A DNA stretch of 28,664 nt, from contig NIVC01002008.1 in NCBI GenBank assembly GCA_002269645.1, positions 1 to 28,664 of the forward strand, written 5' to 3'. Below, one piece after another: positions 1 through 28,664 of the stretch; positions within the stretch are counted from its first letter, which is position 1; each line of letters begins with the position of its first letter. Source of the stretch: Macrostomum lignano (taxonomy: Eukaryota). The translations under genes and the position numbers were made by a program. Under the pieces are notes generated by a model. It was not told the DNA's origin. It saw only the letters and a list, made by a program, of their open reading frames with translations, and ran no database searches.

Positions 1-86
1 TTACTTAGCTTCTTTAATAACCCCACTATTATTAGTAATATTAATATAATATCTCATTGATAAATTTATCTCAAATCGCTCCGCAG

Positions 87-580
87 AGACCGATCTGCAC
101 AATGTAATCAAACGGGGCAACATTTTGAAAGAGGTGCACAAGCAGTACATCATGTACAGATGCTCAAAGCTACGATGTACATTCACTCTGGCAATTGCGT
201 ACACCGCGACCAGAAGCCTAGCAATGTACTGTTAGACTCGGATTGTTTTGTTAAACTGTGCCGATTTCGGTTTGGCCAGATCGCTTAGCCAGACTAAGCG
301 GCAACTGCAACGGCCGGACACAGATCCTGCTCTCACCGAGTACGTTGCCACCCGCTGGTATCGAGCTCCGGAGATTCTTTTAGCTTCGCGGCGCTACACA
401 ACCGGCGTTGATATGTGGTCTCTAGGCTGTATACTAGGCGAGATGCTGCTTGGTAAACCGTTATTCCCGGGCAGCTCGACGCTAAATCAAATTGAACGAA
501 TTGTATCGGCTATTTCGCCTCCGACTAAAGAGGAGATCGCTAGTATTGGTAGCAACTATGGGGCCAGCATCTTGGAGAAG
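87..580 (+). CDS. MAPK15: MAPK15/ERK7-8 kinase-domain exon (internal; gene starts upstream of window); contains two 1-nt frameshifts
   Basis: Acceptor ccgcag| at 86, donor |gttagt at 581. Piecing frames together gives [24 protein letters not shown](Q)[41 protein letters not shown]...[25 protein letters not shown] plus TEY (335-343) is the MAPK15 signature. One base is missing near 157 and one is extra near 261. Confidence 0.93.
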
Positions 581-633
581 GTTAGTAGTTGGCATTTTAC
601 CTCGCTGTAATATTTAAGCTCCTGAATAATTCT

Positions 634-1580
634 GATGGTAGCTTTAATACCAATGGTTGCTAATCCTCACTCCCCATTAATCCAAATGGTAGCTAATCCT
701 CACTCCCCATTAATCCCAGTGGTAGCTAATCCTCACTCCCCATTAATCCCAATGGTAGCTAATCCTCACTCCTGATTAATCCCAATGGTAGCTAATCCTC
801 ACACCCACTAATCCCAGTGGTAGCTAATCCTTACTCCCCATTAATCCCAATGGTAACTAATCCTCACACCCATTAATCCCAGTGGTAGCTAATCCTCACA
901 CCCATTATTCCCAGTGGTAGCTAATTCTCACTCCTAATTAATCCCAATGGTAGCTAATCCTCACTCCCCATTAATCCCAATGGTAGCTAATCCTCACTCC
1001 GATTAATCCCAAGGGTAGCTAATCCTTACTCCCCATTAATCCCAGTTGTAGCTAATCCTCACACCCATTAATCCCAGTGGTAGCTAATCCTCGCACCCAT
1101 TATTCCCAGTGGTAGCTAATCCTCACTCCTAATTAATCCCAAAAATCCCAATGGTAGCTAATCCTCACTCCCCATTAATCCCAATGGTAGCTAATCCTCA
1201 CTCCCCATTAATCCCAGTTGTAGCTAATCCTCACTCCGATTAATCCCAGTAGTAGCTAATCCTCACTCCGATTAATCCCAAGGGTAGATAATCCTCACTC
1301 CCCATTAATCCCAAGGGTAGCTAATCCTCACTCCCCATTAATCCCAATGGTAGCTAATCCTCACTCCCCATTAATCCCAGTGGTAGCTAATCCTGCTTTC
1401 TGATTAATACTAATGGTAGCTAATCCTCACTCCGATTAATCCCAATGATAGCTAATCCTCATCTCTATTAATCCCAGTGGTAGCTAATCCTCACTCCGAT
1501 CAATCTTAAGGGTAGCTAATCCTCACTCCCCATTAATCCTAGTGTTAGCTAACCCTCATCCCCATGAACTAATCCCTATA
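634..1580. repeat. 32-33-bp intronic minisatellite (GGTAGCTAATCCTCACTCCCCATTAATCCCAAT), about 28 copies
   Basis: Direct reading; fills the MAPK15 intron almost up to the acceptor. Confidence 0.95.
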
Positions 1581-1592
1581 CATCAATCACAG

Positions 1593-1796
1593 GCATCGTC
1601 AGGCCGACCAGCTCGGCCATTGGAGTCGATTCTACCAGCTCAAGTTGATCCAAACGCCGTGGATCTACTTCATAAATTGTTGCAATTTAGCCCAGATCGA
1701 CGAATCACAGCGGCCGAAGCGTTGCGTCATCCCTATGTGCGCCGGTTTCACTCGCCTACTGAGGAGATCACTCTCAATAGGGACGTTGCTCCGCCT
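1593..1796 (+). CDS. MAPK15: MAPK15 exon (kinase subdomain XI)
   Basis: caatcacag| acceptor, |gtgagt donor, phase 0-0. Encodes ...AVDLLHKLLQFSPDRRITAAEALRHPYVRRFH... Confidence 0.92.
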
Positions 1797-1880
1797 GTGA
1801 GTGTACTTTTATTATAAAATGGTTTTTAAATGCACTTTTGTTTTTCAAGTGTACTTTAATTATATTGGATTTTTTCTACG

Positions 1881-2513
1881 TGTTAATGTGCCATCTGGGA
1901 CTGTTAAGGTGCCATCTGGGACTATTAATGTGCCATCTGGGACTATTAATGTGCCATCTGGGACTGTTGAAGTGCCATCTGGGACTGTTGAAGTGCCATC
2001 TGGGACTGTTGAAGTGCCATCTGGGACTGTTGAAGTGCCATCTGGGACTGTTGAAGTGCCATCTGGGACTGTTGAAGTGCCATCTGGGACTGTTGAAGTG
2101 CCATCTGGGACTGTTGAAGTGCCATCTGGGACTGTTGAAGTGCCATCTGGGACTGTTGAAGTGCCATCTGGGACTGTTGAAGTGCCATCTGGGACTGTTG
2201 AAGTGCCATCTGGGACTGTTGAAGTGCCATCTGGGACTGTTGAAGTGCCATCTGGGACTGTTGAAGTGCCATCTGGGACTGTTGAAGTGCCATCTGGGAC
2301 TGTTGAAGTGCCATCTGGGACTGTTGAAGTGCCATCTGGGACTGTTGAAGTGCCATCTGGGACTGTTGAAGTGCCATCTGGGACTGTTGAAGTGCCATCT
2401 GGGACTGTTAAAGTGCCATCTGGGACTGTTAAAGTGCCATCTGGGACTGTTGAAGTGCCATCTGGGACTGTTGAAGTGCCATCTGGGACTGTTGAAGTGC
2501 CATCTGGGACTGT
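1881..2513. repeat. 21-bp intronic minisatellite (GTGCCATCTGGGACTGTTGAA), about 30 copies
   Basis: Near-identical copies; explains the four overlapping repetitive ORFs. Confidence 0.97.
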
Positions 2514-2591
2514 GGGTTGACAATTGGGAATTTTGTATACACCTCACCTCAACATTTGTTTAAAAAAGACACTTTTCTCGATACTATGCAG

Positions 2592-2945
2592 GTCGACGAC
2601 AACTCGCAGCTAAGCGTATTGGAATACCGCAACAGATTGTACGAAATGATTCAAGCCAGACAGGCGGCCAGGCGTCAGCGACGACGCGATGAACGACGTC
2701 GACGACGGAGACAGCAGCAACAGGAGGTGGAGGGCCAACAGCAGAACCGTCAAGATGATGACGAAGCCACCGTAACGGAGCCACTGTCTAATGCCGACTA
2801 CGACGATGACGTCACGCAGGCGTCGGTAACTGTGTCGGCGCCTGCTGTTGCCGGCTCCGGCGCCTCAGGTCGAGGACTTCAATCGGCGTCGACGCGCCGA
2901 CGCTCAGCTGGTCGAGCTAGTCGTCGACAGCAGCAGCAGCAGCAG
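2592..2945 (+). CDS. MAPK15: MAPK15 exon (end of kinase fold, LIR-like YEMI, low-complexity tail); the donor could instead be at 3059
   Basis: tatgcag| acceptor, phase 0. VDDNSQLSVLEYRNRLYEMI resembles the MAPK15 L16 region; YEMI (2640-2651) corresponds to the human YQMI LC3-interacting motif. Donor is gttaga at 2946 or gttagt at 3060. Confidence 0.85.
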
Positions 2946-3117
2946 GTTAGAATCCCATATAGATTATGGAGTAGTCGTGAATATCGTAGGGCTCGCTGCG
3001 GTCATGCAATGATGCAACCCACAACCAGCACTGAGGCAATACTATACGAATTCACGCCTGTTAGTTAGATCGTCCAATTTACTAAACTGTTATTTTACTA
3101 ACAAATTAATCCACTAG

Positions 3118-3312
3118 GTGCAACAGCAGCAGGTTCCGTCGGGTAATCAACTGTCCGCATCGTCAGTTCAATTGCGTCGAACAATAGGCCTAGCTGACAA
3201 TTCTTCAACGTTACCAAGTGGCACTGGAAATTATAGTACGCGCGGGCCGACGCCTTTGACTATGACATCATCTGTATTGCCAGTTTTTAATGGCGGCTAC
3301 GGTCAGACTATG
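3118..3312 (+). CDS. MAPK15: MAPK15 C-terminal tail exon (S/T/Q-rich)
   Basis: ccactag| acceptor, |gtaagg donor, 195 nt, open frame, phase 0-0 compatible with neighbours. No motif-level homology. Confidence 0.7.
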
Positions 3313-3445
3313 GTAAGGTGGTAAGGTGATAAGGTGGTACTTTTGTACTTGTTTCAAAAGCTAAAATCAAAAAAAAATTTTTGTTTATTTATTTTTGGCA
3401 ATTATATCTTTTAAAACGACTAGTTGTATGAAGTAAAAATTCCGT

Positions 3446-3561
3446 GGGGTCGTACTATAACGCTGTCGTAGCGTAAGTTGGATCGTACGTCGGAACTTTT
3501 ACACTGCTGAGATAGGAGCTAAGAACGATCTTATCTTATGATGGCTTTATAGAACGGGCCC
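3446..3561. mobile_element. 116-bp MITE, PIF/Harbinger-like, in a MAPK15 intron
   Basis: Imperfect 15-bp TIRs (GGGGTCGTACTATAA and TTATAGAACGGGCCC, 12/15 complementary), flanked by CGT on both sides (3443-3445, 3562-3564). The TIR resembles that of the element at 21977. Confidence 0.55.
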
Positions 3562-4717
3562 CGTGTCTGTTTAACTGAGTTGTTAATATTTATTATCCAA
3601 TCAGGGGTGGGTGGGTCACTTTGCGATTCCATAATATTGACCGTGGGTTTTGTTAGTGAAATTCCACGCAACTTATTGTGGCCAGGAAGTGGTTTAGATA
3701 GCTAGCAGTGTGCAGTGTGCGTATAATTGAAGGTTAGTTTACGACTGTAACGAACTATCGCAAGATTGGAGATTAGCGGGACCGGGAGAAAAGGACAACG
3801 AGACACCGAAATTTACGAGCAAGGTGACGAGAGCAGGTTTTAAATAGGTGCGTATTTGTGTGCAATGACTAATTTTCTAAATCTCGTTCCCTCCAAAATC
3901 TGTAGAAGCCTCGCTATTGGCCGGCTCCCTTAATAATGCTGCAGCAGCGCTCTTATCAGTCCGCCCTTAAAAAACTAATAAAATAGCCGGCTGTTCTATA
4001 GACTAAAGTGAGAGACGACTTCGGAATAAAGTCTGTGTCTTTCTGCCCCGCCCCAACACCCCTAACTGTACAGCGTTTTCGTCTAAATCTCAACCCTCTT
4101 TCCTCTCCACCCTGTGCGTACAAGTTTATCTCAGTATGTACATTGCCCAATGTACACTTCTCGTTATAAGTTCATATAAAACCTCTCTCTTCCCTTCACC
4201 AGTCTGCTCCAGTTTTGACGACCTATTCTGTCTGTCTAGCTTTAATCAACCCCCCGGCCCTAGCAGCCTTAATAGTGTTTGTTTGTGCCTTGTTATATAT
4301 AGGCTTTAATTTAATGGACCTGCTCCGCTCTGTCGCGTGTCATTTGTGTGCTATTTAGCGCACATCTTTCTGAAATGTTTAGTCTCAGCCTTGTTTCGAA
4401 TTTCTCTGAGAAGGCTAGCAAAACCGGTGAAGAAGGTCTCTAGAAAAAATGCCCTTCGACTGCAATCGTGGATATAAAGCTGTGAACTACGACGATTCTT
4501 AATTTTGACCTTCTACCGTCCTGAAACTTTCTAAGCATCCTAATGCAAAAGTAAGTACCCTAGCGATATTATAAATTGAATGGATTTTATTAGGCCAAGG
4601 CATTACTATTGTTGGTGACCTTGTAGTGACCTTTTTGTGTCTCGTTAAAATTCGATCCAAAATATTACTTTTTACATTACTCATTAGGTTATACGATTTG
4701 TTTGCTCTTTTTTTCAG

Positions 4718-4843
4718 CAACTAAACTTAGAGTCGCCTAATTCTTCTAATTTGTCGTCGAGTCGTCTGTCTACTAATAATAATGATAATAATAAGTTTTT
4801 CACTGACGAATCCGAACGACTATGGAGTCGCCATATGCAGAAA
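4718..4843 (+). CDS. MAPK15: Candidate MAPK15 tail exon (possibly cassette)
   Basis: Strong ctttttttcag| acceptor, aaa|gtaaac donor, 126 nt, phase 0-0, open frame QLNLESPNSS...RLWSRHMQK. Confidence 0.5.
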
Positions 4844-5043
4844 GTAAACTACATTATTACAGCTTGTTTAGATCGCATGCATGCATGCGTTTTATTTTTC
4901 TCCTTTATTACATTCATAATTGTTTACTTCTATTAGAATTTGAAATTGCTTTCTTTGTCTTAATTTGGTCTTTGTTAATTTCTGTGGCTTACGAGTCATT
5001 GTTAATTAATGACAATCCTTGTCCTTACCTTGACCTTGTTTAG

Positions 5044-5349
5044 AACTCTGCCGCGGCTTCGGCGGCCGCTCTCCTAGCCGAGGCTAGGCGTCAACAATCC
5101 GCTCCAGTTGCTATGGAAACCGGCGGTGTTAGCGGCGACGGCGACGGCGGCTTGTACAAGCCTAGGCCGCCATTGTCAGGCAAGCGCCCGGGCGGCTATC
5201 ATATTCGGAGAAATTTTGCCGCACCAGGTAGAGTTTTAGCGCCAGCAGCAGTCGCCACCGGCGCCTCCGTTGATTCGGCCTCGGCGGCTACAACTAGGCG
5301 AGGCGCCTACAGTTTGACAGCCTCAGCTCAACAGCAGAGTCAGCGCCAG

Positions 5350-5380
<31 letters not shown>

Positions 5381-5427
5381 CAACTCAACTTCTGTACACG
5401 GGTGGTAGGCGTAAATGGATAAATTAA
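5044..5427 (+). CDS. MAPK15: MAPK15 terminal coding exon (Ala/Gly/Gln-rich, ends GGRRKWIN*)
   Basis: ttgtttag| acceptor in phase 0, GC-rich open frame to TAA at 5425-5427, polyQ tract. Confidence 0.72.
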
Positions 5428-7267
5428 TTAGTGATGAATTTTTCATGTTTTAACTATTCGTCTTTGTCAATGACCTTGAAAGTTTTAAACGGATATTTTT
5501 GATAAAATGTCAACTTTGTACTTTTACCAGTAATTTAGGTCACCGGAAACACCCTTCCCCTTTCCCTGAGCAGCGCCAAATTCAGGATGCCAAAGTGAAA
5601 ATCAGTGTGCATGCTAGCTGGCAATGAAAGAATCATGGCTTTTTCCCGGGAGGGGTCAGTCGACCCCGTTGACCCCCCCGCCCCCCCCTCTTTTGGATCC
5701 ACTAGCGAGTTCAAGCTCCGAGTTTGAGAGAATTTTATTAAGCAATATATTCGTAATTACGAAATGGTGAACGAAATTTATTTTCAGTTTCATTCGAGAG
5801 GGGTCATGACCCCCTTAATTTCCTCGGGGGAGGTCATGACCCCCTTGAATGTGTCGCAACTGTATAGGCAATAGGCAAGTAGGCAATAGGCCTAAACTGT
5901 ATTGCTAATCTATCTAATACGCTTAGATTTTCTCTTCTAGCGTTTTTGTTGTTCCTGTACTCCATGTACTTAACTGTCTCTGATTGTTTTTGCTAGATTT
6001 GGATCAAGGTTTTGTAACAAAATGTAGATTAAAACTGTTCGGAATTTGTTGCTCAACAATTATATACATATATTGTTTGTTTTGTACATCTGCTACATAG
6101 CTATAAGTATTGTGCCTTTTGTCAAGTAGTGTGCTCTCTTTTGTTGCTTTTGCTCTTTTATTAAATTGCTTGCTTGCTTTACACACAATTTTTTTTGTTA
6201 ATTGATTGTTTGCAACATTCATCTTGATGATTTTCGCTCCTCTAAGTGTTGTCACGCGTGTCTCGCCTCTTAAAAACAGATTTTTTGCTATCTTATTTTC
6301 TTTACAACCTGTGATATTATTATAAAATTGCATATTCATCATGCCTTTTTAGCTTATTGTTGTCTGTACGCGTTTTCCCACCGCTTTTTAGCCAGTAACA
6401 GTAGTACGCTTATTTCGTCATTTTGCTTGTGGCTAACCCAGCTTGTTATTTTAGTTGTAGGCACAGATACTAGAAAAACTTGATAGGCCACTCGGCACAT
6501 TTGCGTGCAAGCTACTTTCAGTTCAGTAGTAAGTAAAACAGAAGCATTTTAATGTATTTTTAAAGCCAAGGCTCATTTATTGGCTCTTACCCCCAACTTA
6601 AACCCTCAAACCGCGCTTTTCCACACTACCCCCCTCGCCCTGCCCCAATTTTTATTGCCTTTCTCAGAATTCCAGCCTGAAGCAGCCATGTACATTTTAG
6701 TGGACTGGCCAATGTACATTATTGCTGAACCAATTATAGCAAGTTGTTTACGCCTGCTAGCTTGGGGTTTCTAAACTTATCAAAGTAATTTTAACAACCT
6801 TAACTTAATAAAATAGCTTACGTATTCTTTGCGCTACTGAATTGAAAGTAGAAAGCCGTTTTACTAAGTATACGAGCCTGAGTGGCCCATCTAGTTATTT
6901 TAGTATGTGTGGTATTTTCTTTTAAATCTAGATTTTAGAGTAGAAAATGAAATCAGTTGGAACATTAATTTTATTTGACAATTTGAGCTCAAAATTTTAT
7001 TTTCATTCCACTGTGTCACTCGCCTATTTTTAATAAAACAAAATCGCCTCAAATTTCTTTTAATTGTGGTCCTCTTGTTCTTAATACTTGTTTTTTCCTC
7101 AATATAGGGACCGATTTTAAGTTAAAGTTTGTAAGTTTTTTACCAGCTATGGTCGTAATAATAGATAATTTATTATTTTTTTTACAATGCATGCGCAAGT
7201 TCTTCTCTCCAACCGGAGCTCAAGTATCTAATCTGTTATTATTATTATAAATTCCTAAATCGCTTAA

Positions 7268-7768
<501 letters not shown>

Positions 7769-7846
7769 TAAAAAGGACAACTTTGTACTTACAATGCTTG
7801 ATTAATGCTCCAAAGCAAGTTACTAGTAGTGAAAATTATGAAATAG

Positions 7847-8110
<264 letters not shown>

Positions 8111-8149
8111 TGAAGATTTTTTTAATAAAAACACAATTTCAAACTAGCT

Positions 8150-8565
8150 ATGAACACCAGTTCACACTAACTTTAAACACCAGTTTACACGAACTTTAAA
8201 CACCAGTTCACACTAACTTTAAACACCAGTTTACACGAAATATAAACACCAGTTTACGCTAACTATAAATATTCACCAGTTCACACTAATTATAAATGTT
8301 CACCAGTTCACACTAATTATAAATGTTCACCAGTTCACACTAACTATAAATATTCACCAGTTCACACTAATTATAAATATTCACCAGTTCATATTAACTA
8401 TAAATATTCACCAGTTCACACTAACTATAAATATTCACCAGTTCATATTAACTATAAATATTCACCAGTTCACACTAACTATAAATATTCACCAGTTCAT
8501 ATTAACTAAAAATATTCACCAGTTCACACTAATTATAAATATTCACCAGTTCATATTAACTATTA
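8150..8565. repeat. 25-27-bp minisatellite in GAPDH intron 2 (TTCACCAGTTCACACTAACTATAAATA), about 16 copies
   Basis: Direct reading. Confidence 0.95.
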
Positions 8566-8725
8566 ACACGATTTCGAAGACTAAAGCCACGAATTCACAA
8601 TTGCAGCTCTTTTAGCGCTGTGAAATATCAAGTTAATATTAATGTCCTATGCATGCATTTTATCATCTATATTTTAAAGTGGCCTTCGGTTTTTGATAAA
8701 ATTTTTAATTATTAATTTCAATTAA

Positions 8726-9097
<372 letters not shown>

Positions 9098-9550
9098 GAA
9101 ATGCTTTTGCGAAGCATCCATTGCGGACTTGAATTGCACTATTCAATTAAGTAGTTAATACTATTAATAGGTGTCGTTCTTATAACATAGCTTCGTTCGA
9201 CCAATTTCTATTAGAAAGCCATAATACCGTACTTGCAGTAGTAGTTACACCGCATCTAGAGATAAATAGCCACAAATTTGTGCACTCGCTTAGGCCGTGT
9301 TTCGTATGAATTCCATAATTTTTCTCGCTAGTGTTGCGCCATTGCAGATAGATTTTTAAGGCAAAAATATTTATCTACACTTACTCTTTTAATAATTAAT
9401 TAGCGCATTAGTTTCTGTCCCGTCTTAAGCAGGTTAAAGAGGCCGTCGATTTAATACATCTGTTTATTAGTTTTCCAAGCATTACCGGTTTATTCTTTCC
9501 ATTGTTAATTATTTTGTTTCCTTTATCCAGCTGTTGCTATTGAAATATTG

Positions 9551-9556
9551 AATAAA
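9551..9556 (+). terminator. Probable GAPDH polyadenylation signal AATAAA
   Basis: Canonical hexamer about 450 nt after the stop codon, followed by T-rich sequence. Confidence 0.5.
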
Positions 9557-9954
9557 TATAAAATACGCTTTTAGCCCTCGAAACAACAACTTTTTGGTTA
9601 GCGTTATCAAAATCGAATTTAACAAATTATTAGCAATATCTTTTTTTATTTATATTTATAGAAAACAAAAATTTTATTATCGTCTGAAAATGTTCAAAAA
9701 TATTTATAATATTCATATATATTTATCTAGAAATCTTAGGGCAACTTGGCCGTACATACAACTCTTGCGAACGAAAACTCAGATTTTTCAAATCTTGTCT
9801 CCTATGTCCGTGTAGGCACTTGCAGATTTAAAATTCGTAAAACCTAATTCACATCAAGCTGTGAAGTCTTATAAAATCTAGCTATCTATACTCACTCTGT
9901 CCTTTTTGAATGATCGCGAACTCACATTCGTATCTATGAGCGTAGACTCCCTGC

Positions 9955-10450
9955 TCGTGCACATCTACTCTCACCTAGATTTCCCGCTCACGTCTATTCT
10001 CACCTAGATTTCCCGCTCACGTCTATTCTCACCTAGATTTCCCGCTCACGTCTATTCTCACCTAGATTTCCCGCTCACGTCTATTCTCACCTAGATTTCC
10101 CGCTCACGTCTATTCTCACCTAGATTTCCCGCTCACGTCTATTCTCAGCTAGATTTCCCGCTCACGTCTATTCTCACCTAGATTTTCTGCTCACATCTAT
10201 TCTCACCTAGATTTCCTGCTCACATCTATTCTCACCTAGATTTCCTGCTCACATCTAGTCTCACCTAAATTTCCTGTTCACATCTAGTCTCACCTAGATT
10301 TCCTGCTCACATCTATTCGCACATAGACTGGCTGCTCGCTTCTAATCTAACCTAGATTTCCTGCTCACATTCTCACCTGCACTGTCTCATCTCATCCAGA
10401 CGGGCTGCTCATTTTCTAATCTCACCCAGACCGGCTGCTCATCTCTTATC
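9955..10450. repeat. 29-bp minisatellite (TCTATTCTCACCTAGATTTCCCGCTCACG), about 14 good copies, then degenerate
   Basis: Direct reading; lies immediately upstream of the KDM1B-like acceptor. Confidence 0.93.
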
Positions 10451-10453
10451 TAG

Positions 10454-11149
10454 GATCGCAGCCCACTGTTTCTAAGAAACACAGACCAAATATCTGTCTT
10501 CTGAAACGCAAACGCGAACCCGATAGCTCTGACTTCGTCGGCAGCCGCGGTGCTCTCGAAGGCTGCACAAAATCTGGTTGCGGCGAGTCTCAACCGGTCT
10601 GTTTCGCCCGCCTATCGTCTCGTTGCGTCGCTATAGCAACAGAATCTAATTCTAAAACGTCGCGTTGGTACCACCTGAGCAGGTGGGAGCACTATTGCAA
10701 CGCCTGTTTTGAGCTGTGCTATCGAGGCCGGTTATCCAACGAATGGGCACCTAGTTGGGTTGCTCAGCTCAGATCGGCCTGGTTGCGTGCGGAGTGCCGC
10801 CAGCCCAGCCCCAGGGAACTGCTGGCTAACGCCGCACTGCCCTACTGGGCCTCTTGTCGAGACTGCGGCCGGTGGAGACAATTGGACACTGGCTCGGATT
10901 GTAATAGCGATAACTATTATAACTTGTTGCCAAGGCGTTTGTTAGAGTTTCGATGCAGTAATTGCGACGAACCCGAACACCCGGGCGTGGCTTGGGCCGC
11001 GTCGGATCCTGATTTCCTGTCCAGCCTGGCTGCTCCTGTGCTGCTGCAGGACAACTGCTGTAGAAGGCTGCTGCTGTTCGACTCCAAGTTGAACGGCTGC
11101 AGGCCTTTAAGCGTTGGTCTGGCGCCTCTGCCCGGTGATCAGCTGATTG
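10454..11149 (+). CDS. KDM1B: KDM1B/LSD2-like exon: C4H2C2 zinc finger and zf-CW (5' boundary uncertain, 10454 or 10462)
   Basis: The frame is open from 10420 and reads CTKSGCGESQPVCF...SRWYHLSRWEHYCNACFELCYR...PSPRELLANAALPYWASCRDCGRWRQL...CDEPE...APVLLQD. This parallels LSD2 CEKAGC..PVCF..SRWYHLSCGEHFCNECF..QLPYWVQC...KWRQL. Donor g|gtaggg at 11150, phase 1. Confidence 0.88.
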
Positions 11150-11379
11150 GTAGGGCTTAGCGGTAAAATGCGTCCCCTGGTTCGATTCCTGGCCAAATTC
11201 ATTTTGGAGCTTGTCAGGGCCGCTGCACACTCTTTGAGCGTGTGCATGAGTGCGTGCTTGCATACAGTATTGGCGAGTTTGTATGTGCTCAGTAGTCAGC
11301 GGAATGGGCAACATTGCTTCACAGCGCCAGTGGTGGGACGGTGTCGCCGAAGGCGTTTTCCAACAGCCCTCCTACTTCG

Positions 11380-11810
11380 GGAGGCAGATGTAGGGATCGA
11401 GAGGCGGATGTAGGGATCGGGAGGCGGATGTAGGGATCGAGAGGCGGATGTAGGGATCGGGAGGCGGATGTAGGGATCGGGAGGCGGATGTAGGGATCGG
11501 GAGGCGGATGTAGGGATCGAGAGGCGGATGTAGGGATCGGGAGGCGGATGTAGGGATTGAGAGGCGGATGTAGGGATCGGGAGGCGGATGTAGGGATCGG
11601 GAGGCGGATTTAGGAATAGAGGTAGATTTAGGAATGGGGAGGTAGATGTAGGGATGGTGAGGTAGTTGTAGGGATGGTGAGATAGATGTAGGGATGGTGA
11701 GGTAGATGTAGGGATGGTGAGGTTGATGTAGGGAAGGTGAGGTAGATGTAGGGATGGTGAGGTAGATGTAGGGATGGGAGGTAGATGTAGGGATGGGAGA
11801 TTTAAGGGAG
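11380..11810. repeat. 20-bp purine-rich minisatellite with two subtypes (GATGTAGGGATCGGGAGGCG, then GATGTAGGGATGGTGAGGTA)
   Basis: Direct reading; KDM1B-like intron. Confidence 0.95.
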
Positions 11811-11920
11811 GCTGGAAGATAGAGGAAGTGGATGAGGAGGCCCAGACTCTAAACCTCATCAGCGGTGTCCGAGTTCAGTCCACAACCAGATCGCTTCTTC
11901 CCCTCCCCGCCGCCCTTTAG

Positions 11921-14265
11921 ACTCGCCGTCCCAGCTCCACCCGTTCGCCAGCGGCCTGTTCTCTTTCGGCCAGTCCTCGGCCGCTTCTTCGAGTTGCTCG
12001 GCTTTGTCGGTCCGGCCCGACCAGGTCGATCCCGACGAACTGGCCGCCGCCTACCCAGCTGGCCAGTTGGAGCTGCGCAACCAGCCGCAGCTGTACCTGG
12101 CAGTGCGCAATACTCTGCTAGCCGCCTGGGCCATCTGGCACTCGACGCTGGCTCAATCATCGTCTCAGACACCAGCCGATTGGCCAACTATTGCTGGCAG
12201 TCGACGCTCCGAATCGTTAATCCTATGTAGAGGCCTGGCCAGGATTCGAATCTGTTCGGCCATTTTGCCGGCTATTATTCGTCGATTAGAACGTCAGGGC
12301 CTTATTAATTTCGGCATCCGACCTGTCGCTTCCGATGCTGCTGACGGCGACGACGGCGATTGCGACGACGGTAGTGTCACTGATGTCGTTATTGTCGGCG
12401 ACGACATTGCGGGACTGGTGGCGGCTCGGCAGCTGGTCAGCTTTGGCCGGCGCGTCGTTCTGATTGAATCGACCAACAACAACGAAAGGGATAACGACAA
12501 AGGAAATAGTCGTCGGCGACTTCGTCTACCCGACATTGCTGTCGTTGATAGCGTGTCGAATAACCCGCTGTGTCTAATGGCGCTGCAGCGGGGCATCGGC
12601 CACAGCGGTGTTCGTAGTCTGGAGGATAATCCGTTGCTGAACGTGGACCTGTTCGACTGGCCCGACGGCGGTCGGATCGCGGCGGAGTCCGACGTGGTCT
12701 GTCAAGCTGTCGACGTCGTTACTGAGGCACTCGCCGCGGCGTCCGCTAAGCGAGTCTACGCGTCAGCTAGGCGAAAGGCTCGGACAACCGGAAGTGAAGC
12801 TGTTAGCTTCTTTGTCGAATCCGATGCTGCAAATTATGATGCAACCGGAAGTAAATCTATTCCTGCCGGGAATGAACCCAATCCTACCGGAAGTGAAGCC
12901 AATCCTACCGGAAGTGAAGCCAATCCTACCGGAAGTGAAGCCAATCCTACCGGAAGTGAAGCCAATCCTACCGTAAGTGAAGCCAATCCTACCGGAAGTG
13001 AAGCCCATCCTACCGGAAGTGAAGCCAATCCTACCGGAAGTGAAGCAAATCCTACCGGAAGTGAACCCAATTCTACCGGAAGTAAATCAAATCCCACTGG
13101 AAAGAAATCCAATCTTACCAAAAATAGCTCGAATCCAACCGGATTTGTGTCGGCACCAATCGAAAGTGATGACGTATCAGTTTCGACGCAAATCGACGAG
13201 CAGAGTCTGTTAGACGAGATGACCGCCAGTTCGGAGCAAGGCGCCAGATTGTTAAATTTCTACCTGGCCAGTTTAGAGTACAGATTAGGCGCCCCACTCG
13301 ATCTAGTATCCGCCGCCTCGACGTTGCCGTTCGAGCGCGACAAAATTCTGCCGCAACTAAGCGACAATTCAGCGATTGTCGGAGTCGACACTCTGGCCGA
13401 CCTGGCCGACTGGCTGGCTGCCGGCTCGCGGACGGTTCCGCTGCTGCGCGGTTCCGCCGTCGCCCGGATCTGTCGACGTCCGGCGGCCTCCTCGACTTCG
13501 CCAGACACCGGTGTCGAAGTGTCGCTAACCGACGGGCGTCGGATCCGCGCCGCCTGCTGTCTGTTGACGCTGCCGCTAGCGCCGTCGGGTCTTCTGACCG
13601 GTGACGATAATGACGGTCCGGAGTTCGAGCCGCCGCTGCCCAGTTCTAAACTGCGAGCGGCCGACGCTCACGGCTGCTGCCGTTTGTCGACGCTGAGGCT
13701 TCGATTCCGACGTCGATTCTGGCTGCCGAGTCGATGTTTTGCCGCTCTGCCGGAGTCGTCGACAAGTCGCGGCATCTGCCACCTGTTCGTCGATCCGTCC
13801 CCGGTCGATGGCGACAATTCGCCATCAACGTCGTCGGCCTTTCCGCTGTTGGCGATCTTCTGCGGCAAGGCTGTTGAACATCTGGCAGCTCAGGCTGATC
13901 CGCTCGGCTACGCCACCAGAGAGGCCACTCGTCGACTCGCCGTAATATTCGGCGAATCTGCCGAACCGCCCGTCGATTCGTCGCTGAGCAGCTGGTCCGC
14001 CGCCTACCCGGCCGCTGGTCGATGGTCGCCTACTGGCGACGCCGAATTCGCCGACGCACTTTCAGCCGACGTCGGCTGCTCTAGCGGCGGCGACGGCGAC
14101 GGCGATGCCGGCCCGTTGTTCTTCGCCGGCGAAGCCGCGTCGAAGGAGTTTCCGCACAGCCTGACTGGCGCCTGCGTCAGCGGACTGGCCGCTGCTGGCC
14201 GGGTGGCCGACTGGCTGGACGCTCGGTCTAGGCGGGTGCTGCTTCGGGCTGAGCAGCGTTGCTAG
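11921..14265 (+). CDS. KDM1B: KDM1B/LSD2-like large exon: SWIRM and amine oxidase domain
   Basis: Pyrimidine-rich ccctttag| acceptor at 11920, in phase 1 matching the previous donor. ALSVRPD..DEL, LYLAVRNTLLAAW, GLINFG, VVIVGDDIAGLVAARQL, NNPLCLM, LLNFYLASLEY, FEPPLP, LFFAGEAASKEFPHSLTGACVSG all map onto LSD2 segments. Confidence 0.9.
12880..13153 (+). repeat. 21-bp coding minisatellite (AATCCTACCGGAAGTGAAGCC) encoding NPTGSEA, 9 near-perfect and 4 degenerate units
   Basis: In frame within the KDM1B-like ORF, with no stops. Confidence 0.93.
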
Positions 14266-14329
14266 GGCGTCTGGGTGTCTGGACATTGTCTTATCTAGCT
14301 GTTTTCTTATTTACATTCGGTTGCTGGGG

Positions 14330-14790
14330 TGTGTATTTCTGGTTGCAAGGATGTGTATTTCTGGTTGCTAGGGTGGTTATTTCTGGTTGCAAGGATATGT
14401 ATTTCTGGTTGCTAGGGTGATTCTTTCTTAGTTGCTATGGTGATTCTTTCTTGGTTGCTAGGGTGATTCTTTTTTAGTTGCTAGGGTGATTCTTTGGTTG
14501 CTAGGGTGATTCTTTAGTTGCTAAGGTGAATCTTTAGTTGCTAGGGCGCTTCTTTAGTTGCTAGGGTGATTCTTCTTCAGTTGCTAGAGTGATTCTTCTT
14601 TAGTTGCTAAGATAAATCTTTTTTAGTTGCTAGGGCGCTTCTTTAGTTGCTAGTGTGATTCTTCTTTAGTTGCTAGTGTGATTCTTCTTTAGTTGCTAGT
14701 GTGATTCTTCTTTAGTTGCTAGTGTGATTCTTCTTTAGTTGCTAGTGTGATTCTTCTTTAGTTGCTAGGGGGATTCTTTTTAGTTGCTAA
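14330..14790. repeat. Variable 20-26-bp minisatellite (TGATTCTTCTTTAGTTGCTAGTG) 3' of the KDM1B-like stop
   Basis: Direct reading. AATAAA at 15075-15080 suggests it may lie in the 3' UTR. Confidence 0.9.
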
Positions 14791-15349
14791 GCGCATTCGA
14801 TCTGCTAAGGTCGATCAGGTTGCTACTGTCATAAGTTTTAATCACTAAAATGCTTCTTTGTGGTACCTAGAATGTTTTTGGTTGCTGGGATGCTTTCGTC
14901 TCGTCTTTACTAATGACTCTGGTCTGTTTCTCTCTGTGTTTATTGCGATAGCTATTTTCATTTTATAGACACTTGCTACGAGCGTACTGTAAATTTAATC
15001 ATACCCTCATCGTGTTTTCTTGTTGTTCTGTGTTCCTTTTGCATTTTTCCTATTACATCATCTTTTGTAAGCAGAATAAAAATAATTTCGGTTATCCATT
15101 TGACTACTGGAAGTAGAATAAATCCATTTGACTTTCTTTTCACTAAACCCTTAAGTCACTCGATGGCTCATTTTTCTGTTCTGGCAGCACACACTATATT
15201 TGCGCATTTCTACTTACAGTAGCTGCTAAGCGTTTTTATTATTTTTGTAATAAACTCAATTCGTGTAGTTTATCTGACCAAAGCCTCTCTTATATAATTC
15301 AAAAAAAGATTTAAAAATTGTTTTGTCTGTCATTTTTTACCTCTACTCC

Positions 15350-16725
15350 CAGATCAGCCTCCCAGATCCTCAGTTGCTGGGCCAGCCAGCCTCCCAGATC
15401 CTCAGTTGCTGGGTCAGCCTCCCACAGTGTCAGTTGCTGGGCCAGCCTCCCAGATCCTCAGTTGCTGGGTCAGCCTCCCACAGTGTCAGTTGCAGGGCCA
15501 GCCTCCCACAGTGTCAGTTGCAGGGCCAGCCTCCCACAGTGTCAGTTGCTGGGCCAGCCTCCCAGAGTGTCAGTTGCTGGGTCAGCCTCCCAGATTCTCA
15601 GTTGCTGGGCCAGCCTCCCACAGTGTCAGTTGCTGGGCCAGCCTCCCACAGTGTCAGTTGCTGGGCCAGCCTCCCACAGTGTCAGTTGCTTGGGCCAGCC
15701 TCCCACAGTGTCAGTTGCTGGGCCAGCCTCCCACAGTGTCAGTTGCTGGGCCAGCCTCCCACAGTGTCAGTTGCTGGGCCAGCCTCCCACAGTGTCAGTT
15801 GCTGGGCCAGCCTCCCACAGTGTCAGTTGCTGGGCCAGCCTCCCACAGTGTCAGTTGCTGGGCCAGCCTCCCACAGTGTCAGTTGCTGGGCCAGCCTCCC
15901 ACAGTGTCAGTTGCTGGGCCAGCCTCCCACAGTGTCAGTTGCTGGGCCAGCCTCCCACAGTGTCAGTTGCTGGGCCAGCCTCCCACAGTGTCAGTTGCTT
16001 AGGCCAGCCTCCCACAGTGTCAGTTGCTTAGGCCAGCCTCCCAGATCCTCAGTTGCTGGGCCAGCCTCCCACAGTGTCAGTTGCTGGGCCAGCCTCCCAC
16101 AGTGTCAGTTGCTGGGCCAGCCTCCCACAGTGTCAGTTGCTGGGCCAGCCTCCCACAGTGTCAGTTGCTTAGGCCAGCCTCCCACAGTGTCAGTTGCTTG
16201 GGCCAGCCTCCCACAGTGTCAGTTGCTGGGCCAGCCTCCCACAGTGTCAGTTGCTGGGCCAGCCTCCCACAGTGTCAGTTGCTTGGGCCAGCCTCCCACA
16301 GTGTCAGTTGCTGGGCCAGCCTCCCACAGTGTCAGTTGCTGGGCCAGCCTCCCACAGTGTCAGTTGCTGGGTCAGCCTCCCAGATCCTCAGTTGCTGGGC
16401 CAGCCTCCCACAGTGTCAGTTGCTGGGCCAGCCTCCCACAGTGTCAGTTGCTGGGCCAGCCTCCCACAGTGTCAGTTGCTGGGCCAGCCTCCCACAGTGT
16501 CAGTTGCTGGGCCAGCCTCCCACAGTGTCAGTTGCTGGGCCAGCCTCCCACAGTGTCAGTTGCTGGGCCAGCCTCCCACAGTGTCAGTTGCTTAGGCCAG
16601 CCTCCCACAGTGTCAGTTGCTTGGGCCAGCCTCCCACAGTGTCAGTTGCTTAGGCCAGCCTCCCACAGTGTCAGTTGCTTGGGCCAGCCTCCCACAGTGT
16701 CAGTTGCTTAGGCCAGCCTCCCAGA
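15350..16725. repeat. 28-29-bp minisatellite (GGGCCAGCCTCCCACAGTGTCAGTTGCT), about 49 copies
   Basis: Direct reading; explains five repetitive ORFs. Confidence 0.97.
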
Positions 16726-17554
16726 TCTTAGGCCCGTTGCTCGAAAAAATGGTCTTTTGAAAAGTTCCGTCAAAATGGCATTTTTGTTTAAAAAAAGGAG
16801 AAACCTTTCGCCTGCACAGAAACTTGATGGCAACAGAGTTGGAACGAATATAGTCGGCAATCCAAAAAGAAACGATGAGCCAGTTGCATATTGCAGCCAG
16901 CCACTAGCTTCGCTATACTTGCTTGGAGTAGATAATTATACAGGTGGGCATTCAGGGATCCACTCCGCTATGATATTGTTCTTCGCCCCGGGGTTCCGGG
17001 GGTTCGTGCTAAATTTCTAATTCTCTCTCATCTTTTATCTTTTTATAGCGCCCCACCCTATCATCGGCGCAGATTATGGTCTAAGTCTAATACTCATCTG
17101 TATAGCTTTATGAATTATTAATTATTGCTGGAAATGTAAAAAACCGGCATCTCTGAATTGTATTGTGTTGTATATTGTATATGCTTGCGGCTGAGTAGGC
17201 GCCTCAGATCTCATCCCATACACCACTCTGTAGCCAACCTTTGTGCGCTCTCTGATTGGCTGGCTGTAGTTGTTGCCATTGGAGATTGTTGTAGCATTAG
17301 TAGGGAAGAAAAAATGATGATGAGGAAAAGCCGACTCGGTTGGGTATTAAAATAGGAAGCGGTTTGAGTCCAGTCGCAGTGCCGGTTCTGTCGCTGTTAC
17401 GAAAGCTATAAATCATTGCTAGAGTCCTCTCTCGACCAGCTTTGCTAGTGAAATTCTTGTTGATCTCGATTAATCTGATAATATTTTTGGCGCGCAAATG
17501 AAGTGTGAGTATTGTCTTTGATTGCAGGATTTAATTTGACTGGATGCACTGGTA

Positions 17555-18473
17555 CCCCAACCATAAAGTGACGCACTGCACCCCTACCTTAGAGTGACGC
17601 ACTGGCACCCCTACCTTAGAGTGACGCACAGGCACCCCTACCTTAGAGTGACGCACAGGCACCCCTACCTTAGAGTGACGCACAGGCACCCCTACCTTAG
17701 AGTGACGCACAGGCACCCCTACCTTAGAGTGACGCACTGGCACCCATGCCTTAGAGTGACGCACTGGCACCCCTACCTTAGAGTGACGCACAGGCACCCC
17801 TACCTTAGAGTGACGCACAGGCACCCCTACCTTAGAGTGACGCACAGGCACCCCTACCTTAGAGTGACGCACAGGCACCCCTACCTTAGAGTGACGCACA
17901 GGCACCCCTACCTTAGAGTGACGCACTGGCACCCCTACCTTAGAGTGACGCACAGGCACCCCTACCTTAGAGTGACGCACAGGCACCCCTACCTTAGAGT
18001 GACGCACAGGCACCCCTACCGTAGAGTGACGCACAGGCACCCCTACCTTAGAGTGACGCACAGGCACCCCTACCTTAGAGTGACGCACTGGCACCCATGC
18101 CTTAGAGTGACGCACTGGCACCCCTACCTTGAGTGACGCACAGGCACCCCTACCTTAGAGTGACGCACAGGCACCCTACCTTAGAGTGACGCACAGGCAC
18201 CCCTACCTTAGAGTGACGCACAGGCACCCCTACCGTAGAGTGACGCACAGGCACCCCTACCTTAGAGTGACGCACAGGCACCCCTACCTTAGAGTGACGC
18301 ACTGGCACCCATGCCTTAGAGTGACGCACTGGCACCCCTACCTTGAGTGACGCACAGGCACCCCTACCTTAGAGTGACGCACAGGCACCCCTACCTTAGA
18401 GTGACGCACAGGCACCCCTACCTTAGAGTGACGCACAGGCACCCCTACCTTAGAGTGACGCACTGGCACCCCT
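17555..18473. repeat. 27-bp minisatellite (TTAGAGTGACGCACAGGCACCCCTACC), about 34 copies
   Basis: Direct reading. Confidence 0.97.
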
Positions 18474-19039
18474 AACTTTTTGGGAGTGATATCCAGAAAC
18501 TCGAACTTCAATTAAATAAAGTAGACTACAATTTTACTGCGAAGTTATACATTTTATTGATGTTTCTTCAGTCAATAACATTTTTCCAATCTCTCGAATT
18601 AGCTAGATTCAGATTCAGATTTCAATAAAAAAAAATGTTTTATTGTTACAGGATAATCAATAGTCAGATGTTTCAGCTCCACAATGGCGCAGGAAAACTT
18701 TGCTAATGAGAAAATGCCCTTTGAAGTACCGCATAGCGTAACGTATTGGCTTTTCTTTTGCTTTTTTATTTCTTTACATGCAGCTCAGGCTATGGCGCAC
18801 TTCCCACACTCACTATATGAGCGTTGAATTATTTATGCCAACCAAGAGGAGAGTCACTGTGTCGGATCTCTGCAGTTTCCCTGTGTGTTATCTATGTATC
18901 TTATTACACTATAGATCGCGTATAGTTTTTTTGGGTGATTCTGGTGACGTACAGCTAGTTATTGAGTTATGGTGCTAGTGGTCAGGCATATCGATAGACA
19001 ACTGCAGTAGTAGAGGGACTCTGAATAAAAGTAGATTTT

Positions 19040-19148
19040 ATTATAAATCAGCTGGCTCGAGGTAACAAATTGTTCCAGTGGGGATCGGGAATCGGACCCC
19101 CGACCTTCAAGTCGTGATTCCGATCTCTCTGACCACTAGGCTACAACC
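19040..19148 (-). mobile_element. tRNA-derived SINE head (truncated)
   Basis: Minus strand GGTTGTAGCCTAGTGGTCAGAG (A box) ... GGTCCGATTCCC (B box with one mismatch). It continues CCCGATCCCCACTGGAACAATTTGT, similar to the post-B-box part of the neighbouring SINE. No full cloverleaf is evident. Confidence 0.6.
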
Positions 19149-19176
19149 TTTTAGCTGTCATCTGTACCCCTAAGAT

Positions 19177-19490
19177 GGGCCACTCCAGCCGCCCGGACCA
19201 TAGACTATAGCCTCTGCTGCTCTCAAGCATTGGGTCCCGATCCCACTGGACTGGAACGATTCGTGTCTTTGAGCAAGACACTTAACCCTGCATTGCTTCA
19301 GTTCACCCAGCTGTAAAATGGGTGCCAGCATTAGCTGGGGTAATTGAGGGTGTGTGTGTGACAACCCCCCCCCCAGTCCCTGGACTGAACAGCCGTATGC
19401 ACCCTTCAGATGCGCCGCGCAATAGCTGCGGCTGAGCTGTCGGTTGCACATCTGCTCCAATTGAGTCAGGTGTAATCAAATATTATTACT
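19177..19490 (+). mobile_element. tRNA-derived SINE with CORE-like central domain
   Basis: Degenerate B-box-like GGTCCCGATCCC, then GTGTCTTTGAGCAAGACACTTAACCCTGCATTGCTTCAGTTCACCCAGCTGTAAAATGGG (19263-19322), which resembles the MIR/AFC CORE consensus; ends in a TATTATTA tail. Confidence 0.7.
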
Positions 19491-19909
19491 AGCAGCATCT
19501 GTCTGTGTCTGTCTGTCTGTGGCCCTAACCCCGGGGTTTTCGGGGCTGAATAAATTTTTAGTGAATGGTTCTGTGACATATCTAGGTAATATAGTATCTC
19601 TAGCGAGCGTACAGAATGCACTAACTATACAACAGATATGCATTTGGTCATGGGTCAGGCTTAGCTCGCTCTCGCTATCTTTATGCAAAGCAGGGGTTTT
19701 CTATCAGTTCCACATTGCGGACAAACCGGTTTATCGTGTTATAAAAATATCATTAAAAATTTAAAACTCACAAAAAGCATCAATCGATTTTTACGAGCAT
19801 TGGCAATTAATTATACTTCTATATTACAGTCATGACCTCATTGATTTTCTTAGAACTTCTCATCGTCTCAGAAAAAACGAAGAAAAAAATTGACATTGCC
19901 AGCTAGAGA

Positions 19910-20235
19910 CAGCCAATGACAACTAGTGACAGCCAATGACAGCTAGTGACAGCCAATGACAGCTAGTGACAGCCAATGACAGCTAGTGACAGCCAATGAC
20001 AGCTAGTGACAGCCAATGACAGCTAGTGACAGCCAATGACAGCTAGAGACAGCCAATGACAGCTAGTGACAGCCAATGACAGCTAGTGACAGCCAATCGC
20101 AGCTAGTGACAGCCAATCGCAGCTAGTGACAGCCAATGACAGCTAGTGACAGACAATGACAGCTAGTGACAGACAATGACAGCTAGTGACAGCTAATGAC
20201 AGCTAGAGACAGACAATGACAGCTAGTGACAGCTA
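19910..20235. repeat. 20-bp minisatellite made of two related 10-mers (GACAGCTAGT-GACAGCCAAT), about 16 copies
   Basis: Direct reading. Confidence 0.95.
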
Positions 20236-20360
20236 GCCCAAAAGATGCTAAATGCTCAAAAATATTTTCTTAGAAAAGAAACTGTTAAACACACGGAATA
20301 ACAAAAAAGGGAGCCAATATCAAATTTCAACAGCATAACATCATCAGCAGCAGCAGATCA

Positions 20361-20364
20361 ATGG
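20361..20364 (+). CDS. Candidate start exon (ATG+G) of the prohormone-4-like gene; exon probably 20334-20364
   Basis: tttcaacag| acceptor at 20333 and atgg|gtatta donor (weak). Joined to the next exon it gives M-D-HPLFALL... Confidence 0.4.
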
Positions 20365-20687
20365 GTATTAACCACTTCTTTTTATCTTCGAAGTTATCTG
20401 AGATGCTTTAGGCGCAATTCCTCTCCTTAGAGTCTTGGTTCAGCTTGTAAACCGATATCCCAATATGTCCGGACTGATTAACAATGCAAACAATACAGCT
20501 AATCCCTGTGTTGCCGAATAGTTGATGACAATGCAGGGAAGGATTTTCGGTTTGGATTGCAGTCCCCTGGCAGCTCAATATAAATCTTCGTTTATGCTAT
20601 CCGATTTTGTGTTTGTGAATTGTGAGTAAAGACTGGGATATTGAAAACAAAACCAGTTGAAAATATCGTTTCCAATATCATTTGCAG

Positions 20688-20768
20688 ATCATCCGCTGTT
20701 TGCTCTGCTTCCGGCTGTTTTGTTGCTTGGCAACGCCGGTTGTTGCTACGGTATGCCGCAGGCGGGAG
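20688..20768 (+). CDS. Signal-peptide exon of the prohormone-4-like gene
   Basis: catttgcag| acceptor, gag|gtacag donor, 81 nt, phase 1-1. Encodes HPLFALLPAVLLLGNAGCCYGMPQAG, a hydrophobic core followed by small residues. Confidence 0.65.
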
Positions 20769-20871
20769 GTACAGTGCTTGTTTACACTGAAGTTTTCGTT
20801 TTCGATTGAGCAGTATCCTCATACCTACAACAGTCGAATTCCCATATCTACAGTATAAAGTAAAGTAGAAT

Positions 20872-21515
20872 ACCTCTCATACCGACAGTAGAATTCCCCT
20901 CATACCGACAGTAGAATTCCCCTCACACCGACAGTAGAATTCCCCTCACCCCGACAGTAGAACTCCCTCACCCCGACAGTAGAATTCCCCTCACACCGAC
21001 AGTAGAACTCCCCTCATATCGACAGTAGAACTCCCCTCATATCGACAGTAGAATTCCCCTCACACCGACAGTAGAACTCCCCTCACCCCGACAGTAGAAT
21101 TCCCCTCACCCCGACAGTAGAATTCCCCTCACACCGACAGTAGAACTCCCCTCATATCGACAGTAGAATTCCCCTCACACCGACAGTAGAATTCCCCTCA
21201 CACCGACAGTAGAATTCCCCTCACACCGACAGTAGAACTCCCCTCACACCGACAGTAGAATTCCCCTCACACCGACAGTAGAATTCCCCTCACCCTGACA
21301 GTAGAATTCCCCTCACACCGACAGTATAATTCCCCTCACCCGACAGTAGAACTCCCCTCATATCGACAGTAGAACTCCCCTCATATCTACAGTAGAATTC
21401 CCCTCACACCGACAGTAGAACTCCCCTCACACCGACAGTAGAACTCCCCTCACACCGACAGTAGAATTCGCCTCGCACCGACAGTAGAATTCCCCTCACA
21501 CCGACAGTAGAATTC
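20872..21515. repeat. 23-bp minisatellite (CCGACAGTAGAATTCCCCTCACA), about 28 copies
   Basis: Direct reading. Confidence 0.96.
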
Positions 21516-21976
21516 ACAGAGTTAAATTTGCAAAAATTCTGATAAATTTTCAGGTTCTGCCGTCGTCGCTCCTGGTGAGTCAGGTATCTGCATCTGGAAA
21601 TTTCTGGATTAATTTTCGTTACTATAATTATCTGACAGAAAAGCACTTGTAATCCCTTTTTATCCGACTGCCGCTCCGATGAACTGGAATGCAGAGAATC
21701 TACTAAATAATCTTTCCTTTGCATGGACATTCTCCACAACAGGTGTAAAATGATGTGTTTCATGCTCAGCTGAAGGCTTAGATATAGTCGTACATTTAGC
21801 TATACATTTATTAGGCCTATAAGCCTCTCAAACGACAGATTATCTACAGCTGAGTGGTAACGCATCCAGCTCTCTCTCTCTCATTCGCTATGAAAGATAT
21901 CAGCAGGAGGCCTTCGGCGACATCGTTCCGAAATTCTTCAGCGCTGAGGCAATTCTGCCCATTCCGCTTACTCCTG

Positions 21977-22875
21977 GGGCCCGTGCTATAGAATACTCTT
22001 AACTCCTAAATCCTTAAGAGTGTCCTAACTCCTAGCTCCTAGCTGGCTTTTCTGTGCTATAGAATCAAGAGTAAATTTCAAGAGCTAGGAGGCTCCTTAA
22101 GGACGTTAGGAGACTCTTGGGTGAATTTAGGAGAACTCATTAAGGTCCGTGGCATGCTATAGAATTAGGAGAGGAAGTCTAGGAGCTAGGAGCTAGGAGT
22201 TGGCTTTTACGAGTGATTCTAGGAGCGTGTGTCCTATAGAATGAGAAAATTTCGCTCCTAACTCTTGACTCCTAAGCAAGAGTTCAAGGGCCAATTTTCA
22301 ATCTTAGACAAGCTAGGATTATAATGTTTTCGAACAGCGAATCGGATTCTGATGAGGAAGGAGTCAATGATAGACCCTTTCCTTGCGGAGTTGGGTCAAA
22401 GCCAAACTTTTCACGGCATTCCAATATCACGTCTTGCCACATCTTCGCATTCTTAGTTATGGTTATACTAAACGCACCAAAGAGAACCTCTTTGCGTGCA
22501 GCGACGGCTCTCACAAATGATATTTTTTGAGCAATTTGCATTTTCACTCCTGAGATTCAATTCTTAAGGACCGTAAAGTTAGGATTGTGATATAGCACAC
22601 AATTCTCTATCATCCTTAAACGATTGCGCAACACTCCTTGAACACACCCCCACTCCTAGGCTGCACTCCTTGCAAGAACTCCTAGCTCCTAGCTCCTAAC
22701 TCCTGATTCTATAGCACACAAAATTCAATCACTCCTTGTCAAGAGTACTCTTGGGTCCCAGCTCCTAACTCCTAACTCCTGATTCTATAGCACACAAAAT
22801 TCAATCACTCCTTGTCAAGAGTACTCTTGAGTCCTAGCTCCTAACTCTTAACTCCTGATTCTATAGCACGGGCCC
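21977..22875. mobile_element. 899-bp non-autonomous PIF/Harbinger-type DNA transposon
   Basis: Perfect 18-bp TIRs GGGCCCGTGCTATAGAAT (21977-21994) and ATTCTATAGCACGGGCCC (22858-22875), 3-bp TSD CTG on both sides, internal copies of the TIR core in matching orientation, and a ~76-bp subterminal direct repeat. Confidence 0.88.
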
Positions 22876-23043
22876 CTGAGCACACACACAAGCGCGCCAA
22901 TACTGCACGCAGGCACAGCACTCATGCACTCGCTCATGCAGGGTGTACATCGGCCCTGACTGTATAATCGTCATCTGTCCCTGACTCTTAATAGCGGCAT
23001 GATTGACACCTTCATCTCGTTTTATTACCTGTTATCTATTCAG

Positions 23044-23067
23044 CCGATGGCGACAGCGCCTCAACGC
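23044..23067 (+). CDS. Candidate 24-nt microexon of the prohormone-4-like gene
   Basis: ttatctattcag| acceptor, |gtgagc donor, phase 1-1; encodes (A)DGDSAST(R). Confidence 0.5.
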
Positions 23068-23464
23068 GTGAGCGCTTTTTCTGCTAACTTATTCTCTCGA
23101 CGCAGCCACCTTGAATACAAATTGAAGAATCTGTATTTGTACAAGCTTTCTGCTTAGATGAAAATTGTGCCTATGTATTAAGTGTCAATCACGTCTTGGA
23201 AACCTAGTGTTTGTTATGCAGCCCTTCCTTAGCTGTATATACCTATCTATAACAACCTGTATCTATCAGTGAACAGCTGTTATGCAAAACCACGTAGCCT
23301 ATTCTTGCTTCAGACATCAACAACATTTGATGATAGCCTGCGATTAGTTTGAATTTTTACTCAATCTACTCGCTTCTTTACTTTGTAAATAAAGAATTTA
23401 AGCTGCTTTTCTTCAAGCCCTGCGTGTTCTTGCATATAATATTTACTGGCTATTTCTGTACTGT

Positions 23465-23640
23465 TGTCTCCCCATCCCTGTCTCCCCATCCCTGTCTCCC
23501 CATCCCTGTCTCCCCATCCCTGTCTCCCCATCCCTGTCTCCCCATCCCTGTTTCCCCATCCCTGTCTCCCCATCCCTGTCTCCCCATCCCTGTTTCCCCA
23601 TCCCTGTCTCCCCATCCCTGTCTCTCCATCCCTATCTCAC
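23465..23640. repeat. 14-bp minisatellite (CCCCATCCCTGTCT), about 12 copies
   Basis: Direct reading. Confidence 0.95.
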
Positions 23641-23709
23641 CATCTCTACGAGCACATAAAACTCTAAAGAATCTTCAGTTAGTTAATCCAACCCGAACCA
23701 CTCAAACAG

Positions 23710-23850
23710 GTCCCATCGTGGGCAACGACTGTCCCAAGAGCGCCCCCTGGCCTTGCAAGAGCGGCCAGTGCCTGTCGTTTGCCTTCATCTGCGACGGGCG
23801 GAAGGACTGCATCGACGGATACGATGAGGACAAGGCGCTGTGCATTGCCA
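23710..23850 (+). CDS. LDL-receptor class A domain exon, prohormone-4/IDL-like secreted protein
   Basis: tcaaacag| acceptor, a|gtgagt donor. CPKSAPWPCKSGQCLSFAFICDGRKDCIDGYDEDKALC has six Cys and the acidic DCxDGxDE motif; DGYDED..LC matches prohormone-4. Confidence 0.9.
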
Positions 23851-23854
23851 GTGA

Positions 23855-23901
23855 GTGCCTGTCTGTCTGTCTGTCTGTCTGCCTGCCTGTCTGTCTGCCT
23901 A

Positions 23902-23940
<39 letters not shown>

Positions 23941-23995
23941 GCCTGTCTGCCTGTTCGTCTGTCTGTCTGTCTGCCCGCCTGTCTGTCTGCCCGCC

Positions 23996-24042
<47 letters not shown>

Positions 24043-24259
24043 GTGTCTTAGTGTCTGTCTGTCGGTCTGTCTGTTTGCTTGTCTGTTGCATACGAGCCAA
24101 TATCCGATATGCAGCGAAAACAACTTAGAAACAAATTATACTGATTGCCAATCGAACTAATATTTTGGCTTTGAAAGACTAACTGCAAAACTCTATAATA
24201 AATACAGTCTACATCCTACATACTGTCTGTCTGTCTGTCTGTCTGCCTGTCTGTCTGCC

Positions 24260-24296
<37 letters not shown>

Positions 24297-24351
24297 GCCT
24301 GTCTGTCTGCCTGTCTGCCTGTCTGTCTGTCTGTCTGTCTGTCTGTCTGCC

Positions 24352-24388
<37 letters not shown>

Positions 24389-24413
24389 GCCTGCCTGCCT
24401 GTCTGTCTGCCTA

Positions 24414-24464
<51 letters not shown>

Positions 24465-24491
24465 GCCTGTCTGTCTGCCTGTCTGTCTGCC

Positions 24492-24536
<45 letters not shown>

Positions 24537-24615
24537 GCCTGTCTGCCTGTTCGTCTGTCTGTCTGTCTGCCTGCCTGTCTGTCTGTCTGTCTGCCCGCCT
24601 GTCTGTCTGCCCGCC

Positions 24616-24672
<57 letters not shown>

Positions 24673-24699
24673 GCCTGTCTGTCTGCCTGTCTGTCTGCC

Positions 24700-24736
<37 letters not shown>

Positions 24737-24815
24737 GCCTGTCTGCCTGTTCGTCTGTCTGTCTGTCTGCCTGCCTGTCTGTCTGTCTGTCTGCCCGCCT
24801 GTCTGTCTGCCCGCC

Positions 24816-24862
<47 letters not shown>

Positions 24863-24905
24863 GTGTCTTAGTGTCTGTCTGTCGGTCTGTCTGTTTGCTT
24901 GTCTG
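23855..24905. repeat. Interrupted (GTCT)n/(GCCT) microsatellite, two blocks separated by a duplicated unique segment
   Basis: Starts directly after the LDLa exon donor; source of the QTDR/LSVC pseudo-ORFs. Confidence 0.96.
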
Positions 24906-25364
24906 TTGCATACGAGCCAATATCCGATATGCAGCGAAAACAACTTAGAAACAAATTATACTGATTGCCAATCGAACTAATATTTTGGCTTTGAAAGACT
25001 AACTGCAAAACTCTATAATAAATACAGTCTACATCATGCCTCAAGTAAGCTAGATTTTTCAGTAGAACAAGTTTTTGGCAAGCTCAGAATTTGCTACTCA
25101 ATTCTAAAGATTTTTTTCCATTTTTCACGAGGTAGCTCGAAAGGTTCAAATGGGAAAAAGGGCAGAAGGTAGAGAGGCAGGGAGCAGTGAATGCAAGATG
25201 AACTGTAGCACTCCAACTAGTCTGCCCAGTAATTGAATTAAAATAAATTGCGTTTATTGGCTTGGCACCTGTCAAATTGTCTCCCAAATTTGAATCAAAG
25301 CATTTTCAATATTTTAGGCGTCAATACTAAATTCATTTTGTCACATTTCCTACATCTCACTTCC

Positions 25365-25770
25365 GCTCCGCCTCTCACCCTTCCTCTCCGCCTCTCTCCC
25401 TTCCTCTCCGCCTCTCTCCCTTCCTCTGTGCCTCTCTCCCTTCCTCTGTGCCTCTCTCCCTTCCTCTCCGCCTCTCTCCCTTCCTCTCCGCCTCTCTCCC
25501 TTCCTCTCCGCCTCTCTCCCTTCCTCTCTGCCTCTCTCCTTTCCTCTCCGCCTCTCTCCCTTCCTCTCCGCCTCTCTCCTTTCCTCTCTGCCTCTCTCCC
25601 TTCCTCTCTGCCTCTCTCCCTTCCTCTCCGCCTCTCTCCCTTCCTCTCCGCCTCTCTGTGTCCTCTCTGTCTCTCTCTCTATTCCTCTCCGCCTCTCTGT
25701 GTCCTCTCTGTCTCTCTCTCTTGCTCTCCGCCTCTATCCCTTCCTCTCTGCCTCTCTGCCTTTATCTCTC
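25365..25770. repeat. 20-bp polypyrimidine repeat (CCTTCCTCTCCGCCTCTCTC)
   Basis: Direct reading. Confidence 0.93.
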
Positions 25771-25931
25771 CTCTTATTTCTTATATAATAAGAACTTATT
25801 TCTAATAGGTGCCTCGTATTGCGTCTCAAATTCCTTTTTGCTTTTTTTATGGTCCTTCCACGGCAAGGTGTATCGATTGCAGTTAAAGGTGCAGAGGGAC
25901 AGCCATTGCTATTCCAGTTATAGGAAATTGA

Positions 25932-26518
25932 TGCCACAACTCACAGGGTGAGATGCCACAGCTCACAGCGTGAAATGCCACAGCTCACAGGGTGAGATGC
26001 CACAGCTCACAGGGTAAGATGCCACAGCTCACAGGGTGAGATGCCACAGCTCACAGGGTGAGATGCCACAGCTCACAGGGTGAGATGCCACAGCTCACAG
26101 GGTGAGATGCCACAGCTCACAGGGTGAGATGCCACAGCTCACAGGGTGAGATGCCACAGCTCACAGGGTGAGATGCCACAGCTCACAGGGTGAGATGCCA
26201 CAGCTCACAGGGTGAGATGCCACAGCTCACAGGGTGAGATTCCACAGCTCACAGGGTGAGATGCCACAGCTCACAGGGTGAGATGCCACAGCTCACAGGG
26301 TGAGATGCCACAGCTCACAGGGTGAGATGCCACAGCTCACAGGGTGAGATGCCACAGCTCACAGGGTGAGATGCCACAGCTCACAGGGTGAGATGCCACA
26401 GCTCACAGGGTGAGATGCCACAGCTCACAGGGTGAGATGCCACAGCTCACAGGGTGAGATGCCACAGCTCACAGGGTGAGATGCCACAGCTCACAGGGTG
26501 AGATGCCACAGCTCACAA
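25932..26518. repeat. 22-bp minisatellite (GATGCCACAGCTCACAGGGTGA), about 26 copies
   Basis: Near-identical copies. Confidence 0.97.
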
Positions 26519-26780
26519 GGAGAAATTGTTGAGAATTTCAGTCTTCAGTCAGAGTTTTCTACTCTACATATCGGTAAACTTTGCTCTGCTTTGAGAAAAT
26601 CAATTGGCTGCTGTGCACCCTGTGTGAGCGTGTGCTCAGGCATCGACGGAATGGGCATGACTGCCTGCTGGCCTTCTTGCTGGCTGCTGGGACGGCCGTC
26701 GCCTTTGATTTGCGGCAGCGCACAAAACTCATCTGCACTTAGTTGCTATTACAACCATTTTTTCCTCTTAAACCTTCCAG

Positions 26781-26894
26781 AGGATCGCCCAGCCAGCATC
26801 ATTCTGAAGCACTTCATCATGCGATTCCACGACTGGCTGATCCCAAAAATCCTTGGCAACGGAACACCTGACCAGATCGCCAAGCTGCTCACGG
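26781..26894 (+). CDS. Prohormone-4-like exon
   Basis: ccttccag| acceptor, g|gtgagt donor, phase 1-1. Encodes (K)DRPASIILKHFIMRFHDWLIPKILGNGTPDQIAKLLT, resembling the AKRPP...YLEKLFG...VAIALS segment. Confidence 0.82.
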
Positions 26895-26939
26895 GTGAGT
26901 TCGAAATCCCAAACTGGCACAAAGTTTGTACAATTTCTT

Positions 26940-27215
26940 AAATCCCGAACTAATCTCAAAAAAATCACTTAAATCTCACAAATCCCGTAAATCTCGGAAA
27001 AAAGTCCTCTAAATCTCAAAAATCTCCTAAATCTCACAAATTCCTTAAATATCACAAATTCTTTAAATTTCACAAATCCCTTAAATCTCAAAAATTCCTC
27101 TAAATCTCGAAAAAAAGTCCCCCAAAATCTCTAAAAAATCCCCTAAATCTCACAAATCCCCTAAATCTCACAACTCCCCTAAATCTCACAAACCCCCTAA
27201 ATCTCAAAAAAAACC
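26940..27215. repeat. Degenerate ~17-19-bp repeat (CCCTAAATCTCACAAAT)
   Basis: Recurring AAATCTC core in the last intron of the prohormone-4-like gene. Confidence 0.8.
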
Positions 27216-27368
27216 TTGAACTGAATCGAAAATCCCAAACTTACAACATGTAAATGGCATCCCAAACTGTTGTGAAAATCCCTATAAACATTTCTAAAGA
27301 TATGAAAGGACCTTATCAAAAGTCTCGCAGACTGTTTTAAAAATCGCCAACCGTCTCAAACGCCGCAG

Positions 27369-27651
27369 AGGAGCGCAACGTCGCCGACTACGCCCAAAAG
27401 ATGAACCTGACCGAGACGCAGAAGGAGACCCTGGTTCGCGTCATGGAGTTCGCCGCGAAGGCCGCGTCCTGGACCTCGTGTACGAGAACATGCCCGAGGA
27501 CGCCTACAGGGAGACCTATGCTCTATTTGGCCGCATCGTTGAAAGCGGCTTCCTTGGCTCCGAGGAATGCGAAAGTGAAGAGCGAGCGCGGCTCTGTCAC
27601 GTGACCTCGCTGTGTCTGGTGTCACGTGATTTCTGGCGCCAACGAAGATAG
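27369..27651 (+). CDS. Prohormone-4-like last coding exon, with a 1-nt deletion near 27452-27462
   Basis: cgccgcag| acceptor, phase 1. (E)ERNVADYAQKMNLTETQKETLVRVMEFA, then after a frame change GRVLDLVYENMPEDAYRETYALFGRIVESGFL, which parallels the family C-terminus (FFLEKLVKTGFL). The stop position is less certain. Confidence 0.75.
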
Positions 27652-28291
27652 ATAAAGAAGAGACTATTAATGTCACAATCTTTACGTTTTTTGAAGTCCG
27701 GCACAGAATCAAATCGAGCGTATTTAAACAAAACTAAACGAAGAATATTGTCTCGAGCTACCGATTGTAACAAAAAAGTTACGGCTTTAATTTTCAAAAA
27801 TTCCAACTCGTTTTTTCTGTTTTTATTCGCTAATTAAACAATTCAAAAATATTAACAACTTTTTGGCATAAACAAATATCATATTCAAGTTATTATTGAA
27901 AATTAAAACGATTGGACTCGTTCACTAACTATTGCTGCAGCAGAATTTCCGTTGAGTTTTCAGAGTCTCTTTAATCTTTCTTATTAGTGGTTATAGTCGC
28001 GCCATAATCAGTCCTACACTTAGATGCAAGTAGTTTATTACTGTTAGTAAAATTCTACAAGTACCATGTAGAATCGTGCCACACTAACATCAACCGCAGA
28101 ATCCATCTCCAAGTAATATTAAAAAACAACATTTTGCCTGCCTTATTTTGCTGGCGGTCGGTTGGTCCCATGCTTCAGCCTCAAAAGAATCTGTTTTGTC
28201 TTTTAAAAAAGCGGAATATTTCGAAGCTTATTGACGATGGGGTTCGTGACTCCATCAATACATGAGTGCGCACTCTAACTAACCCTAAATG

Positions 28292-28292
28292 A

Positions 28293-28341
<49 letters not shown>

Positions 28342-28356
28342 GCCTGCCTGTCTGTT

Positions 28357-28387
<31 letters not shown>

Positions 28388-28485
28388 TGCCTCCCCCTGC
28401 CTGTCTGTTTGTCTGTCTGTCTGCCTGCTGTCTGTCTGTCTGTCTGCCTGTCTGTCTGCCGTCCTGTCTGTGTCTGTCTGTCTGC

Positions 28486-28520
<35 letters not shown>

Positions 28521-28619
28521 CTGTCTGCCTTCCTGCCTGCCTGTCTGTCTGTCTGTCTGCCTGTCTGTCTGTCTGTCTCCTGTCTGCTCTGCCTGTCTGT
28601 CTCTGTCTGTCTGCCTGTC

Positions 28620-28655
<36 letters not shown>

Positions 28656-28664
28656 GCTGCCTGT
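28292..28664. repeat. (GTCT)n microsatellite running off the window end
   Basis: Direct reading. Confidence 0.96.

What the first reader, a model, noticed from the sequence alone, without database searches (positions are those of the whole stretch)
12385..14265. KDM1B/LSD2 homologue that looks like a pseudo-enzyme: readers intact, FAD and catalytic motifs lost
Seen: an uninterrupted ORF with well-preserved zinc-finger, zf-CW and SWIRM motifs. The dinucleotide-binding GxGxxG is GDDIAG (12397-12414), the LEAKDRIGGR and GRGAQ segments are replaced by unrelated polar sequence, and the position of LSD2 GIIEKIALQF..RFW reads CRLSTLRLRF..RFW (Lys to Thr at 13690-13692). The AYS motif is also not recognisable. 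Known: these residues bind FAD and support catalysis in LSD1/LSD2, and LSD2 has demethylase-independent activities. Inference: a catalytically dead chromatin reader or scaffold maintained by selection, since the frame stays open over more than 1000 codons.
Basis: partly seen in the sequence, partly recalled or inferred. Interest (0 to 1): 0.72.

Follow-up and report, generated by a model that had tools for sequence, protein, structure and literature searches.

The report
Catalytically dead LSD2 homologue in flatworm
This flatworm (Macrostomum lignano) gene descends from the histone demethylase LSD2/KDM1B and keeps its zinc-finger and SWIRM modules, but it has lost the residues that hold the FAD cofactor and do the chemistry while still evolving under purifying selection, so it is most likely a natural "dead" demethylase kept for a non-catalytic job.

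Summary
The window is Macrostomum lignano scaffold NIVC01002008.1. Positions 12385-14265 are the amine-oxidase-like part of a two-exon KDM1B/LSD2-family gene: exon 10510-11149, intron 11150-11920, exon 11921-14265, 994 codons.

What has changed against about 35 canonical KDM1A/B sequences:
- GxGxxG reads G-D-D-I-A-G.
- The RxGGR and GAQ segments are replaced.
- The catalytic Lys is Thr (13690-13692).
- AYS reads RWS, and the flavin-cage Tyr is Cys.

What is kept:
- All eight C4H2C2 ligands, the CW Cys/Trp residues and 10 of 10 conserved SWIRM columns.
- The predicted fold, which matches human LSD2 best (Foldseek E about 1e-41).

It is not a sequencing error or a plain pseudogene. Three syntenic copies carry the same changes. 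The gene models are RNA-seq derived. dN/dS between homeologues is 0.27-0.41 (ZF-CW 0.05-0.08, AO-like 0.32-0.48).

Trematode homologues (Paragonimus, Dicrocoelium) are degraded further and share G->D and K->T with this gene (shuffle P=0.018). The inactivation may therefore be ancient in flatworms.

An intact paralogue in M. lignano was neither found nor excluded.

The parts
10510..11149 (+). Exon A of the KDM1B-like gene (residues 1-213 plus the first base of codon 214). The 5' boundary is approximate. There is no in-frame ATG in this exon.
   Evidence: tblastn of GenBank proteins PAA92271/PAA57689/PAA61658 gives 98-100% identity. A GT donor lies at 11150.
10564..10707 (+). N-terminal C4H2C2 zinc finger (C19, C24, C31, C39, H55, H61, C63, C66).
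   Evidence: All eight ligands are invariant in the alignment with fish, snail and priapulid KDM1B. Coordinates are. dN/dS of residues 1-170 is 0.05-0.08.
10837..10980 (+). zf-CW module (W113, C116, C119, W122, C149, C152).
   Evidence: These columns are invariant. Pfam zf-CW scores 17.7 bits, E=0.004, below the cut-off of 27.5.
11150..11920 (+). Intron (GT..AG, 771 nt) that holds a 20-nt minisatellite at 11377-11799.
   Evidence: Sequence. The splice restores '...GDQLI|DSPSQLHP...' exactly as in the GenBank proteins. TRF result.
11921..14265 (+). Exon B: linker, SWIRM and AO-like domain, ending in the TAG stop at 14263-14265. The uninterrupted frame runs 11836-14262.
12013..12315 (+). SWIRM domain (residues 245-345), carrying a lineage-specific insertion of about 14 aa.
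   Evidence: Aligned to the human LSD2 SWIRM (domain 1). All 10 of 10 columns conserved at 80% or more are kept. The model shows helices here. There is no Pfam SWIRM hit.
12385..12435 (+). Degenerate dinucleotide-binding beta-alpha-beta start, VVIVGDDIAGLVAARQL. GxGxxG reads G373-D-D375-I-A-G378, so the second Gly is Asp.
   Evidence: This Gly is 100% conserved in the 35 canonical sequences.
12454..12519 (+). Replacement of the 'LEArdRiGGR' FAD-ribose/pyrophosphate loop by IESTNNNERDNDKGNSRRR. The beta2 Glu is kept.
   Evidence: pLDDT is below 50 in the model.
12529..12567 (+). Replacement of 'GrGAQivnG..NNP' by PDIAVVDSVSNNP.
12841..13140 (+). In-frame 100-aa low-complexity insertion, (PTGSEAN)n. 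It is a 21-nt coding minisatellite (12844-13102) and lies at the site where LSD1 carries its Tower domain.
   Evidence: TRF. Segment lengths are 153-174 aa here, 44-51 aa in canonical KDM1B and 147-168 aa in KDM1A-type sequences. pLDDT is about 30. Copy number differs between the loci.
13318..13371 (+). The segment that aligns to 'S..WDxxExFaQFxGDH' reads STLPFERDKILPQLSDNS.
   Evidence: W->F, D->E, G->D.
13669..13722 (+). HGCCRLSTLRLRFRRRFW. The catalytic Lys position is Thr804 (ACG, 13690-13692).
   Evidence: Lys is present in 94% of canonical sequences. Thr is also present in both trematode homologues.
13987..14028 (+). 'W..DP...MAYS' region, which reads SSWSAAYPAAGRWS.
   Evidence: Confidence is low in the model.
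14116..14184 (+). LFFAGEAASKEFPHSLTGACVSG. The C-terminal FAD motif is largely kept, but the flavin-cage Tyr is Cys965 (14173-14175).
   Evidence: In the near-identical copy L002 the otherwise invariant Gly of FFAGE is Ser.

Best explanation
The region is the amine-oxidase-like (AO-like) domain of a transcribed KDM1B/LSD2-family gene of Macrostomum lignano that has become a pseudo-enzyme.

Shown here:
- It descends from LSD2 and keeps the LSD2 architecture and predicted fold.
- The residues that canonical KDM1 enzymes use to bind FAD (second Gly of GxGxxG, RxGGR, GAQ) are substituted in all three genomic copies.
- The residues used for catalysis (the Lys equivalent to LSD1 K661, the flavin-cage Tyr, AYS) are substituted in the same three copies.
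- The coding sequence evolves under purifying selection. This is strongest on the zinc-finger/CW module and weaker, but still present, on the dead AO-like domain.

Inferred:
- The protein cannot bind FAD or demethylate lysine.
- It acts through its C4H2C2-CW-SWIRM module as a non-catalytic chromatin-associated factor: a scaffold, a repressor or possibly a ubiquitin ligase. Human LSD2 has demethylase-independent activities of this kind.
- The AO-like lobe is retained as the structural platform against which those modules pack.
- Its start codon is probably supplied by the spliced leader.
- The inactivation probably predates the split of Macrostomorpha and trematodes.
For: Homology and fold:
- PDB phmmer: human LSD2 E=6e-26.
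- Pfam Amino_oxidase E=4.5e-25, covering only the C-terminal half of the model.
- AlphaFold pTM 0.75. Foldseek returns 17 LSD2 chains first, at E 1e-41 to 1e-37.

Loss of motifs:
- Alignments.
- Audit of conserved columns: 33 of 88 AO columns changed, against 0 of 10 SWIRM columns.
- Codons verified.

Not an error:
- Three syntenic loci (Pkinase-GAPDH-this gene-LDLa) in GCA_002269645.1 carry the same substitutions.

Selection:
- Window copy against homeologue L001: Sd=44, Nd=35 with the repeat excluded, omega 0.27 (NG86) to 0.41 (YN00), binomial P=1.7e-8.
- ZF-CW omega 0.05-0.08. AO-like omega 0.32-0.48.

Expression:
- The GenBank models of this assembly come only from RNA-seq/transcriptome evidence, with boundaries cut at trans-splice sites (PMC5730564).

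Wider conservation:
- The KDM1B-like proteins of Paragonimus westermani and Dicrocoelium dendriticum have no detectable Pfam amine-oxidase domain. Their GxGxxG reads GPVDVQT/GPLDLCT and their Lys site reads 'RLIT'.
- Four identical derived residues are shared with M. lignano at conserved columns: G->D, N->E, K->T, F->C (shuffle P=0.018).
- The two trematodes are 67-76% identical in ZF-CW/SWIRM and 40% in the AO-like part.

Precedent for non-catalytic LSD2 functions:
- Reviews PMC11241480 and PMC11118440.
Against: - No biochemical test was possible. Loss of FAD binding is inferred from sequence only.
- Several FAD-associated elements persist: the first and third Gly of GxGxxG, the beta2 Glu and FFAGEA..FP..TGA. 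Residual or altered cofactor binding is therefore not excluded.
- Omega of 0.3-0.5 on the AO-like domain is only moderate, and SWIRM+linker has too few changes to test (0.4-0.7).
- Copy-specific expression is unknown. The window copy has CTG where the homeologue has the likely CAG trans-splice acceptor, so this particular copy might be less well expressed.
- Pfam scores for zf-CW and SWIRM are sub-threshold.
- The AlphaFold model was driven by an alignment of canonical enzymes, so its LSD2-like fold is partly imposed.
- The 'reader/scaffold' role is untested.
Confidence: 0.75

Rival explanations
1. Redundant copies drifting towards pseudogenes. After the genome duplication of M. lignano, an intact KDM1B elsewhere in the genome does the enzymatic job, and these copies are in early decay. 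The low dN/dS would then mostly reflect constraint that acted before inactivation.
For: - The genome is a hidden polyploid with much duplicated sequence (PMC5730564).
- Omega on the AO-like and SWIRM parts is relaxed, at 0.3-0.7.
- One copy has lost an otherwise invariant Gly (FFAG->FFAS).
- The window copy lacks the CAG acceptor seen in the homeologue.
- An intact paralogue was not excluded. A probe for S. mansoni Smp_162940 encodes a canonical-looking 'VILRFKYPEHVFWD', which hints that flatworms may keep a second, more canonical LSD2-like gene.
Against: - The inactivating substitutions are shared by all three copies, so they predate the homeologue split (dS about 0.07). Yet since that split there is a significant deficit of non-synonymous changes (P=1.7e-8) and no stop or frameshift in 3 x 994 codons.
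- Trematode homologues with the same G->D and K->T are full-length and conserved between families.
- The S. mansoni LSD2-like genes are expressed across life stages.
Confidence: 0.12
2. It is still an active flavoenzyme, a demethylase or another amine oxidase, that binds FAD through a non-canonical site.
For: The first and third Gly of the motif, the beta2 Glu, FFAGEA and FP..TGA are retained. The AO-like domain is under some purifying selection.
Against: - Asp replaces the second Gly, which is 100% conserved in 35 relatives. By established knowledge of Rossmann folds, that Gly must contact the pyrophosphate.
- RxGGR and GAQ are replaced by polar loops that the model predicts to be disordered.
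- The catalytic Lys, the cage Tyr and AYS are all lost together.
- Pfam detects only the C-terminal half of the amine-oxidase model, and NAD_binding_8 falls below threshold.
Confidence: 0.07
3. Assembly, sequencing or gene-model artefact.
For: The genome is repeat-rich and hard to assemble. The CDS contains a minisatellite whose copy number differs between the annotated proteins and the DNA. The GenBank models are 5'-partial.
Against: - The key codons are identical in three separate scaffolds.
- The splice junction is canonical and reproduces the RNA-derived protein.
- The changes number in the dozens and are not isolated base calls.
Confidence: 0.01

Closest known systems
Human LSD2/KDM1B/AOF1 (PDB 4fwe, 4gu0, 4gut, 7xe1-3)
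   Same: The domain order is the same: C4H2C2 zinc finger, zf-CW, linker, SWIRM, then an amine-oxidase fold without a Tower. All Zn ligands are present. It is the best sequence match (E=6e-26) and the best fold match (E about 1e-41, target TM 0.76-0.79).
   Different: - Only about 24-31% identical.
- The second Gly of GxGxxG is Asp. RxGGR and GAQ are replaced. The catalytic Lys is Thr, the cage Tyr is Cys and AYS is lost.
- It has a 100-aa PTGSEAN repeat and an insertion in SWIRM.
- No FAD binding is expected.
Trematode 'lysine-specific histone demethylase 1B' (Paragonimus westermani KAF8570578.1; Dicrocoelium dendriticum CAH8429180.1), probably the group of S. mansoni 'putative SmLSD2' genes
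   Same: - Flatworm proteins with ZF-CW-SWIRM kept and the AO domain degenerate.
- They share the derived residues G->D in GxGxxG, K->T at the catalytic Lys, N->E and F->C ('GFCHLF').
   Different: - The trematode proteins are degraded further: no Pfam amine-oxidase hit, FFAGEA lost, and 50 of 88 conserved AO columns changed.
- They are only about 25-29% identical to the M. lignano protein.
- Orthology is supported only moderately: NJ bootstrap 47% on the N-terminal part, and 95% on the AO part with a risk of long-branch attraction.
JARID2 and other JmjC-family pseudo-demethylases (established knowledge; reviewed in PMC11241480)
   Same: The concept is the same: a demethylase-family member that has lost its cofactor and catalytic residues but is retained as a chromatin regulator or scaffold.
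   Different: The fold and chemistry are unrelated (Fe/2-oxoglutarate JmjC rather than an FAD amine oxidase). No natural dead member of the KDM1/LSD family turned up in the searched literature.
Rab GDI / REP (established knowledge)
   Same: A flavoprotein-type dinucleotide-binding fold that no longer binds FAD and serves as a protein-binding platform.
   Different: It is a different branch of the fold family, it is cytosolic, and it is not a chromatin protein. The analogy is one of principle only.
Partly degenerate KDM1B in other animals (Argonauta hians GAB1611014.1; hagfish KDM1B; mite Tropilaelaps OQR75056.1)
   Same: Single hallmark residues are lost: Argonauta has IIET and no RxGG, hagfish has GAC and no AYS, and the mite has LEQ.
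   Different: All of them keep an intact GAGxxG and a strong Pfam amine-oxidase score (1e-50 to 1e-62). None shows the combined loss seen here.

Membership tests
KDM1B/LSD2 protein family (by descent and architecture) | N-terminal C4H2C2 zinc finger with eight Cys/His ligands | tested here: met
   C19, C24, C31, C39, H55, H61, C63 and C66 are invariant in the alignment with six canonical KDM1B sequences.
KDM1B/LSD2 protein family (by descent and architecture) | CW-type zinc finger | tested here: met
   W113, C116, C119, W122, C149 and C152 are invariant. Caveat: the Pfam zf-CW score is only 17-18 bits, below the gathering score of 27.5.
KDM1B/LSD2 protein family (by descent and architecture) | SWIRM domain preceding the oxidase domain | tested here: met
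   The region aligns to the human LSD2 SWIRM. All 10 of 10 conserved columns are kept. The model is helical here. Caveat: there is no Pfam SWIRM hit at E<=0.01.
KDM1B/LSD2 protein family (by descent and architecture) | Amine-oxidase fold without the LSD1 Tower; closer to LSD2 than to LSD1 | tested here: met
   PF01593 E=4.5e-25. PDB: LSD2 6e-26 against LSD1 2e-17. Foldseek: LSD2 1e-41 against LSD1 1e-24. A disordered repeat, not a coiled-coil Tower, occupies the Tower site.
Flavin-dependent lysine demethylases (enzyme class KDM1) | Intact dinucleotide-binding GxGxxG | tested here: not met
   The motif reads G-D-D-I-A-G. The second Gly is conserved in 35 of 35 canonical sequences and is Asp here.
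Flavin-dependent lysine demethylases (enzyme class KDM1) | RxGGR and GAQ/GAM FAD-contact loops | tested here: not met
   The columns for G, G and R (91-97% conserved) read E, R and D. The G-A columns read D-I.
Flavin-dependent lysine demethylases (enzyme class KDM1) | Catalytic Lys (LSD1 K661 equivalent) and flavin-cage Tyr (LSD1 Y761 equivalent) | tested here: not met
   Lys->Thr804 and Tyr->Cys965. The roles of these residues are taken from established knowledge of LSD1/LSD2.
Flavin-dependent lysine demethylases (enzyme class KDM1) | FAD binding and H3K4me1/2 demethylation in vitro | not testable with these tools
   This needs recombinant protein.
Pseudo-enzyme (dead homologue retained by selection) | Purifying selection on the coding sequence after loss of the catalytic residues | tested here: met
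   Omega is 0.27-0.41 overall and 0.32-0.48 for the AO-like domain, between copies that both carry the dead motifs.
Pseudo-enzyme (dead homologue retained by selection) | Expression as mRNA/protein | tested here: inconclusive
   The gene models of this assembly derive from RNA-seq (PMC5730564). Copy-specific expression and protein were not checked, and no expression table listing Mlig019979 was found.

The most novel reading that the evidence does not exclude
The inactivation happened once, before Macrostomorpha and Neodermata diverged, so a dead LSD2 has been conserved across rhabditophoran flatworms for hundreds of millions of years. In the strongest form, flatworms have no active LSD2 at all. 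The conserved role of LSD2 in this phylum would then be entirely non-catalytic, and the 'LSD2' genes listed as candidate demethylase drug targets in schistosomes and other flukes would not be enzymes.
Probability: 0.3. Interest if true: 0.72.

Novelty: new variant of a known kind. Interest (0 to 1): 0.58.

Why it matters
LSD2/KDM1B has reported demethylase-independent activities: repression that needs its zinc fingers, and E3 ligase activity (PMC11241480, PMC11118440). These are hard to separate from catalysis in mammals. A natural LSD2 that has lost FAD binding yet remains under selection would help here. M. lignano has RNAi and transgenesis, so it would be a ready-made separation-of-function system for asking what the ZF-CW-SWIRM-AO scaffold does without chemistry.

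It would also extend the pseudo-enzyme concept to the flavin-dependent demethylase family. That concept is well known for JmjC proteins such as JARID2, but I found no described case for the KDM1 family.

Finally, it warns that the genes annotated 'lysine-specific histone demethylase 1B' in flukes, which are listed among epigenetic drug targets (PMC4159997, PMC6288008), may not be inhibitable enzymes.

Tried and rejected
- Two of the three large homology searches were swamped by the PTGSEAN repeat and returned only the gene's own cluster. Only the repeat-free query and the exhaustive phmmer run were useful.
- Search for an intact M. lignano paralogue. I named 20 of the best hits and looked up three more. 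None is from M. lignano. Because the library is clustered at 50% identity, this neither finds nor excludes a paralogue.
- Phylogeny. Grouping of the flatworm sequences has only 47% bootstrap on the N-terminal region. The 95% on the AO region is suspect, because the next neighbours are the other degenerate sequences (long-branch attraction). I treat it as weak support only.
- Literature. There were no papers for KDM1B + pseudoenzyme or for pseudoenzyme + histone demethylase + amine oxidase. Mlig019979 does not appear in any text or supplement searched. The LSD2 structure papers PMC3567815 and PMC3625064 are not held, so the roles of the Lys and Tyr rest on established knowledge.
- The 5' ends of two unnamed transcripts that grouped near M. 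lignano (L004, L005) show no flatworm spliced leader.
- Rejected: a prokaryote-style reading of the ORF list. The long 'ORFs' at 15323-16711 and 17531-18136 are minisatellites, not genes.
Full report
**What the window is.** The window is identical over the whole gene to locus L003, that is NIVC01002008.1 positions 1-28664 of the Macrostomum lignano assembly GCA_002269645.1. M. lignano is a free-living flatworm. The finding lies in a gene whose near-identical GenBank products are 'hypothetical protein BOX15_Mlig019979g1/g2' and 'Mlig012995g1', all 5'-partial.

**Gene model.**
- Exon A is about 10510-11149.
- A 771-nt GT..AG intron (11150-11920) follows. It is filled with a 20-nt minisatellite.
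- Exon B is 11921-14265 and ends in TAG.
- The spliced product is 994 aa.

**Check of the observation.** All the residue-level statements are correct at the stated coordinates.
- GDDIAG is at 12397-12414.
- Thr804 is at 13690-13692.
- A phmmer alignment to human LSD2 (PDB 4gu0, E=6e-26) places VVIVGDDIAGLVAARQL on VIIIGAGPAGLAAARQL, and GCCRLSTLRLRFRRRFW on GAGIIEKIALQFPYRFW.
- MAFFT alignments with 6 and then about 50 KDM1-family sequences give the same registration.

In an audit of columns that are at least 80% conserved in 35 canonical KDM1A/B sequences, 10 of 10 SWIRM columns are kept, but 33 of 88 AO columns are changed. The changed columns include:
- the second Gly of GxGxxG (conserved in 35 of 35; Asp here) and the preceding Ala (Asp here);
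- G-G-R of RxGGR, which reads E-R-D;
- G-A of GAQ, which reads D-I;
- the catalytic Lys, which is Thr;
- the Tyr of AYS, which is Trp;
- the Gly of FxGDH.

In addition, the flavin-cage Tyr of 'TGAYLSG' is Cys965.

The kept elements are the first and third Gly, the Glu that ends beta2, and FFAGEA..FP..TGA.

All eight C4H2C2 ligands and the CW Cys/Trp residues are invariant.

- The zinc fingers are in a separate upstream exon. The uninterrupted frame is 809 codons and the spliced CDS is 994 codons, so it is not '>1000 uninterrupted'.
- Pfam scores for zf-CW and SWIRM are sub-threshold. These modules are therefore preserved at their key residues rather than overall.

**Is it real and is it constrained?** The assembly holds three syntenic copies, in the order protein kinase, GAPDH, this gene, LDL-receptor-A gene.
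- L002 is 99.7-99.9% identical to the window.
- L001 is a homeologue, 94-97.5% identical.
- All three copies carry GDDIAG, RLST and GAC, so base-calling error is excluded.

Between the window copy and L001 there are 49 synonymous and 43 non-synonymous differences (dS 0.069, dN 0.020).
- With the repeat excluded, omega is 0.27 by NG86 (binomial P=1.7e-8 against neutrality) and 0.37-0.41 by YN00/ML.
- The ZF-CW part has omega 0.05-0.08 (11 synonymous, 2 non-synonymous).
- The AO-like domain has omega 0.32-0.48, which is still significantly below 1.
- SWIRM+linker has too few changes to judge.

dS agrees with the roughly 6% divergence of the alignable part of the intron.

The GenBank gene models of this assembly were built only from RNA-seq and transcriptome evidence, with 5' ends cut at trans-splice sites (PMC5730564). 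At least one copy is therefore transcribed.

**Fold.** An AlphaFold2 model built on a 40-sequence alignment has pLDDT 70 and pTM 0.75.
- The low-confidence stretches coincide with the replaced RxGGR loop (400-412), the repeat (513-607), the WD..GDH segment (663-673) and the AYS region (885-897). These residue numbers follow protein P0003.
- Foldseek against the PDB returns 17 human LSD2 chains first (E 1e-41 to 1e-37, target TM 0.76-0.79) and LSD1 only at 1e-24.
- Because the alignment consists of canonical enzymes, the fold is partly imposed by them. It does not argue for FAD binding.

**Relatives.** An exhaustive phmmer search of 1.84 billion representatives finds only 17 proteins below 1e-30. 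The best hit outside the gene's own cluster is a frog KDM1B at 34% identity, so the protein is very divergent.

Among about 50 relatives, essentially all have GAGxxG, RxGG, EK, AYS and GAY. The clear exceptions are the trematode proteins annotated 'lysine-specific histone demethylase 1B': Paragonimus westermani KAF8570578.1 and Dicrocoelium dendriticum CAH8429180.1.
- They keep ZF, CW and SWIRM but have no detectable Pfam amine-oxidase domain.
- Their GxGxxG reads GPVDVQT/GPLDLCT, and their Lys site reads 'ARLITVTL', next to M. lignano 'CRLSTLRL'.
- At conserved AO columns changed in all three lineages, four carry the identical derived residue. In window-protein numbering these are G375D, N482E, K804T and F833C. 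The observed count is 4 against 1.1 expected (shuffle P=0.018). Eight columns match at least one trematode (P=0.0035).
- The two trematodes are 67% identical in ZF-CW, 76% in SWIRM and 40% in the AO-like part. This is the same gradient of constraint as between the M. lignano homeologues.
- Neighbour-joining groups the flatworm sequences with 47% bootstrap on the N-terminal part and 95% on the AO part. Long-branch attraction is a real risk in the latter.

I read this as moderate evidence that the inactivation is old and shared.

The schistosome literature lists two 'putative SmLSD2' genes with ZF, CW and SWIRM and very weak oxidase E-values. It treats them as demethylases and possible drug targets, and both are expressed across life stages (PMC6288008, PMC4159997). 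The microarray probe for one of them (Smp_162940) encodes VILRFKYPEHVFWD, which looks canonical. Flatworms may therefore also keep a more canonical paralogue.

I could neither find nor exclude one in M. lignano. None of 23 identified hits is from that species, but the library is clustered at 50% identity.

**How it most likely works.**

Shown:
- Descent from LSD2.
- Combined loss of the FAD-binding and catalytic residues.
- Purifying selection that is strongest on ZF-CW.
- Transcription.

From established knowledge:
- The second Gly of GxGxxG must approach the dinucleotide pyrophosphate, so an Asp there is sterically and electrostatically incompatible.
- The Lys (LSD1 K661) positions the flavin N5 through a water molecule, and mutating it gives the standard catalytic-dead mutant.
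- The Tyr forms the substrate cage.

Inferred:
- The protein binds no FAD and does not demethylate.
- It acts through the ZF-CW-SWIRM module, with the AO-like lobe as the platform these modules pack on. It would be a non-catalytic chromatin factor.
- Human LSD2 is reported to have zinc-finger-dependent, demethylase-independent repression and an E3 ligase activity (PMC11241480, PMC11118440).
- Which of these functions applies here is unknown.

**Comparison and novelty.** By descent and architecture this is a member of the KDM1B family. By the defining features of the enzyme class (GxGxxG, RxGGR, Lys, Tyr) it fails membership. JmjC pseudo-demethylases such as JARID2, and FAD-fold proteins without FAD such as Rab GDI, are conceptual precedents. 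I found no description of a natural dead KDM1-family member in the searchable literature. I rate it a new variant of a known kind, of moderate-to-good interest, mainly because M. lignano is experimentally tractable.

**Rivals.**
- Early-stage pseudogenisation of redundant copies (0.12). The argument against it is the deficit of non-synonymous change since the dead state arose, together with the trematode counterparts.
- A still-active non-canonical flavoenzyme (0.07).
- An artefact (0.01).

Noticed in passing
window 10400-10530 (and L001 9890-10020): Exon A has no in-frame ATG; the first in-frame Met is at about residue 433. All three GenBank models are 5'-partial and start within 6 nt of each other. 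The M. lignano spliced leader ends in ...TTGCATG (PMC8629364). The homeologue L001 has a perfect trans-splice acceptor, CTTCAG|AAGCGC, 6 nt upstream of its annotated start, and the SL ATG would be in frame there (M-KRKREPD...). The window copy and L002 read CTTCTG at that place (10498-10503), so this acceptor is lost in them. An alternative in-frame AG lies at 10475-10476.
   Followed up: partly
window 12841-13140: The 100-aa (PTGSEAN)n insertion is a 21-nt minisatellite that stays in frame and varies in copy number between the three loci. It sits exactly where LSD1-type proteins carry the Tower domain: the segment is 153-174 aa here, 44-51 aa in canonical KDM1B and 147-168 aa in KDM1A-type sequences. 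It is predicted to be disordered.
   Followed up: partly
L002 (NIVC01002456.1), codon equivalent to window 14128-14130: In the 99.8%-identical copy, the Gly of FFAGEA is Ser (FFASEA). This Gly is invariant in 35 of 35 canonical sequences. It is one of only three non-synonymous differences between the two copies, which fits a lack of constraint on the FAD-contact residues.
   Followed up: no
window 7271-9097 (+): A GAPDH gene (337 aa; last exon 8741-9097, Gp_dh_C E=4e-36) ends 1.4 kb upstream on the same strand. Given trans-splicing in this species, the two genes could be co-transcribed. The order kinase-GAPDH-KDM1B-like-LDLa is conserved in all three loci.
   Followed up: no
whole window, e.g. 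644-1565, 1881-2513, 9960-10368, 11377-11799, 14319-14789, 15355-16723, 17546-18478, 19900-20233, 20864-21515, 25355-25762, 25930-26517: The density of minisatellites with 14-33-nt units is very high (28 TRF rows). There are also long (CTGT)n tracts at 23859-24906 and 28293-28664. Several create long spurious ORFs on both strands, for example 15323-16711 (462 aa) and 17531-18136.
   Followed up: no
proteins P0018 (Argonauta hians), P0040 (hagfish Myxine/Eptatretus), P0038 (Tropilaelaps mite): Other animal KDM1B proteins have lost single hallmark residues while keeping GAGxxG. Argonauta has IIET in place of IEK and no RxGG. Hagfish has GAC, no AYS and an N-terminal THAP domain. The mite has LEQ. 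Partial decay of LSD2 catalysis may be recurrent.
   Followed up: no
window 20690 to at least 24265 (+): The downstream neighbour is a gene annotated with a faint LDL-receptor class A hit. Its model runs through minisatellite and (CTGT)n sequence.
   Followed up: no
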